Made by a program: the position numbers and the translations under genes | DNA from: an uncultured Thiothrix sp. | Lineage (GTDB): Bacteria; Pseudomonadota; Gammaproteobacteria; Poriferisulfidales; GCA-002705445 | Direction: 5' to 3' | Assembly: GCA_902624655.1 (NCBI GenBank) | Contig: CACNYJ010000002.1 | Location: 69,771 to 133,770 of the forward strand | DNA length: 64,000 bases | The notes under the pieces: generated by a model | What the model was told of the DNA's origin: nothing | The model's input: only the letters and a program-made list of their open reading frames with translations | Database searches by the model: none | Part shown: one piece after another, positions 1-64,000 of the stretch | How the letters are laid out: every line of letters starts with the position of its first letter | Numbering within the stretch: the stretch's first letter is position 1

Positions 1-1765
1 GCAATTCAACCTTCCCCACTTGCTTCATACGTTTTTTACCAAGTTTTTGTTTTTTTAAAAGCTTCATTTTTCTAGTTACGTCTCCACCATATAACTTTGC
101 GGTTACGTCCTTTCTAAAAGCTTTTGTTGTTGCTCTTGATATAATCTGTGAGCCAATAGCTGCTTGAATAGCAATATCAAAATTTTGTCTTGGTATTACA
201 TCTTTCATGCCATTAACCAATTTTCTCCCAATACTTTGAGACCTAGATTTGTGTACAATTAATGATAAAGCGTCAACCTTTTCCCCATTTATCAATATGT
301 CTAGTTTTTGAAGTTCAGATTTTTCAAATGAATGAACATAGTAATCAAAGGAAGCATATCCCTTTGTACAAGATTTTAATTTATCAAAAAAATCTAGAAC
401 AATTTCATTTAGAGGCATATAGTATTCAATTAAAGCCTGGTTTCCGATATAAGATATTTTAATTTGCCTACCTCTTTTTTGCTCACACAAAGTTATAACG
501 TTACCAATAAATTCGTTTGGAACTAGCATTGATGAGCATATTATAGGTTCGTGAATCTCTTCAATTGACGACATATCGGGTAATGCACTTGGATTATCGA
601 CTTCAATAAAATTTCCATTCTTTTGTAGAACCTTATAAATAACTGTTGGAGAAGTAGATATTAAATTTAATTTATACTCTCTTTCAAGCCTCTCTTGAAT
701 AATCTCCATATGAAGCATACCTAGAAAGCCACATCTAAAACCATGTCCAAGAGCTTTTGAGGTTTCTGGTTCGTAATCAAAAGAGGAGTCATTTAATTCT
801 AATTTCTCTAACGCATCTCGAAAATCTTTATAATCATCACTATTAATAGGAAACAATCCGGCGAATACCTTGGGTTGTATTTCTTTGAACCCCTCAAGAG
901 CATTACTTTCCTGATCATCATGCTCTAAAACAGTATCGCCAACTTTTGCTGAAGCAATATCTTTTACACCAGCAACTAAGTAACCAACTTCTCCCTCATT
1001 GATAGTTTTTAATTTGTTGACCTTTGGAGAATAACATCCCAATTCTTCAACTTGATAGGTTACCCCGGTTGAGAAAAGTTTTATTTTTTGCTTAAGTGAT
1101 AATGATCCATTAATAACTCTAACTAGTGAAACTATACCTAAATAATTATCGAACCAAGAATCTATGATAAGTGCCTTTAGTTTATTACTGTTTTTCTTTT
1201 TTGGTGCTGGTATTTTCTCAATAATTAATTCGAGTAAATCTTCAACTCCTTTTCCTGTTTTTGCACTTACCTCAATAGAGTCATCTGTCTCTATTCCAAT
1301 AATTTCTGAAATTTGTTTTTTTACTTGCTCTGGATTTGCAGAATTTAAATCTATTTTATTTAGTACTGGAAGAATTTCTAAATTGAGTTCAACTGCTTTG
1401 TAGCAATTTGCAACACTTTGTGCCTCCACGCCTTGCGATGCATCTACAACTAGCAATGCGCCCTCGCATGCTGCTAATGACCTTGAAACCTCATAAGAGA
1501 AGTCTACATGCCCAGGTGTATCAATAATATTTAATTGATAGGTCTTTCCATTTTTTGACTTGTAGTTAAGTCTGACGCTTTGCGCCTTTATAGTTATCCC
1601 TCGCTCTTTTTCCAAATCCATTGAATCAAGGATCTGAGTACTCATTTCCCTATCTGATAAGCCTCCGCATATTTGAATAAAGCGGTCAGCTAATGTAGAT
1701 TTTCCATGATCAATATGCGCTATAATTGAAAAATTTCTAATTAAATCATTATTCGATTCAGACAT
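1..1765 (-). CDS. lepA: Elongation factor 4 (LepA), C-terminal end cut by the window edge (about 10 codons missing)
   Basis: Minus-strand ATG at 1765..1763 translates to [31 protein letters not shown]...[18 protein letters not shown], the LepA GTPase N-terminus. The window start encodes the conserved LepA tail ([17 protein letters not shown]). It is absent from the ORF track because it runs off the edge. Confidence 0.9.
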
Positions 1766-1772
1766 TACAGTT

Positions 1773-3197
1773 TTACTCAATCTTAATCGCTAAATAGATA
1801 GAGCTACCCTGAGATCTTCTTACTAATAGAGGTGCAAAGTCTCCTTTTTTCATTTTTTTTAAAAGTTTACTGAAATGCTCAATACTTTTAATATCCGTTC
1901 CAGATATCTGATAAATTATGTCATTCTTTAGAAGACCGGCTTCGGATGCAGGATTACTTGTAATTTCTATTACTTTTATTCCATATAGACCATCTTTGCC
2001 AAAATCTTTTTTCTCTTTTTCGCTTAAATTGGATATTTTCATTCCCAATACTTTTTTAGTTTTTGGTTCACTCTGCTTATTTATCTTTCTTGAAACCTGT
2101 TGTGCAGGGAGTTCCATGACTTTAAACCTTATTGTTTTTTTCACTCCCTTTCTCAAGATTTCTAATTTGACATTTTTTCCTATTCTTGTGTTGCCGACAA
2201 TTGGTGGAAGCGAAGATGAGGATTTAATTTTCTTTCCATCAAAGGTCAAAATGATGTCGCCGACTTTTAAATCTGCTTTGGAAGCTGGACCATCTGGAAT
2301 AATTTTAGAAATTAATGCTCCAGAAGGTTTTTTCATACCAAAAGACTTAGCTAAATTATTTGTAACTTCTTGAATATAAACACCAAGCCATCCTCTTGAA
2401 ACTTTACCACTTTTCTTTAATTGTGTTACTACATTATTTGCAACATCCATTGGAATAGCAAAGGAAAGCCCCATAAAACCTCCTGACCTACTAAATATTT
2501 GTGCATTTATTCCAACTACTTCTCCACTCAAATTAAAAAGTGGTCCTCCAGAATTTCCTGGATTTATGGCAACGTCTGTTTGAATAAACGGAACATAATT
2601 ATCATTTGGAAGACTTCTACCTATTGCGCTAACAATTCCAGCTGTCACTGTACTTTCAAAACCAAAAGGAGAGCCTATAGCAAGAACCCATTGGCCTACT
2701 TTTAACTTCTGAGAATCACCAACTTTTACTGGTTTTAAATTTCTAGCTTTGATTTTTAATAATGCAATATCACTTGAGGGGTCCGAGCCAATAAGTTCAG
2801 CATCAAGTTCTCTTTTATCATTTAGCTTAACAATAATTTGAGAGGCGTCAGCTATAACATGATGATTCGTAATTATATAACCATCAGACGAGTAAATAAA
2901 ACCTGAGCCCATTGATTGTGATCTTCGAGGTGGTCTTTTATCTGGGTTATTAAAACCTTTGTCTCCAAAAAATTTTTTTAAAAATTCATTAAGCTCATCA
3001 TTAGGGGCTTGAGGGGCTGATCCTTGATTTTTCTTACTAGCACTTTTTCTTACAGTGCTTATATTAACAATACTTGATTTATTATCTTCAACTAACTTTG
3101 TAAAGTCTGGTAAATTATAATCACTTGCATATATTTGAAATATAAATATAAAAGCAGTAGCAAGAGATAAGGTTAAATTTTTAATAATAATTTTCAT
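1773..3197 (-). CDS. degP: Periplasmic serine endoprotease of the DegP/HtrA/MucD family, with an N-terminal signal peptide
   Basis: 474 aa with a hydrophobic N-terminus, a trypsin-like catalytic region (ITNHHVI, GNSGGPL) and PDZ-like C-terminal repeats. It lies directly upstream of lepA, as in the mucD-lepA arrangement of pseudomonads. Confidence 0.85.
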
Positions 3198-3355
3198 ATT
3201 TGCCTTAGTTTTAAATATATATTAGATTATACTTATTCTATCACAAAGGTTACACAAAAATTTTAAAACAAGTTGAAAAATGTAGAGATTTTGATGTCCT
3301 AATAATTGGAAGCGGGGCTGCAGGCAACAGCTTAGCACTTCAGCTTCAGAATACC

Positions 3356-4906
3356 TTGTCCATAGGTTTAATTTCCAAAACACAGCTACATGAAGGAAGC
3401 ACATATTATGCACAAGGCGGTATATCTGCAGTGCTCAGTAAGATTGATTCAATTGATCAGCATGTTGAAGATACAATGGAGGCAGGTGCGGGTCTTTGTA
3501 AAGAAGATATTGTCCAAGCAGTTGCGGAAGATTCAAAAGAGATAATACAGTGGCTTCTTGACCAAGGTGTTGAATTCACCAAAAATGATAAAAGTCCTGA
3601 GGGAAAACTTCATTTAACAAAAGAAGGCGGTCACACGCATCCAAGAATTGTTCATGCGGCAGATAAGACTGGGGAAGCAATTCAAGATAGTTTAATTGAC
3701 AAACTCAAAAAAAGAAAAAATATTGAAATTTTTACTCATCACGTGGCAGTTGACTTGATAACACATTCTCAAGAAAAATCATCAGTTAAAAAATGTATTG
3801 GAGCATTTATTTTAAATACAAAAAATAATATAGTGGATACATTTCGAGCTAAATATGTAGTTATTGCAACTGGCGGAGCTAATAAAGTTTATTTATACAC
3901 CAGTAATCCAGATACCTCATCTGGAGACGGAATTGCAATGGCATTCAGAGCTGGTTGTGATATCGCAAATATGGAATTTATGCAGTTTCATCCAACCTGC
4001 CTATATCATAGAGATGCAAAATCTTTTTTGATTAGTGAATCATTAAGAGGAGAAGGTGGTAAATTAGTATTACCAAATGGTAAAGAATTTATGCATAAGT
4101 ATGATTCTCGAGGGGTTCTTGCTCCTAGAGATATTGTTGCTAGGGCAATAGACAGTGAGATGAAAATTCAAGGACTCGATTTTGTGATGCTTGATATTTC
4201 CCATAAAAAACCATCTTTTGTCAAAAAAAGATTTCCAAATATTTATAAAAAATGTCTAGAGTTTAATATTGATATAACAAAAGAGGGTATTCCTGTTGTT
4301 CCTGCTACGCATTATACTTGTGGAGGTATAAATATAGATATAAATGCAAGAACAAATATAAAAAATCTCTATGCAATCGGAGAAGTCGCTCATTCTGGAC
4401 TTCATGGAGCAAATAGAATGGCAAGTAATTCACTTCTAGAATGCATATTTTTTTCCAAAAAAGTACAGGAGGACATTGTCAGACAAGAAAAATTTAATTC
4501 TTCTAACAACCTTATAAATTATAATTTTAATTTTGCCAGGACTATTAGCAGGGATTCATCTGAAACAATATTAATAAAAAACTTATGGAAAGAGATTAGA
4601 ACTCTCATGTGGGATTATGTTGGAATTGTAAGAACAAATGAGAGATTGCTTAAAGCAAAAATTAGAACTTCGATTTACAAGAAAGAAATAGAAGATTTAT
4701 TTAAAAAATATATTATCTCTAGTGACTTAATCGAGTTAAGAAATCTCATATATATTGCAGAAATTATTATTACATCGGCCTTAATAAGAAAAGAAAGCAG
4801 AGGGCTACATTATAATCTTGATTATCCTAAAACGAAGAACGAGCCAGAAGATACTGTAATAAATAAGAATAAAAAAAGTAAAATTAAATTATATCAAGAA
4901 AAATAG
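3356..4906 (+). CDS. nadB: L-aspartate oxidase (NadB); the true start is upstream of the listed TTG (see findings)
   Basis: 516 aa ORF with YAQGGISAV and the fumarate-reductase/succinate-dehydrogenase flavoprotein fold. The FAD-binding motif DVLIIGSGAAG is encoded in frame at 3293..3328, upstream of the first ATG/GTG/TTG. Confidence 0.85.
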   Translation: MSIGLISKTQLHEGSTYYAQGGISAVLSKIDSIDQHVEDTMEAGAGLCKEDIVQAVAEDSKEIIQWLLDQGVEFTKNDKSPEGKLHLTKEGGHTHPRIVHAADKTGEAIQDSLIDKLKKRKNIEIFTHHVAVDLITHSQEKSSVKKCIGAFILNTKNNIVDTFRAKYVVIATGGANKVYLYTSNPDTSSGDGIAMAFRAGCDIANMEFMQFHPTCLYHRDAKSFLISESLRGEGGKLVLPNGKEFMHKYDSRGVLAPRDIVARAIDSEMKIQGLDFVMLDISHKKPSFVKKRFPNIYKKCLEFNIDITKEGIPVVPATHYTCGGINIDINARTNIKNLYAIGEVAHSGLHGANRMASNSLLECIFFSKKVQEDIVRQEKFNSSNNLINYNFNFARTISRDSSETILIKNLWKEIRTLMWDYVGIVRTNERLLKAKIRTSIYKKEIEDLFKKYIISSDLIELRNLIYIAEIIITSALIRKESRGLHYNLDYPKTKNEPEDTVINKNKKSKIKLYQEK

Positions 4907-5429
4907 ATTTTCTGTAATACTTTAGTTCTTCAATAGAATCCTTTATATCTTCGATAGCTATATGCTGAGGATCTTTCTTGAACTTTTTATCTGGGTACCA
5001 TCTGTTTACTAATTCTTTGATAGTACTGACATCAAGATTTCTGTAATGAAAGTAGTCCTCTAGTTCCGGCATACATCTTGCCAAAAAACGCCTATCTTGG
5101 CATATTCCGCTTCCGCACATAGGCGATTTTTTTTTATCAATATATTTTGATAGAAATTCAATAGTCATCTCTTGAGCATCATGGTAATTGTAAGTACTTT
5201 GTTTAATCCTTTCTACCAGACCAGACTTATTGTGTTGATTTGTATTCCACTCGTCCATCGCTTCAATATCTTCAAGAGGAGTATTTATTGCTATCACAGG
5301 GCCTTCCTCTAGAATATTGAGATCCTTATCAGTAGCAATAGTTGCAATCTCTATTATTCTATCTTTGAATGTGTCAAGGCCAGTCATCTCAAGGTCTATC
5401 CATATCAAGTTTTGTGCATTTTTACTCAT
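4884..5429 (-). CDS. orn: Oligoribonuclease
   Basis: 181 aa beginning MSKNAQNLIWIDLEMTGLD, the DEDDh exonuclease motif of Orn. Its 3' end overlaps the nadB 3' end convergently by 23 nt. Confidence 0.9.
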   Translation of the reverse strand: MSKNAQNLIWIDLEMTGLDTFKDRIIEIATIATDKDLNILEEGPVIAINTPLEDIEAMDEWNTNQHNKSGLVERIKQSTYNYHDAQEMTIEFLSKYIDKKKSPMCGSGICQDRRFLARCMPELEDYFHYRNLDVSTIKELVNRWYPDKKFKKDPQHIAIEDIKDSIEELKYYRKSIFLDII

Positions 5430-5470
5430 AGTTAATATTATATTACAAGATAGTGATTTAAGTTTAGATA

Positions 5471-6070
5471 TTAATAAAGGGTTCTCTTTTCAAAAGCTTT
5501 TGATAGTGTACGTTGATCAAGATATTCCAATTCTCCTCCCATCGGCACTCCTTGTGCTAGTCGAGTTACCTTAACTGAATTCTTTATAGCTATATCACTA
5601 ATAACGTGTGCAGTAACGTCACTTTCTACTGTATTATTAACAGCAAGTATTAATTCTTTAACAGCCCCTGAAGAAATTTTATCTTTCAATAAATCAATGC
5701 CAATTTCGTTTGGCCCTATCCCGTCAAGCGGCGACAATCGACCTAGAAGGACAAAGTACTTTCCATTGTAGCTTGTACTATTTTCAATATTCATGACGTC
5801 TGCCGGACTTTCAACAACGCAAAGTAAAGCTTCACTTCTTGAGAGATCTGAGCATAGTTCACAAATCTCATCTTGAGATAAATTTCTACAAGATTTACAG
5901 TTAAGTGTTTTGTTTACAGCTTCTCTTAAAACTTCTGACAAATTAAGCGCTTCATCTTTTGCTCTTTGAAGTAAAAAATAAGTCATTCTTTGTGCAGTTT
6001 TCTTGCCTACGCCTGGCAGACAAGTTAAAGCATTTATTAAATCTTCAATAAGAGTTTTATTTTTAGACAT
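5471..6070 (-). CDS. recR: Recombination protein RecR (start placed at the internal MSKNK; the ORF track extends to 6145)
   Basis: CLPGVGKKTAQRM helix-hairpin-helix, a C4 zinc finger (CKSCRNLSQDEICELC) and a Toprim region. It sits in the conserved dnaX-ybaB-recR order. Confidence 0.9.
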   Translation of the reverse strand: MSKNKTLIEDLINALTCLPGVGKKTAQRMTYFLLQRAKDEALNLSEVLREAVNKTLNCKSCRNLSQDEICELCSDLSRSEALLCVVESPADVMNIENSTSYNGKYFVLLGRLSPLDGIGPNEIGIDLLKDKISSGAVKELILAVNNTVESDVTAHVISDIAIKNSVKVTRLAQGVPMGGELEYLDQRTLSKAFEKRTLY

Positions 6071-6074
6071 AAAT

Positions 6075-6407
6075 TTAAAAAGGGAGATCTGTTGGTATAC
6101 CCTGTTTTGATAAAGTTGATAATTTATCTGATGACATCTTGTCAACTTCTTTTACTCCTTTATTCAAAATTTCTTTTAACATAATTTCTAGCTTTTCTTT
6201 ATTATCAATATCTATGTTGTTGGAAAAATTTATTTTCTGAATAAAGTGATCTCCGTTAAAAACTACAGTAATACTTTTGTCATCGTTTGTAACAGTAATA
6301 TTTGTTTTTGAGATCTCTTTTTTAAGCTTTTTCATATCTTTTTTCATTTTTTGGGCTTGTTTCATTAAACCCATCATATCACCCATACCTCCAGGACCTT
6401 TAAACAT
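6075..6407 (-). CDS. ybaB: Nucleoid-associated protein YbaB/EbfC
   Basis: 110 aa, MFKGPGGMGDMMGLMKQAQKMKKDM, characteristic of YbaB. It lies between dnaX and recR. Confidence 0.9.
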   Translation of the reverse strand: MFKGPGGMGDMMGLMKQAQKMKKDMKKLKKEISKTNITVTNDDKSITVVFNGDHFIQKINFSNNIDIDNKEKLEIMLKEILNKGVKEVDKMSSDKLSTLSKQGIPTDLPF

Positions 6408-6409
6408 AA

Positions 6410-8017
6410 TTAATCTCCTTTTGATTTTTCATTTATTTTTATTGAGTTATCAATAATTTTTGCTTCAAATTTATCTTTGATTGTCTTAACAAAGACATCA
6501 TTATCAATTTCTTTTTCAGCTAATTTGATCCTATCATTATAGTTTGATTCTTGTGTTTTATGAATAGTATTTAAATTGTTATCAGAAATATTAAGTTTTA
6601 CAAAAATCTCTTGGCCAAAGAAGTTCGATAAGGCCTCTTGTAGCTTTGTTATTGATTTTTCTGTAGCAACATTTTTTAAATTCTCATTAATTAAAAAATT
6701 GTAATTATTATCTTTACAATTGTCGAAAATAATATTTCTAGCTAGATTCCTTGTTATGGAATCTATTTCAAGCCTAGAAACAATTGTGTCCCATTTTGAT
6801 TTTATATCAACTTGTTTTTGAATTTCTGAATGTGTTTCTTTTACCGGTTCAATTTTTTTTTTTGACTCTGAATTATTTTTCATCTCTGGTAATTCTGATT
6901 TTGTATGATTGTCTTGTATTTCTCTAGAGTTAAATTGGAAAGGAGTAAATAACATCATTCTAATTATGGTCATTTCAAATCCACTTTTATAATCAGGAGC
7001 ATAATCTAAATCCTTCAAGTTTGATGTACAAATTTGATAAAGTGTTTGTATATTCTCCTCGTTAAATTTGTTAGAAAAAGCTAATATGCTCTTTTCATAA
7101 GTACAATCTTTTATTATATTTGTGACTTTATAGATCGCGGTCTGGTGTAAAATTGAGATAATCTCTTCTAGTAAGTGTTTAAAGTCAGTAGATTCATAAT
7201 AAATTTTATCGATAAAAATCATCAAAGATTTAATATTATCTTTTACAATCATTTCACATATATTATTAATATTATCGGCTGGTGTGAGGCATAATATTTT
7301 ACATACATTGTCATAGGTAATCTTATTATCACCATGAGAAATACTTTGCTCTGTTAAACTTAAAGCATCTCTCATGCTGCCGTCAGCAAGTCTTGAAATA
7401 TTCTCTATGGCTTTTTTTTCAAATATGACATTTTCATCTAATAATATTTTAGTAAGTTGCTCGCCTATTATATTTGCAGTAATTCTGTTAAGTCCAAAAT
7501 GTAAGCACCTTGAAAGAATAGTGGTCGGAATTTTTTGATAATCAGTAGTCGCAAGAATAAATTTTACATGACTAGGAGGTTCTTCGAGAGTTTTTAATAG
7601 CGCATTAAAGCTATGTGTAGATAGCATATGAACTTCGTCAATTAGGTATATCTTAAACCTTCCTTGAGTTGGCATATATTGAACGTTTTCTAAAAGCTCT
7701 CTAGTGTCTTCGACTTTTGTTCTTGAAGCCGCATCAATTTCATATAAATCGACAAATTGTCCAAGATCAATTGATTCACAGCTAATACAGTCACCACAAG
7801 GAGCTGAGCTAACTCCATTTGTTTCACAATTAAAACATTTGGCAAGTATTCTTGCTAAAGTTGTCTTGCCAACGCCCCTTGTTCCTGTTAGTAAATATGA
7901 ATGGTGAATTCTATTGTTGTCTAAGCTATTGGCTAAAGCCTTTACGATTGGCTCTTGGCCTACTAAGTCAGAAAAGGACTTTGGTCTCCATTTTGTAGCT
8001 AAAACGGTGTCTTTCAT
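6410..8017 (-). CDS. dnaX: DNA polymerase III subunit tau/gamma
   Basis: 535 aa with an AAA+ clamp-loader N-terminus (LLTGTRGVGKTTLARILAK) and a Cys4 zinc module. It contains an internal A11 run (see findings). Confidence 0.9.
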   Translation of the reverse strand: MKDTVLATKWRPKSFSDLVGQEPIVKALANSLDNNRIHHSYLLTGTRGVGKTTLARILAKCFNCETNGVSSAPCGDCISCESIDLGQFVDLYEIDAASRTKVEDTRELLENVQYMPTQGRFKIYLIDEVHMLSTHSFNALLKTLEEPPSHVKFILATTDYQKIPTTILSRCLHFGLNRITANIIGEQLTKILLDENVIFEKKAIENISRLADGSMRDALSLTEQSISHGDNKITYDNVCKILCLTPADNINNICEMIVKDNIKSLMIFIDKIYYESTDFKHLLEEIISILHQTAIYKVTNIIKDCTYEKSILAFSNKFNEENIQTLYQICTSNLKDLDYAPDYKSGFEMTIIRMMLFTPFQFNSREIQDNHTKSELPEMKNNSESKKKIEPVKETHSEIQKQVDIKSKWDTIVSRLEIDSITRNLARNIIFDNCKDNNYNFLINENLKNVATEKSITKLQEALSNFFGQEIFVKLNISDNNLNTIHKTQESNYNDRIKLAEKEIDNDVFVKTIKDKFEAKIIDNSIKINEKSKGD

Positions 8018-8059
8018 AATTAAATTTATGCTATCACAAATATGATACTAATCATTCTC

Positions 8060-8980
8060 TTATTTAAACATAAAAACAATTATCACAGGAACATATATTA
8101 AGCCAAATATAGTTGAGAAAAGAACCGCTGAGGATACTTTTTCTGGATGAACATCAAGTGCTGTTGCAAAAATAACGGTATTAGCTGCGATTGGAACAAT
8201 AGATAAAAGCATAAAAGCTCTATATACCTCTATGGTATATATATGGAAAATATAGAAATCTAAGAGGACTAAAATTAACATAACAATAGGCCATATAATG
8301 AATTTCCCTAAAAAAGATAAAAAAATAAAATTATAGTCAAATGAAAAGTTTTTAATTTTCGAAATACCAAATCCTATTAACATCATTCCTAAAACTACGT
8401 ACGCGCCTTGCATACTTACTACAAAGTTATCCATAATATTTGGTAGCTTTATATCATAATTTAGAAAGACCACTGCAAAAAGAAAAGCATATAATGCTGG
8501 AAGTTTTTTTAACCTATTTAAAGAGTCTTTTACGCTATATCTTCCCCTAGCTGTTAAATAGTAAACAACTGTATTTTCAAATAATGTTACACCAACAGTA
8601 CCAAGAATATAAACTCCAAAAATTTTCTGATCAAATAGAAGCAATGCTATAGGTATTCCAAAATATCCGGTGTTACCCTCTGCCGACACTATAGAAAGCA
8701 TATTTGCTCTTGCATCTCCATACTTATACATTCCGTAGGTATAAAATAAAAAAGCAACAAAAGAACAAATTAGGAAAGCGATAATAGGTAAAATAAACGT
8801 ACTTAGTGATAAACTTGAATGTGTTATGGCTTCAAAAATGACAAATGGAGCAATTATAAAAATTATCAATTTGCCAATACCTTTTGCGTCAATTTCTAAG
8901 TATTTGCCTGAGATAAATCCTATTAAAACAAAAATGTACAATGGCAAAATTTTATAAAGTATTGAAAAAAATATATCCAT
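8060..8980 (-). CDS. Membrane transport protein of the AEC (auxin efflux carrier / Mem_trans) family
   Basis: 306 aa and polytopic. The N-terminus MDIFFSILYKILPLYIFVLIGFISGKYL is typical of the AEC family. Confidence 0.5.
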   Translation of the reverse strand: MDIFFSILYKILPLYIFVLIGFISGKYLEIDAKGIGKLIIFIIAPFVIFEAITHSSLSLSTFILPIIAFLICSFVAFLFYTYGMYKYGDARANMLSIVSAEGNTGYFGIPIALLLFDQKIFGVYILGTVGVTLFENTVVYYLTARGRYSVKDSLNRLKKLPALYAFLFAVVFLNYDIKLPNIMDNFVVSMQGAYVVLGMMLIGFGISKIKNFSFDYNFIFLSFLGKFIIWPIVMLILVLLDFYIFHIYTIEVYRAFMLLSIVPIAANTVIFATALDVHPEKVSSAVLFSTIFGLIYVPVIIVFMFK

Positions 8981-8992
8981 GAATATTCTAAG

Positions 8993-9499
8993 TTATTGCT
9001 TTCTGTCAGAAGTATTATTTATAAAATTTAAAAATACATCTGTAACAGCATATGGACTTTTATAATTTTTTGTAAATAAGCTCTTAAGATCTTTTGCAAG
9101 TAATTTTGGCTCATCTACAACATTATCGTGGACAATTATGCCTTTATTTGTTTCCATAAAAGAAAAGCCAGCATAGTGATTTAATCCTTCTACTTTAAAA
9201 ATATAGTTTTTAACACCAACATATAAAATATAGACTTTGAAATCTAAAACTCTAGAGCTTGACTCTATTTGATCACCTCTAGTTCTTATGTTTTTTATTT
9301 TCAAAGCTTTAAGACGCTTCTTGGCTTCAATGCTATCAATATTATGATCTGTCAAAATACCTACAATTGAGCTTATAAATGGCACCAAAAAGTCCACAGC
9401 CTGTTTTGCTAAACTATTTCTAATTGATTTTTGAAGTTTTATTTTTTCGTCATCCATAAACTTTACAGTTGAATTATATGTTATTGTAAACTGTAACAA
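8993..9499 (-). CDS. Hypothetical protein (likely start at the internal MDDEKIK); no recognisable family
   Basis: 168 aa ORF with no obvious motifs. It forms a probable operon with the AEC permease below it. Confidence 0.35.
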   Translation of the reverse strand: MLQFTITYNSTVKFMDDEKIKLQKSIRNSLAKQAVDFLVPFISSIVGILTDHNIDSIEAKKRLKALKIKNIRTRGDQIESSSRVLDFKVYILYVGVKNYIFKVEGLNHYAGFSFMETNKGIIVHDNVVDEPKLLAKDLKSLFTKNYKSPYAVTDVFLNFINNTSDRKQ

Positions 9500-9642
9500 C
9501 TTTATAACACCTTTTACTGCTTTTGTATGTTTTTTAGATGCTTATTTTGGTCAAAGTGTTAATTTTATTTATGTGTATATTTTGTTAAAATATTTTTTGA
9601 AATAGAAACAGACATAGATTTATTTTTTATTATCAAAGGGAA

Positions 9643-10065
9643 TTGATTATGAATATACCTAAATTACCTGCACCTTTTGCTACTTTCCTATTGAGAATAC
9701 CTTTGTCCGTAATGTTCCTTCAACAAGGGCTAAGTAAGTTTCCTGTAACCGAAACCTCTGCTGAGTCATTTGGATTGCCTTACATTGTATGGTGGTTTGT
9801 AGCATATGGAGAGGTTGGATCTGCCGTAGGGTTAATTGTTGGTGGAATCTTTGGTATTATGTTTACTAAAGGATTTGTTAGCGAATTAGCGGATCTTCTT
9901 ACTCGATTTAGTGGTATTACAATGACTTGTGTTGTCACAGGCATAATTTGGTTAATGATGCCAAATAATTTAATGGATGTAATTTTAAATGATTACTTAC
10001 ACTTAAGTCTTTATGTCGGTGGCCTATATTTCGCCCTTAGAGGAAACACAAAATACGGTTTTTAA
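9643..10065 (+). CDS. DoxX-family small membrane protein
   Basis: 140 aa with 4 predicted TM segments. The N-terminus FLLRIPLSVMFLQQGLSKF matches the DoxX signature pattern. Confidence 0.45.
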   Translation: MIMNIPKLPAPFATFLLRIPLSVMFLQQGLSKFPVTETSAESFGLPYIVWWFVAYGEVGSAVGLIVGGIFGIMFTKGFVSELADLLTRFSGITMTCVVTGIIWLMMPNNLMDVILNDYLHLSLYVGGLYFALRGNTKYGF

Positions 10066-10126
10066 AGTTATTATTTAATTAATTATTTAATTTTTTTAGA
10101 AAAATTTTTAGATATTTATTATTAAA

Positions 10127-10216
10127 TGGCGGAGAGGGAGGGATTCGAACCCACGGTTGATTTGACTCAACACTACCTTTCCAAGGTAGCACAATAGACC
10201 ACTCTGACACCTCTCC
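10127..10216 (-). tRNA. tRNA-Ser (anticodon GGA), 90 nt with a long variable arm and encoded CCA
   Basis: The minus-strand sequence GGAGAGGTGTCAGAGTGG...CTTGGAAAGG...GGGTTCGAATCCCTCCCTCTCCGCCA has acceptor-stem complementarity, a TTCGAATCC T-loop and an anticodon loop TTGGAAA. Confidence 0.85.
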
Positions 10217-10266
10217 GAAAACTAATAGGAATATTATAATTGGTACAGAAGGTTTTTTAAATTTTT

Positions 10267-10602
10267 TTATTTTTCAGTATTGTTTGTACTTGGCGGGACT
10301 GGAAAGCTTCCAGAAGGAAATTGTTTAATATTTCCATCAGTTGTTGTTATTTTTGCAACTCCTTCTTTGTCTACTTCATCTATACGTATAATATTGTGAC
10401 TTGGAATATAAAATCTTTTAACATTCGCAAACTCTGTTTTTAGCTTCTCTTCACTAGGATCAACGACTAAGCTAGTATTTTTTCCAAAGACTAAGTCTTC
10501 AATAACAATAAATCCATACATGTCTGACTGATATACCTCTTTTGAGTATATCTCGTAAACGGAGTTTTGGTTGTAATAGGTTATTCTAAAAGTTTTACTC
10601 AT
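10267..10602 (-). CDS. Conserved hypothetical protein (111 aa), function unknown
   Basis: Complete ORF with a plausible spacing to icd. No recognisable catalytic motif. Confidence 0.4.
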   Translation of the reverse strand: MSKTFRITYYNQNSVYEIYSKEVYQSDMYGFIVIEDLVFGKNTSLVVDPSEEKLKTEFANVKRFYIPSHNIIRIDEVDKEGVAKITTTDGNIKQFPSGSFPVPPSTNNTEK

Positions 10603-10609
10603 TTTTCAA

Positions 10610-11935
10610 TCACATACAATCAATGATAGCATCGCCAAATCCGCTACATGTAACTAGTGTAGCTCCTGGCATTAATTCTTCAAGTTCTTTTACAATCTCT
10701 TGACTGCTTTCGTGTTTTTTTACAAGTGTCTGCATTCCGACTCTAACTCTCGCTAAATCATATGTTACAGTTTTGTTAGCTATTGCTTGGGCTACGCCAT
10801 TAATAATATTATCAGCAGCTTCTGTCCAACCAATGTATCTCAACATCATTTCAGCAGATAAAATTATTGATCCTGGGTTTACTCTATTTTTTCCAGCATA
10901 CTTTGGAGCAGATCCATGAGTTGCTTCGAAAACCGCAACATGATCTGAAATATTTGCACCAGGAGCTATCCCAATACCGCCAACCTGAGCAGCTAGTGCA
11001 TCTGAAATATAGTCACCGTTAAGATTTAAAGTGGCAATTACATCGTAATCCTCAGGTTTTAAAAGTATTTGCTGTAGAAAATTATCTGCGATCACATCTT
11101 TTATTATGATTTCACTATTACCATTTGGATTATTAATTTTACACCACGGTCCGTCATCAATAAGCTCTCCATTAAATTCCTCTAGCGCAAGTTCGTAACC
11201 CCAATTCCTAAATGCTCCCTCAGTAAACTTCATTATATTTCCTTTGTGAACTAATGAGACAGATCTACGATTATTATCAATTGCATACTGAATAGCTTTT
11301 CTAATTAGTCTTTTGGATCCTTCTTGAGATACTGGTTTGATTCCGATGCCCGAAGAATCTGGAAATCTAATTCCGTCGACACTCATTTCTTTTATTAAAA
11401 AATCTAAAACCTTTTGAACCCCTTCTGATTGAGCCTCCCACTCTATCCCTGCATAAATGTCTTCAGTATTTTCTCTGAAAATAACCATGTCTGTAGAGCT
11501 TGAACTTCTTAATGGTGTTCTTGTTCCTGGGAAATATCTAATTGGTCTTACGCAGGCAAAAAGGTCCATCTCTTGCCTTATGGCTACATTTAAAGATCTT
11601 AAACCTTCTCCAACTGGAGTAGTTAAAGGACCTTTAATTGCAACAACAAATTCTTTAATTGCGTCAAAAGTCTCTTGAGGTAAATAGTTATGCTTACCAT
11701 ATTTTTCAACTGCCTTATCTCCAGCAAAAACTTCCATCCAGTGAATTTGTTTCTCATTACCGTAAGCTTTATTTACTGCATTGTTTACGACATTTTGCAT
11801 TACTGGAGTTATGTCAAGTCCAATTCCATCACCTTGGATAAAAGGAATAATTGGATTATTTGGAACTAAAAGTTTTCCAGCGTCATTGAACTGGATTTGA
11901 GATCCATCTTTTGGTATTTGAACGTGTTCAAACAT
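10610..11935 (-). CDS. icd: NADP-dependent isocitrate dehydrogenase (dimeric E. coli type)
   Basis: 441 aa, nearly colinear with E. coli Icd ([46 protein letters not shown]). Confidence 0.95.
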
Positions 11936-11957
11936 AAATAAGTCCTTTGGTTTTTCT

Positions 11958-13262
11958 TTAAAACTGCTCTTCTTCGGTTGAGCCTGTAAGTGCAGTTACA
12001 GAGGATTCACCCCCTTGAATTACTGTGGTTACATCGTCAAAATAACCAGCTCCAACTTCTTGCTGATGACTTACAAAAGAATAACCTTTATCGGAAGCGG
12101 CAAATTCTGGCTCCTGAACTTTTTCAACATAATGCTTCATGCCATCTCCAGCTGCGTAAGAATGTGCTAAGTCAAACATGTTGTACCACATATTATGAAT
12201 ACCAGCTAAAGTAATAAATTGATATTTGTAACCCATAGCACTCAATTCTTTTTGAAATTTCGCAATAGTGGCGTCGTCAAGATTTTTTTTCCAATTAAAA
12301 GATGGAGAACAGTTATATGCAAGAAGTTGGTCTGGATGTTGTGATCTGACTCCTTCTGCAAACTTTTTAGCAAACTCTAAGTCAGGAGTACCTGTTTCAC
12401 ACCAGATTAAATCCGCGTAAGGTGCGTATGCTAAGCCTCTTGATATAGCTTGATCAATACCATTATTTGTTCTATAAAAGCCTTCGGCTGTTCTTTCGCC
12501 TGTTAAAAAAGGCTTGTCATTTTCATCATAATCAGACGTAATTAAATTTGCTGCCTCTGCATCGGTTCTAGCTAGAAGTAAAGTTGGAACCCCCATAACA
12601 TCAGAGGCTAACCTTGCGGCAATAAGTTTCTGAATAGCTTCTTGAGTTGGAACAAGAACTTTTCCTCCCATATGTCCACATTTTTTAACTGCTGCTAATT
12701 GATCTTCGTAATGTACTCCAGCAGCACCATTAATTATCATATTTTTCATAAGTTCAAATGCATTCAAGACTCCGCCGAAACCAGCTTCAGCATCTGCTAC
12801 GATTGGTGCAAAATAGTCAATGTAATCTTTATCGCCTGGATTTATGTTTTTTGACCATTGAATTTCATCTGCTCTCTTGAAGTTATTATTTATCCTTCTT
12901 ACAACTGTAGGCACTGAATCATAAGCATAAAGAGATTGGTCTGGATACATTGTTTCTGAAGTATTTGCATCTGCTGCAACTTGCCATCCTGATAAATAAA
13001 TAGCTTCAATACCTGCTTTGACTTGCTGCATTGCTTGACCGCCGGTTAAGGCACCTAAGCAATTTACGTATCCTTTTTTTGCGCTGCCGTTTACAAGAGA
13101 CCAGAGTTTTTCAGCTCCCCTTTTTGCAATACTACATTCTGGTACAAATGAGCCTCTAAGCCTTACAACATCATCTGCTGAATAACCCCTTTTTACATTT
13201 GCCCATCTTTGATTTGAATTCCATTCGTTTTCTAATTGTTTTACTTGCTCTTTTCTATCCAT
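11958..13262 (-). CDS. aceA: Isocitrate lyase
   Basis: 434 aa with the ICL signature KKCGHMGGK and an N-terminus like E. coli AceA ([12 protein letters not shown]). Confidence 0.95.
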
Positions 13263-13479
13263 CTTGATCTCCTGATGTATGTAGAAATAATTTAAATTAT
13301 TCTTTAATTTATTTTAGATTCGGAAAATTTCGATTCTTTACGCGTGCGTAATATTAACAATTTATTCGCCTTTAGTCCCTAAAAATTTTAATATCTTTGA
13401 TAAAAATTAAATATACTGCTAATATCCTGTTTTTAAACAAAGTTTAGCATCATAAGAATCACATAAATCACTAATTATT

Positions 13480-13977
13480 ATGGCAAATATACCAAAATTT
13501 AAAACTGCAGACCTATGTGATGACTACAGTGACGATTTAATCATTTTAAATCAACAATTTAATAGTTATGGTAAAAAAGATTCTTTTTTTGGACAAATTA
13601 GTACTGTCAAATGTCTCAATGATAATTCAAAAGTTAGGGAAGCGGTAAACTCAGAAGGAAACAGAAACGTTCTTGTTGTTGACGGAAGTGCTTCTACCGC
13701 TTGTGCTCTTCTTGGTGACATGCTGGCAGAAGCAGCAGTGAATAATAACTGGTCTGGCATAATTGTTAACGGATGTATTAGAGATTGTGACGTTATAGCA
13801 AATATAGATCTAGGCGTTTTTGCTTTGTCTACTATTCCTTTAAAAAGTGTTAAAAAAAATATAGGTGATAGAGATGTTACGGTTAATTTTATGGGAGTCG
13901 ATTTTAATCCTGGAGATTACATATATGCTGATCTTGATGGGATTATTATTAGCAAAAAAGAATTAGATATTAGCTGA
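13480..13977 (+). CDS. rraA: RraA-family protein (regulator of RNase E activity A / MenG-like)
   Basis: 165 aa matching RraA along its length (DLCDDY, VLVVDGS, NGCIRD, VNFMGV). Confidence 0.85.
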   Translation: MANIPKFKTADLCDDYSDDLIILNQQFNSYGKKDSFFGQISTVKCLNDNSKVREAVNSEGNRNVLVVDGSASTACALLGDMLAEAAVNNNWSGIIVNGCIRDCDVIANIDLGVFALSTIPLKSVKKNIGDRDVTVNFMGVDFNPGDYIYADLDGIIISKKELDIS

Positions 13978-14770
13978 ACGAAGGTTTCCTTCTGTGGTAG
14001 TACTTAATATCTCTGAAGCTTGTTTTACCCTCAGCTCCAACACCAAGATACATTTCTTTTACATCAGGCCTCTCGAGTAGTTCTTTCGCTTTACCTTTTA
14101 AAATAACTCTACCGTTTTCAATAATGTATCCATCGTCAGCATACTTCAATGCAACCATTGCGTTTTGTTCAGCAATTAAAAAGCTAACTCCTTCTTTATT
14201 CAAATTTTTAACTATTGCAAAAATCTCTTCAACTAACTGAGGAGCAAGTCCCATGGATGGTTCGTCAAGAAGAATTAGTTTTGGTCGTGACATTAATGCC
14301 CTTCCCATCGCAATCATTTGTTGTTCTCCTCCAGATGTAAACCCTGCTAAGCTTTTTTTTCTAATTCGAATTCTTTCGAAGTGATCGTAAACTCTTTCTA
14401 AATCTTGTTTTGCTTCTTTTGGATTCTCTCTGATGAAAGACCCAGTCATAATATTCTCTTCAACGGTTAAATGTGAAAAGCAATGTCTTCCTTCGAGAAC
14501 CTGTACTACACCATCCTTAACTAGATTATATGCATCAGTTTTTGATATATCATTTTCGTTATACTCAATGGAGCCTTTTGTTACAGCTCCTCTTTCTGCA
14601 TGAAGGAGGTTAGAACAAGCTTTTAGTGTTGTAGTTTTTCCAGAACCGTTGGCGCCTAATAAAGAAACAACTTTACCTTCTTCCACGTCAAGTGTCACAC
14701 CTCTTAATGCTAAAATCACATGGTTGTATACCACTTCAATATTATTTACTTTTAGTAATGATTTAGACAT
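13970..14770 (-). CDS. ABC transporter ATP-binding protein, LivF-like (HAAT family), with a ~30 aa C-terminal extension
   Basis: Walker A LLGANGSGKTTT, the ABC signature SGGEQQ and Walker B LLDEP. Confidence 0.85.
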   Translation of the reverse strand: MSKSLLKVNNIEVVYNHVILALRGVTLDVEEGKVVSLLGANGSGKTTTLKACSNLLHAERGAVTKGSIEYNENDISKTDAYNLVKDGVVQVLEGRHCFSHLTVEENIMTGSFIRENPKEAKQDLERVYDHFERIRIRKKSLAGFTSGGEQQMIAMGRALMSRPKLILLDEPSMGLAPQLVEEIFAIVKNLNKEGVSFLIAEQNAMVALKYADDGYIIENGRVILKGKAKELLERPDVKEMYLGVGAEGKTSFRDIKYYHRRKPSFS

Positions 14771-14799
14771 TTATTTTCACCCCTTTTAATAATATTTTT

Positions 14800-15894
14800 T
14801 TAATGTGGATATGGCCACATTCTTAATTTTTGTTTTGTAGTTGCCCAAAGAGCAGCAAAACCGCCTGGCTCCCTAATTAACAACGCAATAATAAAAATAC
14901 CATAAACCATATTTGATACATTTTCTACAACAGCTGTATTAAATGCACCTTGAAATATAGTGTCACCAATCCAAGTAAACACTATTGGAAACTCATAAAC
15001 AAATATTGCTCCTAGCCAAGATCCAGATATTGAGCCTAATCCGCCAATTATTAGCATGAAAAGAATTGTAAATGAACGATCGATTTCATAAATCATTAAG
15101 TCAACGTTACCTATATAACAGAAAGAATATAATCCTCCCGCAACACCGCAATAAAAACAGCTAACAAAAAAAGCTAGTAATTTTGTTCTAGGAACACTTA
15201 TACCCATAACGCTTGCAGCAATATCCCTATCCCTTACTGACATAAAGTTTCTTCCTGTATTACTTCTTAGTAGATTTTTAGCAAAATAGGTTAAAGCCAA
15301 ACATACAGTCAATGCTAAAACATATCTTGCAGGATACCCTTGCATATCTATACCTAAGAGGTTTCCTAAGCCCCAGTAGTCATACATTTTTGGTGGAATA
15401 GCTACAACACCAGATGACTCATAATTCAAAAACCAAGCATATGAATTAAAAAACCACCAAACAAAATATTGTGCAGCTAACGTTGAGACTAAAAGATAAA
15501 ACCCTTTAATTCTTATCGCGGGTAAGCCAAAAATCACACCGACTAGTCCGGCAAAAATTCCAGAAAATAATAGCGCTACTGGTAAAGACATAAAATTTTC
15601 AGGTATTCTTAACATTAAATTATAGGTGCTAAATGCACCAACACACATAAATCCAGCAGTTCCTAGAGAGAGCTGTCCAGTTAAACCAGTTAGAATATTT
15701 AAACCAACTGTTGCGAGACCAACTGCAAGAATTGGTACAACATGCGCGCTTAAAGTATATTCAGAAGTTGTGGGAACATATAAATATAAGACTAGAAGCC
15801 CAAGGATAACGATAATTTTGTCAAATTTAAGTGGAAAGATTTCTCTATCTTTAAAATAGTTCGTTACAAAATTTCCAGTTTCTCTGTAAATCAT
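14800..15894 (-). CDS. ABC transporter permease, LivM-like
   Basis: 364 aa polytopic membrane protein of the branched-chain amino acid permease family. Adjacent to the LivH-like permease. Confidence 0.8.
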   Translation of the reverse strand: MIYRETGNFVTNYFKDREIFPLKFDKIIVILGLLVLYLYVPTTSEYTLSAHVVPILAVGLATVGLNILTGLTGQLSLGTAGFMCVGAFSTYNLMLRIPENFMSLPVALLFSGIFAGLVGVIFGLPAIRIKGFYLLVSTLAAQYFVWWFFNSYAWFLNYESSGVVAIPPKMYDYWGLGNLLGIDMQGYPARYVLALTVCLALTYFAKNLLRSNTGRNFMSVRDRDIAASVMGISVPRTKLLAFFVSCFYCGVAGGLYSFCYIGNVDLMIYEIDRSFTILFMLIIGGLGSISGSWLGAIFVYEFPIVFTWIGDTIFQGAFNTAVVENVSNMVYGIFIIALLIREPGGFAALWATTKQKLRMWPYPH

Positions 15895-15900
15895 TTTTAA

Positions 15901-16830
15901 TTACACCCTTTCAATTAATTTTTCTCCAAACATTCCCTGTGGTCTAAATATTAAAAATATTAAAGCCATAAAGTAAGCAAACCAAAGCTCTATACCTTGT
16001 CCGCCAAAAACGTCTGCCAAATAAATTTCACCTAGCTTTTCACCAACACCAATAACAAGTCCGCCAACAATCGCTCCAGGTATAGAAGTTAATCCACCAA
16101 TTAATATCACAGGTAAAGCCTTCATAACTGCCTCTATAAGAGTAAAGGATACACTGACTCTCTCAGCCCAAAGTAATCCTGCAACAAGAGCAATTACTCC
16201 TGTAACGGCCCAGACAACTGCCCAAACTGTTTGCAAAGGAATTCCAACTGCCATGGCAGCCATATGATCATCAGATACTGCTCTTAAAGATAAGCCAGTT
16301 TTTGTTTTTTGAAAGAAAAAGGCAAGAACAACAATTAGAGATCCAGCAACTAATGATGCAAAAATATCAAATTTTGGAATTAAAATATCCAGCCATGGTA
16401 TATGATCAGACATAAATATAGGCGCAGGGTCTAATAAACCAATATCTAAAAACTTACTCATTTGTAAACCATGAACATCTGAATCCCATACAAACTGAGA
16501 AAAGCCTTCTTGAAAAGTTGCTAAACCTACTGTAGCCATAAATAAAGCCAATAAATCTTGGTTAGCTAAAGGTCTTATAACATATCTTTCTGTAGCAATA
16601 CCAAAAATAACCATGATTCCAGCTGCTATAAATAAAGAAGTCCAAAAGTCGATACCGTTTTCAGTCATTTTAACAAAGGTTAAAGAAGCAAATAACAGCA
16701 TGGTACCTTGCGCAAAGTTGAATATACCTGAAGATTTATAGATTAAAACGAAGCCGATAGCGACCAAGGAATACATCACTCCTGACATTAAACCACCAAC
16801 TAGAACTTCTATTAAATATACCCAATCCAT
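15901..16830 (-). CDS. ABC transporter permease, LivH-like
   Basis: 309 aa polytopic membrane protein of the branched-chain amino acid permease family. Confidence 0.8.
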   Translation of the reverse strand: MDWVYLIEVLVGGLMSGVMYSLVAIGFVLIYKSSGIFNFAQGTMLLFASLTFVKMTENGIDFWTSLFIAAGIMVIFGIATERYVIRPLANQDLLALFMATVGLATFQEGFSQFVWDSDVHGLQMSKFLDIGLLDPAPIFMSDHIPWLDILIPKFDIFASLVAGSLIVVLAFFFQKTKTGLSLRAVSDDHMAAMAVGIPLQTVWAVVWAVTGVIALVAGLLWAERVSVSFTLIEAVMKALPVILIGGLTSIPGAIVGGLVIGVGEKLGEIYLADVFGGQGIELWFAYFMALIFLIFRPQGMFGEKLIERV

Positions 16831-16842
16831 AATTCCCCCAGT

Positions 16843-17610
16843 TTAATGACTAACTCCAAGATACGCATCTATAACATCCTGATTCGACATTACTTCGCTT
16901 GGTGTACCATCACCTATTTTTTTTCCATAATCTAATACTACCACATGATCTGAAATATCCATTACAACTCCCATATCATGTTCTATCATGACTGTTGTAA
17001 TACCCTGCTCTTTATTAATTTCTAAAATAAAACAGGACATATCAGCTTTTTCCTCTAAATTCATTCCAGCCATCGGCTCGTCTAATAAAAGAATTTTTGG
17101 TTCTGCAACAAGCGCTCTTCCTAACTCAACTCTTTTTTGCAATCCATATGGAAGTTTAGATACCGGAGTTTTTCTGATAGATTCGATTTGAAGAAACTTT
17201 ATAACTTTTTCGACAGCGAGCCTATTAACTTTTTCTTCTGTACGCGCTCTACCGATATTTAATCCTTGTTCAAGCCAGCTTGATTTCATAAATAAATTTC
17301 GCCCTGTCATTATATTTTCTAAAACTGTCATACCTTGGAATAAAGCAATATTTTGGAATGTTCTTGCCATACCAGCTATCGCTGCGTCTCTTGGGTTGAT
17401 TGATCTTCTCTCAACTCCATCGTAAGTAACTGTTCCAATTTGCGGAAGGTAAACTCCATTTATTACGTTAAGCATAGAACTTTTTCCAGCTCCATTTGGA
17501 CCGATTACTGCGCAAATTTCGCCTTCTTTAACATTAAAACTTATATCAGTTATGGCTTTTACACCACCAAATGTTAATGTTACGTTTTCTACTTTTAATA
17601 TGTCTGACAT
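16843..17610 (-). CDS. ABC transporter ATP-binding protein, LivG-like
   Basis: Walker A VIGPNGAGKSS, Walker B LLLDEPMAGMN and the overall LivG layout. Confidence 0.85.
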   Translation of the reverse strand: MSDILKVENVTLTFGGVKAITDISFNVKEGEICAVIGPNGAGKSSMLNVINGVYLPQIGTVTYDGVERRSINPRDAAIAGMARTFQNIALFQGMTVLENIMTGRNLFMKSSWLEQGLNIGRARTEEKVNRLAVEKVIKFLQIESIRKTPVSKLPYGLQKRVELGRALVAEPKILLLDEPMAGMNLEEKADMSCFILEINKEQGITTVMIEHDMGVVMDISDHVVVLDYGKKIGDGTPSEVMSNQDVIDAYLGVSH

Positions 17611-17624
17611 TTTTGTCCTTATAA

Positions 17625-19436
17625 TTAAATATCGTTTACTTTTAATTCGTAAGATAGCTGATCTATATCATTAACTTTTATACTGCTCTCATTATTTTCA
17701 ATTGCAGAAAAAACATCGCTTAAGTTCTTTGAAATATTTTTTCTCATTACTTCCATGGTTTTCGAAACTTCGCCAGCATTCATAATAAGTGTTCTGTGTA
17801 ATATAACAAACTTTTTAACTTTTAATTCCGCATCTAAGGTTTCATTAACACACTTTATATGATCCATTATTAAGTTACGCACTTCGTCTTTACCTGCAAG
17901 CTCAGCGTATCCGGTGTATCTTATATTCTTCCTATCAGCCCAAGAGTTTACAGAATTTGGGTCAATAACAATAATTGCGGAGTTTGAGTCTTGATTATTC
18001 CCAATGACGACTGTTGACTTTATAAATGGGCTGCACGAAATTAAATTTTCAACGCTCTCTGGTGAATATTTCTTACCTGATTTCATTGTAACTATATCTT
18101 CTGATCTTCCATTTATAATTAAGTTACCTGACTCATCAATGCTTCCAACATATCCAGAGTTTATCCAACCATCCTCAGAGTTTGTTCCTCCGTCAATCTC
18201 TTCGCCAAGACAATCTGTTTTAAAATAAACTTCTGAATTATCGCTAATCTTTACTTCTGCTCCAGACATTGGTGCTCCAACATTTTCAGAAGAAACAGAG
18301 TGATCAGGTTGAACCGAAATACATCCACACGAAATAGCTTGGCCAAAGGAATGTTGTATCTCAACTCCTATTGCATGGAAAAAATTAAAATTAACTTTTG
18401 ACAAAACTCCATCGCTAACGAAAGCATGTTTAATTTTTGTAAGTCCAAAAACATTTTTTGCAGGTGCAAAAGTCGTAAGCATAATCCAAGCCTTCCAAAT
18501 AGTATCAAAAAGATTTTTATTTCCTGAAACCTCTTTATCATATATTTGCATTAGCTTTGTATAGTGCCACATGTATCTCTGGTAATTTGATTCGGATGCG
18601 GACTCTATTCGATAGCTAATTGAAGAAATAATATGTTTAAAAACAAAAGATGGTGCATATAAAATAGTAGGGCCAATTTCTTGCAAATCTTTTTCAATAG
18701 TTTGATTGCTTTCAGGTAAATTGAAAGACATGCCGCTCACTAAAGAAGTGATATATGTAAATAATAAATTTGTAGAAATAGATAATGGAAGATAAGAAAC
18801 AATTGAATCTTTATTTGATAATTTATTTAAATCGCAAATTTTAGAGCTATTTCGTATTATTGAGTCATGTGAAACTTTATAAATTTTATTCTCGTGTTCG
18901 TCATATAAATAAAATGCTATATCGTTATCAGCAACAGATTGCATTTGGGCATCAATGTTATTATTTTCAGATTTTGATACCATATCATCATAAGAATTTA
19001 ATTTAGAGTTTTCATAGTTGCTCATTCCTCTTCCATCAAGATAGACGACCGTATTTATATTGCATTCTGACTCAACCTTTAAAAAAGTATCAACTTGTTG
19101 CTGATCTTCAGCAATCAAAACTTCTGCTTTGGAGCTATTTAAAATAGTTGTTAATTCGCTTTCGTTGGATTCAGGATGTATCAGAGCAACAATACCACCA
19201 AGAGTTTGAACTGCAGCAATTGAAAATATTAATTTTGGTACATTATTTCCATAAATGGCGACGACAGTTCCTTTAGAAACGGATAAATTTTTATAAGCAT
19301 CAACAAGAGAGGCGACTTCATTATAATAATCTTCCCAACTGTAGGAGCTCCATATTCCTAGCTGCTTATATCTTAATGCAACAGCATCTGGAAAATTCTG
19401 TTTATTTGATAGTACTAACCCAGGGATAGTTGCCAT
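17625..19436 (-). CDS. AMP-dependent synthetase/ligase-fold protein (acyl-CoA synthetase-like) with a degenerate P-loop; first gene of the Liv-type ABC cluster
   Basis: 603 aa colinear with the ANL superfamily (A8-like GWINSGYVGSIDESGNLIINGRSEDIV; C-terminal KSGKK). The canonical TSGTTGxPKG is replaced by DEHENKIYKV. Confidence 0.6.
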   Translation of the reverse strand: MATIPGLVLSNKQNFPDAVALRYKQLGIWSSYSWEDYYNEVASLVDAYKNLSVSKGTVVAIYGNNVPKLIFSIAAVQTLGGIVALIHPESNESELTTILNSSKAEVLIAEDQQQVDTFLKVESECNINTVVYLDGRGMSNYENSKLNSYDDMVSKSENNNIDAQMQSVADNDIAFYLYDEHENKIYKVSHDSIIRNSSKICDLNKLSNKDSIVSYLPLSISTNLLFTYITSLVSGMSFNLPESNQTIEKDLQEIGPTILYAPSFVFKHIISSISYRIESASESNYQRYMWHYTKLMQIYDKEVSGNKNLFDTIWKAWIMLTTFAPAKNVFGLTKIKHAFVSDGVLSKVNFNFFHAIGVEIQHSFGQAISCGCISVQPDHSVSSENVGAPMSGAEVKISDNSEVYFKTDCLGEEIDGGTNSEDGWINSGYVGSIDESGNLIINGRSEDIVTMKSGKKYSPESVENLISCSPFIKSTVVIGNNQDSNSAIIVIDPNSVNSWADRKNIRYTGYAELAGKDEVRNLIMDHIKCVNETLDAELKVKKFVILHRTLIMNAGEVSKTMEVMRKNISKNLSDVFSAIENNESSIKVNDIDQLSYELKVNDI

Positions 19437-19779
19437 TTAACTTATTTCTCTCAATTTTTATTATAATATTGATTTGAAATGATTTTTCTCATTTCTTATT
19501 ATTATTATTTGATTACTTTAATTATTATTAAATATATTTAATCAAGAATTGTAAATTACACCAATGTTTGCTTTCTGACAAGATATATATATCTATTAAT
19601 TAATATATATAAAAGCTTTATTAGTATATTATTATGTATTTATGTGTTTGAAAAACACAATATGTAGTGTTAAAATACCTATCCAAGTACTATAGAATTA
19701 GAGAGAATTCGTTATTACTTGTAGAGCTCACAAAATACACAGCGTTCCTAATATATATATCATTCTATATATATTACCA

Positions 19780-20511
19780 ATGGTCTGCACTTTTGGTTTC
19801 ACTGGGAATAATTCTTTTAAAGCGTTTGAGGTTCCTCTATCTTCAAGTTTTTATCAATGCTCTGTTAAAAAAGACCTGTATTTATCTTTATATGAAAACA
19901 AAGCACTTAATAAAGTTGAGAGAAATATTTTTATCAAGAAAATGGGTGTAAGGCTTCCAAAGTATATTGGCTTTTTCAAGAAACACACGAGAAACTCTAT
20001 ATTTTCGTGGCAACTAATTGCAGCACTGTCGTACCAAGAGTCACATTGGAATCACAAAGCAGTTTCAAAAACCAAGGTTAAAGGCCTAATGATGTTAACA
20101 AAAAATACCGCAAACTATATTGGTGTTAAAAATAGACTTGATCCAAATGAAAGTGTATATGGTGGAGTAAAATATTTAGAAAATATTTTCAAGAGACTGC
20201 CAGCTTCGATTGTAAGCTCTGATAGAATCTGGATGACTTTGGCTGCATATAACGTTGGTTTAGGACATTTGGAAGATGCAAGAATAATTACCCAAAGATC
20301 TGGTGGAAACCCAAACTATTGGTCCGATGTTAAAAAATATTTACCGCTTCTGTCAAAAAAGAAATATTATAAAAATACCAAATATGGGTATGCAAGAGGT
20401 TACGAGCCGGTAATTTATGTAGAAAGAATAAAGGCCTACTTAGATATTATATATGAAAATAATAATTCTTACTTAGCTTCTCTTTCTCTTAAAAAAATTT
20501 TTAATAATTAA
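19780..20511 (+). CDS. mltF: MltF-like lytic murein transglycosylase, C-terminal SLT domain only; the N-terminal binding-protein-like domain and signal peptide are absent (possible gene remnant)
   Basis: LIAALSYQESHWNHKAVSKTKVKGLMMLTKNTANYIGV and WMTLAAYNVGLGHL match the MltF catalytic domain. The frame is closed by a stop at 19699..19701. The upstream 343 bp is AT-rich and non-coding. Confidence 0.6.
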   Translation: MVCTFGFTGNNSFKAFEVPLSSSFYQCSVKKDLYLSLYENKALNKVERNIFIKKMGVRLPKYIGFFKKHTRNSIFSWQLIAALSYQESHWNHKAVSKTKVKGLMMLTKNTANYIGVKNRLDPNESVYGGVKYLENIFKRLPASIVSSDRIWMTLAAYNVGLGHLEDARIITQRSGGNPNYWSDVKKYLPLLSKKKYYKNTKYGYARGYEPVIYVERIKAYLDIIYENNNSYLASLSLKKIFNN

Positions 20512-20925
20512 TGAGCAATCGTTTTTTAGAACGCCTCCTATAAATTCAGGCATATGATCAATATTACAATTTTTTTTATAAAATAAAATTTTTTCATTAA
20601 ATTTTTTTTCATCATCTACGTAAGCACCAAAGATTACACGATCAATTCTCGCTTCACAAATTGCTCCAATACACATGATACAGGGCTCCAAAGAAATATA
20701 TAAAGTTGTATTTTTTAGTCTATAATTATTTAACTTTTTACAAGCTCTTCTTATAACATTAATTTCAGCGTGTGAAGTTGGATCTTTGTCATTTATCGGA
20801 GAATTGTGTGACTCGAAGATTATTTCATTGTTTATAATTAACAATGCTCCTACTGGTATTTCCTTTAGAGTTTCAGATTTTTTTGCAAGTTCTATGCATT
20901 TTTTTATATAAGATTCGTCATTCAT
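20473..20925 (-). CDS. tadA: tRNA-specific adenosine deaminase
   Basis: 150 aa with the CDA zinc motifs HAEINVI and PCIMCIGAI. It is adjacent to mltF as in E. coli. Confidence 0.85.
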   Translation of the reverse strand: MNDESYIKKCIELAKKSETLKEIPVGALLIINNEIIFESHNSPINDKDPTSHAEINVIRRACKKLNNYRLKNTTLYISLEPCIMCIGAICEARIDRVIFGAYVDDEKKFNEKILFYKKNCNIDHMPEFIGGVLKNDCSLIIKNFFKRKRS

Positions 20926-21009
20926 CTATTATTTAAGTAATAATTGTTTTATATTAGTTAAGCATTTCAGTATTAATTTTATTTAATTAACTTTCAAGAG
21001 GAAAATAGT

Positions 21010-21558
21010 ATGGGCGATAGAATTGTAATGAGAGTGGCTGAATCACTTGTTGCAGGTGGTCCTCCGGGAACAGCTGCGGAACCTGAAGTTGTAATTGGAG
21101 AGCTAGATGGACCTGTAGGCACAGCTTTTGCAACTCTTCTTGGTGATCAAGTAAAGGGGCACTCAAGAGTCTTGGCAATTATGAACACAGATATTATGGT
21201 CAAGCCAGCAACAATAATGGTTAGTAAAGTAACAGTAAAAAATGAAAGATATACAAATATACTTATGGGCACTGTTCAAGGTGCAATCGCAAATGGTGTG
21301 CTTGATGCCGTAAGAAATGGAGATATTCCTAAAGAAAAAGCAAATGACTTAGGAATTATTGTATCAGTATGGCTTAACCCATCAGTAATAAAAGATGATA
21401 ATTTAGACCATAAGATTCTTTTTGATATACATAGAAAGGCAACTTCACAAGCAATAGCTAAAGCTATGAAAAATGAGCCAGATATTGATTGGTTACTCGA
21501 TAATCAAGAGAATATTATTCATAAATACTATCAAATGGGTCTTGACGGAAAAATATAA
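21010..21558 (+). CDS. fae: Formaldehyde-activating enzyme (Fae) family protein
   Basis: 182 aa, colinear with Fae (VAESLVAGG..., VIGELDGPVGTAF, GHSRVLAIMNTDIMVKPATIMVSKVTV, DAVRNGDIP). An AGAGG SD lies upstream. Confidence 0.65.
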   Translation: MGDRIVMRVAESLVAGGPPGTAAEPEVVIGELDGPVGTAFATLLGDQVKGHSRVLAIMNTDIMVKPATIMVSKVTVKNERYTNILMGTVQGAIANGVLDAVRNGDIPKEKANDLGIIVSVWLNPSVIKDDNLDHKILFDIHRKATSQAIAKAMKNEPDIDWLLDNQENIIHKYYQMGLDGKI

Positions 21559-21567
21559 GATAAAATT

Positions 21568-23049
21568 TTAATTTATAAAAATGTTAGGAACTGAATAAAT
21601 TTCATAATTGAAAAAATATTTTAATAGGAAATAAGATACTATCGTTACTAAAAAAATTGAAATTATATTTAATATAATTCCTGTTTTGACCATATTTTTA
21701 ATTGATATCTTGCCGCTACCAAATATTACAGCATTTGGTGGCGTTGCAACTGGGAGCATAAATGCACAGCTCGCTGCAATAGTACATGGAATTGCAAAGA
21801 AAAGTGGATTTACATTTATACCAATAGCAAAAGCTATGAGTATAGGCGCAAATGTTGCAATTGTTGCTGTATTTGAATTTAATTCTGTTAAAAAAATAAT
21901 TAATGCCACAAAGATAATAATAAGAATAAAAATATTATATCCATCAAAGAATAAAGAAAAACTACCTATCCAATTAGCAAGGCCTGTAATATTAAATGCT
22001 TTGGAAAGTGCAATACCACCTCCTACCAGTAATAAAACGCCCCATGGAATCTTGTTTGCTGTATCCCAGCTACATGCTCTTTGATTTTTTTTTATTGGAA
22101 TAATAAATAAAAGTAATGCTCCAAATAATCCTATTGAGGTATCGTTTATATTTAAGTCAAAACTACTATTTATAAATCTTCTAAACATCCATAATGAGGC
22201 AGTTAGAATAAAAACCATAGCAACAATTTTTTCAGCATTGGAAGATTTTCCAATATCCTCTTTAAGCTTTACTAATGTTATTTGCAAAGCGTCTGATTTA
22301 TTATTTGGCACCTTAAAAATTATATTTGTTAAGAAAAACCATACAACTGGAAGTAAAATTATAGTTATCGGGAATCCAACTTTAAACCAATCAAAAAAGC
22401 TTATATCATAGTTATAATTTTCGCTTAAAATACTGGCCAACATTACGTTTGTTGGTGTACCTATCAAGGTTGCTACTCCACCTATAGATGCTGAATATGC
22501 AATAGCTAATAATAAGGGAACTGTAAGACTGCTCTCTTCAGATTTTATTTGGTTAGCAAATATAGCTATAACAGAAGTAGCTATTGGCAACATCATTATT
22601 GTAGATGCGGTATTGCTAACCCACATACTAATTGAAGCTGTTGCAATCATAAAGCCAGCAATAATTTTACTTGGGCTCGTTCCAGAGATAGATAAAATAT
22701 TAATTGCTATCCTTTTATGAAGGCCGCAAGACTCCATGGCGGAAGCAATTATAAATCCCCCTAAAAATAATAGAACTAGGGGGTGTGCATATGAATTTGA
22801 AATTTCTTGAATTTCAAAAATATTAAAAAATGGAAAAAGTATTATTGGAATTATTCCTGTAACATAAATTGGAACAGCTTCAGTTACCCACCAAATTGTC
22901 ATTAAAATTGCTACTCCAGCAGTTATCCAGCCAGAATAACTTAAATTTTCTGGCGGCTCAGAAATGATGAACAATAAAAAGAAAAGTATTCCTATGGAGA
23001 GGCCGTATAAAGAAAACGTATCTCTATCAATCATATTATTCCCATTCAA
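21568..23049 (-). CDS. DASS/SLC13-family Na+-coupled anion (dicarboxylate/sulfate) symporter (probable start at the internal MIDRD, ~23034)
   Basis: 493 aa polytopic protein carrying the paired SNTAST and TPPN hairpin motifs of the DASS family. Confidence 0.65.
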   Translation of the reverse strand: MNGNNMIDRDTFSLYGLSIGILFFLLFIISEPPENLSYSGWITAGVAILMTIWWVTEAVPIYVTGIIPIILFPFFNIFEIQEISNSYAHPLVLLFLGGFIIASAMESCGLHKRIAINILSISGTSPSKIIAGFMIATASISMWVSNTASTIMMLPIATSVIAIFANQIKSEESSLTVPLLLAIAYSASIGGVATLIGTPTNVMLASILSENYNYDISFFDWFKVGFPITIILLPVVWFFLTNIIFKVPNNKSDALQITLVKLKEDIGKSSNAEKIVAMVFILTASLWMFRRFINSSFDLNINDTSIGLFGALLLFIIPIKKNQRACSWDTANKIPWGVLLLVGGGIALSKAFNITGLANWIGSFSLFFDGYNIFILIIIFVALIIFLTELNSNTATIATFAPILIAFAIGINVNPLFFAIPCTIAASCAFMLPVATPPNAVIFGSGKISIKNMVKTGIILNIISIFLVTIVSYFLLKYFFNYEIYSVPNIFIN

Positions 23050-24573
23050 TTGTTGCAGGCGGCTTAGAAGATATATCTAGGCAAACGCGGGAAATTCCAG
23101 GAACTTCATTTATAATTCTTGAAGATACCTCCTCTAAAAAATCAAACGGAAAATTAAATGGTTTGGCTGTCATAAAATCAATTGTCTTTACAGCTCTCAA
23201 AGATAAAACATTTCCATATGATCTGCCATCGCCAGTAACGCCAACTGATTTGACTGGCATGAAAACCGTAAATGCTTGAGATATTTGTTCATACATATTT
23301 TTTTCATGAAGCATATTTATAAAAATATTATCTGCTTCTCTTAACAAGTCTGCATATTCTTTTTTAACCTCGCCAAGTATCCTTACTGCTAATCCAGGCC
23401 CGGGGAAAGGATGTCTATTTATCAATTCTTTTTTTATACCAAGCTCTATTCCAAGCTTTCTTACTTCATCCTTAAAAAGTTCTCTTAATGGCTCAACAAG
23501 TTTTAAGTTCATTTCCTTTGGTAAACCACCTACATTGTGGTGCGACTTTATTAAATGCGCATTTTTAGAAGAAGCGGCTGATTCAATTACATCTGGATAA
23601 ATAGTCCCTTGAGCAAGCCATTTTACATTATTTATTCTTTTTGCTTCACTTTGAAAAACATCTATAAATGTCTTTCCTATAATCTTTCTTTTTTCCTCAG
23701 GATCAAAAACACCTTTTAGTCTATCCAAGAATAAATTTGATGAATCAACATAAAGTATTTTTATATTATTGAAGTCTTTGAAGCTTTGCATAACTTGTTC
23801 TTTTTCATTCAGCCTTAAAAGTCCGTTATCAATAAAAATACATGTAAGCTGATTTTCTATAGCTTTATGCAAAATTCCTGCTGCAACTGAGGAATCAACT
23901 CCTCCAGAGAGACCTAATATTACATTATCTTCTTTGACTTTATCTTGAATAGAAGAGATTTGTTGAGTGATAATATTTTTTGTAGTCCATTCAGACTTTG
24001 AATTACAAATTTTGTTTACAAAATTATAAATTATTTTTCCATTATCAAGTGTATGCGTTACTTCTGGATGAAACTGTATTCCATATACTTCTTTATTCTT
24101 CATTTTTACAGCAGAAAGACTTTTTGTTTTTGTTGAGGCAATTACATCAAAATCATCTGATATTTTTGTAACGCTATCTCCATGAGACATCCAAACTTCA
24201 ACAAATTTATTTACATTCTCGAATATTTTATTTTCTTTTATAATTTCTAATTCTGCTCTACCATATTCTCTAGAAGATGAACCTTTGACAGTACCCCCAA
24301 ATTTTTTACAAATTAGCTGCATTCCAAAACAAATTCCTAGAATTGGAAGATCTGCTTCAAAAATAGAATTTGGTAAGTCATTGCTATCGTCGTTCACTGT
24401 TGAGTTTGGTCCACCGGATAAAATAATTCCTATTACGTTATTAAAATCTTTAAAATTATTCAGCTTAGACGGAAGTATAACTTCGCAGTATGAATTATTT
24501 TCTCTAACTCTTCTTGAGATTAATTGTGTATATTGGGAACCGTAATCTACAACTAGTATTGTCTGACCTTGCA

Positions 24574-24574
<1 letters not shown>
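23036..24574 (-). CDS. guaA: GMP synthase (glutamine-hydrolysing)
   Basis: 512 aa with a GATase domain (GICFGMQL) and an ATP-PPase P-loop SGGVDSSV. Confidence 0.95.
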
Positions 24575-27469
<2,895 letters not shown>

Positions 27470-27473
<4 letters not shown>

Positions 27474-27715
27474 TCTTCATTTTCAGCAGTAGTATCAGGC
27501 TCCTCTGCCTTATCTTTTTGCCATACCCACGGTGTTTCTTGACAAATTGCAAAATAAATATAAACGTTTATTAATAGAATTGCCAACAACGCAAACGCTG
27601 CTCCAAGTGTCCATAAGATGTCGTGTTGATTACTTGCAAAACCAAATAAATTCATGCCCCAGAAACTTAAAGAGGTAAATATAATCATCACAACGCCAGC
27701 TATATATTCTCTCAA
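27470..27715 (-). CDS. Small two-helix membrane protein, hypothetical
   Basis: 81 aa with two hydrophobic helices and an acidic C-terminus. It lies downstream of the reductase gene. Existence uncertain. Confidence 0.35.
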
Positions 27716-27771
27716 TTTATTCTCCTACATTCTTATTTTTGCAGAATGATAGCATAGTTTATTTGGATTAT

Positions 27772-28842
27772 CTATTTTGAGCCAGAATCTAGGAACTTGT
27801 CAAAGAAGATTTCTTCATTTGGCATACCTTCGGCTGTAAACTCTTTAATTGCAGCATCAATCATTGGAGGTGGGCCACAAAGAAAACCTTGGCAGTCTTT
27901 CATATTAAGTTTACCTTTTTCAATATAATCTGATTTAAGAAAATCGGTAACCATTCCTCGAGCTCCGGTCCAGTCTGAATCTTCGGGCTCCATATTTAAG
28001 ACGTATACATATTCAAATTTGAAATTAGGATTCCACTTCTTTTGAATTTCCTCAAGCTCGGCCTGACTATATATATCTTCTTGAGTTCTTGCGCCGAATA
28101 AGAAAACGGCATCTCTTTCTACTTGATCAATAGCTGCTTGCTCTAAAACAGCTTTAACAGCACTCATGCCGCTTCCGCCAGCAATACATACCATCGTCCC
28201 TTTTCCATCTCTATAATAAAAAGAACCGTAAGGAGTATTTACCTCAATTTTTTGCCCCGTTGGATCCTTGCCAAAAAGCCATCTACTAAATCTTCCTTTT
28301 GGAACATTTCTAATGAAAAAAGTTAACTCATCAGGATTTTCGTTTTGAGGTGCTTTAGCAAAAGAGTAAGATCTTGTGCTACCAACCTGCTTTACTAGTA
28401 GCTCAGAATATTGACCAGCTGCTCCATTGTGTTCTAGTCCGTCAACACCAATCGTGAGTTCAATTATATCATGAGTTAGTGAAGTAACTTTTTTAACTCT
28501 TCCCATATAATTTTTTGTAGCGCTAGCTTTGGCATCACCATCAATAGCAACATCAATACTCACAGGAGTAGTAGCTCGAGACTGACAAGCTAATATCATA
28601 CCATCATCAAGTTGCTGTCCATCTAATACATAACTGAAATCTGCTGTAGCTTTGATTTTACCATCAGTTAATTTACAGGCACATGAACCGCAACTTCCGA
28701 CTCTGCAATCATGCGGGAATGCGACGCCAGCTTTTAAAGCTGCATCCAGAATATTTTGATCAGGCTCGACATCAAACTTATATTGATCATTGTTTAGACT
28801 GACTTCCTGAGGCTCTTTCTTTTTACCTAATCCAAATACCAT
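27772..28842 (-). CDS. Ferredoxin-NAD(P)+ oxidoreductase with an N-terminal plant-type 2Fe-2S domain (MmoC/BenC/XylZ-type oxygenase reductase component)
   Basis: CRVGSCGSCAC...C cluster motif, FAD-binding RSYSFA, NAD-binding GGSGMSA and a C-terminal CGPPPMIDAA...FFDKF. Confidence 0.75.
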   Translation of the reverse strand: MVFGLGKKKEPQEVSLNNDQYKFDVEPDQNILDAALKAGVAFPHDCRVGSCGSCACKLTDGKIKATADFSYVLDGQQLDDGMILACQSRATTPVSIDVAIDGDAKASATKNYMGRVKKVTSLTHDIIELTIGVDGLEHNGAAGQYSELLVKQVGSTRSYSFAKAPQNENPDELTFFIRNVPKGRFSRWLFGKDPTGQKIEVNTPYGSFYYRDGKGTMVCIAGGSGMSAVKAVLEQAAIDQVERDAVFLFGARTQEDIYSQAELEEIQKKWNPNFKFEYVYVLNMEPEDSDWTGARGMVTDFLKSDYIEKGKLNMKDCQGFLCGPPPMIDAAIKEFTAEGMPNEEIFFDKFLDSGSK

Positions 28843-28931
28843 AAATACTAATTCCTTGTGTCTATAACCACTAACTTAGTTAATTAACGTTAAATTTTCC
28901 AGTATCCAAAACCTATACTACGGGCTGATAC

Positions 28932-29615
28932 TTAGCTTTCTAAAACATTGATTGCTACGTTTCTTAATGTTCCTGAATCTACGTCTTCTTTTGTTGGCAA
29001 ACATGTAAATGGAATAATATCTTCTTTACTAGTTGCTGGATGAGCTTTCACTGCTGTACACCATTCACTTACTTTTGCTCTCGAAGAGACAACATCACTA
29101 TTACCTGAAATTTCTAAAGCATTTACACACGCCATCCAATGAATGTCGGCTAGAGAAAATTCCCCGCATATGTAAACGTCTCTTTTTAGTTTTGGGTCTG
29201 TTGGATTAGTTAAAATTTTTTCAAGGACATCGAAAGCTTTGTTAACAGTATCCATGTTACCGCCTGAACCAGTTAACATACCGTAAGCTTCCATTTGAAC
29301 ATAATCGGATGCAATATGAGCATATTGATACATAATAGCTCTGATGACTCCGTTCCTTGGAATTAAGGACGGTCCAAAGCCTTTATCATCTAAGTAAGAA
29401 ATTATTGCATTTGGGCCATAGACAATATTATCTAAATCTTTCAATACTGGAGCACTATGCAAAGGAGACATTTCTGCAGCTTCTTCTCCACTATTAATTT
29501 TATGTACTTCAACATCTACTCCTTTTTCTCCAGCTGTTTGCAATATTTTAGCTGTATTAATACAACTTGGATTGCCAAATAATTGCATAGCCGATGCTAA
29601 TTTATCACCGATCAT
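28932..29615 (-). CDS. Glutathione S-transferase-like protein
   Basis: 227 aa with an N-terminal thioredoxin-fold GST pattern (LFGNPSCINTAKIL...SPLHSAPVL...GPNAIISYL) and a helical C-terminal domain. Confidence 0.6.
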   Translation of the reverse strand: MIGDKLASAMQLFGNPSCINTAKILQTAGEKGVDVEVHKINSGEEAAEMSPLHSAPVLKDLDNIVYGPNAIISYLDDKGFGPSLIPRNGVIRAIMYQYAHIASDYVQMEAYGMLTGSGGNMDTVNKAFDVLEKILTNPTDPKLKRDVYICGEFSLADIHWMACVNALEISGNSDVVSSRAKVSEWCTAVKAHPATSKEDIIPFTCLPTKEDVDSGTLRNVAINVLES

Positions 29616-29647
29616 ATCTTCCCTCCTAAGAGAATATTATTTTTTTT

Positions 29648-29842
29648 TTAACTTTCTATTCTTAAAGCGCCAGAAGGACATTCTGAAACAACATCAGCAA
29701 TTTTCTCCTCCGAACTTGCTTCTGTGTCAATTATAAACTTTCCATCTTCCACTTTAAATACTTCTGGTGCTCCTTGTACACACTTACCTGCATGAATACA
29801 AACACTTTCGTCCCATGATACTTTCATATCAATTCTCCTCAT
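29648..29842 (-). CDS. Small mono-cluster ferredoxin (3Fe-4S / P450-associated type); likely start at the internal MKVS (29827)
   Basis: CIHAGKC...APEVF...CPSGAL, a three-Cys pattern typical of small [3Fe-4S] ferredoxins. Confidence 0.55.
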   Translation of the reverse strand: MRRIDMKVSWDESVCIHAGKCVQGAPEVFKVEDGKFIIDTEASSEEKIADVVSECPSGALRIES

Positions 29843-29930
29843 TTATTAAACTTCGAGGTCTATTTTACCCAAAAATATTATCTCTGCAAAGGAATATATA
29901 TATATAAAGTAATATATATTTGGATAAAAA

Positions 29931-30305
29931 CTATGATTTTTTGAAAGTTAAACTTAAAGAATTTATACAATATCGTTTTCCAGTAGGTTCTGGCCCATCA
30001 TCAAATACATGGCCTAAATGACTACCGCAATTGGAACATTGGACCTCAATTCTGCTCATACCTAAGCTATGATCCTCAATTTTTTTAATATTTTTATTGT
30101 TTGATGGAGATGAAAAACTTGGCCACCCCGAACCTGAGTTATATTTGGATTTAGATGAGAATAGTTCTAATTTGCAACACTTACATAAGTAGGATCCAGA
30201 TTCGTAAAACTTGTCATACACTCCTGAGAATGCGGGTTCAGTCCCTTTTTTTCTACAAACATAATATTCTTCAGATGATAATAAATTTTTCCAATCTTTT
30301 TGCAT
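29931..30305 (-). CDS. msrB: Peptide methionine-(R)-S-oxide reductase
   Basis: 124 aa with two CxxC pairs and GWPSF...RIEVQCSNCGSHLGHVFDDGP. Confidence 0.9.
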   Translation of the reverse strand: MQKDWKNLLSSEEYYVCRKKGTEPAFSGVYDKFYESGSYLCKCCKLELFSSKSKYNSGSGWPSFSSPSNNKNIKKIEDHSLGMSRIEVQCSNCGSHLGHVFDDGPEPTGKRYCINSLSLTFKKS

Positions 30306-30314
30306 TCGGAATCT

Positions 30315-32390
30315 CTACTCAACACCTTTCATTGTAAGTTTTATTCTTCCTTGTTTATCAATTTCAAGAACTTTTACTTTGACAATTTCTCCTTCCTTGA
30401 CTTTGTCTGTTACATTCTCAACTCTTTCTTCACATATTTGTGAGATATGAACAAGTCCGTCTTTGCCAGGAAGAACGGTAACAAAAGCACCAAAGTCCAT
30501 AATTTTTGTAACTTTACCCTCGTATATTTTGTCGACTTCAACATCCGCTGTTAGTTGTTCAATTTTACTTTTTGCAAGTTCCGCTGCAGATTTGTCCACT
30601 GAAGAAATTTTTATTAAGCCACTGTCGTCAATATCAATCACTGCGCCTGTTTCTTCTGTAAGTGATCTAATAGTTGCTCCACCTTTTCCAATAACATCTC
30701 TAACTTTGTCTGATTTAACTTGAAGTGTAATAAATCTAGGAGCGTTTTCAGAAACTTCTTTGCGCGAAGCATCAATAACTTTTGCCATTTCTTTTAGGAT
30801 ATGGATTCTTCCATTTTTTGCTTGATCTAATGCTACCTTCATAATTTGTTCTGTAATTCCGTTAATTTTAATATCCATTTGTAAAGCAGTGACACCTTCA
30901 GCAGTTCCAGCAACTTTAAAGTCCATGTCTCCTAAGTGATCCTCGTCACCTAGAATATCCGAGAGTACAACATAATTATCATTATCTTTAATTAAACCCA
31001 TTGCAATTCCTGCAACTGGAGCAACTAAAGGCACGCCTGCATCCATTAATGAAAGACTTGAACCACAAACACTTGCCATGGAACTTGAACCATTTGACTC
31101 TGTGATTTCTGATACAACTCTTATTACATAGGGAAACTCATCCATTTTTGGAAGTACTGCTTGAATTGCTCTTTTTGCTAATTTTCCATGTCCAATTTCT
31201 CTTCTTTTTGGCGACCCAACAAAACCTACTTCACCAACAGAAAAAGGGGGGAAATTATAATGGAGCATAAATTTATCTTCATATTTTCCATCTATTGCAT
31301 CAATTATTTGGCCATCTCTATCTGTACCTAACGTTGCAACAACTATTGCCTGCGTCTCGCCTCTAGTAAATAGAGCGCTGCCGTGAGTTTTCGGTAACAT
31401 ACCAACTTCTATAGAGATATCTCTCACCGTCTCATTATCTCTTCCATCTATTCTTGGTTTCCCAGATAATATGTTTTGTCTAACTATATCCTTTTGCAAT
31501 TTATGAATTGAAGCTTCGATCGAACTTTTTTTTGAGTCATTTTCATCATTGAATTTTTCGATGGCTTGTTGTCTTATCTCAGATAATTTAACTCCTCTCT
31601 CAGCCTTATCAGAAATTCGATATGCATCTGAAATACTTTCCTTAAAAAATTCGTAAACATCTGTCTCTAAATCTTCGTACTCATTAATTGGTTTTTCCCA
31701 ACTATAATCATTGCTCCCAAAATCCCTAACAAACTCATTAATTTCTTTAATTAAATTTTGCATTTTATTATGGCCAAAAGCGACGGCGCCTAACATAATT
31801 TCTTCACTAAGCATTTTTGCTTCAGATTCAACCATTAGAACCCCGTCTTCTGTTCCAGCAACCATTAAATCTAATTCAGAATCACTTAATTCTGTTTTCG
31901 TTGGGTTCAATATATAACTACCATTTTTATAACCTACTCTTGCAGCGCCTAAAGTTCCCTGAAACGGAAGACCAGATATTTTTAGAGCTGCAGATGCTCC
32001 AATCATTGAAGCAACATCTGCATCAATTTCATTATTTAAACTCATAACTGTACAAATAATTTGAACCTCGTGGCTAAATTCTTTAGGGAACAATGGTCTT
32101 ATTGGTCTGTCAATTAGTCTTGAAGTGAGAGTCTCTTTTTCAGAGGGTCTTCCCTCTCTTTTAAAGTATCCTCCGGGAATTTTTCCTGCAGCATATGTTT
32201 TTTCTTGGTAATTTACTGTTAAAGGAAAAAAATCTTTTGATTGTCCATCATCTTTTGCGACTAATGTAGTCAAAACTACAGTTCCTTCAATATTAACAAG
32301 AACTGAGCTGTTGGCTTGCCTAGCAATCTGACCAGTCTCTAGTTGGACTTCACAATTTCCGTAACGGAACTTTCTTATTAAAGGTTTCAT
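30315..32390 (-). CDS. pnp: Polynucleotide phosphorylase
   Basis: 691 aa with two RNase PH domains, KH and S1. Conserved rpsO-pnp linkage. Confidence 0.95.
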
Positions 32391-32405
32391 TTATTTTCTC
32401 TGGAG

Positions 32406-32675
32406 TTATCTTCTTAGTCCTAATGATGAGATTAGACTCTGATATCTATCAATATTCTTTTTCTTTAAATAATCTAGAAGCTTTCTTCTGGTATTTACCA
32501 TTTTTAATAACCCATGACGAGAATGATGATCTTTTTTATGAATATTAAAATGTTCGCTTAAAAACTCAATTCTTTTTGATAGAAGAGCTATTTGTATTTC
32601 GGGTGAACCAGTGTCTGATGCGCCTGATTGATATTGCTCTATAACCTTGCTCTTTTCTTCAGTTGTTAATGCCAT
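32406..32675 (-). CDS. rpsO: 30S ribosomal protein S15 (start at the internal MALTTEEK; the ORF track extends to 32717)
   Basis: [28 protein letters not shown] is near-identical to bacterial S15. Confidence 0.9.
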
Positions 32676-32746
32676 ATGTTTTTCTTTTATCTCTAATTTA
32701 AGGGCGCATTCTACCACGTTATATTAATCATACAAACATTAAGTTT

Positions 32747-33631
32747 TTATACTAAAATTTTTTTGGGTAGAAGCTCAAGTTGCTCATTTATAACCCCAAT
32801 TCCAATAAATTGCTTACTTTGGTCATATATTTTTACATTTGAACAAGGTTTATCATCTGTTTTCACCTTATTGCCATTTAATATATGAGTTTTTTCTTGT
32901 GAAGAAGCAATATATGAATAAGTATTGTTTAATAATTTATCGACATTTATAGTGTGTTTCTTAACATCTTGAGCGTTTTGTAAAGAAAGAAAATCATCTA
33001 AAGTCACAGAATTAGAAATATTAATATCTTTAATTTGGGTTCTTACTAATTTTTTTAGAAAAGCACCACACCCTATTTCCTCTCCAATTTGTTCGACTAA
33101 CGTTCTTATATATGTGCCTTTCGAACAACTTACATTAATTCCTAAATGTTTTGAATCGATTTTCTTAATTTCAATTTTAAAAATTTCAATTGTTCTTGAT
33201 TTTCTATTTACCGATATACCCTCTCGCGCATAATCGTAAAGTCTTCTTCCATTGTACTTTATAGCAGAAAACATTGGCGGAACTTGAGATATTTTTCCTG
33301 TATATTTTTTCTCAAGTATTTTCAAATCTGTTATATTTAATTTTGGGATAGGATTTCCATTTGATATTAAACCATCCCCATCTCCTGTAGACGAAATCTT
33401 GCCCAGCCTTGCAACTGCTTCATATTTTTTATCAGCTTCTGAAAAATATGAGCATAATTTTGTTGCTTTATTAAGGAATATAATAAGAAGACCACTTGCC
33501 ATAGGATCAAGTGTTCCTGAAAAACCAGCTTTTTTTTGCTTTAGCTTTTTTTTTATCTCTTTTAAAGTATTGTTGGAAGAAATTCCAGATGGTTTATTTA
33601 TTAATATGCAGCTTTGTTTAAAATCATACAT
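32747..33631 (-). CDS. truB: tRNA pseudouridine(55) synthase
   Basis: GTLDPMASGLL catalytic-Asp motif and a PUA-like C-terminus. Confidence 0.9.
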   Translation of the reverse strand: MYDFKQSCILINKPSGISSNNTLKEIKKKLKQKKAGFSGTLDPMASGLLIIFLNKATKLCSYFSEADKKYEAVARLGKISSTGDGDGLISNGNPIPKLNITDLKILEKKYTGKISQVPPMFSAIKYNGRRLYDYAREGISVNRKSRTIEIFKIEIKKIDSKHLGINVSCSKGTYIRTLVEQIGEEIGCGAFLKKLVRTQIKDINISNSVTLDDFLSLQNAQDVKKHTINVDKLLNNTYSYIASSQEKTHILNGNKVKTDDKPCSNVKIYDQSKQFIGIGVINEQLELLPKKILV

Positions 33632-33637
33632 TTTTGT

Positions 33638-34003
33638 TCAACGTAGATTTTTATTAATTAGTTTCTCAAGTTCAAAGGCCTTCGCCTCTGTGTCGTCATA
33701 TATAAATCTCAGGTTAGGCACTGATCGTAAATTAGAATTTTTTGACATAATTTTTTTAAAAAATAGTTTTGAAGAGTTTATGGTTTTTATAATTAACTTT
33801 ATCTCCTCAGGTCTTCTTTTTGTATTATTAAAAATTACAAAAAATATTTTTGCGTTTTTAAGATCTTTTGATACTTCAACATCCGTTACTATTACATCCT
33901 TTATCCTTTGATCATTAATATCATTTTGAATAATTTGAGCAATTTCTTTTTTAATTACAGAGGCAATTCTGTGAGTTCTTTGATTATCAGAATCGTATTT
34001 CAT
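33638..34003 (-). CDS. rbfA: Ribosome-binding factor A
   Basis: 121 aa KH-like RbfA. Conserved position between infB and truB. Confidence 0.9.
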   Translation of the reverse strand: MKYDSDNQRTHRIASVIKKEIAQIIQNDINDQRIKDVIVTDVEVSKDLKNAKIFFVIFNNTKRRPEEIKLIIKTINSSKLFFKKIMSKNSNLRSVPNLRFIYDDTEAKAFELEKLINKNLR

Positions 34004-36408
34004 TAATCTATTTTTCTCGCTACTTCAATTTTTTGAAAAACTTCGATGTTATCGCCTGGTTTTACATCATTATAGTTCTTTACGGCAATACCACACTCCG
34101 TACCAAGTCGCACTTCTTTGACATCATCTTTGTGCCGCCTTAGAGACTCTAGTTCGCCTTCAAATATAACCACATTTTCTCTCAAAACTCTTATTGGATT
34201 TCCCTTTTTTACAACTCCTTCGATAACTTGGCAGCCTGCAACTGCTCCCATCGCTGAGGATTTAAAAACATCCTTAACCTCAGCTAAGCCTAAAATTTCT
34301 TCTCTAGTCTCAGGTGTCAATAACCCACTCATTCCTGCTTTCACATCATTAATTAGATCATAAATAATGCTGTAATACCTTAAATCAATATTTTTCTCAG
34401 CAACAGTTTTTTTTGCTTGACTATCAGCTCGAACATTAAAACCTAGAATTATTGCATTTGATGCTTCAGCTAGTGCTATATCTGATTCATTAATAGCTCC
34501 TGCAGATGAGCTAATAATTTTAACTTCTACTTCTTCAGTATTTAATTTTGTTAATGAATCGCAAATGGCTTGTGAACTTCCTTGAACATCAGTTTTTAAG
34601 AGTATATTGAATGTTGGTATTTCTCCTTTTTTTAAATTACTAAACATATTATCAAGTGTTGGTGCCTGATATTGTGAAGCAAACTTAGTATCACGTTGTT
34701 TGGTTTTTCTAAATTCTGCTATATCTCGTATTTTTTTATCATTAACTGCTGAAAGAACCTCATCTCCAACCTCAGGGGCGCCAGACAAACCTAAAACAAC
34801 AACTGGTGTCGAAGGAGTCGCTGAACTAACTCTTTTTCCATCTTGGTCTATCATTGCTCTAATTCTACCGAATTCTTTTCCACATAAAATATTGTCGCCT
34901 GTACTCATACAGCCTTTTTGAACAAGCACAGTAGCAGTTGCGCCTTTACCTTTGTCGAGAGCTGATTCTAAAACTACCCCTGTAGCTGATCCTTTAGATA
35001 TCGCTTTTAGCTCTAGTACTTCTGCCATTAAAGATATTGAATCTAATAAGTTGTCGACACCTGTGCCTTCTTTAGCGGAAACCTCTACAAAAATATTCTC
35101 TCCGCCCCATTCTTCTGGAACAATTTCGTATTTTGTAAGTTCAGTCTTGACGTTCTCAACGTTAGCTCCTTCCTTGTCAATTTTATTTACAGCAACAATG
35201 ATTGGAACATTAGCCGCTTTAGAATGTTCTATAGCCTCTATTGTTTGCGGTTTGACTCCGTCATCTGCTGCAACAACAAGAATCACAATATCTGTACAAT
35301 TTGCGCCTCGAGCCCTCATTGAAGTAAATGCTGCATGACCTGGAGTATCAAGAAAAGTCAATAGTCCATGACTAGTTTTAACTTGGTAAGCACCAATATG
35401 CTGTGTTATTCCTCCAGCCTCTCCCGAAGCTACTCTACTTGCTCTTATGTAATCAAGCAAAGATGTTTTTCCATGATCAACATGACCCATAATTGTTATT
35501 GCTGGTGGTCTTTGCTCAAGCTCATACTTTTCCTCAGGTTCAATAGTAAGCAAATTTTTTTCAATATTTTTAAAATCAATAGTGGTAACTTTATGGCCCA
35601 TCTCTTCAATAACTAAAGTTGCAGTATCTTGATCTAGAGTTTCATTTATAGTTGCCATAACACCCATCTTCATTAAGGTTTTGATAACCTCTGCTGATTT
35701 CACAGATATTGAAGATGCAAGCTCAGAAACAGTAATATATTCTCCTAATTCTACAGTATGAATAACAGGTTCTGTTGGCTTTTCAAACTGATGTTTATCA
35801 TCTGTTTTGATTTCCTTAATTTTTTTTTGTGGTTTTTTTCTAACAACTCTATTATCGTCAGATATATGAATTTTTTGTCTTCTTTGTTTTGATTTTATAC
35901 TTGGATTATTTTTTTCTTCATTTACAAATTTTGTTTTTGATTTTTTTCTACGTTTTTTACCTACATCATCATTCGGCTCAACATTATTTTGGATAACTTC
36001 AACTTCATGAACTGGAGTTTCAATATTATTTTCAATATTATTTGTTGCCTCAACATTTTCTAAATCTTCGTCAATGACGCTACCTTTTTTTAAGTCTTCA
36101 TTATTTGATTTTACTTCTACCTTCTCAGTAACTTGGTTATTGACTTTAGAAAAAACTCTTTTTTTTCTAACAATTGTGTTTGTTTTATTATTTTTCTTGG
36201 TATCTTTTTCTTTTATTTTCGTGGTACTTATTTTTTCCTTTTTACTCTGTGAACTTCTAACGTAATTTAGTAATTGCATTTTTTCTTCGTCGCTTATTAA
36301 ATCACTTTCATTTTTCTTTTTTACACCTGCAAGCTCTAATTGATCAATTAAACGATTAACTGATAAACCTACTGTTTTCGAAAACTCTTTTATAGTGATA
36401 TCAGACAT
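34003..36408 (-). CDS. infB: Translation initiation factor IF-2
   Basis: 801 aa with a Lys/Glu-rich N-region and a GTPase domain ([21 protein letters not shown]). Confidence 0.95.
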
Positions 36409-36413
36409 TTTTT

Positions 36414-37907
36414 TTATTTTCCCTCGAACAATGGAGCTCTTGCAGTCATTATAAGTTTCCCAGCAAGATCCTCAGTCATATTTTTAATTGGCATTAACTC
36501 ATCAACAGACTGATCAGCTAAATCATCTATAGTGATTATCCCTCTGCAAGCTAATTCAAACGCTAAATCATTAGTCATACCGTCCATTTCGAGAAGTGCT
36601 TTGGATGGCTCTGCATCCATATTTAATGATTCAGGATTTATTGCTTGCTTTAATAAATAGTCGCGCGCTTTATTTCTTATTTCTTCGACTATGTTTTCAT
36701 CAAGAGCTTCTATTTCTGACATATCTTTTGGGGGAGCATAAGCAATTTCGTCTACACTCGAGAAACCTTCTTGAGCAAGTACTAGAGCAACCTTTGAATC
36801 TATCTCTAAATATTTGACAAAGTTTTCACTAATTATTTGAGTCTCAACCTCGCTCTTTTCATCAACTTGACCTTCGGTCATAACATTTAAATCCCAACCA
36901 GTTAGTTGGCTTGCCAACTTAACGTTTTGGCCACCTCTGCCAATAGCTTGAGAAAGTTTTTCTTCTTCAACAGCAATATCCATACTTTTTGATTCATCAT
37001 CCATAACAATTGACAAAACAGTTGCTGGAGACATAGCATTTATTACAAATTGAGCAGGATTTTCATCCCATAGAATTATATCTATTCGTTCTCCAGCTAT
37101 CTCGTTAGATACTGATTGAACCCTCGATCCTCTCATGCCGACACAAGCGCCAACTGGGTCCAGTCTGGGATCATTTGATTTAACAGATATCTTAGCTCGA
37201 ACCCCTGGGTCTCTTGCAGCACTTAGAATTTCTATTAAATCCTGTCCAACTTCAGGTACTTCCAAGCTAAATAACTTTATCAAAAAATCAGGGTGTGTTC
37301 TTGATAAGAATAGTTGTGGGCCTTTTGACTCAGCCCTTACTTCTTTTAAGTATGCTCTAATTCTATCTCCATTTCTTATCGCCTCTCTAGGAATTAAATC
37401 TTCCTTCTCGATAAAACCCTCGGTATTATTTCCTAAATCTACTAAAACGCCATTATGCTCAACTCTTTTTACGATTCCCATAATTAATTCGCCAACTTTA
37501 TTTTCATAAGATTCAACTACTCTTAATCTTTCGGCCTCACGAACTTTTTGAACAATTACCTGTTTCGCAGTATGAGCGGCGATCCTCCCAAATGGTACTG
37601 AATCAATCTCCTCTTCTATCGAATCTCCAATTTCTATCTCATTGTGTTGTTTGGTCGCATAAGCATGAAGAATTTGCGAGTCGGGTGAAGTAAACTCAGG
37701 ATCATCATCCGATAACACTGTCCATCTTCTATAGGTTTTATAGTCACCTGTTGTTCTATCAATCGATACTCTCACATCAACTTCTTTTGAATATTTTTTT
37801 CTTGTAGCTGTTGCTAGCGCAATTTCAATAGCGTTAAAAATGATTTCTTTATCAACTCCTTTTTCATTGGATACAGAATCAACTACATTTAAAATTTCTT
37901 TACTCAT
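36414..37907 (-). CDS. nusA: Transcription termination/antitermination factor NusA
   Basis: 497 aa with S1, two KH domains and C-terminal acidic repeats. Confidence 0.95.
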
Positions 37908-37922
37908 ATAAATCTCTCCGGA

Positions 37923-38363
37923 TTATGTGTTAAGTCTAGCGCTATCTATTGAATCATATCTAATCTCAAAAATTTCCTCATTTACGTCTAATATAATATG
38001 GTCAGTTTCAACATTTTTTATGATTCCTTTTAAATTTTTACGATTATTTACTAGCCATTTAAGTTTTACTTTAATATTTTCATTTATATATTTTTTAAAA
38101 TGTTCTTTTGTAATAAGAACTCTATCCAGCCCAGGTGAAGAAACCTCAAGAATATAATTTACATCAAAAATTTTTTTTGTATCAAGCATATGGGTTGTTT
38201 GATTACTAACTTTTGCGCAGTCATCAACATTGATACCCTTTTCTTTATCTATATACAAAGTAAGCTTTACAGAATTACTCTGTTGTGAAAAATTTAAACC
38301 CCAAAAGTCATATCCCATTGTTGAAACTAACGATTCTAATAATTCTGTAACTTCTTCTCTCAA
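37923..38363 (-). CDS. rimP: Ribosome maturation factor RimP
   Basis: 146 aa. Conserved position upstream of nusA. Confidence 0.85.
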   Translation of the reverse strand: MREEVTELLESLVSTMGYDFWGLNFSQQSNSVKLTLYIDKEKGINVDDCAKVSNQTTHMLDTKKIFDVNYILEVSSPGLDRVLITKEHFKKYINENIKVKLKWLVNNRKNLKGIIKNVETDHIILDVNEEIFEIRYDSIDSARLNT

Positions 38364-38405
38364 ACTTATTCACCTATATTATTTTGTCAAATTTCTTCCC
38401 TAGAC

Positions 38406-38426
38406 GAAAAAAACCCCATTAAGGGG
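38406..38426 (-). terminator. Rho-independent terminator/attenuator hairpin (CCCC-ttaat-GGGG followed by T6 on the minus strand) between tRNA-fMet and rimP
   Basis: Forward strand shows an A-run then CCCCATTAAGGGG. On the transcribed strand the stem is followed by TTTTTT. Confidence 0.5.
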
Positions 38427-38429
38427 CCT

Positions 38430-38454
38430 AAAAAAACCCTAATTAATAGGGTTT
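38430..38454 (-). terminator. Second tandem Rho-independent terminator hairpin (7-bp stem AAACCCT/AGGGTTT, 7-nt loop, T-run on the minus strand)
   Basis: The palindrome AAACCCTAATTAATAGGGTTT is followed on the transcribed strand by a T-run. Confidence 0.45.
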
Positions 38455-38588
38455 GTAAGTCAAAAAATTTACACTAACAAGTATATTTTGGAATGCTTAA
38501 AACATCAACATATTTTAGAAATTTTAATGAAAATCAACTACTTTTAGCTTATTTTTATTAAATATGTTTATACTTAAAGTCTAAAAGT

Positions 38589-38665
<77 letters not shown>

Positions 38666-38701
38666 CTTTTGTATGGATTTTACTTACAGAACTATAATTT
38701 A

Positions 38702-40135
38702 TCAAGTCAGTATCGCGAAAAGATAACTGAACACAAAATCTGGAAAAATAAAAATTGCAATTATTAAAAGTGGGATAATCGACAAAATGATCAAATTTAT
38801 CGTTCCACTTGATTTAACTAGACTATTAAAACCCTTCTCAAAAAACATGAACCAAATAACTCTTAAATAATAATATAAGCCTATAACTGTTAATAAAACA
38901 ACGATTACAGCGGTAATTATCATGTCTTGGTCAACAAGTGCGTCTAGAACAAGATATTTAGCATAAAAACCTATTGTCAGTGGAATGCCGGCTGTTGATA
39001 AAAGAGTTATCATAAATAATACGGAAATTAATCCAGATTTTGATGATAAACCTTTAAGATCTTTAATATAAACGACATCAAATTTATTTGAGGAAATAAA
39101 TGTAATGATAGATATTGCTGATACAGTTGTAACCGTATATGTAATTACGTAAAAAGCCGCTACGGAAAAGTTAAATTCTAAGGAGGCAAATATGGCCAAA
39201 AATATGAAACCTGAATTAGCAACTCCAGAGTATGCAAGCATTCTCATTATTTTTTGCTGAGCTAAAGCATACATATTTCCAATGAAAATTGAAAATATCC
39301 CTAAATATAAAATAAACTTGGAAAAGTTATCATCATATAAGATTTGATTATCATTTAAAAAACGATAAGCAAAAATAAAAAATGCAATTTTTGGTATTGA
39401 TGCAATAAAATTTGTGATTGGTAGAGGGGCACCCTCGTAAACATCAGGAAGCCACATATGAAATGGTGCTACTGCAAATTTAAATGCCACCCCAATAAAA
39501 ACAAGTATATAGGAGAAAAGATATAGATTTGATAATTCATTATTAGACAAATAGTTTGCTATTTCATTAATCATAAGCGAATTTGTTATCCCATATAAAT
39601 AAGAAAAACCAAATAAAATTAAGGCTGAGGCAATAATACTTAAAACAAAATATTTTATGGCAGCCTCTCCTGAAATAAGACTAGTTCGGTTTAATGCTAT
39701 TAGCGAGTATAGACTTAAAGAAGATAGCTCGATACCAAGGAAAAGAGTAATCAAGTTATTTGCTGAAATTATTATTAAACATCCAATCAAAGCGAATAAG
39801 AGTAATGAATAAAATTCGCCCGAAATTAATTCTTTATCTCTTAGATATTTCTGCGAAATTAAGATTTGTATTAAAAAAACTATGTAACAAATAATTTTAA
39901 AAAACTCTGTGACATTACTTTTAATTAAAGAGTCATTGAATATGAAAACAGAATCGTCTGTATAAGCAAAAAAGCTTAATAACATTGCAATTATAGTAGA
40001 TACTATTGTTATATTAATAACATGTTTTTTTAATGACTTGAAAATTCCAGCTAAGAGAATAGTCATTGCCATAAAAAATAAAAATATTTCAGGCGCAAAA
40101 TTAGATAAACTCATCAATGTATCATTCAGATTCAT
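38702..40135 (-). CDS. nuoN: NADH-quinone oxidoreductase subunit N
   Basis: 477 aa polytopic antiporter-like subunit. Last gene of a contiguous nuoA-N operon. Confidence 0.9.
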   Translation of the reverse strand: MNLNDTLMSLSNFAPEIFLFFMAMTILLAGIFKSLKKHVINITIVSTIIAMLLSFFAYTDDSVFIFNDSLIKSNVTEFFKIICYIVFLIQILISQKYLRDKELISGEFYSLLLFALIGCLIIISANNLITLFLGIELSSLSLYSLIALNRTSLISGEAAIKYFVLSIIASALILFGFSYLYGITNSLMINEIANYLSNNELSNLYLFSYILVFIGVAFKFAVAPFHMWLPDVYEGAPLPITNFIASIPKIAFFIFAYRFLNDNQILYDDNFSKFILYLGIFSIFIGNMYALAQQKIMRMLAYSGVANSGFIFLAIFASLEFNFSVAAFYVITYTVTTVSAISIITFISSNKFDVVYIKDLKGLSSKSGLISVLFMITLLSTAGIPLTIGFYAKYLVLDALVDQDMIITAVIVVLLTVIGLYYYLRVIWFMFFEKGFNSLVKSSGTINLIILSIIPLLIIAIFIFPDFVFSYLFAILT

Positions 40136-41631
40136 ATTTTTAAAATTATATTATTTGTCAAATTTTGTAAGGTAATATTCATATAAGTCATCATATAATC
40201 AGGATAGATGCCGAGAATTAAAACTATTAAAGCTAGTGAGAAAAGTATAATTTTCTCTAGAAAGTTTGCGTCAATATCATTGTTCAAGCCCGCCTTTAAT
40301 TCACCATAGATTACTCTTTTTACTAACCACAGTGAATAGACAGCTGATATTATTAAAGTCGAAGACGCAAGAAAAGCAAAAATAAAGCTTGTTTTAAAAG
40401 ATGCAAGTATAATTAATAATTCACCTACGAAACTGGATGTTCCTGGTAAACCGCAATTTGCTAAAGCAAAAAAAACAAAAAACCAGCTATAAACTGGCAT
40501 CTGATTTAATAATCCACTTAGATCAGATATTTTTTTTGTCTTATATCTATCATATATTGAACCAACACAAATGAATAAAGCGGCTGAAACAAAGCCGTGA
40601 GATATAATTTGATACATGCTCCCAGAAAGACTTACTACAATATCATTTTGTATTTTTGTACTGTCAAATAATTGAAAAATTAAAAAGAAACCAAGAGTCA
40701 CAAAACCCATGTGTGATATAGATGAATAAGCAATTAATTTTTTCATATCATTTTGAGTTATAGCTACAATTCCAACATAAACTATTGCAATTAAAGACAA
40801 AATTATAAAAAACATATCAAGTGAAGAGGCTCCCAAAGGGACCACCGGTAAGACATATCTAATAAATCCATAAGCACCAACTTTTAACAATATAGCGGCT
40901 AAAACGACAGATCCAGAAGTAGGAGCCTCGACATGAGCATCAGGAAGCCATGTATGAAAGGGAAACATTGGTATTTTTATAGCGAAAGCTATTGCCATAG
41001 CTATAAACAACCATTCTTGTTCAATTAGCGAAAAATTAGATTCGTAAAAAGATAAAACATTAAATGAAGAAATCGAAGAGTTTATATATAAGAAAGCAAT
41101 TAGTAAAAGAATAGAGCCCAAGAATGTATATATAAAAAATTTAATTGAGGCATAAATCCTATTAGCACCGCCCCATATTCCTATAATCAAGAACATAGGA
41201 ATTAATAATGCTTCAAAAAATATATAAAATAGAATTGCGTCTAATGCTGAAAAAACACCAATTGTTAATCCATTCGCTAGAAGAAAACTAGCATAATACT
41301 GGTTTCGATTTTTAAGATTGAGTGTAGAATTATATAAAGAAACAATCAAAAATATGATTGTATTGAGAAAAATTAATAATACCGAAATCGCATCAACACC
41401 AAGAAAATAATATATATTAAGTGAGGGTATCCAATTGGTATTTTCTATAAATTGAAAATTCGTCGAAGTTTGATTATAGCTATTTAACAAAATCAATGAT
41501 AAGAAGAAAACTATAAAATTTATAATTATATTAAGAAAATTTAGAACAGCATCATTTCTTTTGTAAAATAAAATCATTAATCCAGATATTATTGGTAACC
41601 ATATTAAAAAAGATAAAATATTATTAATCAT
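40132..41631 (-). CDS. nuoM: NADH-quinone oxidoreductase subunit M
   Basis: 499 aa antiporter-like subunit. Operon position. Confidence 0.9.
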   Translation of the reverse strand: MINNILSFLIWLPIISGLMILFYKRNDAVLNFLNIIINFIVFFLSLILLNSYNQTSTNFQFIENTNWIPSLNIYYFLGVDAISVLLIFLNTIIFLIVSLYNSTLNLKNRNQYYASFLLANGLTIGVFSALDAILFYIFFEALLIPMFLIIGIWGGANRIYASIKFFIYTFLGSILLLIAFLYINSSISSFNVLSFYESNFSLIEQEWLFIAMAIAFAIKIPMFPFHTWLPDAHVEAPTSGSVVLAAILLKVGAYGFIRYVLPVVPLGASSLDMFFIILSLIAIVYVGIVAITQNDMKKLIAYSSISHMGFVTLGFFLIFQLFDSTKIQNDIVVSLSGSMYQIISHGFVSAALFICVGSIYDRYKTKKISDLSGLLNQMPVYSWFFVFFALANCGLPGTSSFVGELLIILASFKTSFIFAFLASSTLIISAVYSLWLVKRVIYGELKAGLNNDIDANFLEKIILFSLALIVLILGIYPDYMMTYMNITLQNLTNNIILKI

Positions 41632-43538
41632 AGTACCCTCGCTAATATAATTCCAAAAATTACTACAAGTGAAAAGACAATTAAAAATGCATAGTGGTAT
41701 AGATAACCACTACTTACACTTTTAAAATAAGTAGATAATTTATTAATTTTTCTTGGCAATCCGTTAACAATGAAGCTATCAATAATCTTAATATCAAATT
41801 TTGTTGCTGCAAAATAAGATGTTGCTTTCATAAAATCGGAACAATTTAAAAAGAATTCATCAAATTTATATTTTGATTTAATAATCATTGATATTTTTTT
41901 GAAATACTTATTTGATAAAAAAGATATTTCTTTATTATCTAAGTAAAGATGTTTCGCAATAAAAAATCCAGCAATTAAGGTAACGGAAGCAGGTGATAAA
42001 ACACCGTGCGAGATAAATGGTAATAAGCCTTCGTAATGTATCTCTTTTACTCCAAACATAAAAATTGGAAGCTCAACAAATGTGTGTATCACAAACCCTG
42101 ATATTAAGGAAAGAGTGGCTAAGATTATAAGGGGCGACAAAATAACAAAGGATTCTTCATGAATTTTCTTGATATCCCCTCCTCTATAAGTTCCATAAAA
42201 CACAATAAATATTAGTCTTAGCGAATATACAGTAGTAACTAACGCCCCAATTAAAAGTAATATATAAACAAAAAATGATAAATCTGTATTTTCATAAAGC
42301 ATTACTTCTAATATAAGATCCTTTGAAAAAAACCCTGAAGTTAGCGGAAAACCAATAATACATAGTGTGCCAACCAAAAAACAGAAATGTGTTATGGGCA
42401 ATCTTTTTCTTAAGCCGCCCATTTTTGTAATGTCTTGATTATGATGAAGCGACATAATAACTGATCCTGCGCATAAGAATAGTAAGGCCTTAAAAAAAGC
42501 ATGTGTATATAAATGAAAAAATGATACCGTATATGCATTTATTCCTAAGGCAGATACCATATAGCCTAACTGTGAGATTGTTGAATAAGCAATTACTTTT
42601 TTAATGTCATTATCGAAAATTGCAATTACGCCTATAAAGAGTGCAGTTAACGCCCCAATTATCAGTATAAAGTCCGTTGTGACTTCTGCATAAATATAAA
42701 CTGGGGATAATCTTGCAACCATAAATATCCCAGCAGTTACCATTGTTGCCGCATGAATTAGTGCAGAAATAGGTGTTGGTCCTTCCATTGAGTCTGGCAA
42801 CCAAACGTGTAATGGAATTTGTGCAGACTTTGCCATTGCGCCTATAAATAAAAAGAAACAGGCAATATCTATGTAATTGAAACCGTAATAATATTCTAAA
42901 TTGCTAATATCGACTAATTTTAGATTTGAAAACATTGTCTTGTAATCAAAGGAATCTAACAAGACAAAAATCATTATTATTCCAATTATAAAAAACATGT
43001 CCCCTATTCTATTAATAAGAAAAGCTTTTAGGTTTGCTTTAATTGCAGATTCTTTTTTGTAAAAGAATCCTATCAATAGATAAGAAACTAAACCAACTCC
43101 CTCCCATCCAATAAATAATTGAATAAGATTATTTGACATAACTAATAAAATCATGGAGAAAGTAAATAAAGCAATATAAGAAAAAAATCTTTTGAAATCT
43201 TTCTCGTCTCTCATATAACCAATGCTATAAACATGAACAACAAACGAAATCAGAAGAACAACAACCATCATCATAGCTGAAAGCTTATCAATTAAGTAAC
43301 CCATGCCAATATTTAATCCGCTAATCGATATCCATTGGTAGAAATCATCATAAAGAATACTGTTCTCGTTTGTGAAAGAATAGTAAAAGATAACTAAAGA
43401 AAAAATAAAAGAAATAAAAACTAATATCGAGCTAATAATACCTGCATTTATATTGGTTAATTTACTGGAAGAAAATCCCATAACTGCTGAGCTTAAAACT
43501 AGCAATATTGGTATACTAATTATTAAATTTTCCAACAT
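41628..43538 (-). CDS. nuoL: NADH-quinone oxidoreductase subunit L
   Basis: 636 aa antiporter-like subunit with the long C-terminal helix region. Confidence 0.9.
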   Translation of the reverse strand: MLENLIISIPILLVLSSAVMGFSSSKLTNINAGIISSILVFISFIFSLVIFYYSFTNENSILYDDFYQWISISGLNIGMGYLIDKLSAMMMVVVLLISFVVHVYSIGYMRDEKDFKRFFSYIALFTFSMILLVMSNNLIQLFIGWEGVGLVSYLLIGFFYKKESAIKANLKAFLINRIGDMFFIIGIIMIFVLLDSFDYKTMFSNLKLVDISNLEYYYGFNYIDIACFFLFIGAMAKSAQIPLHVWLPDSMEGPTPISALIHAATMVTAGIFMVARLSPVYIYAEVTTDFILIIGALTALFIGVIAIFDNDIKKVIAYSTISQLGYMVSALGINAYTVSFFHLYTHAFFKALLFLCAGSVIMSLHHNQDITKMGGLRKRLPITHFCFLVGTLCIIGFPLTSGFFSKDLILEVMLYENTDLSFFVYILLLIGALVTTVYSLRLIFIVFYGTYRGGDIKKIHEESFVILSPLIILATLSLISGFVIHTFVELPIFMFGVKEIHYEGLLPFISHGVLSPASVTLIAGFFIAKHLYLDNKEISFLSNKYFKKISMIIKSKYKFDEFFLNCSDFMKATSYFAATKFDIKIIDSFIVNGLPRKINKLSTYFKSVSSGYLYHYAFLIVFSLVVIFGIILARVL

Positions 43539-43540
43539 TT

Positions 43541-43846
43541 TTATCCCTTCAATTTATTGATTAGATTAATTTCCAAAGAATTTCTAGCTCTAAATAAAGA
43601 TACAATTATTGCTAAACCGATAGCAGATTCTGCTGCTGCAACAGCAAGAATAAAGAAAACAAAAACTTGGCCAGTAATGTCATTACTATAGTTAGAAAAA
43701 ATTATAAAATTCGTATTTACGGACAAAAGCATTAATTCTATTGACATTAACAATAGGAGAATATTTTTTCTATTTATAAATATTCCTGCAACACTAATAC
43801 AAAAAAGCAATGCACTAAAAACAAGATAATGAGTCATAGTGATCAT
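43541..43846 (-). CDS. nuoK: NADH-quinone oxidoreductase subunit K
   Basis: 101 aa, three-helix membrane subunit. Confidence 0.9.
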
Positions 43847-44427
43847 AATTCGTCATCCTTTAAAATTTTAAGTCTTTTTTCCTTTGTTTCTAATATTTGT
43901 TTTCCAGGATCTTGTCTCAGCGCTCTTTGTCTATCTGTCATATTTATTGCAATTGCTGCTATAATTGCAACTAGTAAAATAAAAGCAGTAACCTCAAAAG
44001 AAAAAATATGCTCTGTAAATAGTAATAAGCCTATTTCGTAGGTATTACTTGTATTTTTATTAACAATTTCAACAGTGGAATTTTGAAAATCATGGTAAAA
44101 AATTACCAAATAAAGTTCCGCGAACATTATTGCAGATATAGTAACTGAAAATAATAGATAAAGTTTTTTACTAACCGTTTTCTTTACTTGAATGTCAAGT
44201 AACATTATTACAAACAAAAAAAGAACAAGTACAGCACCAACATATACTAATACTAATACAATCGCTAAAAATTCTGCATTCATCATCAGCCACAAAACTG
44301 CGGTGTTGAAAAAAATTAGAACTAATAAAAGTGCTGCGTGAACAGTGTTATTTACGATAATAAGACCGATAGAAGATATGATAACTACTGAGGTTACCAA
44401 ATAAAATAAAATTGAGATTATATCCAT
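43843..44427 (-). CDS. nuoJ: NADH-quinone oxidoreductase subunit J
   Basis: 194 aa membrane subunit. Operon position. Confidence 0.85.
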
Positions 44428-44432
44428 TATTA

Positions 44433-44915
44433 TTAGTTTCTCTGTGCTTTTGCTGCTTGATCAACTGAAATTTCTTCTTCAAATCTCTCGCCAATTTTTA
44501 ACAAATCTCCCTTTTGTAAAATATTTTCGCCTCTATCCTCAAAATGATATTCAAATATTCTTGTTTCAACAATCGCATCTACTGGGCATGCTTCCTCACA
44601 AAATCCGCAAAAGATGCACTTAAACAAATCGATATCATACCTTGTTGTTCTTCTAGTTCCATCGTTTCTTTCTTCAGTGTCAATGTTAATCGCAAGTGCT
44701 GGGCAAACTGCTTCACATAATTTACAACCTATACATCTTTCCTCTCCACTAGGATATCTTCTTAAGGCATGAAGTCCCCTGAATCTTGGCGACTGCGGAG
44801 CTTTTTCAAAAGGATAATGTAAAGTTGATTTCTTCTTAAACATATTGCTAAATGTTACTTTCATTCCGAGAAGTAACTCATAAAGAAAAAAACTTTTTAA
44901 ATAATTTTTTAACAT
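44433..44915 (-). CDS. nuoI: NADH-quinone oxidoreductase subunit I
   Basis: Two 4Fe-4S motifs, [12 protein letters not shown] and [12 protein letters not shown]. Confidence 0.95.
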
Positions 44916-44923
44916 CTATGTCT

Positions 44924-46027
44924 CTAATTAAACCAAGGGCCAATTTTATAATGGATAAATAGCATTTCTACAAATATCCATACTAAAGTTAAAGGAATCA
45001 AAATTTTCCAACCTAATCTCATTATTTGATCGTATCTATATCTTGGGAAAGTAGCTCTAAACCAAATAAAACAGAACATAAAAAATAATGTTTTTAAAAT
45101 AAACCAGTGAATACCATCGTTTATAAAAAATAATATTATGTTATTGGTAAAATCGTTTACGGCAAAGGTACCCAAAGACTCGACCGAAAAAGGCGAAAGC
45201 CATCCTCCAAAAAACAATATTGCTGTTAAGGCTGAAATTAAAATCATATTTGCATATTCTGCTATAAAAAAAACTGCAAAACCCATTCCAGAATACTCGA
45301 CATGAAAGCCCGCAACTAATTCTGATTCTCCTTCAGCGACATCAAATGGTGCTCTGTTTGTCTCTGCAACACCAGCAATAAAGTAAATAATAAATAATGG
45401 AAATAATGGAACCCAAAGCCAATTAAAAAAACTTCCTTTTTGAATACTAATAATATCACCAAGATTTAAACTTCCAGAGACCATGATAACGCCAACTAAC
45501 GAAAAGCCCATTGCAATTTCATAAGCAATTATTAATGCTGCTGATCGCATAGCGCCTAACAATGCATATTTTGAGTTTGAAGCCCAACCAGCAATTATAA
45601 TTCCATATATACCAAGCGATGTCATTGCTAATATATATAAAAGGCCTGCATTTATATCAGAAAGAACAAGCACGCTATCAAAAGGAATCACGGCCCAAGC
45701 TGCAAATGCAACAGTAAAAGTAATTATTGGTGCTAATAGGAATAAAAACTTATTTGAATCAGTTGGAATTACTATTTCTTTAAAAAATAATTTAACACCA
45801 TCAGCGAAAGGCTGTAATAAACCTTTTGGCCCAACAACATTTGGTCCGAGACGACCCTGCATTGACGCAATAATTTTTCTTTCTGCATAAGTATAATAAG
45901 CCACAAGGATTAAAAGTGGAACCATGATCATTGTAATTAATATCAGAGTATATGGAAGTATGCTTAATCCATTAAAATAAGCTAATAAAATATTAAAATA
46001 ATTAACTATATAATCAAACATTTTCAA
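44924..46027 (-). CDS. nuoH: NADH-quinone oxidoreductase subunit H
   Basis: 367 aa polytopic ND1 homologue. Confidence 0.9.
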
Positions 46028-48377
46028 TTGTTATTGGTTGGTATTGTTTTCCTAACTCAAAATGTTCTTTATTTGAGTTTGATATGTAAATACAATCATC
46101 AGATACATTTTCGTCAACTGATAATTTTACTAGTAAACTTTTTTCGCCCTGCTTTAGAATTACTTTCTTTTTCTCGAGATCGATATTATTTTGCTCCAAG
46201 GTTTTTTTGTTTACACACACGAGATTTTTATTCTTATTTACAGTATTTAATGAGATTGATCTACGAGTAATATTATCAATGAAATAACAGTAATTACCTC
46301 CTGTTCTTGTTAAGTAATTATTACTTTTTACATCAAATATGAAATTTTCCATTTTATTTGATTCAATAGATTTTATATTGCGTATTTCATGATCTACTTC
46401 ATTTAATATATCAATATAATCTAATGAGTTACTTAATTGGACTCCACTTTCGAGACGGAGTTTCGTTAATATTTTCCAGCCTTCCTTTGAATCAAAATGT
46501 GGTAAGCAGCCTTGTGCAAATGATTGCCATTCTTTCTCTATATTGATGAATGTTCCGGGACTTTCAAACGAAGTTGCGAGAGGTAAAATTACATCGTATA
46601 AATTTTTATCTTCTTCTGTGACAAAACTTTGAAATCCTAAAACAAATTTTGCACTTTCTAAAGATTTTTTCATTTCCGAATAATAATAAAAATCTATTAG
46701 ATCAAGATTGTAGATTATATAGGAATCTAGTTTTTTAATAATTGAATCTTTAATATTCAAGCCGTGGTGCTTTGCAGAAATATTTCCTATATCTCTATGC
46801 GGCAAGCATCCTGTAAGCCACGCACCAGCTTCATTACTTGTGTCTCCCAAATAACATGTACTTGATTTTGTATAAATAGAAATAATATTTGTTAATATTT
46901 TAAGTGACTGAAAATCTGGATGATTTTTTAAATTTGATCCTAAAAAAATAATTGAGTTACTATGCAAAAGATCATTTGATACTTCAATTATATTATTATT
47001 TGTTAAACCTTTAAAATTTTTCTTAATTGATTCTGGAATTATAAACTTTTTCAATGTTTTATCATTTACGGTAATAATAGATAAATATTCGATAATATCG
47101 ATAAGAGTTTCTGCAAGATAATTAGGATTAATTAGCAATGAGTTTTTTAAATCAAAGTTATTTTTATAATTATAAGTATGAATTGAATTTATTTTTGCAT
47201 CGTTTAAAAAAGCTTTTCTGATTTTATGAGAAAGAATAGGTTGCTCGTAAGTAATATTACTGTCAATTAATAATATTGATTTACATTTTTCTATATCTTT
47301 AATTGGGATATCAATCTTTGGAAATATGTCTTCTTCATCGTAATCAAAATTACTTTGGGATACCCTATGATCAATGTTAAAAATATTATTTTCTCTTAAC
47401 CATTTTTGAAAAAGGTATTGCTCCTCTACAGTTGAACTTGCGCTAATAAAACCAGCTGTACTACTTGAATCAATATCAGTCATATTATTTTTTATTATTT
47501 CTAACGCTTGTTCCCATTCAACTTCCATGTGTCGGCCGTTTATTTTAGCTATTGGTTTTCTTACTCTATCTTTATGTTCCATTGCCTCATATGAAAATCT
47601 ATCTCTGTCAGATATCCATGTCTCATTAATCTTCTTGTTTTCGTGTGGAACTACTCGAAATATACTATTATCTAAAATATGTAAATTCATGTTTGATCCT
47701 ACACAGTCATGAGGTGATATATATTTTACTTCCTCAAGTTCCCAGGTTCTGCCCTTCATATGAGATGGAGCCGCATTCAAGGCACCAACTGGACATATAT
47801 CAATCATATTTCCTGACATTGGCGAATTTATTGCTGATGTTAAATAAGTTCTAATTTCCATGGATTCGCCTCTGCCAATCGCCCCAAACTCTTTAATACC
47901 TGCTATTTCTTCTCCGTATCTGACACATCTAGTGCAATGAATACACCTTGTCATGTTAGTCTTTATTAATGGACCAATGTAATGATCTAAAACAACCCGT
48001 TTTTCTTGTTCATATCTAGATTTTACTCTTCCATGCATCAAAGCTTGATCTTGCAACTCACACATTCCTCCTTGATCGCAGACTGGACAATCAAGTGGAT
48101 GATTAATTAACAAAAATTCCATAGTATTTTTTTGTGAGTTAACGGCTAAATCAGATTTTGTGAAATACTCTTGATTTTCCATAGCAGGTGTTGAGCATGC
48201 AGGCTGTGGTTTATTTACACCAACTTGTTCCACAAGACACATTCTACAATTTGCTGCGATAGATAACTTTTCGTGATAACAAAATCTTGGAATGTGGATT
48301 CCGTTTCTATCAGCGACTTGTATCAAAGTTTCACCTTGACTAAAAGCACATTCTTTATTATTAATTTTTATTTTCAT
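46014..48377 (-). CDS. nuoG: NADH-quinone oxidoreductase subunit G
   Basis: 787 aa with an N-terminal 2Fe-2S motif (CRMCLVE) and 4Fe-4S motifs ([10 protein letters not shown]), plus a molybdopterin-like domain. Confidence 0.9.
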
Positions 48378-48387
48378 AATAGATTAA

Positions 48388-49728
48388 TTATTTTCTACTA
48401 AGTATGAATTCGTTATTCAAAGGCTCTGAGAAACTCTTGTTGTTTGCTAGTTTTTCTGTTGGTAATTTAATGTATTCTAGAAATTCATTCTTATAATGAG
48501 TTACAAAACTTTCTACAGGCATTGCTGCTGCATCGCCGAGTGCACATATTGTACTTCCTGAGATCATTTTTGGAATTGATTCCAAGGTTTTTAAATCTTC
48601 GAGAGTTCCTTTTCCTTTTAAAATTTTATCAATAACTTTAAACATCCAGCCGGTGCCCTCTCGGCATGGAGTGCATTGTCCACATGATTCAGAATAATAG
48701 AATCTTGCTATCCTATGAATAACCTCAACCATATTTGTATCTTCGTCCATTATTATGACTGCCCCGGAACCTAATAAAGAGCCAGACTTAGCAATGGATT
48801 CGTAATCCATATTGGTTTCTAACATTATTTCGCCAGGTACTACAGGGACGGATGAGCCACCCGGTATTACAGCTTTTAGCTTCTTACCGTCTTTCATTCC
48901 TCCAGCAAGCTCAAGAAGAGTTTTGAAAGGAGTACCTAAAGGGATTTCAAAATTACCAGGATTATTTACATGTCCAGACACAGAGAAACATTTGAACCCT
49001 GCGCTATCTTTTGTCCCAAAAGAACTAAACCAGTCTGGTCCTTTGCCAATAATTTTTGGTATTGAGGCTAGTGTCTCAACATTATTAATAATTGTAGGTG
49101 AGCCAAAAAGACCTTTTACTGCAGGAAATGGTGGCTTATATCTTGGAAATCCTTTCTTGCCTTCTATGGATTCGAGCATTGCTGTTTCTTCGCCAACAAT
49201 GTATGCGCCAGCACCTATTAGATCATGCAGCTCTATACATATATCTGTATTTAAAATATTTTTTCCTAAAAGTTTATTTTGATAAGCATCTTTTAAAGCA
49301 TTTTTAAAACTGGTGTAGACGTCATCAATAAACTCGCCTCTTAGATAGCAATAAGCGGTCTCAGCACCAATAGCATAGCTTGCAATTAACATTCCCTCAA
49401 TTAAAGCATGTGGATTATATCTTAAAATATCTCTATCTTTGCAAGTTCCAGGCTCTGACTCATCAGCATTACAAACAAGATATTTTATGGCATCCGAGTC
49501 CTGATTTATAAAACTCCACTTTCTTCCGGTTGAAAAACCTGCGCCGCCTCTGCCTCTCAAGCCTGATTCGATAACAGAATTAATAATTTCCTTTTTATCT
49601 GGAAGTTCTTTTAGAATTTTTTTCCAGGTTACATATCCACCTTGAGAAACATATGTTTCATATGAATTAGGACTATCGCTAGATAAAGTAGAATAGCATA
49701 GCTCGTTAATATTAAATTTATCTTTCAT
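48388..49728 (-). CDS. nuoF: NADH-quinone oxidoreductase subunit F
   Basis: GRGGAGFSTGRKW FMN/NADH site and a C-terminal 4Fe-4S motif (ESCGQCTPCREG). Confidence 0.95.
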   Translation of the reverse strand: MKDKFNINELCYSTLSSDSPNSYETYVSQGGYVTWKKILKELPDKKEIINSVIESGLRGRGGAGFSTGRKWSFINQDSDAIKYLVCNADESEPGTCKDRDILRYNPHALIEGMLIASYAIGAETAYCYLRGEFIDDVYTSFKNALKDAYQNKLLGKNILNTDICIELHDLIGAGAYIVGEETAMLESIEGKKGFPRYKPPFPAVKGLFGSPTIINNVETLASIPKIIGKGPDWFSSFGTKDSAGFKCFSVSGHVNNPGNFEIPLGTPFKTLLELAGGMKDGKKLKAVIPGGSSVPVVPGEIMLETNMDYESIAKSGSLLGSGAVIIMDEDTNMVEVIHRIARFYYSESCGQCTPCREGTGWMFKVIDKILKGKGTLEDLKTLESIPKMISGSTICALGDAAAMPVESFVTHYKNEFLEYIKLPTEKLANNKSFSEPLNNEFILSRK

Positions 49729-50215
49729 TTTCTAAGCCATCAATAATTGAATCTATTTTTTCTTTTGTTAAGTTTTCATAATACTTATGATTTACTTGCA
49801 TCATTGGAGCGCCACAACATGCTGCTAAACATTCTCTTTCATCTTTTAAAAAATATTTTTCTGATGAATCGCCAACCTTAATTTTTAACTTATCCTCTAA
49901 GTACTTTAAAATTTCATCTGAACCATTAAGCATGCAAGATACATTTGTGCACACTGAAATTGTATGCTTCCCGACTTGTTCTGTTTCAAACATTGAGTAG
50001 AAGGATGCAACCTCGTAAACATCAATTTTTTTTAATCCTAAAAAATCTGCTACTGCATTAACATGTTCGCTCTTGATATATTTAGTCTCATGTTGAATCA
50101 AGTGAAGAGCGTAAATTATTGCAGGTTTTTTTTGGTCAATAGGGAATTTCGCTAACCATTTGTTAATTTTTGAAGAAATTTCGCTCGAAATGTTGTAGCT
50201 TGTATTTTCCTGCAT
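49718..50215 (-). CDS. nuoE: NADH-quinone oxidoreductase subunit E
   Basis: 165 aa thioredoxin-like 2Fe-2S subunit (CTNVSCMLNG...CLAACCGAP). Confidence 0.9.
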   Translation of the reverse strand: MQENTSYNISSEISSKINKWLAKFPIDQKKPAIIYALHLIQHETKYIKSEHVNAVADFLGLKKIDVYEVASFYSMFETEQVGKHTISVCTNVSCMLNGSDEILKYLEDKLKIKVGDSSEKYFLKDERECLAACCGAPMMQVNHKYYENLTKEKIDSIIDGLENER

Positions 50216-50221
50216 CGTTTT

Positions 50222-51475
50222 TTACCTATCTATTTCACCAAAAACAATATCCTGGGTTCCAATTATTGCAACAACGTCTGAGATCATATGACCGTTTACC
50301 ATCTCATTTAATGCAGCTAAGTGAGGAAAACCGGGGGCTCTCATTTTTAACCGATAGGGTTTATTTGAACCATCTGATATTAGTGTAACTCCGAATTCAC
50401 CTTTTGGATGTTCTACGGCACAATACACTTCACCTTTCGGAATACAGTAACCCTCCGTAAAAAGTTTGAAATGATAAATTAAAGATTCCATATCTTCCTT
50501 TACTTCGTCTCTACTTGGGGGTGTGATTTTATTATTGTCAGATATAGTTGGTCCGTTATTATTCTTTAACCAATCAACACACTGGCGAATAATTTTGTTT
50601 GATTGTCTCATCTCTTCAATTCTTACTAAATATCTGTCATAACAATCGCCGTTGGTCCCAATTGGAATATCAAAATCAAGAAGATCATATATTTCGTAAG
50701 GCTGTTTTTTTCTAAGGTCCCAAGCAATTCCTGACCCTCTTAACATTGGCCCTGTGAATCCAAGCTGAAATGCTCTTTCTTTTGAAACAATGCCAATATC
50801 CACGGTTCTTTGCTTCCAAATCCTATTATCAGTTAATAAAGTTTCATATTCGTCCACACACTGCGGAAATCTATCCGTAAAGTTTTCTATAAAATCAAGT
50901 AAAGTGCCCTCTCTCGCCTCATTTAATTTATTTACTTCTTTTTTTGATTTCCATTTGGTTTCTTCGTACTTAGGCATATTTAAAGGAAGGTCTTTTGAAA
51001 CTCCACCGGGCCTATAATACGTCGCATGCATTCTTGTTCCAGAAACGGCTTCATAACAATCCATTAAATCTTCTCTCTCTCTAAATGCGTAAAGAAAAAC
51101 ACTCATTGCTCCAATATCAAGCGCATGTGCTCCTAACCACAACAAATGATTTAATACACGAGTTATTTCATCAAACATAACTCGGATGTATTGGGCTCTG
51201 AGAGGAACATCAATTTCTAAAAGTTTTTCTATTGACAAAACATAAGCATGTTCATTGCTCATCATTGAGACATAATCAAGCCTGTCCATGTAGCCAATAC
51301 TTTGGTTATAAGGTTTGCTTTCGGCGAGTTTTTCGGTACCTCGATGAAGAAGGCCAATGTGTGGATCGGCTCTTACAATAACCTCTCCCTCAAGTTCTAA
51401 AATAAGTCTAAGAACACCATGGGCTGATGGGTGTTGAGGTCCAAAATTCATAGTAAAGCTTTTAATATCAGGCAT
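50222..51475 (-). CDS. nuoD: NADH-quinone oxidoreductase subunit D (separate from NuoC; likely start at MPDIK; the ORF track extends to 51499)
   Basis: [25 protein letters not shown] 49-kDa subunit signature. Confidence 0.95.
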
Positions 51476-52184
51476 CTTTGACCTCCTTCTCGTTACCATC
51501 TCGAATGACTTTTGGTATTAAAACCCTAGGTTTTATAGTTACTGGCTGATATACAACTCTTTCTTTGTTTAAGTCATAATTAACTTCGACATTTCCAATT
51601 AAAGGAAAATCTTTTCTTAAAGGATGTCCAATAAAACCGTAGTCAGTCAGAATTCTTCTAAGATCAGGGTGGCCAATAAAAACAATACCAAATAAATCAT
51701 ATGCTTCTCTTTCATACCAGTCAGCTGATGACCATACTGAAGTTATGCTCGGTAAGGAAGGGTTCTTGTCGTTATCGCAATAAAATTTTACATTTAGTCT
51801 TTCATTTGAACTTATTGAAAGTAAGTTATATATTACACAAAATCTTTTCTTCGGTTGATTGTGATGTGTTTTTGAAGTTTCATAAGTATACCTGCCACTG
51901 CTATCTTTAGTAATTCCTCTGCTATACCCCTTATTATTAGCACTTTTCGCATTCCATTCACTTAATCCAAAATCAGAATAGTCGACCCCTACCACATCAA
52001 TAAGAATTTCGAATCTAATTTTTTCATTCTCCTTGAGATGTTTCATTATATAGATGAATTTTTCTGATTCATTAAACACAACTGTATTTTTATTTTCAAA
52101 ATCGTAAGAGAAATTTTTAAAATTATCTTCAAATAAATTCTTTAGATTCTTATTACTTATTTTATTGAGTAGATTTTCAGTCAT
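51468..52184 (-). CDS. nuoC: NADH-quinone oxidoreductase subunit C (likely start at MTENLL, 52184, with an AGGAA SD; the ORF track extends to 52313, overlapping nuoB)
   Basis: 30-kDa subunit motifs ([26 protein letters not shown]). Confidence 0.9.
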
Positions 52185-52209
52185 ATTTATTCCTAAATAG
52201 TGCAAAGAA

Positions 52210-52695
52210 TTATCTTTTAATTGATTTTTTGTTGTGTATTTTATTTTTAAGCTGAAGAATTCCATATAGAAGTGCTTCTGCAGTTGGAGGGCAACCTGGG
52301 ACGTAAATATCAACAGGTATTATTCTATCGCAGCCACGAACAACTGAATATGAGTAATGATAGTACCCTCCACCGTTAGCACACGAACCCATTGAAATTA
52401 CCCACTTAGGATCAGCCATCTGGTCATAAACTTTTCTGAGTGCTGGTGCCATTTTGTTTACCAAGGTTCCAGCAACAATAATAACATCAGACTGTCTAGG
52501 GCTTGGTCTAAACATCATGCCAAACCTATCTAAGTCATACCTTGATGCTCCGGCATGCATCATCTCTACTGCGCAGCAAGCTAACCCAAAAGTCATTGGC
52601 CACATTGAACCAGTGTTAGCCCAATTAATTAACTCCTTTGAAGATGTCGTTACATAACCATTACTGTTATTATTTAGTGATTCAATAATATTCAT
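52210..52695 (-). CDS. nuoB: NADH-quinone oxidoreductase subunit B
   Basis: CCAVEMM...[10 protein letters not shown]...VPGCPP, ligands of the N2 cluster. Confidence 0.95.
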
Positions 52696-52698
52696 TAT

Positions 52699-53055
52699 TT
52701 AGTCCCAATCTAAAGCTCCCTTTTTCCATTCATAAATGAATCCAATAACAAGAATTAACAAAAAAATACTCATTGCAATTAAACCACTTATCCCAAGATT
52801 TTCTAACGCAACTGCCCAAGGAAATAGGAAAGCAATTTCCAAATCAAAAATTATGAAGAGAATAGCTACTAGATAAAAACGTATATCAAATTTCATTCTA
52901 GCGTCATCAAAATTTTCAAACCCACATTCATAAGCAGATTCTTTTGCAGCATTTTGCTCACCTTTATTCAAAAAGCGAGAAACAATAATTGGAAGAGCTC
53001 CAATAGAAACGCTAACAATAATAAACAATAAAATGGGGAAATAATTATTTAACAT
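52699..53055 (-). CDS. nuoA: NADH-quinone oxidoreductase subunit A
   Basis: 118 aa, three helices, ECGFE motif. The start ATG has no SD of its own (see the uORF finding). Confidence 0.9.
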
Positions 53056-53127
53056 AATATTTTATACGCATAAACTCGTTAAATCTGGCTTTCTAACCAA
53101 ATACAAGTTATTTAACATAATATTTTT
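53046..53127. repeat. Pair of 19-bp direct repeats (TTATTTAACATAATATTTT) at 53046..53064 and 53109..53127, each spanning an ATG
   Basis: Exact match read directly from the sequence. One copy covers the nuoA start, the other the uORF start. Confidence 0.8.
53062..53118 (-). CDS. Candidate 18-codon leader uORF (MLNNLYLVRKPDLTSLCV) ending 6 nt before nuoA
   Basis: A GAGGAG SD sits 9 nt upstream of the ATG at 53118..53116. Its first four codons are identical to nuoA (direct repeat). The stop TAA is at 53064..53062. Confidence 0.3.
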   Translation of the reverse strand: MLNNLYLVRKPDLTSLCV

Positions 53128-53259
53128 CTCCTCAGCTAAAAATAAATTAAAACATATTAATGAAATAATACAATAGAAAAATTACATATTTTTTTTATAT
53201 AATTATATACACAATCTGTACAATATTTTTTTTGAAATGCTATTATTATCAATAACTTA

Positions 53260-53344
53260 TGGTGCCGATGGCCGGAGTCGAACCGGCACAGCTTTCGCCA
53301 CTACCCCCTCAAGATAGCGTGTCTACCAATTCCACCACATCGGC
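53260..53344 (-). tRNA. tRNA-Leu (anticodon GAG), 85 nt with encoded CCA
   Basis: Minus strand GCCGATGTGGTGGAATTGGTAGACACGCTATCTTGAGGGGGTAG...GGTTCGACTCCGGCCATCGGCACCA, similar to E. coli leuU. It sits 6 nt downstream of secG as in E. coli. Confidence 0.85.
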
Positions 53345-53349
53345 ATGTC

Positions 53350-53706
53350 TTAATCTGGGATATTTATATCATCTTGAGAATTATTATTTATAGCTGGATC
53401 TAACAAATCATTAGTTTCGTCATTATTAATTGATTCTTCATTTGAAATAATTACGCTCTCATTACCAACATTTGTTTTTGCGATATATGCTAATGCGAGG
53501 CAGTTTAAAAAGAAAAGAAATACGAGGAATGTAGTTAGTTTTGTAATAAAACTGCCTGCGCCACTTGCTCCAAATACTGCTCCTGAAGAACCGCCCCCAA
53601 ACATTCCGCTAGCATCTCCTTTACCTTTTTGCATTAGAATAAAAAAGATTATCAAAATTGATAATACTACTGCCGTTACCATTAAAATTGTATAAATCAT
53701 AACCAT
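53350..53706 (-). CDS. secG: Preprotein translocase subunit SecG
   Basis: 118 aa with two TM helices flanking the Gly-rich loop GDASGMFGGGSSGAVFGASGAGSF. Confidence 0.9.
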   Translation of the reverse strand: MVMIYTILMVTAVVLSILIIFFILMQKGKGDASGMFGGGSSGAVFGASGAGSFITKLTTFLVFLFFLNCLALAYIAKTNVGNESVIISNEESINNDETNDLLDPAINNNSQDDINIPD

Positions 53707-53709
53707 TCC

Positions 53710-54447
53710 TTATATTTGTAAGTTACAAATTCTTGTAAATTCTTCCACGTTTAATGATGCTCCACCAATTAAGATTCCATCAACAAATTGTGATGTTAAT
53801 ATCTCTTTCGCATTATCAAATGAAACACTACCGCCATACATTACCATTATATCTTTTTCTTTATATGAGGGAAGTTTTTGATTTAAATATTTTTTTATAA
53901 TTTCGTGAGTGTTGGAAATATCCTTTGAGGATGGAGTTAAACCAGTGCCAATAGCCCATATAGGCTCATATGCAATTATAAGGTCCATTGAATCATTATA
54001 TGCTTTTATTAAATCGTCCAGTTGAGAGTAAATTTTAGAAGAAATAAGATTCTTATCCCTATCAGATTTATTTTCGCCGACACAGAATATAATTTTCATT
54101 TTTTCGCACAACTTTGTCTTCAAGCTTAAAGAAACTTTTTCCTCATTTGCTCTATTTTCTGAGTGGCCTATTAGAATATATTCTAACGAGTTATCTTCCA
54201 GCATCTCGAAAGTAGTTCCTCCGGTAAGAGTAGAGTTATTTATATTAATATTAATATTTTGGCAGCCAAGATAAACAGGGTTATCTTTTCTTAATTCTGC
54301 GGCAAGGCTACAATATATGTCGGGTGGAAAAATTATAATTTCCTTATGAGGACTTTTTTCTAAATTCTTATCGAGGTAAGAGAAATATTTTTTAATAAAG
54401 TCTTTGCTACCATTATTTTTCCAATTTGCTGCAATAATTTTTTTCAT
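53710..54447 (-). CDS. tpiA: Triosephosphate isomerase
   Basis: AANWKNNG and AYEPIWAIGTG active-site motifs. Confidence 0.95.
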   Translation of the reverse strand: MKKIIAANWKNNGSKDFIKKYFSYLDKNLEKSPHKEIIIFPPDIYCSLAAELRKDNPVYLGCQNINININNSTLTGGTTFEMLEDNSLEYILIGHSENRANEEKVSLSLKTKLCEKMKIIFCVGENKSDRDKNLISSKIYSQLDDLIKAYNDSMDLIIAYEPIWAIGTGLTPSSKDISNTHEIIKKYLNQKLPSYKEKDIMVMYGGSVSFDNAKEILTSQFVDGILIGGASLNVEEFTRICNLQI

Positions 54448-54448
54448 A

Positions 54449-55783
54449 TTACTTTTTTAATTTTCCAGATAAAAAATTACTAACTTCTTTAGATTTTTCA
54501 TAAACTATTTTATCACTCTCAGCTTCTACCATTATTCTTACGCAATTTTCAGTTCCAGATTTTCTTATTATTAATCTAATTCTATTATCAATGTATTTAT
54601 CTAGTGTTTCCTTAATTGCTATATTAATAATATTTTCTGGTAAATTTTTATTTATTTTAAGGTTTGTTATTTTTTGTGGGAATTTCTTGAGAAAATCATT
54701 CGACCCACTACTTTTAAGAATACTAGAATAATATAAAAATACTAGTGAGGCTATAATTGAATCACCAGATGTAAGTTTATCTAGTAATAGTATATGGCCT
54801 GATGTCTCACCTCCAATAGAAAAATCATTTTTAATCATTTCTTCAAGAACGTTCTTATCTCCAACGCTTGACCGCAAAAATTTAATTTTTTCTTTTGCTA
54901 AAAAATTTTCAAATGCTAAATTTGTCATTGTTGTACCAACGACACCTTTAACCTCTTCTTTGTTCAAGAGTTTGCCTCGAATTATTGTATATAAAATATC
55001 ATCGCCATCTAATATCTTACCGCTTTTATCAGCTATTACTATTCTATCCCCATCACCGTCCATTGATAGTCCATAATCAGAGTTGTTTTTTTTAACAAGA
55101 TCTGGAAGATTATCAATTGAGGTAGAACCACAATTTTTATTTATATTTTTTCCGTTGGGTTCGTTATTATACGCAAAAACATTAAATCCATATTTTTTAA
55201 ATACTTCTTCAGCTATTTGGTAATTTGAACCGTTTGCTAAGTCTAAGGTGATATTGATATTATTTGATTCAAATTTCTCAAATTGCTTCAAACAAAACTT
55301 GATATATTCATTTTTTATTTCAACTGAGACATTATTAAGTACAATATTATCATTTTTAAATTCTTTTTCTTTTAAAGTTTCAATATAGTCTTCGATTAAA
55401 TTTTCATTATCAATTGATATTTTATGACCATAGGAATTAAAGATTTTTATTCCGTTATCGTGATATAAATTATGTGATGCACTAACCATAATACCGATAG
55501 TATAGTTTTTTTCTTTTGTAAAATGTGCAATTGCGGGTGTTGGTACGATACCGGCAATATCTATTTTACAATCTATGAATTGTAATCCTTCGGCTAAAAG
55601 ATTAATAATTTCATCACTAGACTCTCTTGTATCAGAGCCTATAATAACTGAATTATTTTTATTATCTTTCGAAAAAAAAGTTTTGCCAATTGAAGCGCCT
55701 AGGACTCTAAAAAAGTTTCGAGTATAAGGGTATTCACCGAATTCTCCTCGAATCCCGTCAGTACCAAAATATTTTCTAGGCAT
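54449..55783 (-). CDS. glmM: Phosphoglucosamine mutase
   Basis: GTDGIRG and the catalytic-Ser loop SASHN. Conserved position next to ftsH. Confidence 0.9.
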   Translation of the reverse strand: MPRKYFGTDGIRGEFGEYPYTRNFFRVLGASIGKTFFSKDNKNNSVIIGSDTRESSDEIINLLAEGLQFIDCKIDIAGIVPTPAIAHFTKEKNYTIGIMVSASHNLYHDNGIKIFNSYGHKISIDNENLIEDYIETLKEKEFKNDNIVLNNVSVEIKNEYIKFCLKQFEKFESNNINITLDLANGSNYQIAEEVFKKYGFNVFAYNNEPNGKNINKNCGSTSIDNLPDLVKKNNSDYGLSMDGDGDRIVIADKSGKILDGDDILYTIIRGKLLNKEEVKGVVGTTMTNLAFENFLAKEKIKFLRSSVGDKNVLEEMIKNDFSIGGETSGHILLLDKLTSGDSIIASLVFLYYSSILKSSGSNDFLKKFPQKITNLKINKNLPENIINIAIKETLDKYIDNRIRLIIRKSGTENCVRIMVEAESDKIVYEKSKEVSNFLSGKLKK

Positions 55784-55794
55784 TCTATTAGAAT

Positions 55795-57708
55795 TTAATG
55801 ACTGCTTGCAGGATTATCAAAGTCTGGCTCTTTTATATCTTTGCTATCAGACGACTTCTTGTCATCATCATCCTTGTCGTCCCAACCCTTAGGTGGACGA
55901 GGCTTTACTCCTGCCATAATGTCATCAATTTGTTCTTTATCAATTGTTTCATAAATTAATAATGCTTCAGACATTGCATGAAGTTTATCCATATTATCTT
56001 TAATCATCTTTGTAGCGGTTGAATAAGACTTATTAACTAAAGCTCTTACTTCTGTATCTATATCTTTTGCGGTATCATCAGACATCGTTTTATGCTGAGT
56101 TACAGAGTGACCAAGGAAAACTTCACCATCTTCCTCTGAGTAAGACATTGGTCCCATTTTTTCTGATAAGCCCCACTTAGTTACCATATTTTTTGCAATT
56201 TCAGTTGCTCTTTCTATGTCACTAGAGGCACCAGTAGTAACCTTATCTTTTCCAAAAATTAATTCCTCAGCGATCCTTCCGCCATATAAAGTACAAATTT
56301 GACTTTCAAGCCTTTGCTTAGTATTACTATATCTGTCATCTTCAGGAAGGAACATTGTTACACCTAGAGCTCTTCCCCTTGGAATAATAGTGACTTTATG
56401 AACAGGATCATGCTCTGGGACTAACCTTCCAACAATTGCGTGGCCAGACTCATGGTATGCAGTAAGTTTTTTTTCATCCTCGCTCATAACCATAGATTTT
56501 CTCTCTGCGCCCATCATAATTTTATCTTTTGCTTTTTCAAACTCGTTCATTGAAACTTTACTATTGTTAGCTCTTGCAGAAAATAATGCTGCTTCATTAA
56601 CTAAGTTAGCCAAATCTGCTCCAGAAAAACCAGGCGTACCTCTCGCAATAATAGAAGGAACTACATCATCAGATATAGGTACTTTTCTCATATGAACTCT
56701 TAGTATTTGTTCTCTACCCCTAATATCCGGTAAAGGAACGACAACTTGTCTATCAAATCTTCCAGGTCTTAATAAAGCAGGATCAAGAACATCTGGTCTA
56801 TTTGTTGCCGCGATCACAATTGTTCCCTCATGTCCTTCAAAACCATCCATCTCAACCAAGAGTTGGTTCAGAGTTTGTTCTCTCTCATCATGTCCGCCGC
56901 CAACTCCAGCTCCACGGTGTCGTCCAACAGCATCAATTTCATCAATAAAAATAATGCATGGCGCATGCTTTGTTGCTTGTGCGAACATATCTCTTACTCT
57001 AGAAGCACCAACCCCAACAAACATCTCAACAAAATCTGATCCAGATATTGTAAAGAAAGGAACTTTTGCTTCACCAGCTATTGCTCTTGCTAATAGTGTT
57101 TTACCAGTTCCTGGTGAGCCGACCATAAGAACACCTTTTGGGATTTTACCACCAAGCTTTTGGAATTTTGCAGGGTCTTTTAGGAACTCGACTAATTCTT
57201 CAACTTCTTCTTTTGCTTCTTCAACACCAGCTACATCAGCAAAGGTTACTTTATTTTGATCTTCTGTCATCATCTTAGCTTTACTTTTGCCAAATGACAT
57301 TGCTCCCTTTCCACCAGATCCGCCTTGCATTTGTCGCATGAAAAATAGCCACACACCAATAAGAAGTAACATCGGGAACCATTGAATCAATATCTGTAAA
57401 AATAAAGAAGGTTTTGCAGGGGGTTCAGTAAGAATTTCAATGTTATTTGAAAGCAAATCATCAACGAGTTTTGGGTCGTTTAATCCATATGTTAAAAATT
57501 TTGTACCATTTTTATACGTACCAGAAATTGTTTTTCCGTCAGCTTCAATCATAACGCTTTCAATTTGATTGTCTTTGACTTGATTAATAAATTCAGAATA
57601 AGAAAGGTTTGTTGAACCTTCTTTTTGTGGAATGAAATTATTAAAAACGGACATAATTACAACTGCAATTACTATCCACACCAACATATTCTTTAACATA
57701 TCATTCAT
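55795..57708 (-). CDS. ftsH: ATP-dependent zinc metalloprotease FtsH
   Basis: Two N-terminal TM segments, AAA+ Walker A GSPGTGKT, the second region of homology and the HEXGH zinc site (HESGHAI). Confidence 0.95.
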
Positions 57709-57729
57709 AATTTTTTCTTCCTAGATTGA

Positions 57730-58338
57730 TTAATTATTCATAAGGTTCATTGCCAGCATATAGATTTCTTTACTATTTGGTCTTGATGCTTTCGGTTTAA
57801 TAATTTTTAAAACCTCAAAGTATTTTTTTACATCATTCAAGTACTCGTCTGTGCCTTTTCCTTGAAACAACTTTATAAGAAAATTTCCTCTCAAATTGAG
57901 GGCTGTTAAGGCCACATTTGTAACTTCTTCAGCCAGATTCAACATTGCAGGTATGTCTGCACTCTCTATACCACTTATATTAGGGGCAATATCTGACATT
58001 ACAAGGTCAATTTTACCAAAATTCTTATTTTTTAGGTAATTTTCTTGAAAATCTTCAATTTTTGTCTGTACAAAATTTACATTTGGCAGGCTTTCCATCT
58101 CAAGAACATCTATAGCCATAATTTCAATATTTTTGTGTTTTCTGGAAGCATATTGACTCCAGCCTCCTGGGGCGCTTCCTAAATCTAAGATTCTAGAATT
58201 TTTCTTGATTAAATTGTATTTTTCATCAATTTCTCTAAGTTTGAACACCGCTCGCGAACGCCAATTCTCTTTGTTAGCTTGCTTAACAAATTCGTCATTT
58301 ATATGTTTTTTATACCAGTTTGAAGATTTTTTACTCAT
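57730..58338 (-). CDS. rlmE: 23S rRNA (uridine2552-2'-O)-methyltransferase RlmE/FtsJ
   Basis: 202 aa with the SAM-binding motif [11 protein letters not shown] and a conserved KDEK layout. Confidence 0.9.
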
Positions 58339-58804
58339 AAAGAATTTTTAGAATTTCGAATTCTTTCACTCCACTTGGGGTTTCTGCTGAGACGACATCA
58401 CCTTCTTTTTTGCCAATCATAGATCTTGCAATAGGAGAATTTATTGAAATAAGCCCAAATTTTATATCAGCCTCGTCATCCCCAACAATTGTATAAGTAA
58501 TATCCGACTCTTTTTCAAAATCAAATAATTCAACTTTTGCACTAAAAACAACTCTATCTGATGATATTTTTTTTGGGTCTACAATTTCGGCATTAGATAA
58601 CTTCAGTTTTATATCCTTAATTCTTCCTTCTACAAACCCTTGTTGTTCTCTAGCTGCATGATATTCGGCATTCTCTTTCAGATCACCATGTTCTCTAGCA
58701 GTTGCAATTGCTTCAATAATTTTTGGTCTCTCTATGTTTGTGAGATTGTCAAGTTCATCGCGTAACTTTTTTTCACCATTTATTGTTATTGGAAATTTAC
58801 TCAT
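58331..58804 (-). CDS. greA: Transcription elongation factor GreA
   Basis: 157 aa with an N-terminal coiled-coil (acidic tip DLKENAEY) and an FKBP-like C-domain. Confidence 0.9.
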
Positions 58805-58831
58805 AGTTGAATTATGAAGTTGATATTTTTT

Positions 58832-61800
58832 TTATGCAAGTTTAAAAATATTTTGAAGTTTATAAACTTTTAGATTATTTGAGTGAGATATTGCTCCAAC
58901 TAGTGCATTTGCTCCTGCAATTGTAGTTGTATAATATACTTTTTGTTGTAATGCTTCTCTCCTGATTAAATATGAATCTTTTATAGCTTGTTTGTTCTGA
59001 GTTGTATTTATAATTAAGTCAATTTCCTTATTTTTGATCATATCAACGATATGAGTTCTTCCTTCTCTTACTTTGTTCACTCTTAAACATTTAATATTAT
59101 TTTTATTTAAGTAAGATTGTGTTCCGCCCGTAGCAAATAAATTAAAACCTAATTGAATTAATTTTTTTGCAATAGTATTTATGTTTTTCTTGTCTTCGTC
59201 TTTAACACTTATGAAAGCATTGCCCCCAGATGGAATTTCGATATTTGTTGATATCTGAGATTTTGCAAAAGCTTCTTCGAAAGTTTTTCCTGTTCCCATT
59301 ACCTCTCCTGTGGATTTCATTTCTGGACTTAGAATTGGATCTGCACCTGGAAACTTTAAAAAAGGGAAAACAACTTCTTTCACATTAAAATATTTACTTT
59401 TTGTTTCTTTAGGAGGATTTATCTCTTTTAAGGTTTCGCCGAGCATACATTTTGCGGCAATTTTTGCTACTGAGACACCAATCGATTTTGAAACAAAGGG
59501 TATGGTTCGAGATGCTCTTGGATTAACTTCTATAACATATAATTTTTTATCTTTGATTGCGAATTGTACATTCATTAAACCTAAAACATTTAATTTATTT
59601 GCCATTTTAACCGTATTTTTCTTAATAAAATCAAGTTGTATTTTGCTTATTGAGTAAGTTGGGATAGAGCATGCAGAATCACCAGAATGAACGCCTGCTT
59701 CCTCTATGTGTTGCATTATCCCAGCGATATACACCTCACCTTCTTTATCCCTTATTGCATCAACATCAATTTCAATTGCTTCATTTAAAAATTTATCAAT
59801 TAGAACGGGTGCATCATTTGATACTTTCACAGCCTCGTTTATATATTTCTTTAATTCGCTTGAATCATAAATCACTTCCATTGCTCTACCACCAAGAACG
59901 TAAGATGGTCTTACAATTATTGGATAACCAATATCATCAGCTTTTTTTAATGCCTGATTCTTATTCCTTGCAGTACCATTTGCAGGCTGAAGTACATCAA
60001 TATCTTTTAAAATCTTTTGAAACTTCTCTCTATCCTCTGCCGCATCAATCGACGCTGGGGATGTTCCAATAATAGGAACTTTAAACTTAGCAAGATCATT
60101 GACTAATTTTAAGGGTGTTTGACCACCATATTGAACAATAACTCCATCAGGTTTTTCAATATCTACAATATTAAGAACACTTTCGAGTGTAATAGGTTCA
60201 AAATATAATCGATCAGAAGTATCATAGTCTGTAGAAACGGTTTCCGGATTACAATTTATCATAATAGTTTCATATCCGAGTTCTTGTGCAGCCTTTGATG
60301 CATGAACACAGCAATAGTCAAACTCGATACCTTGTCCAATTCTATTTGGGCCGCTGCCAATAACAATAATTTTTTTATTTTTTGTTGGCAATGATTCGCA
60401 GAAATCTTCATACGTTGAGTAAAAATATGAAGTAGATGTAGGGAATTCAGCAGCACATGTGTCTACCCTCTTATAAACTGGTTTAATTTTTAAATTTATT
60501 CTCTTACTTCTAACTCTTGCTTCAGTTGTTTTCATTAATTTTGCAATTTTTACATCTGTAAATCCTTTTTTCTTAAACGAAAGCATATCCTTTTTTGATA
60601 TATCATTAATTTTATTTTTTGAAATACTTTTTTCTAAATTTACAATTTCGAAAATATTTTCTAAAAACCAATTATCTATTTTGGATATATTATGTACCTC
60701 TAGTATAGAATAATTTCTCCTAAATGCTTCAGCAACATAAAGTATTCTGTTAGGTCCAGGCTCTCTTAATTCGTATTCAAATTTAAATTTATCCATATCT
60801 TTAAAATCATCAATTTGATCGAGGCCGTAAAGGTCTAACTCAAGACTTGATAAAGCCTTCTGAAGTGATTCTTGAAAATTTCTACCCATTGACATTACTT
60901 CGCCGACTGATTTCATTTGAGTTGTAAGTCTATTATTCGATTTTGGGAATTTCTCAAAAGCGAATCTCGGAATTTTTGTCACAACGTAATCAATAGTAGG
61001 TTCAAAAGAAGCTGGAGTAGCGCCTCCAGTAATTTCGTTTTGCAGCTCATCTAAAGAAAATCCGACAGCAAGTTTTGCTGCTACTTTTGCTATTGGAAAG
61101 CCTGTTGCCTTAGATGCAAGAGCCGACGAACGGGATACCCTTGGATTCATTTCAATTACCACAAGTTTTCCATTCTTAGGATTTACAGCAAATTGGACAT
61201 TTGAACCACCAGTATCAACGCCTATTTTACGTAAGATTGCAATTGAAGCGTTTCTCATAATTTGATACTCCTTGTCAGTTAAAGTCTGAGCAGGAGCAAC
61301 TGTTATTGAGTCGCCAGTATGGACGCCCATAGGATCAAAATTTTCTATGGAGCAAATTATTATACAATTATCTTTTGAGTCTCTTACAACCTCCATTTCG
61401 TACTCCTTCCAGCCTAAAAGTGATTCCTCTAGGAGTATTTCAGTTGTTGGTGATATATCTAATCCTCTTTTTGATATTTCAATAAATTCCTCGATATTGT
61501 AAGCAATTCCACCGCCACTGCCTCCTAGGGTAAAAGAAGGTCTAATAATGATCGGAAATCCTATTTTTTTTTGCTTGTTAAGAGCATCTTCAAAATTTTT
61601 TACAATATATGATTTAGCTGAATCTAAGTTTATTTCTTGCATGGCTTTTTTAAATAAAAATCGATCCTCAGCTAGGTCTATGGCATTTTTGGATGCTCCA
61701 ATCATTTCCACTTTATGTTTTTTTAATACTCCTAATCTATCTAAATCCAGCGCACAATTTAGGGCGGTTTGTCCACCCATAGTTGGTAAAATCGCATCTG

Positions 61801-62047
61801 GTTTTTCAATTTCTATAATTTTTTCGACAGTGGAATGATTTATAGGCTCTATGTATGTCGCGTCGGCCATTTCTGGGTCAGTCATTATTGTTGCAACGTT
61901 AGAATTAACTAAGACGACTGAGTAACCTTCTTCTTTTAATGCTTTGCATGCTTGTACCCCTGAGTAATCAAATTCACATGCTTGCCCAATAACAATTGGT
62001 CCTGCACCTAAAATTAATATTTTTTTAATATCATTTCTTTTTGGCAT
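58832..62047 (-). CDS. carB: Carbamoyl-phosphate synthase large subunit
   Basis: 1071 aa with duplicated ATP-grasp halves and an MGS-like C-domain. Confidence 0.95.
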
Positions 62048-63164
62048 TTTTCTTCTTTTTCATTAATTTAATAAATTCTTTAAAAAGATAATTTACATCC
62101 TGGGGTCCAGGACATGCTTCTGGATGGCCTTGGAAACTAAATACAGGAAGTTTTTTATGTTTAATTCCCTGAATAGTATTATCAAATAATGATCTGTGTG
62201 TGATTGTAAATTCATTTGATAAAGATTCTTCCTCAATAACAAAACCATGATTTTGACTTGTAATCATAACTCTTCCACTTTTAAGATCTATAACTGGATG
62301 GTTAGCTCCGTGATGGCCATACTTCATTTTCTTTGTTTTTGTATTACTTGCAAGAGCAATTAATTGATGACCAAGACAAATACCGAAAATTGGAATTTTG
62401 TGTTTAAAGAGACTTTTTATTGACTCTATTGCGAAATCACATGGCTCTGGATCTCCTGGGCCATTTGATAAAAATATTCCATCAGGGTTCTTTGCGATTA
62501 TTTTGCTTATTTGGGTTTTAGCCGGAACAACTTCAACATCACATCCCATTGAATAAAGAATTCGTAAGATATTTTTCTTTACTCCAAAATCATATGCAAT
62601 GACTTTAAAATTATTTCTAGATTTTTGGTTTGGGTTAATTTGCTGAAATATATTTTCTTTAAAGTTATAGGTTTTCGAGGAAGAAACTTTCGATGCTAAT
62701 TCAGCTCCCTCCATTCCTGTGTTTTTTAAAAGTTTCTTTTTTGCTTTCTCAATATCTTTTTTGTTATGAATTATGCACGCTTTCATTGCTCCATTATTTC
62801 TAATCTGCGAAGTTATATGTCTTGTGTCAATATCAGCTATACAGACAATTTTCATTTTTTTTAGGTATTCAGAAAAATTTTGTTCCGATCTCCAGTTCGA
62901 TGCTTGTAAAGGGGTTTCTCTTAAAACTAAACCGCTGACATAAGATGATGATGATTCTCGGTCTTCATTATTTATACCAACGTTCCCAATATGAGGATAG
63001 GTAAATGTAATTATTTGATTTTTGTATGATGGATCTGTGATAACCTCCTGGTAGCCAGTCATAGCAGTATTAAAGACTATTTCTCCATAAGAGTCTGCTT
63101 TATAACCAACAGAACTGCCATAAAATATTTCATTATTTTCTAAAATTAGAATAGCTTGTTGCAA
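62031..63164 (-). CDS. carA: Carbamoyl-phosphate synthase small subunit (TTG start, as in E. coli carA)
   Basis: 377 aa with a GATase triad region (GICLGHQL) and an N-terminal CPSase_sm domain. Confidence 0.95.
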
Positions 63165-63204
63165 AGTATTACCTATATCATTTTCAATTAAAAATTAGAT
63201 TGTA

Positions 63205-63942
63205 TTATAATGCCAAGAAATCTGACATGGTATACAACCCTGCATCTTTATCAATCATCCATTCAGCAGCAAGTATCGCGCCATTAGCAAAAATTTTTCT
63301 ATCAAAGCTTTTATGATGTATTTCGATAGATTCATCTTGTAAAGTAAACTTTACAGTATGGTCACCCACGACATTGCCAATTCTTAAACAATGATGGTTA
63401 ATTTCTTTCTTATTATTAATTGCCTCTTTTATTTTATCTTCAAAAGCAAGCGATGTTCCTGAGGGCATATCAATTTTATGTTTATGATGATGCTCTATAA
63501 TGTCAATATCTGAATTCTCTCCAATCGCCAATGAAGCTTTTTCGACTAATTCAAGACACAAGTTAATTCCTATGCTCATGTTTGATGACTTTAAAATAGG
63601 AATGTTTTTGCTTGCTGCTTCAATACGATCGATCTGTTTGCTTGAGTACCCTGTAGTACCAATAACAAGCTTTTTATTGAAATTAATACAGGCTTCAAGA
63701 ATTTCCATTGAATAATTTGGTTTTGTAAAATCAATGCAAATGTCGCATCCTTCAATAGAATTATTTAAATTTGTGGATAATTTTTCTTTACTAATTTCCA
63801 GCAAACTAAGTTCTTTTGATATTTTAGAGTTATCTCTTAAAATTCCTGAGGATAATTCTAAATTAGAGCTTTCTAATAAAACTTTTGCTATTTCCAAACC
63901 CATTCTTCCTGCGATACCAGGAATACACACTTTTATAGACAT
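63205..63942 (-). CDS. dapB: 4-hydroxy-tetrahydrodipicolinate reductase
   Basis: 245 aa with an N-terminal Rossmann motif (VCIPGIAGRMG) and the dapB-carAB linkage as in E. coli. Confidence 0.9.
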   Translation of the reverse strand: MSIKVCIPGIAGRMGLEIAKVLLESSNLELSSGILRDNSKISKELSLLEISKEKLSTNLNNSIEGCDICIDFTKPNYSMEILEACINFNKKLVIGTTGYSSKQIDRIEAASKNIPILKSSNMSIGINLCLELVEKASLAIGENSDIDIIEHHHKHKIDMPSGTSLAFEDKIKEAINNKKEINHHCLRIGNVVGDHTVKFTLQDESIEIHHKSFDRKIFANGAILAAEWMIDKDAGLYTMSDFLAL

Positions 63943-64000
63943 TCTGAACAGTTTGATGGTTAAAATTACAGTATAGTAACATACAGTTTATACAGTAAAA

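What the first reader, a model, noticed from the sequence alone, without database searches (positions are those of the whole stretch)
6853..6863. An 11-nt homopolymeric A-run inside dnaX at the tau/gamma boundary, with immediate stops in both slipped frames
Within dnaX (minus strand) the codons TCA AAA AAA AAA ATT (S385 KKK I389) contain an uninterrupted A11 run (T11 on the given strand, 6853..6863). One extra A, or a -1 ribosomal slip, reads ...KKKN then TGA, giving a ~389-aa product. Loss of one A reads ...KKKLNR then TAA, also terminating within 3 codons. This resembles the programmed -1 frameshift in E. coli dnaX (A AAA AAG followed by a stop after one codon) and the transcriptional slippage on an A-run in Thermus dnaX, both of which produce the shorter gamma subunit. 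The run lies about 72% along the ORF, matching the domain III/IV boundary where gamma ends in other bacteria. Caveat: this genome is AT-rich and carries other long A-runs in coding sequence (for example A10 in carB near 61565..61574), and alternative-frame stops are frequent, so the signal is suggestive rather than proof.
Basis: partly seen in the sequence, partly recalled or inferred. Interest (0 to 1): 0.5.

Follow-up and report, generated by a model that had tools for sequence, protein, structure and literature searches.

The report
Slippery A11 run splitting dnaX products
An uninterrupted run of eleven A's sits in the DNA-replication gene dnaX exactly where other bacteria make a short and a long protein from one gene, and comparison with relatives suggests it is a kept slippage signal of an already known (Thermus-like) kind, not a chance product of an AT-rich genome.

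Summary
Window 6853..6863 is T11 on the + strand, which is A11 in dnaX (6410..8017, minus strand, codons S385-KKK-I389). It is the longest homopolymer in the 64 kb. It lies 25 residues after the clamp-loader core (domains I-III) and before tau domain V. mRNAs with one A more or fewer would give ~44 kDa gamma-like proteins ending at TGA or TAA.

No E. coli-type frameshift cassette is present: no AAG, no Shine-Dalgarno-like box, no hairpin and no Rfam RF00382 hit, although the positive control hit.

Comparative evidence favours a maintained Thermus-type slippage site:
- A11 is at the same position in three lineages down to 84% identity.
- At 80% and 69% identity an A10 lies 22 nt upstream instead.
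- 29 of 36 distinct linkers in the clade carry A>=9, none has a longest run of exactly 8, and codon phase varies.
- Elsewhere in the window 11 of 13 KKK motifs are broken by AAG.
- In 80 other proteobacterial dnaX loci, 14 of 15 A/T>=9 runs fall in this same zone.

The nearby off-frame stops are weak evidence. Nothing on expression could be tested. Verdict: a new member of a known kind, of moderate interest.

The parts
6410..8017 (-). dnaX ORF. It is a single open frame of 535 aa (61.3 kDa) and encodes the tau form.
   Evidence: ORF list. Pfam matches: DNA_pol3_delta2, DNAX_ATPase_lid, DNA_pol3_gamma3 and DNA_pol3_tau_5. Matches E. coli DnaX at E = 3.7e-112.
6938..8017 (-). Codons 1-360: clamp-loader core, domains I-III. 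This part is shared by the predicted tau and gamma-like products.
   Evidence: Residues 4-359 align to E. coli DnaX 4-361, the part present in the crystallised gamma 1-373 chains such as 1jr3_A. Pfam domain III ends at aa 356.
6794..6937 (-). Codons 361-408: hypervariable linker rich in Lys, Asn and Glu, between domain III and domain V. This is the zone where relatives carry their A runs.
   Evidence: Protein alignment A1 shows no conservation in this stretch. Linker boundaries were taken from the motifs ...FTPF and W..[IV]..L.[IV]D.
6853..6863 (-). A11 homopolymer (T11 on the + strand), codons tcA AAA AAA AAA Att. This is the proposed slippage site.
   Evidence: Identical in L081, L082, L128, L129 and L130.
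6849..6851 (-). TGA stop in the -1 frame. It is read from mRNAs with A12 or A9, or after a -1 ribosomal shift. Products are 389 or 388 aa.
   Evidence: The ATT GAA that creates AAT TGA is conserved in the three A11 lineages.
6841..6843 (-). TAA stop in the +1 frame. It is read from mRNAs with A10 or A13. Products are 391 or 392 aa.
   Evidence: In L082 the equivalent stop is TAG at the same place.
6413..6793 (-). Codons 409-535: tau-specific domain V, the part that binds the polymerase alpha subunit. It would be missing from every slipped product.
   Evidence: Pfam PF12170 DNA_pol3_tau_5 at aa 401-526.

Best explanation
The A11 tract is a Thermus-type slippage site that lets one dnaX gene give two proteins.

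Proposed mechanism:
- While RNA polymerase transcribes the T11 template, the RNA:DNA hybrid can realign without mismatch. This yields a mixed mRNA population: A10, A11, A12, A13 and so on.
- mRNAs with A11 or A14 encode full-length tau (535-536 aa, 61 kDa).
- All other lengths run into TGA (6849..6851) or TAA (6841..6843) within 1-3 codons. They give 388-392 aa proteins of about 44 kDa.
- These short proteins keep the complete clamp-loader core (domains I-III) and lack the domain that binds the polymerase. They are gamma-like.
- Ribosomal -1 slipping or sliding on A_AAA_AAA may add to the same products.

Shown here: the run and its position, the predicted products, the absence of E. coli-type stimulators, and the comparative signature of maintenance.

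Inferred, not shown: that slippage happens in this organism, in what proportion, and that the short product is used.
For: Position and products:
- The run lies 25 residues after the end of the E. coli-alignable gamma core and 12 residues before the Pfam domain V match.
- All non-triplet changes in run length give ~44 kDa products.

Conservation and turnover:
- A11 is at the identical nucleotide in 6 sequences from 3 lineages, despite 14% and 27% synonymous divergence and a change of flanking codons (TCA to CTA; CCG GTA to CCC ATA).
- Lineages at 80% and 69% identity lack A11 but carry A10 22 nt upstream. In that sub-group, L088 lost the A10 and keeps an A9 that L089 and L092 lack.

Clade-wide enrichment:
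- 29 of 36 distinct linkers have a longest A run of >=9. Expected numbers are 14.8, 20.0 and 11.9 under three nulls (all P<0.0005).
- No linker has a longest run of exactly 8, against ~6-7 expected (P = 0.001).
- With one representative per 80%-identity cluster, 17.6 of 20 have A>=9, against 12.8 expected (P = 0.002).
- The density of A>=9 runs is 51-fold higher in the linker than elsewhere in the same loci.
- The ratio of runs >=9 to runs of 8 is 5.5 in the linker and 0.25 elsewhere.

The genome otherwise avoids such runs:
- A>=9 runs in coding sequence: 6 observed against 10.3 expected. A>=10: 1 observed against 3.9 expected.
- 11 of 13 KKK motifs in window genes are interrupted by AAG. Only dnaX and orn are all-AAA.
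- Lys is encoded by AAA in 92% of linker codons against 81% elsewhere in dnaX.

Mechanism:
- Runs occur in all three codon phases with a threshold at 9. That fits realignment of the hybrid in RNA polymerase, not a phase-dependent X_XXY_YYZ ribosomal shift.
- There is no 3' hairpin (-3.5 kcal/mol, z = +1.3) and no RF00382 hit.

Same design elsewhere:
- In 539 kb from 80 other proteobacterial dnaX loci, 14 of 15 A/T>=9 runs lie in the zone after domain III, which is 5% of the sequence. This includes genes of 52-66% GC.

Precedent from the literature:
- Thermus dnaX has an A9 run, stops in both non-zero frames and about 50% slippage (Larsen 2000, as described in PMC1088944 and PMC5009743).
- Selection against slippery runs typically becomes evident at 9 nt (PMC1088944).
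Against: - No transcript or protein data were available. Slippage efficiency in this organism is unknown, and Baranov et al. (PMC1088944) note that some AT-rich bacteria may have evolved to suppress slippage.
- Given the peptide SKKKI, an A>=9 run is expected 78% of the time, so this single sequence is not significant on its own.
- The linker is low-complexity and Lys-rich, and such regions gain homopolymers by replication slippage.
- Seven of 36 linkers (4 of 20 clusters wholly or partly) have no run longer than 7, so the feature is dispensable in some lineages.
- Conservation of A11 across only three lineages is weak statistically. The fraction of conserved Lys codons that are AAA in both sequences is 68-77%.
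- Off-frame stops this close are common in this composition.
- The sequences in the clade tests are related. The cluster-level correction is only approximate.
Confidence: 0.6

Rival explanations
1. Neutral by-product. The A run is simply what a fast-evolving, Lys-rich, low-complexity linker looks like in a 32% GC genome. Any slipped products are harmless because they resemble gamma, so the run is tolerated, not selected.
For: - The linker is hypervariable and rich in K, N and E.
- Given SKKKI, A>=9 is expected 78% of the time.
- Conservation across the three A11 lineages is not significant alone.
- 7 of 36 linkers lack a run of >=8.
- The higher AAA usage in the linker (92% against 81%) could reflect relaxed codon selection.
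- Near off-frame stops are expected by composition.
Against: - The excess of A>=9 survives a null that uses the linker's own codon usage (29 against 20.0, P<0.0005) and a per-cluster correction (P = 0.002).
- The length distribution is inverted and has a gap: a longest run of 8 is never seen, while 9 and 10 are the most common.
- The run is replaced, not merely lost, between sub-lineages.
- The same feature occurs in GC-rich dnaX genes, where mutational bias cannot produce it.
- Mere tolerance predicts numbers equal to the null, not above it.
Confidence: 0.25
2. E. coli-type programmed -1 ribosomal frameshifting is the main route. Ribosomes slip on the in-phase heptamer A_AAA_AAA (tcA AAA AAA) and terminate at TGA one codon later.
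For: - The run contains two in-phase A_AAA_AAA heptamers and a -1 stop after one codon.
- Any A>=9 run contains an in-phase heptamer whatever its phase.
- Ribosomes are reported to slide on iterated AAA codons (PMC4363877).
- Many other Proteobacteria in the survey use in-phase A_AAA_AAG with a -1 stop within 2-3 codons.
Against: - There is no AAG. The review PMC5009743 states that A_AAA_AAA is much less shift-prone than A_AAA_AAG in E. coli.
- There is no SD-like AGGGAG upstream; only GAG is present.
- There is no downstream hairpin.
- There is no RF00382 hit at E<=10, while the model finds Brenneria dnaX.
- Ribosomal frameshifting would accept A7 or A8 in the right phase. Yet longest runs of 8 are absent in the clade and all three phases are used.
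Confidence: 0.1
3. A DNA-level phenomenon or an artefact. The tract is a hypermutable or phase-variable site, or a homopolymer sequencing or assembly error, and the in-frame A11 has no significance.
For: - Homopolymers are hotspots for replication slippage.
- Long-read assemblies of the P0004 lineage show dnaX broken at the linker A runs: P0140 and P0141 (384 aa), and P0138, P0146, P0148 and P0149.
Against: - Six independent assemblies from three lineages all have exactly A11 in frame.
- All 36 distinct linkers recovered from metagenome contigs are in frame.
- The broken genes come from assemblies whose dnaX is also truncated at other sites (the proteins start at M215). That is typical of homopolymer miscalls.
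Confidence: 0.03

Closest known systems
Thermus thermophilus dnaX programmed transcriptional slippage (Larsen et al. 2000, as described in PMC1088944 and PMC5009743)
   Same: Tau is encoded by a single ORF. A homopolymeric A run of >=9 lies in the sense strand after the clamp-loader core. Stop codons are close by in both non-zero frames. No ribosomal stimulators are needed. The short products lack the tau-specific C-terminus.
   Different: The run is A11, not A9. The host is an uncultured, 32% GC marine gammaproteobacterial lineage, where A runs are far likelier by chance than in Thermus. The position of the run moves within the linker between sub-lineages. No experimental evidence exists here.
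E. coli / enterobacterial dnaX -1 programmed ribosomal frameshift cassette (Rfam RF00382)
   Same: The gene, the location just downstream of domain III and the outcome are the same: a gamma that ends one codon after the shift in the -1 frame. The shift site is Lys-codon based.
   Different: There is no A_AAA_AAG, no upstream Shine-Dalgarno-like element, no downstream stem-loop and no covariance-model match. The control locus L042 matches at 45.3 bits.
Two-ORF dnaX genes with A10 and similar runs (Antonov et al. 2013, PMC3711429)
   Same: A poly-A tract sits at the gamma/tau junction of dnaX, and programmed transcriptional realignment is inferred from sequence alone.
   Different: In those genes the zero frame stops after the run, so tau needs recoding. 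Here the zero frame is open and the short form needs the slip.
Poly-A tracts in endosymbiont genes (Buchnera, Blochmannia; PMC3017870, cited in PMC5009743)
   Same: The genome is AT-rich and reduced, and long A runs in coding sequence make transcriptional slippage expected.
   Different: In those cases slippage rescues frameshifted genes and is viewed as error correction during genome decay. Here the gene is intact, and the rest of the genome avoids such runs.

Membership tests
DnaX (DNA polymerase III tau/gamma) | AAA+ clamp-loader domains I-III plus tau domain V | tested here: met
   Pfam PF13177, PF22608, PF12169 and PF12170, all above their cut-offs. Residues 4-359 match E. coli DnaX 4-361 at E = 3.7e-112. 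Gene order dnaX-ybaB-recR.
Thermus-type dnaX transcriptional slippage site | Uninterrupted sense-strand A run of at least 9 within a single tau ORF | tested here: met
   A11 at 6853..6863. The zero frame is open over all 535 codons.
Thermus-type dnaX transcriptional slippage site | The run lies after the clamp-loader core and before the tau-specific functional domain | tested here: met
   The run is at codons 385-389. The core ends at about aa 360, and domain V is matched from aa 401.
Thermus-type dnaX transcriptional slippage site | Stop codons close by in both non-zero frames | tested here: met
   TGA after 1 codon in the -1 frame and TAA after 3 codons in the +1 frame. The feature is weakly discriminating here: the joint chance is about 0.09.
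Thermus-type dnaX transcriptional slippage site | The slippery run is maintained in relatives beyond what composition predicts | tested here: met
   A11 is identical in 3 lineages. 29 of 36 linkers have A>=9 against 12-20 expected. Per-cluster P = 0.002. The run is lost in some lineages. Phylogenetic correction is only approximate.
Thermus-type dnaX transcriptional slippage site | Heterogeneous A-run length in mRNA and a gamma-size protein in cells | not testable with these tools
   No transcriptome or proteome data are accessible. See the next steps.
E. coli-type dnaX -1 PRF cassette (RF00382) | In-phase A_AAA_AAG heptamer | tested here: not met
   The codons are tcA AAA AAA AAA ATT, with no AAG. 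Control loci such as L042, L048 and L065 have an in-phase AAAAAAG.
E. coli-type dnaX -1 PRF cassette (RF00382) | Upstream Shine-Dalgarno-like stimulator and downstream stem-loop | tested here: not met
   The upstream sequence is AAUAAUUCAGAGUC, which has no AGGGAG or GGAGG. The downstream 74 nt fold at -3.5 kcal/mol, weaker than shuffles (z = +1.33). The upstream 77 nt fold at -2.5 kcal/mol.
E. coli-type dnaX -1 PRF cassette (RF00382) | Match to the Rfam covariance model | tested here: not met
   No RF00382 hit at E<=10 in window 6300..8100. The positive control L042 scores 45.3 bits against a gathering score of 35.
Two-ORF dnaX (tau requires recoding; Antonov 2013) | A zero-frame stop directly after the poly-A run, with the tau C-terminus in another frame | tested here: not met
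   The zero frame continues to codon 535 and includes domain V.

The most novel reading that the evidence does not exclude
Poly-A slippage at the gamma/tau junction is not a Thermus curiosity. It may be a widespread, repeatedly re-invented and positionally mobile recoding signal in Proteobacteria. In this sample it appears in about 16% of 80 diverse dnaX loci and about 80% of this marine clade. It shows a sharp functional threshold at nine A's. Run lengths of 9 to 13 could set the gamma:tau ratio. In streamlined AT-rich marine bacteria, which otherwise purge such runs, it would be the only route to gamma.
Probability: 0.4. Interest if true: 0.5.

Novelty: new member of a known kind. Interest (0 to 1): 0.4.

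Why it matters
[quoted passage not shown] Each independent mechanism that produces gamma is taken as evidence that the short form matters.

A maintained slippage tract in a tiny, streamlined marine genome that otherwise breaks up poly-A runs would add an independent lineage to that argument. It would show that the Thermus-type solution is also used in Gammaproteobacteria, alongside the E. coli-type heptamer.

There is also a practical point. Such tracts cause dnaX to be split or mis-annotated in long-read assemblies.

Tried and rejected
- The genome-contig scan with the full-length alignment returned only distant relatives (<=53% identity). The loci were reused as a broad survey. Close relatives came instead from exact-protein look-ups and from a metagenome scan with a clade-specific C-terminal alignment.
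- Off-frame stop proximity was tested as evidence. It is largely explained by AT-rich composition and was not relied on.
- Truncated DnaX proteins of 384, 155-170 aa in the P0004 cluster were considered as natural frameshifted alleles. They were rejected as probable homopolymer errors of long-read assemblies, because the same genes are also broken elsewhere.
- The search for E. coli-type stimulators by RNA folding and Rfam was negative.
- Conservation of A11 among the three closest lineages was quantified and found not significant on its own.
- The tRNA scan of the window found no tRNA-Lys gene, so the tRNA-Lys repertoire relevant to ribosomal frameshifting could not be assessed.
- The organism could not be named. 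The database hits carry no taxonomy beyond 'Gammaproteobacteria bacterium'.
Full report
**Observation**

The minus strand of window 6300..8200 reads ...AAT AAT TCA GAG TCA AAA AAA AAA ATT GAA CCG GTA AAA GAA.... The eleven A's occupy 6863..6853, which is T11 on the + strand.

The enclosing ORF is 6410..8017 on the minus strand, 535 aa. It is dnaX by every test:
- Pfam finds DNA_pol3_delta2, the DnaX ATPase lid, domain III (aa 234-356) and tau domain V (aa 401-526).
- Residues 4-359 align to E. coli DnaX 4-361 at E = 3.7e-112. That is the portion present in the crystallised gamma 1-373 chains.
- ybaB and recR follow it, as in many bacteria.

The run begins at the third base of codon 385. Simulated run lengths give these products:

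| mRNA run length | Product | C-terminus |
|---|---|---|
| A11 | 535 aa, 61.3 kDa | full length |
| A14 | 536 aa | full length, one extra Lys |
| A12 | 389 aa | ...SKKKN |
| A9 | 388 aa | ...SKKN |
| A10 | 391 aa | ...SKKKLNR |
| A13 | 392 aa | ...SKKKKLNR |

All the short products are about 44 kDa. The carB comparison is slightly wrong: that run is A9 at 61564..61572.

**Chance within the window**

- The window is 32% GC, and A11 is its longest homopolymer. The next longest is an intergenic T10 at 29640..29649, followed by five runs of 9.
- I resampled synonymous codons in 58 window genes, using their own codon usage. This predicts 10.3 runs of A>=9 and 3.9 runs of A>=10. The observed numbers are 6 (P = 0.03) and 1 (P = 0.05), and the single A>=10 run is in dnaX.
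- The avoidance is visible directly. Of 13 KKK or KKKK motifs in these genes, 11 are interrupted by AAG, typically as AAA AAG AAA. Lys is AAA in 80.5% of codons, so about half should be all-AAA. Only dnaX and orn codon 99 are uninterrupted.
- This genome therefore breaks up poly-A tracts, and dnaX is an exception.
- Conversely, given the peptide SKKKI, an A>=9 run is expected 78% of the time. The window sequence alone proves little.
- Off-frame stops are also uninformative. In these genes the median distance to a stop is 4 codons in the -1 frame and 6 in the +1 frame.

**Close relatives**

A protein search found a graded series of marine relatives at 94, 84, 80, 69 and 59-68% identity. Their DNA came from exact-protein look-ups.

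- A11 sits at gene nt 1155 in the window, in four assemblies of the 94% lineage (L081, L128, L129, L130) and in the 84% lineage (L082).
- The flanking codons differ (TCA to CTA; CCG GTA to CCC ATA or CCC GTA). Synonymous differences affect 14% and 27% of conserved codons.
- The 80% lineage (L083, L086, L087) has only A8 at that site, but carries A10 22 nt upstream (GAA AAA AAA AAT AAA). There one extra A gives TAA at once.
- The 69% lineage (L084, L089, L092) has the same A10. Its relative L088 has lost that A10 and keeps an A9 sixteen nt further upstream, which L089 and L092 lack.
- The run is thus replaced, not simply lost. However, three-lineage conservation of A11 is not significant by itself, because 68-77% of conserved Lys codons are AAA in both sequences.

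**The wider clade**

A metagenome scan with a clade-specific C-terminal alignment raised the sample to 36 distinct linker sequences. The linker is the stretch between ...FTPF and the W..[IV]..L.[IV]D motif. It is 43-66 residues long and hypervariable.

Longest A run per linker:

| Longest run | 6 | 7 | 8 | 9 | 10 | 11 | 13 |
|---|---|---|---|---|---|---|---|
| Number of linkers | 1 | 6 | 0 | 12 | 13 | 3 | 1 |

- 29 of 36 linkers reach 9 or more. Expected numbers are 14.8 (synonymous resampling with non-linker codon usage), 20.0 (the linker's own codon usage) and 11.9 (shuffling codon order). All three give P<0.0005.
- A longest run of exactly 8 is expected 6-7 times and never seen (P = 0.001).
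- With one representative from each of 20 clusters (80% identity in domain V), 17.6 have A>=9, against 12.8 expected (P = 0.002) or 6.7 expected (P<5e-5).
- In the same 35 loci, A>=9 runs are 51 times denser in the linker than elsewhere.
- The ratio of runs >=9 to runs of 8 is 5.5 in the linker and 0.25 elsewhere.
- Runs start in all three codon phases and at many positions.
- Seven linkers have nothing longer than A7, so the feature is not universal.

**Other Proteobacteria**

The 80 distant dnaX loci served as a survey.
- About 17 carry an in-phase A_AAA_AAG with a -1 stop, usually within 2-3 codons. These include Brenneria, Xenorhabdus, Vibrio, Shewanella, Colwellia, Alcanivorax, Oceanimonas and Cellvibrionales.
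- Thirteen others carry A9-A10 just after domain III. Several have 52-66% GC, for example L036 (GGG CAA AAA AAA AAG CCT CTG ACT GAG) and L040, along with Pasteurella oralis, Aggregatibacter segnis, Marinomonas, Oceanospirillum and Pseudohongiella.
- Across all 539 kb of these loci there are 15 A/T runs of >=9. Fourteen lie in that zone of dnaX, which is 5% of the sequence.

A long A run at this point of dnaX is therefore a recurrent design, not an accident of AT richness.

**Mechanism**

The E. coli cassette is absent:
- There is no AAG and no Shine-Dalgarno-like box; the upstream sequence is AAUAAUUCAGAGUC.
- There is no downstream hairpin: -3.5 kcal/mol, weaker than shuffled sequence.
- There is no upstream structure.
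- There is no RF00382 match at E<=10, whereas the model finds the Brenneria dnaX control at 45.3 bits.

The literature read here gives this background:
- In Thermus, an A9 run in a single tau ORF with stops in both other frames gives about 50% gamma by RNA polymerase slippage (PMC1088944, PMC5009743).
- Selection against slippery runs typically becomes evident at 9 nt (PMC1088944).
- A_AAA_AAA is much less shift-prone for ribosomes than A_AAA_AAG (PMC5009743).

The independence from codon phase and the step between 8 and 9 in this clade fit the polymerase mechanism. The link to the length of the RNA:DNA hybrid is my inference. Ribosomal slipping or sliding on iterated AAA codons (PMC4363877) could contribute to the same products.

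**Verdict**

The tract is best read as a Thermus-type dnaX slippage site that yields a ~44 kDa gamma-like protein beside the 61 kDa tau (confidence about 0.6).
- The main rival is that it is a tolerated by-product of a Lys-rich linker (about 0.25).
- E. coli-type frameshifting as the main route is less likely (about 0.1).
- An artefact or a DNA-level variable site is unlikely (about 0.03).

It is a new member of a known kind. Poly-A recoding of dnaX has been inferred from sequence before (PMC3711429, for two-ORF genes). What is added here is the single-ORF form in an uncultured AT-rich marine gammaproteobacterial clade, and the comparative signature that supports it. Expression was not and could not be tested.

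Noticed in passing
window 5127..5135 (orn, 4884..5429 minus strand, codon 99): This is the only other all-AAA KKK motif in the window (GAT AAA AAA AAA TCG, A9), in the middle of the oligoribonuclease gene. An A9 also occurs at the corresponding place in the 94% relative (L081, nt 3905, inside its RNase_T gene). Slippage here would truncate Orn. It is not known why this run escapes the general AAG interruption.
   Followed up: partly
window 29640..29649: The second-longest homopolymer in the window (T10 on the + strand, A10 on the minus strand). It starts inside the TAA stop codon of a small minus-strand ORF (ATG at about 29826) and fills the spacer before the AGGAGG ribosome-binding site of the next gene (28932..29615). 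So it is intergenic, not coding.
   Followed up: no
window-wide coding sequence (58 ORFs): Long A runs are depleted in coding sequence relative to synonymous resampling: A>=9 is 6 observed against 10.3 expected, and A>=10 is 1 against 3.9. Eleven of 13 KKK motifs are interrupted by AAG. This suggests that the genome is under selection against slippery tracts, despite 32% GC.
   Followed up: yes
L008, L011, L019, L022, L030, L033, L036, L040, L056, L066, L069, L078, L080 (dnaX codons ~367-462): Thirteen of 80 diverse proteobacterial dnaX genes carry A9-A10 just after domain III. They include genes of 52-66% GC and named species (Pasteurella oralis, Aggregatibacter segnis, Marinomonas colpomeniae, Oceanospirillum sanctuarii). 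Fourteen of the 15 A/T>=9 runs in 539 kb of these loci lie in this zone.
   Followed up: partly
proteins P0138, P0140, P0141, P0146, P0148, P0149 (cluster of P0004; contigs 0.3-1.15 Mb): In several long-read assemblies of the 69% lineage, dnaX is called as fragments that end or shift at the linker A9/A10 runs (for example ...DKKNQLKKKIIQI). These are probably homopolymer miscalls. They show that such tracts cause annotation breaks.
   Followed up: partly
proteins P0122 and P0123 (a Tara contig of the 94% lineage): dnaX is split into 124 aa and 405 aa pieces near codon 124 (...GRFRYI* instead of ...GRFKIYLIDEVHM). This frameshift is away from any long homopolymer and is unexplained.
   Followed up: no
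window 5471..6145 (recR): The mechanically listed recR ORF (224 aa, TTG start) overlaps ybaB by 71 nt. Relatives' recR genes are called at 198-199 aa, so the true start is probably the internal ATG (MSKNKTL...).
   Followed up: no

What the first reader, a model, noticed from the sequence alone, without database searches (positions are those of the whole stretch)
13970..19436. Liv-type ABC importer operon led by an AMP-ligase-fold gene with a destroyed P-loop, and no substrate-binding-protein gene
Gene order on the minus strand is ANL/acyl-CoA-synthetase-like (603 aa), then LivG-like, LivH-like, LivM-like and LivF-like. The ANL protein keeps the overall fold (A8-like GW..SGYVG..DESGNLIINGRSED; C-terminal lysine region). 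The phosphate-binding motif that is normally TSGTTGxPKG reads YLYDEHENKIYKVSHD. The A5 (YGQTE) and A7 (TGD) motifs are also substituted, to FGQAI and SGY, so canonical adenylation chemistry is doubtful. No periplasmic binding protein of the Peripla_BP_6 type is encoded anywhere in the window; the flanking genes are rraA and an mltF fragment. ANL-domain genes in HAAT-family ABC operons are annotated in several proteobacteria without a known function. A degenerate, possibly regulatory or substrate-trapping pseudo-ligase coupled to an importer is not a characterised arrangement.
Basis: partly seen in the sequence, partly recalled or inferred. Interest (0 to 1): 0.55.

Follow-up and report, generated by a model that had tools for sequence, protein, structure and literature searches.

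The report
Dead acyl-CoA ligase kept beside transporter
An abundant small-genome ocean bacterium keeps, under strong selection, an acyl-CoA-ligase-like protein that has lost every residue needed for its chemistry, at the head of a nutrient-importer operon; the importer's "missing" binding protein is simply encoded elsewhere in the genome.

Summary
The five minus-strand genes are real and at the stated coordinates: an ANL-fold protein, then LivG-, LivH-, LivM- and LivF-like genes.

Its P-loop is replaced by a shortened acidic hairpin. The A5 Thr/Glu and the A7 Asp are gone.

All 17 sampled members of the lineage (49-100% identity) share this state. The fold is still intact (AlphaFold pLDDT 93) and the gene is under purifying selection (dN/dS 0.07-0.18). 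It is therefore a maintained pseudoenzyme, not a decaying gene.

The "no binding protein" part does not hold. Related bacteria carry a Peripla_BP_6 gene between livM and livF in the same chromosomal slot, and this lineage deleted it cleanly. A 75-78% identical copy sits alone at a second conserved site (proS-SBP-yfiH). It lies on the same 1.12-Mb contig as the operon of an 81%-identical relative.

Best reading: an ordinary binding-protein-dependent importer for an unknown small solute, with the dead ligase kept as a non-catalytic partner. The organism belongs to, or is close to, GTDB order GCA-002705445.

The parts
17625..19436 (-). ANL-fold pseudo-ligase, 603 aa, with both domains intact and all adenylation residues lost
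   Evidence: Pfam AMP-binding 112.8 bits and AMP-binding_C_3. AF2 pLDDT 93, pTM 0.91. Foldseek matches ANL enzymes at TM 0.7-0.83. Motif table. dN/dS 0.07-0.18.
18864..18911 (-). Remnant of the A3 phosphate-binding loop: YLYDEHENKIYKVSHD, 3 residues shorter than normal, acidic, modelled as a tight beta-hairpin
   Evidence: Net charge is -2 to -5 in all 17 clade members. Strand 173-179, turn, strand 184-189 in the model. The family consensus aligns to the A3 motif of solved A-domains.
18333..18347 (-). A5 remnant FGQAI (family YGxTE), with the Thr and the Glu lost
   Evidence: Pairwise HMMER alignment to solved Cfl 7a9j, SFGQAI versus SYGQTE..
18150..18158 (-). A7 remnant SGY (family TGD), with the ribose-binding Asp replaced by Tyr
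   Evidence: Alignments to 7a9j and 6k4c..
17742..17765 (-). A10 remnant SKTMEVMR (family T-R-x-R-K-x-R-R), with the catalytic Lys replaced by Glu562
   Evidence: A canonical ANL paralog's PKTSVGK lysine aligns to the same column. Not covered by the PDB alignments, so this is the least firmly anchored motif.
16843..17610 (-). LivG-like ABC ATPase, 255 aa, starting 14 nt after the ANL stop codon with an AAGGA ribosome-binding site
   Evidence: ABC_tran + BCA_ABC_TP_C. Walker A, signature, Walker B and H-loop intact across the clade. Junction sequence. dN/dS 0.00-0.04, apart from 0.18 for the near-identical, noisy pair L002-L020.
15901..16830 (-). LivH-like permease, 309 aa
   Evidence: BPD_transp_2. 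The identical protein is seen on 405 public contigs. dN/dS 0.00-0.03.
14800..15894 (-). LivM-like permease, 364 aa
   Evidence: BPD_transp_2. dN/dS 0.01-0.045, apart from 0.12 for the near-identical, noisy pair L002-L020.
14771..14799 (.). 29-nt livM-livF spacer: the place where orthologous operons carry a ~1.35-kb Peripla_BP_6 SBP gene, here cleanly deleted
   Evidence: The livM-livF distance is 1506-1696 nt with an SBP gene in the syntenic outgroup operons, and at most 29 nt (overlapping in L021) in all query-clade loci. No SBP remnant by tblastn.
13970..14770 (-). LivF-like ABC ATPase, 266 aa
   Evidence: ABC_tran. Walker A, Walker B and the AEQN H-loop region are intact. The signature FTSGGEQQ is seen in the translation.
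19437..19779 (.). 343-bp AT-rich region upstream of the ANL gene; presumed promoter region of the operon
   Evidence: Gene spacing. Several sigma-70-like matches on the minus strand at 19463-19652, though such matches are not enriched much above shuffles. No Rfam family.

Best explanation
This is a single transcription unit encoding a HAAT-type (Liv-like) ABC importer. It has two permeases (LivH/LivM-like) and two intact ATPases (LivG/LivF-like).

The periplasmic binding protein is supplied in trans by a stand-alone, highly conserved Peripla_BP_6 gene at a second chromosomal site (proS-SBP-yfiH-rluD-bamD).

The first gene encodes an ANL-fold protein descended from the acyl-CoA-ligase-like partner found in front of livG in this transporter family across several phyla. 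In this lineage it can no longer bind ATP or form an acyl-adenylate. It is nevertheless kept as a folded, selected protein.

The most likely role is as a non-catalytic accessory (scaffold, regulatory or ligand-holding) partner of the transporter's cytoplasmic side, probably through LivG.

Shown: gene content, loss of all adenylation residues, an intact predicted fold, purifying selection, deletion of the in-operon SBP gene, and presence of the orphan SBP in the same genome.

Inferred: that the orphan SBP serves this transporter, that the ANL protein acts on or with the transporter, and the substrate. The substrate is unknown. It is probably a small carboxylate or fatty-acid-like solute rather than branched-chain amino acids.
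For: 1. Domain content and intact ATPase motifs.

2. Spacers of 6-29 nt, with ribosome-binding sites seen before livG, livH and livF, indicate one operon.

3. All of A3, A5, A7 and A10 are lost in the window and in all 16 other clade loci down to 49% identity. Nearly all syntenic outgroups keep them. A3, A5, A7 and A8 are anchored to solved enzymes.

4. The AF2 model has pLDDT 93 and pTM 0.91, with a complete two-domain ANL fold. It lies closest to adenylate-forming conformations.

5. ANL dN/dS is 0.07-0.18. That is comparable to tadA, rraA and the SLT gene nearby. The ABC genes are at roughly 0.00-0.045. One near-identical pair (L002-L020, dS 0.02-0.06) gives higher, noisy values for several genes, including 0.31 for ANL.

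6. Lengths of 598-604 aa (610 by my start-codon call in L013) with no disruptions, in a 1.1-Mb streamlined genome.

7. 69 positions are conserved with catalytic relatives. A further 58 are conserved only within the dead clade, and the replacement loop is acidic in every member.

8. ANL-livG adjacency holds in all gammaproteobacterial loci, and also in Anaerolineae, Ardenticatenaceae, Cohaesibacteraceae and Ca. Cybelea loci. It holds even where the rest of the operon is inverted, as in L005. No locus shows the transporter without an ANL-like gene.

9. Degenerate short ANL-like partners recur in distant Liv operons.

10. SBP: orthologous operons in the same slot (tadA-[mltF]-ANL-livGHM-SBP-livF-rraA-aceA-icd) carry the SBP gene. 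The clade's orphan SBP is 75-78% identical to those. It sits at proS-SBP-yfiH. It lies on the same 1,123,675-bp record as the operon of an 81% relative, and on the 1,064,527-bp L016 chromosome.
Against: - No direct evidence of physical contact between the ANL protein and LivG or LivF. No complex prediction could be run.
- No expression data were found for either locus.
- The pairing of the orphan SBP with this transporter is inferred from orthology only. I could not inventory the other BPD_transp_2 systems in the genome.
- The A10 assignment rests on family and paralog alignment rather than on a solved structure.
- The ANL gene evolves 5-10 times faster than the ABC genes. A looser or different role is therefore possible.
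- The window's own contig was not shown to carry the SBP. Only close relatives were, including a contig holding a LivH identical to the window's.
Confidence: 0.55

Rival explanations
1. The ANL-fold protein is still an enzyme but with different chemistry. It might, for example, bind acyl-CoA or CoA, or act as a thioesterase or transferase in the old acyl/CoA tunnel, or use a pre-formed adenylate. The operon would then still couple import to a chemical step.
For: The fold is fully retained and A8 Gly-Arg is kept. There are 58 clade-specific conserved positions. Purifying selection is present.
Against: Every residue known to contact ATP phosphates, Mg2+, ribose and the adenylation lysine is replaced. 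The former nucleotide site is occupied by an acidic hairpin and aromatic or hydrophobic side chains. No new catalytic-looking motif (Cys/His/Ser triad or similar) was noticed among the seven switch sites.
Confidence: 0.13
2. The dead ANL protein has been taken over for a job unrelated to the transporter. Its position at the head of the operon would then be only historical.
For: It evolves faster than the ABC genes. It shows many new clade-specific constraints after a long stem branch.
Against: The gene order and the 14-nt junction to livG are invariant across the clade. ANL-livG adjacency is conserved across phyla. In a 1.1-Mb genome with frequent rearrangement of neighbours, the linkage has never been broken.
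Confidence: 0.15
3. The importer truly works without a binding protein, or has become an exporter or extractor, with the pseudo-ligase acting as a cytoplasmic substrate trap. This is the spirit of the first reader's reading.
For: No SBP gene in the operon or the window. The SBP gene has been lost from the operon at least three times independently.
Against: In two of the three operon-SBP-loss lineages examined, an orthologous SBP is retained at the proS-yfiH site of the same chromosome. That SBP is even more conserved than the transporter's partner genes, at 90-100% identity within the clade.
Confidence: 0.05
4. The ANL gene is a decaying relic, in effect a pseudogene in progress. It would be kept only because its translation or transcript is needed to express livG.
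For: Catalytic motifs are lost. It is the fastest-evolving gene of the operon.
Against: dN/dS is far below 1 in eight of nine pairs (0.07-0.18) and 0.31 in one near-identical pair. No frameshifts or stops in 17 lineages spanning 49-100% identity, nor in more than 120 metagenomic variants. AF2 confidence is 93.
Confidence: 0.03

Closest known systems
[quoted passage not shown]
   Same: Same subunit families and stoichiometry: two BPD_transp_2 permeases, a LivG-type ATPase with the BCA_ABC_TP_C tail, a LivF-type ATPase and a Peripla_BP_6-type SBP. A binding-protein gene transcribed apart from the permease genes is also known for livJ (my own knowledge).
   Different: All four subunits score far below the NCBIfam LivG/H/M/F equivalog cut-offs. 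An ANL gene heads the operon. The SBP's closest solved relative is the uncharacterised 4RU0, not LivJ/K. The locus is linked to aceA-icd rather than to amino-acid genes. The substrate is therefore probably different.
ANL-livGHM-SBP-livF operons of other marine and sponge-associated Gammaproteobacteria (orthologous slot; e.g. L007, L024-L028, L039-L045)
   Same: Same chromosomal slot and gene order, and orthologous proteins.
   Different: Most of those keep the A5/A7/A10 residues and a recognisable P-loop, though the P-loop is often relaxed. L043 and L092 have A7 THD and A8 GQ. Many keep the SBP gene inside the operon. Their function is uncharacterised too.
Vectorial acylation systems (FadL-FadD; FATP/SLC27, whose transport function depends on an ANL domain)
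   Same: An ANL-family protein functionally tied to uptake of a carboxylic acid. This is the likely ancestral logic of the operon (inference; background in PMC9329746 and my own knowledge).
   Different: Those need the ligase chemistry to trap the substrate. Here the chemistry is abolished and the transporter is an ATP-driven ABC system.
FadD11 / COG1022-type long-chain fatty acyl-CoA ligases
   Same: Best-scoring named ligase family, matched end to end over residues 16-575.
   Different: 156.5 bits against a cut-off of 950, and none of the catalytic residues.

Membership tests
ANL superfamily (acyl-CoA synthetase / NRPS adenylation domain / luciferase) | Two-domain ANL fold: a large N-terminal domain plus a small C-terminal domain | tested here: met
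   Pfam AMP-binding 112.8 bits (cut-off 29.9) and AMP-binding_C_3. AF2 pLDDT 93. Foldseek probability 1.00, TM 0.7-0.83 to 6k4d and 4wv3.
ANL superfamily (acyl-CoA synthetase / NRPS adenylation domain / luciferase) | A3 phosphate-binding loop (T/S)(S/G)G(T/S)(T/S)GxPKG | tested here: not met
   Reads DEHEN-KIYK with a 3-residue deletion. The family consensus is anchored to solved A-domains.
ANL superfamily (acyl-CoA synthetase / NRPS adenylation domain / luciferase) | A5 YGxTE (Thr and Glu) and A7 (S/T)GD (Asp) | tested here: not met
   FGQAI and SGY. Direct alignments to solved Cfl and AncLamp..
ANL superfamily (acyl-CoA synthetase / NRPS adenylation domain / luciferase) | A10 catalytic lysine of the C-terminal domain | tested here: not met
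   Glu562 lies at the column of the family's T-R-x-R-K and of a canonical paralog's PKTSVGK. Not anchored to a solved structure.
ANL superfamily (acyl-CoA synthetase / NRPS adenylation domain / luciferase) | ATP-dependent adenylate formation | not testable with these tools
   Needs an ATP-PPi exchange or acyl-CoA formation assay.
FadD11-type fatty acid--CoA ligase (NCBIfam NF038343) | Score at or above the curated cut-off | tested here: not met
   156.5 bits against a cut-off of 950.
HAAT-family ABC importer (TC 3.A.1.4) | Two BPD_transp_2 permease subunits | tested here: met
   PF02653 at 91.5 and 93.6 bits.
HAAT-family ABC importer (TC 3.A.1.4) | Two ABC ATPases with intact Walker A, signature, Walker B and H-loop; LivG type with the BCA_ABC_TP_C tail | tested here: met
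   The LivF signature FTSGGEQQ was read from the translation.
HAAT-family ABC importer (TC 3.A.1.4) | Cognate Peripla_BP_6 periplasmic binding protein | tested here: inconclusive
   Absent from the operon and the window. An ortholog of operon-encoded SBPs is present elsewhere on the same chromosome in clade members. That it docks to this transporter is inferred, not shown.
LIV-I branched-chain amino acid system (NCBIfam LivG/LivF/LivH/LivM equivalogs) | Scores at or above the curated equivalog cut-offs | tested here: not met
   LivG 226.7 against 362, LivF 216.3 against 441, LivH 71 against 379, LivM 71.8 against 366.

The most novel reading that the evidence does not exclude
ANL-like proteins may be integral, essentially non-catalytic subunits (a cytoplasmic gate, sensor or assembly factor docking on LivG) of a whole subclass of HAAT ABC importers found in several phyla. 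On this reading ligase chemistry is dispensable and has been lost repeatedly. It is lost completely in the GCA-002705445-like lineage, partly in its nearest outgroup (A8 Arg and A10 Lys), and by truncation in alphaproteobacterial and soil lineages. The dead-ligase lineage would then be a natural knock-out showing that the partner's conserved function is not CoA ligation.
Probability: 0.25. Interest if true: 0.7.

Novelty: new variant of a known kind. Interest (0 to 1): 0.45.

Why it matters
ANL genes sit in front of livG-type genes in Liv-like ABC operons of several bacterial phyla, and nobody has said what they do there.

A lineage that has erased the ligase chemistry, yet kept the protein under selection for a very long time, argues for a role beyond CoA activation. 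Its genome is only 1.1 Mb, and useless genes tend to disappear from genomes that small. It also offers a clean comparative system: a dead form, a half-dead form (L044) and intact forms (L024-type orthologs) in the same chromosomal slot.

The organism is abundant in the ocean. The identical LivH is seen on 405 contigs and the orphan SBP cluster has 1,108 members. It belongs to, or is close to, an order reported as a methylotroph and as the strongest alkB expresser among marine alkane consumers. The unknown substrate of this transporter may therefore matter for marine carbon turnover.

There is also a practical lesson. Absence of an SBP gene from an ABC operon, or even from 64 kb around it, is not evidence for an SBP-independent transporter.

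Tried and rejected
- **Decaying pseudogene:** rejected by dN/dS and intact reading frames.
- **P-loop merely misread or misaligned:** rejected. Three independent alignments agree, and the family consensus maps to solved A-domains.
- **SBP remnant in the livM-livF spacer or elsewhere in the window:** none found by tblastn with 20 SBPs.
- **Riboswitch or other known RNA upstream of the operon:** none in Rfam.
- **Genome-collection scan with a 27-sequence alignment:** failed because it was too divergent. It worked with 7 sequences.
- **Direct contig look-up of a locus-derived SBP:** Solved through the search for homologous proteins and cluster members.
- **AFDB Foldseek library:** unavailable.
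- **ANL+LivG co-folding:** not attempted.
- **Literature:** seven term searches found no description of a dead ANL partner or of the function of ANL genes in HAAT operons. PMC12542648 was read and is irrelevant. The metaproteome supplements of PMC8371827 gave no hit for this operon or its SBP.
- **Substrate inference from the SBP:** the closest solved structure, 4RU0, is itself uncharacterised, and no NCBIfam model matches.
- **140-aa N-terminal extension of LivG in L005:** matches nothing I hold.


Full report
**1. What is in the sequence**

The minus strand between 13970 and 19436 carries five tightly packed ORFs at exactly the coordinates given:

| Coordinates | Length | Pfam assignment |
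|---|---|---|
| 17625-19436 | 603 aa | AMP-binding (112.8 bits) + AMP-binding_C_3 |
| 16843-17610 | 255 aa | ABC_tran + BCA_ABC_TP_C (LivG type) |
| 15901-16830 | 309 aa | BPD_transp_2 |
| 14800-15894 | 364 aa | BPD_transp_2 |
| 13970-14770 | 266 aa | ABC_tran (LivF type) |

The spacers are 14, 12, 6 and 29 nt. An AAGGA ribosome-binding site lies between the ANL stop codon and the livG start codon. A 343-bp AT-rich region precedes the ANL gene, so this is one operon.

The flanks are an RraA-like gene and a 243-aa protein that has only the SLT domain of MltF.

None of the four transporter subunits reaches the NCBIfam cut-offs for the true LivG/H/M/F equivalogs. The ANL protein scores 156 bits against a cut-off of 950 for FadD11, its best named family.

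**2. The ligase is dead, more thoroughly than reported**

I collected relatives from 73% down to 25% identity and aligned them three ways. The family profile aligns its A3, A5, A7 and A8 motifs to those of solved adenylation domains. The window protein itself aligns pairwise to solved Cfl and luciferase across A5-A8.

| Motif | Family consensus | Window protein |
|---|---|---|
| A3 (P-loop) | YTSG(T/S)(T/S)GxPKGVxLSH | YLYDEHEN---KIYKVSH (3 residues shorter, no Gly/Ser/Thr) |
| A5 | YGxTE | FGQAI |
| A7 | TGD | SGY |
| A10 | T-R-x-R-K-x-R-R | S-K-T-M-E-V-M-R (lysine column is Glu562) |
| A8 | Arg | Gly-Arg kept |

- A canonical ANL paralog in one locus puts its PKTSVGK lysine in the same A10 column.
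- Only the A8 Gly-Arg survives.
- A10 is the one assignment not anchored to a solved structure.

**3. It is nevertheless a folded, selected protein**

- **Fold.** AlphaFold2 with an 86-sequence alignment gives pLDDT 93 and pTM 0.91. The former P-loop is modelled as a tight beta-hairpin. Foldseek finds ANL enzymes with probability 1.00. The best fits are adenylate-forming conformations at rmsd 3.6-4.6 Å, against more than 10 Å for thioester-forming ones.
- **Distribution.** A scan of species-representative genomes, together with contig look-ups, gave 16 further loci of the same lineage at 49-93% identity. All 17 loci, counting the window, have the dead motifs. Called lengths are 598-604 aa, plus 610 aa by my start-codon choice in L013. 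None has a frameshift in the ANL gene.
- **Selection.** Nei-Gojobori dN/dS for the ANL gene is 0.07-0.18 in eight of nine pairs. That is the same range as tadA, rraA and the SLT gene next door. The four ABC genes are at roughly 0.00-0.045. One near-identical pair (L002-L020, dS 0.02-0.06) gives higher, noisy values for several genes, including 0.31 for ANL.
- **Conserved features.** Within the protein, 69 positions are conserved with catalytic relatives. These include the subfamily hallmarks DQQQVD, PES-(E/Q)T, EIGPT-LYAP and WADR. A further 58 positions are conserved only in the dead clade, concentrated in the helical insertion at about residues 259-330.
- **Acidic loop.** The loop that replaced the P-loop has a net charge of -2 to -5 in every member. 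The replacement is therefore itself a conserved feature.

**4. Where the binding protein went**

*The ancestral operon had one.* Contexts of more distant relatives show the same chromosomal slot across many Gammaproteobacteria: (xseA-guaB-guaA)-tadA-[mltF]-ANL-livG-livH-livM-SBP-livF-rraA-aceA-icd. A Peripla_BP_6 gene of about 447 aa lies between livM and livF.

*This lineage deleted it.* In the query clade livM and livF are at most 29 nt apart, and they overlap in L021. No SBP remnant exists.

*Other lineages did the same.* A neighbour-joining tree of the ANL proteins indicates that the operon copy was also lost independently in at least two outgroup lineages whose ligase motifs are intact.

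*An orphan copy exists.* The operon SBPs are extremely conserved, so I scanned metagenome contigs with their alignment. Twenty-two contigs with 27-34% GC carry an orphan SBP of this family. The sixteen full-length copies (449-450 aa) are 90-100% identical to each other and 75-78% identical to operon-encoded SBPs of outgroups.

*It sits at a conserved second site.* The gene stands alone in the neighbourhood bamC-dapA-prx-lysR-proS-SBP-yfiH-rluD-bamD-nadE-coaE.

*It is in the same genomes as the operon.*
- Exact-sequence look-ups place it on twelve sets of contigs longer than 1 Mb.
- One is ERZ28548055 contig_19550 (1,123,675 bp), at about 1,067.7-1,069.1 kb. The same record carries the dead-ANL operon of an 81% relative at about 171-177 kb.
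- That is roughly 0.9 Mb apart along the contig, or about 0.23 Mb if the contig is a closed circle.
- It is also on the 1,064,527-bp chromosome of L016.
- It is also on a 1,147,879-bp contig. That length equals the longest contig carrying a LivH identical to the window's.

*The second site is older than the clade.*
- It holds the SBP in the 2,045,000-bp chromosome of L023, an outgroup with an SBP-less operon.
- It holds it in many contigs of 40-48% GC.
- One 2.65-Mb contig has both copies, L065 in the operon and L082 at the proS site.

This lineage simply kept only the second-site copy. The 'SBP-less importer' is thus an artefact of looking at 64 kb.

**5. Order of events**

The nearest outgroup (L003/L044, 35-36% identity) keeps A3, A5 and A7. 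It has already lost the A8 arginine (DR to DN) and the A10 lysine (K to S), and L044 lacks the operon SBP.

Several outgroups that keep A5 Glu and A10 Lys have relaxed P-loops (L007, L039, L041, L043, L054, L092). L043 and L092 additionally read THD at A7.

Distant Liv operons from Acetobacteraceae, an alphaproteobacterium and two high-GC contigs carry short ANL-like partners with no P-loop and no A5-A8. ORF calling there is mine, and one of them is cut by a contig end.

Erosion of the ligase chemistry therefore seems to be a recurring tendency of this transporter-associated ANL family. The window's lineage is the complete case.

**6. How it most likely works**

*Shown:* an intact ABC core under very strong constraint, a cognate-type SBP in the same genome, and a folded, selected ANL protein without adenylation residues.

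*Inferred:* the system is a normal SBP-dependent importer whose SBP is expressed from its own locus. Separate expression is common for SBPs, which are needed in large excess. The ANL protein has a non-catalytic role tied to the transporter. The grounds for this are:
- the never-broken ANL-livG adjacency across phyla, even where the rest of the operon is inverted (L005);
- the absence of any sampled locus with the transporter but no ANL-like gene;
- the retention of subfamily-specific motifs.

A speculative detail: the conserved acidic hairpin, together with aromatic or hydrophobic replacements of the ribose- and Mg-binding residues, may fill the old nucleotide site. That could hold the protein in one conformation.

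The substrate is unknown. The scores against LIV-I models, the uncharacterised closest SBP structure 4RU0 and the conserved linkage to aceA-icd point to a small carboxylate or fatty-acid-like solute rather than branched-chain amino acids.

**7. Organism**

One contig carrying the orphan SBP belongs to assembly GCA_002705445.1. That assembly names a basal gammaproteobacterial GTDB order.
- MAGs of the order are 1.12-1.13 Mb and are described as dissimilatory methylotrophs (PMC8371827). This fits the Fae gene at 21010-21558.
- The order is reported as the strongest alkB expresser among marine alkane consumers (PMC13488336).

The assignment of the window's own genome to that order is an inference from shared identical or near-identical proteins.

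**8. Comparison with what is known, and novelty**

The transporter works like a HAAT/LIV-type importer and meets the subunit criteria. It is not an ortholog of LIV-I.

The ANL protein is a structural member of the ANL superfamily but fails four of its catalytic hallmarks.

Seven literature searches found no description of a catalytically dead ANL partner in an ABC operon, nor of what ANL genes do in HAAT operons. The library does not cover most subscription journals.

I rate this a new variant of a known kind. The SBP half of the finding is ordinary. The maintained pseudo-ligase is real and moderately surprising.

Interest 0.45.

Noticed in passing
window 19780-20511 (+): The MltF homolog is reduced to its SLT domain: 243 aa here and roughly 210-290 aa by my ORF calls across the clade. 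Outgroups in the same slot have 470-500-aa proteins, and in L003 these carry the N-terminal SBP_bac_3 module. This looks like domain loss during genome streamlining.
   Followed up: partly
window 21010-21558 (+) and 21568-23049 (-): A formaldehyde-activating enzyme (Fae) gene lies next to a DASS-family Na+/sulfate-carboxylate symporter gene. This fits the reported dissimilatory methylotrophy of order GCA-002705445.
   Followed up: partly
window 10610-13262 (-): Isocitrate lyase and isocitrate dehydrogenase genes lie directly beyond rraA. The linkage ANL-liv operon / rraA / aceA / icd is conserved across many Gammaproteobacteria. It may hint at the substrate class.
   Followed up: partly
window 13970-13977: The 3' ends of rraA (+) and the LivF-like gene (-) overlap by 8 bp in convergent orientation.
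   Followed up: no
L126:6430-7722 versus L130:3527-5251: The prolyl-tRNA-synthetase-like gene upstream of the orphan SBP is 430-433 aa without the tRNA_edit domain in the query clade. It is 574-577 aa with that domain in the outgroup.
   Followed up: no
L058, L061, L068: These metagenome contigs join operon genes to proS/yfiH-site genes exactly at the SBP gene (proS-SBP-livF, livM-SBP-yfiH, livM-SBP-clpB). They may be assembly chimeras across two near-identical SBP copies, which would imply concerted evolution of the two copies. Alternatively they are real rearrangements.
   Followed up: no
L065, L082, L101 (all on WLWD01000004.1, 2.65 Mb): One genome carries three SBPs of this family: one in the operon, one at the proS site, and a third 477-aa form that is 58% identical to the clade's orphan SBP. 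A separate group of 473-494-aa orphans (L094, L096-L099, L102) exists at 35-38% GC.
   Followed up: no
L001 (LivH split into 149 + 164 aa) and L015 (LivM split into 243 + 99 aa): These are apparent frameshifts in transporter genes in two long-read, 'pilon'-polished assemblies. They are probably sequencing errors, given the extreme conservation elsewhere, but this was not checked.
   Followed up: no
L005:12029-13207 and L006: The LivG-type ATPase has a 140-aa N-terminal extension with no detectable similarity to anything I held. In these loci ANL-livG is divergent from livF-SBP-livM-livH.
   Followed up: partly
L007, L039, L041, L043, L054, L092 (ANL genes): Orthologs that keep the A5 Glu and the A10 Lys nevertheless have non-canonical P-loops, for example LSSGISSGEMKAAP, FTSGVEEHPKP and LTSGSTRRERP. 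L043 and L092 also read THD at A7 and GQ at A8. Whether these are active ligases is an open question.
   Followed up: partly

Follow-up and report, generated by a model that had tools for sequence, protein, structure and literature searches.

Complex I is the largest and most iron-demanding of the respiratory enzymes, and to our knowledge it is only in E. coli that the loading of ribosomes onto its 14-gene mRNA has been worked out; a leader ORF is not described there. The locus examined here raises the question of why a nuoA gene that lacks a Shine-Dalgarno (SD) sequence should be preceded by a short ORF that has one and that opens with the same nucleotides as nuoA itself. We addressed this question in a 64-kb stretch of DNA with a G+C content of ~32%, referred to here as the window. 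The gene order on its minus strand is glmM-tpiA-secG-tRNA-Leu-nuoA, with a spacer of 204 nt between the tRNA-Leu gene and nuoA, and the nuo operon consists of 14 co-directional ORFs whose sizes are those expected for nuoA-N. The first nuo subunits were assigned through Pfam families on contigs that encode identical or related proteins, and nuoF to nuoN by order and size only. The genes around the leader are as follows:

54449-55783, minus strand: glmM (ORF list)
53710-54447, minus strand: tpiA (ORF list)
53350-53706, minus strand: secG (ORF list)
53260..53344, minus strand: tRNA-Leu(GAG), the upstream neighbour of nuoA (ARAGORN; Rfam tRNA, 50.6 bits)
52699..53055, minus strand: nuoA, NADH-quinone oxidoreductase subunit A, 118 aa (ORF; PF00507 on the identical protein in public contigs; homologues)
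38702..52695, minus strand: 13 more co-directional ORFs, taken as nuoB-nuoN (ORF list, junction gaps)

The initial annotation of this region described an upstream ORF of 18 codons with a GAGGAG motif and a 9-nt spacer, ending 6 nt before the nuoA ATG, and our re-reading of the minus strand returned the same geometry. The leader contains these elements:

53128..53133, minus strand: GAGGAG, the SD sequence of the leader ORF, read from the sequence, with a 9-nt spacer to the leader ATG
53110..53122, minus strand: upstream copy of the 13-nt start block TATTATGTTAAAT; the exact repeat reaches 19 nt here, 53108-53126
53062..53118, minus strand: leader ORF, 18 codons (MLNNLYLVRKPDLTSLCV) plus TAA, with its ATG at 53118..53116 and its TAA at 53064..53062
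53056..53061, minus strand: AATATT, the 6-nt gap in the sequence between the leader stop and the nuoA ATG (53055)
53047..53059, minus strand: copy of the 13-nt start block that covers the nuoA ATG, with the exact repeat reaching 53045-53063

The annotation had also reported a 19-nt block that occurs twice, and we found exactly two copies of this block (AAAATATTATGTTAAATAA) in the window, at 53108-53126 and 53045-53063, 63 nt apart. When the window was shuffled 100 times with its dinucleotides preserved, two copies never arose, even when 2 mismatches were tolerated. There is no third copy of the 13-nt block in the 64-kb window, and a scan of its 55 other gene starts turned up no upstream duplicate of the respective start above 10/13. 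The SD sequence likewise sits at the upstream ORF alone, as had been stated, with a predicted anti-SD duplex of -9.2 kcal/mol for the leader ORF against +0.6 kcal/mol for nuoA. It had been argued from this that nuoA needs coupling to be translated, but this is a weak argument, as only 13 of the 57 genes in the window have a strong SD motif at their start (background 6%), and a predicted duplex of -4 kcal/mol or better is found at only about a third of the starts. Because SD-less starts are the rule in this genome, the SD-less nuoA is unremarkable by itself and does not on its own imply a helper. What can be said of the junction is that co-directional ORFs with an overlap or a gap of no more than about 10 nt are the mark of a coupled cistron pair, and the 6 nt found here lie within that range. 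Further down the operon, each of the 13 nuo junctions in the window is either an overlap or a gap of 10 nt or less, and the 6-nt junction between the leader and nuoA looks like these other junctions and fits the design of the operon.

To place the leader in a wider context, we compared NuoA with public protein sequences and retrieved the contigs that encode the matches, which gave 42 non-chimeric loci of one clade, representing ~12 distinguishable lineages. An identical NuoA is encoded on four short marine metagenome contigs, three of which are Tara Oceans scaffolds, and the clade as a whole was recovered in Tara Oceans and many other ocean metagenomes. NuoA proteins of the clade are 82-100% identical to that of the window. 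Because GlmM, the product of a nearby gene, is only ~56-66% identical between lineages (outside the window's own lineage group), we regard the 42 loci as a deep clade of uncultured marine Gammaproteobacteria. In all 42 of them the 13-mer is present in exactly two copies, one at the nuoA start and one upstream of it, with a spacing of 82-84 nt in most lineages and 62-63 nt in the subclade of the window. The nearest outgroup, L001, with a NuoA that is 78% identical, is without the duplicate start, and in 153 further proteobacterial nuoA loci the start is nowhere duplicated above 10/13. The 13-nt core is missing from 154 other nuoA loci. A single copy of the 13-mer was found in L200 and none in the other 159 loci. 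L200 was at first sight a member of the clade without the upstream copy, but we rejected it as a chimeric assembly: its identity to L201 is 99% in the initial 200 nt of nuoA and drops to 74.5% beyond them, and both L201 and L202 have the normal two-copy leader. Across these loci, the duplication shows a single origin and is restricted to one clade.

The degree to which the block has been kept becomes clear when it is set beside its surroundings. Mean pairwise identities among the 12 lineages are as follows:

Upstream 13-mer: 100%
13-mer at nuoA: 100%
Promoter-like block (described below): 83%
Whole nuoA: 80%
nuoA third codon positions: 57%
From the -10-like hexamer to the upstream copy: 57%
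Between the two copies: 57%

Conservation breaks off sharply at either end of the block, at positions -4 and +9 counted from the ATG. Because the 13-mer is 100% identical where its flanks and the third codon positions are at 57% and GlmM is at ~56-66%, the upstream copy is, by this comparison, under strong purifying selection. Direct repeats of 13-19 nt that lie 63-83 nt apart would be prone to loss by slippage, yet the upstream copy has been lost in no lineage of the clade. On the strength of its conservation, we consider the duplicated start to be a real, selected element that is present clade-wide.

Conserved columns upstream of the leader ORF delimit a candidate promoter, which a simple consensus scan had missed, and a second conserved segment lies further upstream:

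53144..53173, minus strand: promoter-like block, with a -35-like TTGTAT at 53173..53168, an 18-nt spacer and a -10-like TAATTT at 53149..53144 (conserved columns)
53186..53222, minus strand: conserved upstream block (TGTACAGATTGTGTATATAATTATATAAAA...), which contains TATAAT at 53207..53202 (leader comparison)

The consensus of the promoter-like block is TTGTAw, 18 nt and TAATTT, and its key columns are invariant in all lineages, including the single-copy outgroup L001. From this block, a transcription start near 53137 is likely, ~19 nt upstream of the leader ATG (~19-23 nt across the clade). The initial annotation had instead named the TATAAT at 53207..53202 as a -10 element; this hexamer sits within a conserved block, but it is not itself conserved in other lineages. 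The distance from the promoter-like block to the upstream copy is 21-25 nt across the clade. In L001 the promoter-like block directly precedes the nuoA start, and because of this the leader start appears to occupy the ancestral position of the nuoA start. An old duplication of ~83 nt around the nuoA start would then have placed a new copy of the start downstream, while the original remained beside the promoter and the intervening DNA decayed; a later loss of ~20 nt in the subclade of the window would have given the 63-nt spacing. Since homology of the repeat units beyond the core is seen only in the L171 lineage, where 14 of 20 upstream nucleotides match (p 0.002), the comparison suggests this tandem-duplication history only weakly. 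We also considered the insertion of a MITE with target-site duplication, but no convincing terminal inverted repeats were seen by eye, there are no other copies, and the conservation would be left unexplained.

In contrast to the start block, the rest of the leader ORF is free to vary. Across the clade it has 4, 11, 12, 17, 18, 20, 22, 25 or 30 codons, and the only part that the leader peptides have in common is Met-Leu-Asn. Four non-synonymous changes and one synonymous change in the leader ORF already separate close strains of the window's lineage, and a 1-nt deletion among them shifts the frame and moves the leader stop onto the nuoA ATG (ATGTTAA). Leader stops range from -70 to +10 relative to the nuoA ATG, and one strain has a leader of 4 codons. 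Because peptides, lengths and stops vary even among close strains, the comparison does not support a function at the level of the peptide, and the 6-nt gap is specific to the lineage. Conservation of the peptide and of the 6-nt spacing, on which the initial annotation had proposed to judge the leader, was accordingly found for neither. Two further features of the window, an ATTTAAC anti-motif inside the leader ORF and an inverted repeat of 18 nt whose arms lie in the tRNA trailer and at the leader start, were set aside, as they are not conserved even in the closest strains.

Where the leader ORF ends is less free than how long it is. The length of the leader ORF alone is not significant in any lineage. 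In 6 of 12 lineages, however, the ORF ends in the interval -12..+10 around the nuoA ATG, where shuffles would lead one to expect 1.5 (P ~0.001), and the same test on a reduced set of lineages gave 4 of 9 leader ORFs against 1.05 expected (P ~0.014). The leader stops 20-70 nt upstream of the nuoA ATG in 6 of the 12 lineages. The block itself has a TAA in both alternative frames (A-TGT-TAA; AT-GTT-AAA-TAA), and therefore a leader ORF that is open and out of frame ends right at the nuoA start.

The placement of the ribosome-recruiting signal also differs between lineages. The SD sequence of the leader is strong in the subclade of the window and in L180/L181/L201, of moderate strength in L085, and either weak or missing in all others, and the predicted anti-SD duplexes at the two starts fall into two groups:

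Window subclade and L180/L181/L201: leader start -5.9 to -9.3 kcal/mol, nuoA start -0.9 to +1.3 kcal/mol
L165, L169, L171, L178, L179, L185 and L191: leader start +0.6 to -3.3 kcal/mol, nuoA start -3.2 to -5.6 kcal/mol

SD strength at the two starts is thus anticorrelated (Spearman rho -0.78, p 0.001, 14 sequences; by lineage, rho -0.74, p 0.015, 10 lineages), and the leader stops at nuoA in 5 of 6 cases when nuoA is SD-less against 2 of 8 otherwise (one-sided p 0.05), all of these being statistics that ignore shared ancestry, with the state of a strong upstream SD represented by essentially two subclades. The pattern fits ribosomes that enter at one start or the other and that, if they enter upstream, are carried to nuoA by the leader ORF. 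In our view this reciprocal placement of the SD offers the strongest support for coupling in the lineage of the window. In E. coli and Haloferax volcanii, termination-reinitiation is almost lost once stop and start lie ~20 nt apart (PMC10666635), and because the leader stops at least 20 nt upstream in 6 of 12 lineages, coupling cannot, on these distances, be the function that conserves the block clade-wide. The proposal that nuoA is coupled to the leader therefore stands in part: for the lineage of the window it is favoured by the excess of stops near nuoA, the anticorrelation (rho -0.78) and the tight junctions, while as an account of the whole clade it fails with the half of the lineages that stop too early.

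The reading that brings most of these observations together is that a second, promoter-proximal copy of the nuoA start block (UAUUAUGUUAAAU) opens a short leader ORF that receives the ribosomes. In the course of events that we infer, which takes in the transcription start, translation of the leader and re-initiation as well as the duplication history given above, transcription in the window's lineage would begin ~19 nt upstream of the leader ATG, and ribosomes would load at the 5' copy, which here bears the only SD sequence. They would then translate the 18 leader codons, terminate 6 nt before the SD-less nuoA AUG and re-initiate there, as may also happen at the operon's other tight junctions. 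Across the clade, the ribosome-recruiting signal would be found at either start; if it is upstream, the leader ORF would reach the nuoA start, and in lineages with an SD-like motif at nuoA the leader ORF may stop early. Indirect evidence that leader and nuoA share one transcript and that the leader is translated comes from the promoter-like block conserved ahead of the leader ATG and from the strong SD sequence. By its layout, the duplicated start has in this lineage the anatomy of a coupled "cistron zero", and its leader ORF probably feeds ribosomes into the nuo operon. For the clade as a whole, we consider it about an even call that a selected, promoter-proximal duplicate start forms the "cistron zero" of the nuo mRNA, heading a leader that is present clade-wide and whose ORF sequence is unconstrained.

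Structure in the leader RNA was considered separately. Folded one at a time, 13 leaders do not exceed shuffles in stability (z -2.2 to +1.0), and RNAalifold returned no conserved structure for the leaders, with a consensus of -0.83 kcal/mol and only a weak A-U hairpin around the nuoA AUG. In a search of 52950-53400 with Rfam 15, only the tRNA passes, and the other matches have 10-19.5 bits and E values of at least 1.3. As fold z-scores, the RNAalifold consensus and Rfam are all against it, a structured RNA or riboswitch was rejected.

The main rival to "cistron zero", or possibly its complement, is a shared trans-acting regulator. Here, the 13-nt block would be the site of one RNA-level regulator, either an sRNA (for example, an iron-responsive one) or an RNA-binding protein, which occludes the start codon so that both starts are shut off together; translation of the leader ORF would not conflict with such a regulator. 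We hold this to be unlikely, although it is the alternative to be taken most seriously. A block that is sharp-edged and identical at both starts in all lineages, with flanks at the neutral level, is typical of a discrete recognition site, and conserved cis RNA structure does not account for it. Thirteen fixed bases with sharp edges at -4 and +9 should exceed the need of a ribosome, and their identity would be better explained by a sequence-specific partner. At nuoA itself, codons 2 and 3 are likewise invariant at their synonymous third positions, but TTA and AAT are preferred codons at 32% GC, which makes this weak evidence. There is also a precedent in E. coli, where RyhB pairs with 21 nt over the nuoA ribosome-binding site (RBS) and start codon and represses the operon (Chareyre et al. 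2019, PMC6497325). That system has in common with ours post-transcriptional control of the whole operon at the RBS and start of nuoA, and a conserved nucleotide block over the start codon, as expected of an sRNA target, is found here in the 13-mer that is invariant at both starts. It differs in that the block is here present twice and no sRNA is known, so that the resemblance is one of analogy. No partner is known, and the 64-kb window, a small part of the genome, holds no convincing complement to the block elsewhere and no further copies of it. Moreover, a shared regulator would leave the reciprocal SD pattern and the excess of leader ORFs that end at nuoA unexplained. The specific form in which the block is a dedicated element for an iron- or redox-responsive sRNA or RNA-binding protein, with its two copies silencing the leader entry site and the nuoA start together, is one we would call rather doubtful. 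If true, it would amount to a "tandem-start" switch that controls entry into complex I synthesis in an uncultured clade of marine gammaproteobacteria.

A different kind of shared site is conceivable at the level of DNA, where a transcription factor would use the two copies as operators. Situated downstream of the promoter, with both facing the same side of the helix, they would work through a roadblock or a DNA loop, and the ATG in the upstream copy would be incidental. The spacing of the copies falls into only two classes, 62-63 and 82-84 bp, or ~6 and ~8 helical turns, and the rest of the intergenic region varies more. What suggests a DNA-level reading is only this pair of classes, and two are too few to establish phasing, with ~0.3 expected by chance for one deletion. 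The upstream copy would lie at ~+15 to +28 of the predicted transcript, which is a common position for an operator. The block also contains TGTTAA, which we take to be a half-site of E. coli ArcA, and ArcA represses nuo in E. coli; the resemblance of the block to Fur or ArcA boxes is presumably weak. Set against this, the block lacks symmetry: it contains neither a dyad nor an internal direct repeat, a second half-site is missing at a distance of 11 bp, and the 64 kb hold no further copies of the block. Operators would also leave the leader-ORF endings at nuoA and the reciprocal SD strength without an explanation, and altogether we find this reading improbable.

More improbable still is a classical regulatory leader peptide, in which the ribosome stalls on the nascent peptide or on particular codons and thereby switches an RNA structure or terminator, as in trpL, ermCL and tnaC. 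The leader of this large operon does contain what such a system would need, a short ORF preceded by an SD. The peptides differ past Met-Leu-Asn, however, with 4-30 codons and a frame-shifting deletion of 1 nt in close strains, and the leader has no terminator-like site, no stable or conserved fold and no Rfam match. The comparisons therefore largely refute this reading, and an attenuator was rejected on the same grounds, as no terminator-like site is present in the leader and the peptide is unconstrained. Finally, the initial annotation had offered an inert local duplication of the nuoA start as its alternative, and such a neutral fossil would agree with a single origin in one clade only and with the decay of the sequence between the copies, but it is scarcely credible for 13 consecutive positions that are letter-perfect in ~12 lineages of a deeply diverged clade, with neutral sites at 57% and GlmM at ~56-66% identity, for a copy lost in no lineage though direct repeats favour deletion, and for SD and stop patterns that are non-random. 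The comparisons refute it unless gene conversion homogenises the block, which would be unusual for an identity of 13-19 nt, and the flanks of the two copies show no consistent co-variation.

The "cistron zero" reading can be compared with several known systems. E. coli nuoA-N is under transcriptional control by ArcA, NarL, FNR, IHF and Fis, and the likeness to our locus is that the regulatory input is concentrated upstream of nuoA. The sites of these factors lie around or upstream of the promoter, whereas the element described here is a copy of the start-codon region. We know of no uORF described in the E. coli nuoA leader, and our literature search found no description of a uORF or leader ORF of nuoA. 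There is also a likeness to termination-reinitiation pairs (Huber et al. 2019, PMC6728339; 2023, PMC10666635), with which the locus shares co-directional ORFs, a stop 6 nt before the start in the window, stop-start overlaps in other lineages of the clade (ATGTTAA; ...GTTAAATAA), a downstream start that is SD-less and tight junctions throughout the whole nuo operon. The upstream partner here is no gene but an unconstrained ORF of 18 codons that opens with a copy of the nuoA start, and the short distance is found in only half of the lineages. Bacterial uORFs and leader peptides, such as trpL, pheL, ermCL, tnaC and mgtL (for a search tool, see uORF4u, PMC10219788), resemble the locus in that a short ORF, conserved in its position and its start, lies in the 5' leader of an operon. 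In contrast to these, the leader here has no conserved peptide, regulatory codons, alternative RNA structures or terminator, and its conserved part is a 13-nt start block identical to the start of the main ORF.

A duplicated start that has been kept more strictly than either the promoter or the NuoA protein provides a testable control point for the expression of complex I. The clade also offers a natural comparison, with the ribosome-recruiting signal on the leader ORF in some lineages and on nuoA in others, and it bears on how translation of long operons starts in SD-poor, streamlined genomes. The duplicate has consequences for annotation as well. We considered an N-terminally longer NuoA, as homologues of 125-150 aa are present in public data, but these are gene-caller extensions in varying frames that share no conserved extension. 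In some lineages, public gene callers have also annotated the leader ORF as a gene of 30 aa that overlaps nuoA, and both the false N-terminal extensions and these 30-aa "genes" are cases in which the duplicate start has misled them.

Across all clade loci, the 13-nt start block at the nuoA start (53047-53059 in the window) is separated from its upstream copy (53110-53122), which opens the leader ORF (18 codons in the window), by distances of only two classes, namely 62-63 nt and 82-84 nt. Expressed in turns of B-DNA, these spacings come to about 6 and about 8, respectively, and length variation is greater in other parts of the nuoA intergenic region than between the copies. Both start blocks are also present in the unaltered nuoA leader of some contigs of the L185 lineage (L188-L190), where the gene called upstream belongs to the peroxidase family rather than being tpiA-secG, and lies about 600 nt away.

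The wider nuo operon (38702-53055, minus strand) is tightly packed in the window, with all 13 of its 13 cistron junctions either overlapping or having a gap of 10 nt or less, and most of the downstream nuo starts lack a Shine-Dalgarno (SD) sequence. Judged from this arrangement, the entire operon looks as though it is built for sequential translational coupling. An SD is likewise absent at nuoA of the single-copy outgroup L001, which has a 5-codon mini-ORF of its own (ATG AAA TTA TTA TGC TAG, within 1470-1510) whose stop overlaps the nuoA start; this mini-ORF may be a chance occurrence in AT-rich sequence.

A further conserved element lies 40-75 nt 5' of the promoter-like block in the window, L085 and L165-L202:

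53186-53222, minus strand: second conserved block, at the equivalent position in L085 and L165-L202

The window version of this block is GATTGTGTATATAATTATATAAAA, and the majority of other lineages have GGTTGTGTATATTACCCCATAAAAT. The block does not match sigma-70 promoter spacing, and could be a site for a regulator or else an upstream promoter element.

Complementary sequences were found near both starts:

53030-53063, minus strand: weak A-U-only hairpin at the nuoA start (AAAUAUUAU / GUUAA / AUAA.UAUUU; alignment A3 columns 99-122)
53241-53258 / 53105-53122: 18-nt inverted repeat between the tRNA-Leu trailer and the leader ORF start, 83% complementary

The hairpin is of marginal stability and can form in all lineages, with a compensatory change at one pair in alignment A3. 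The inverted repeat is not kept in other lineages, and is therefore probably a chance match in AT-rich DNA.

The duplicated start misleads public gene calls (P0009, P0029, P0030, P0033, P0043, P0048, P0057, P0073-P0080, P0088, and P0089; L181, L201, and L202). Among the NuoA entries, some have spurious N-terminal extensions, giving proteins of 125-150 aa in frames that vary by lineage, and on some contigs an upstream "gene" of 30 aa (93 aa in one case) is called, with an 11-nt overlap into nuoA. Chimeric joins occur in or beside nuoA in several metagenome assemblies (L200; L198 and L199; P0002, P0086, and P0087), and L200 switches partners about 65 nt 5' of the ATG and a second time near +200. 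In some NuoA entries, 181-206 aa long, the conserved middle part is repeated in tandem within the protein, probably through an assembly artefact at a 12-residue region.
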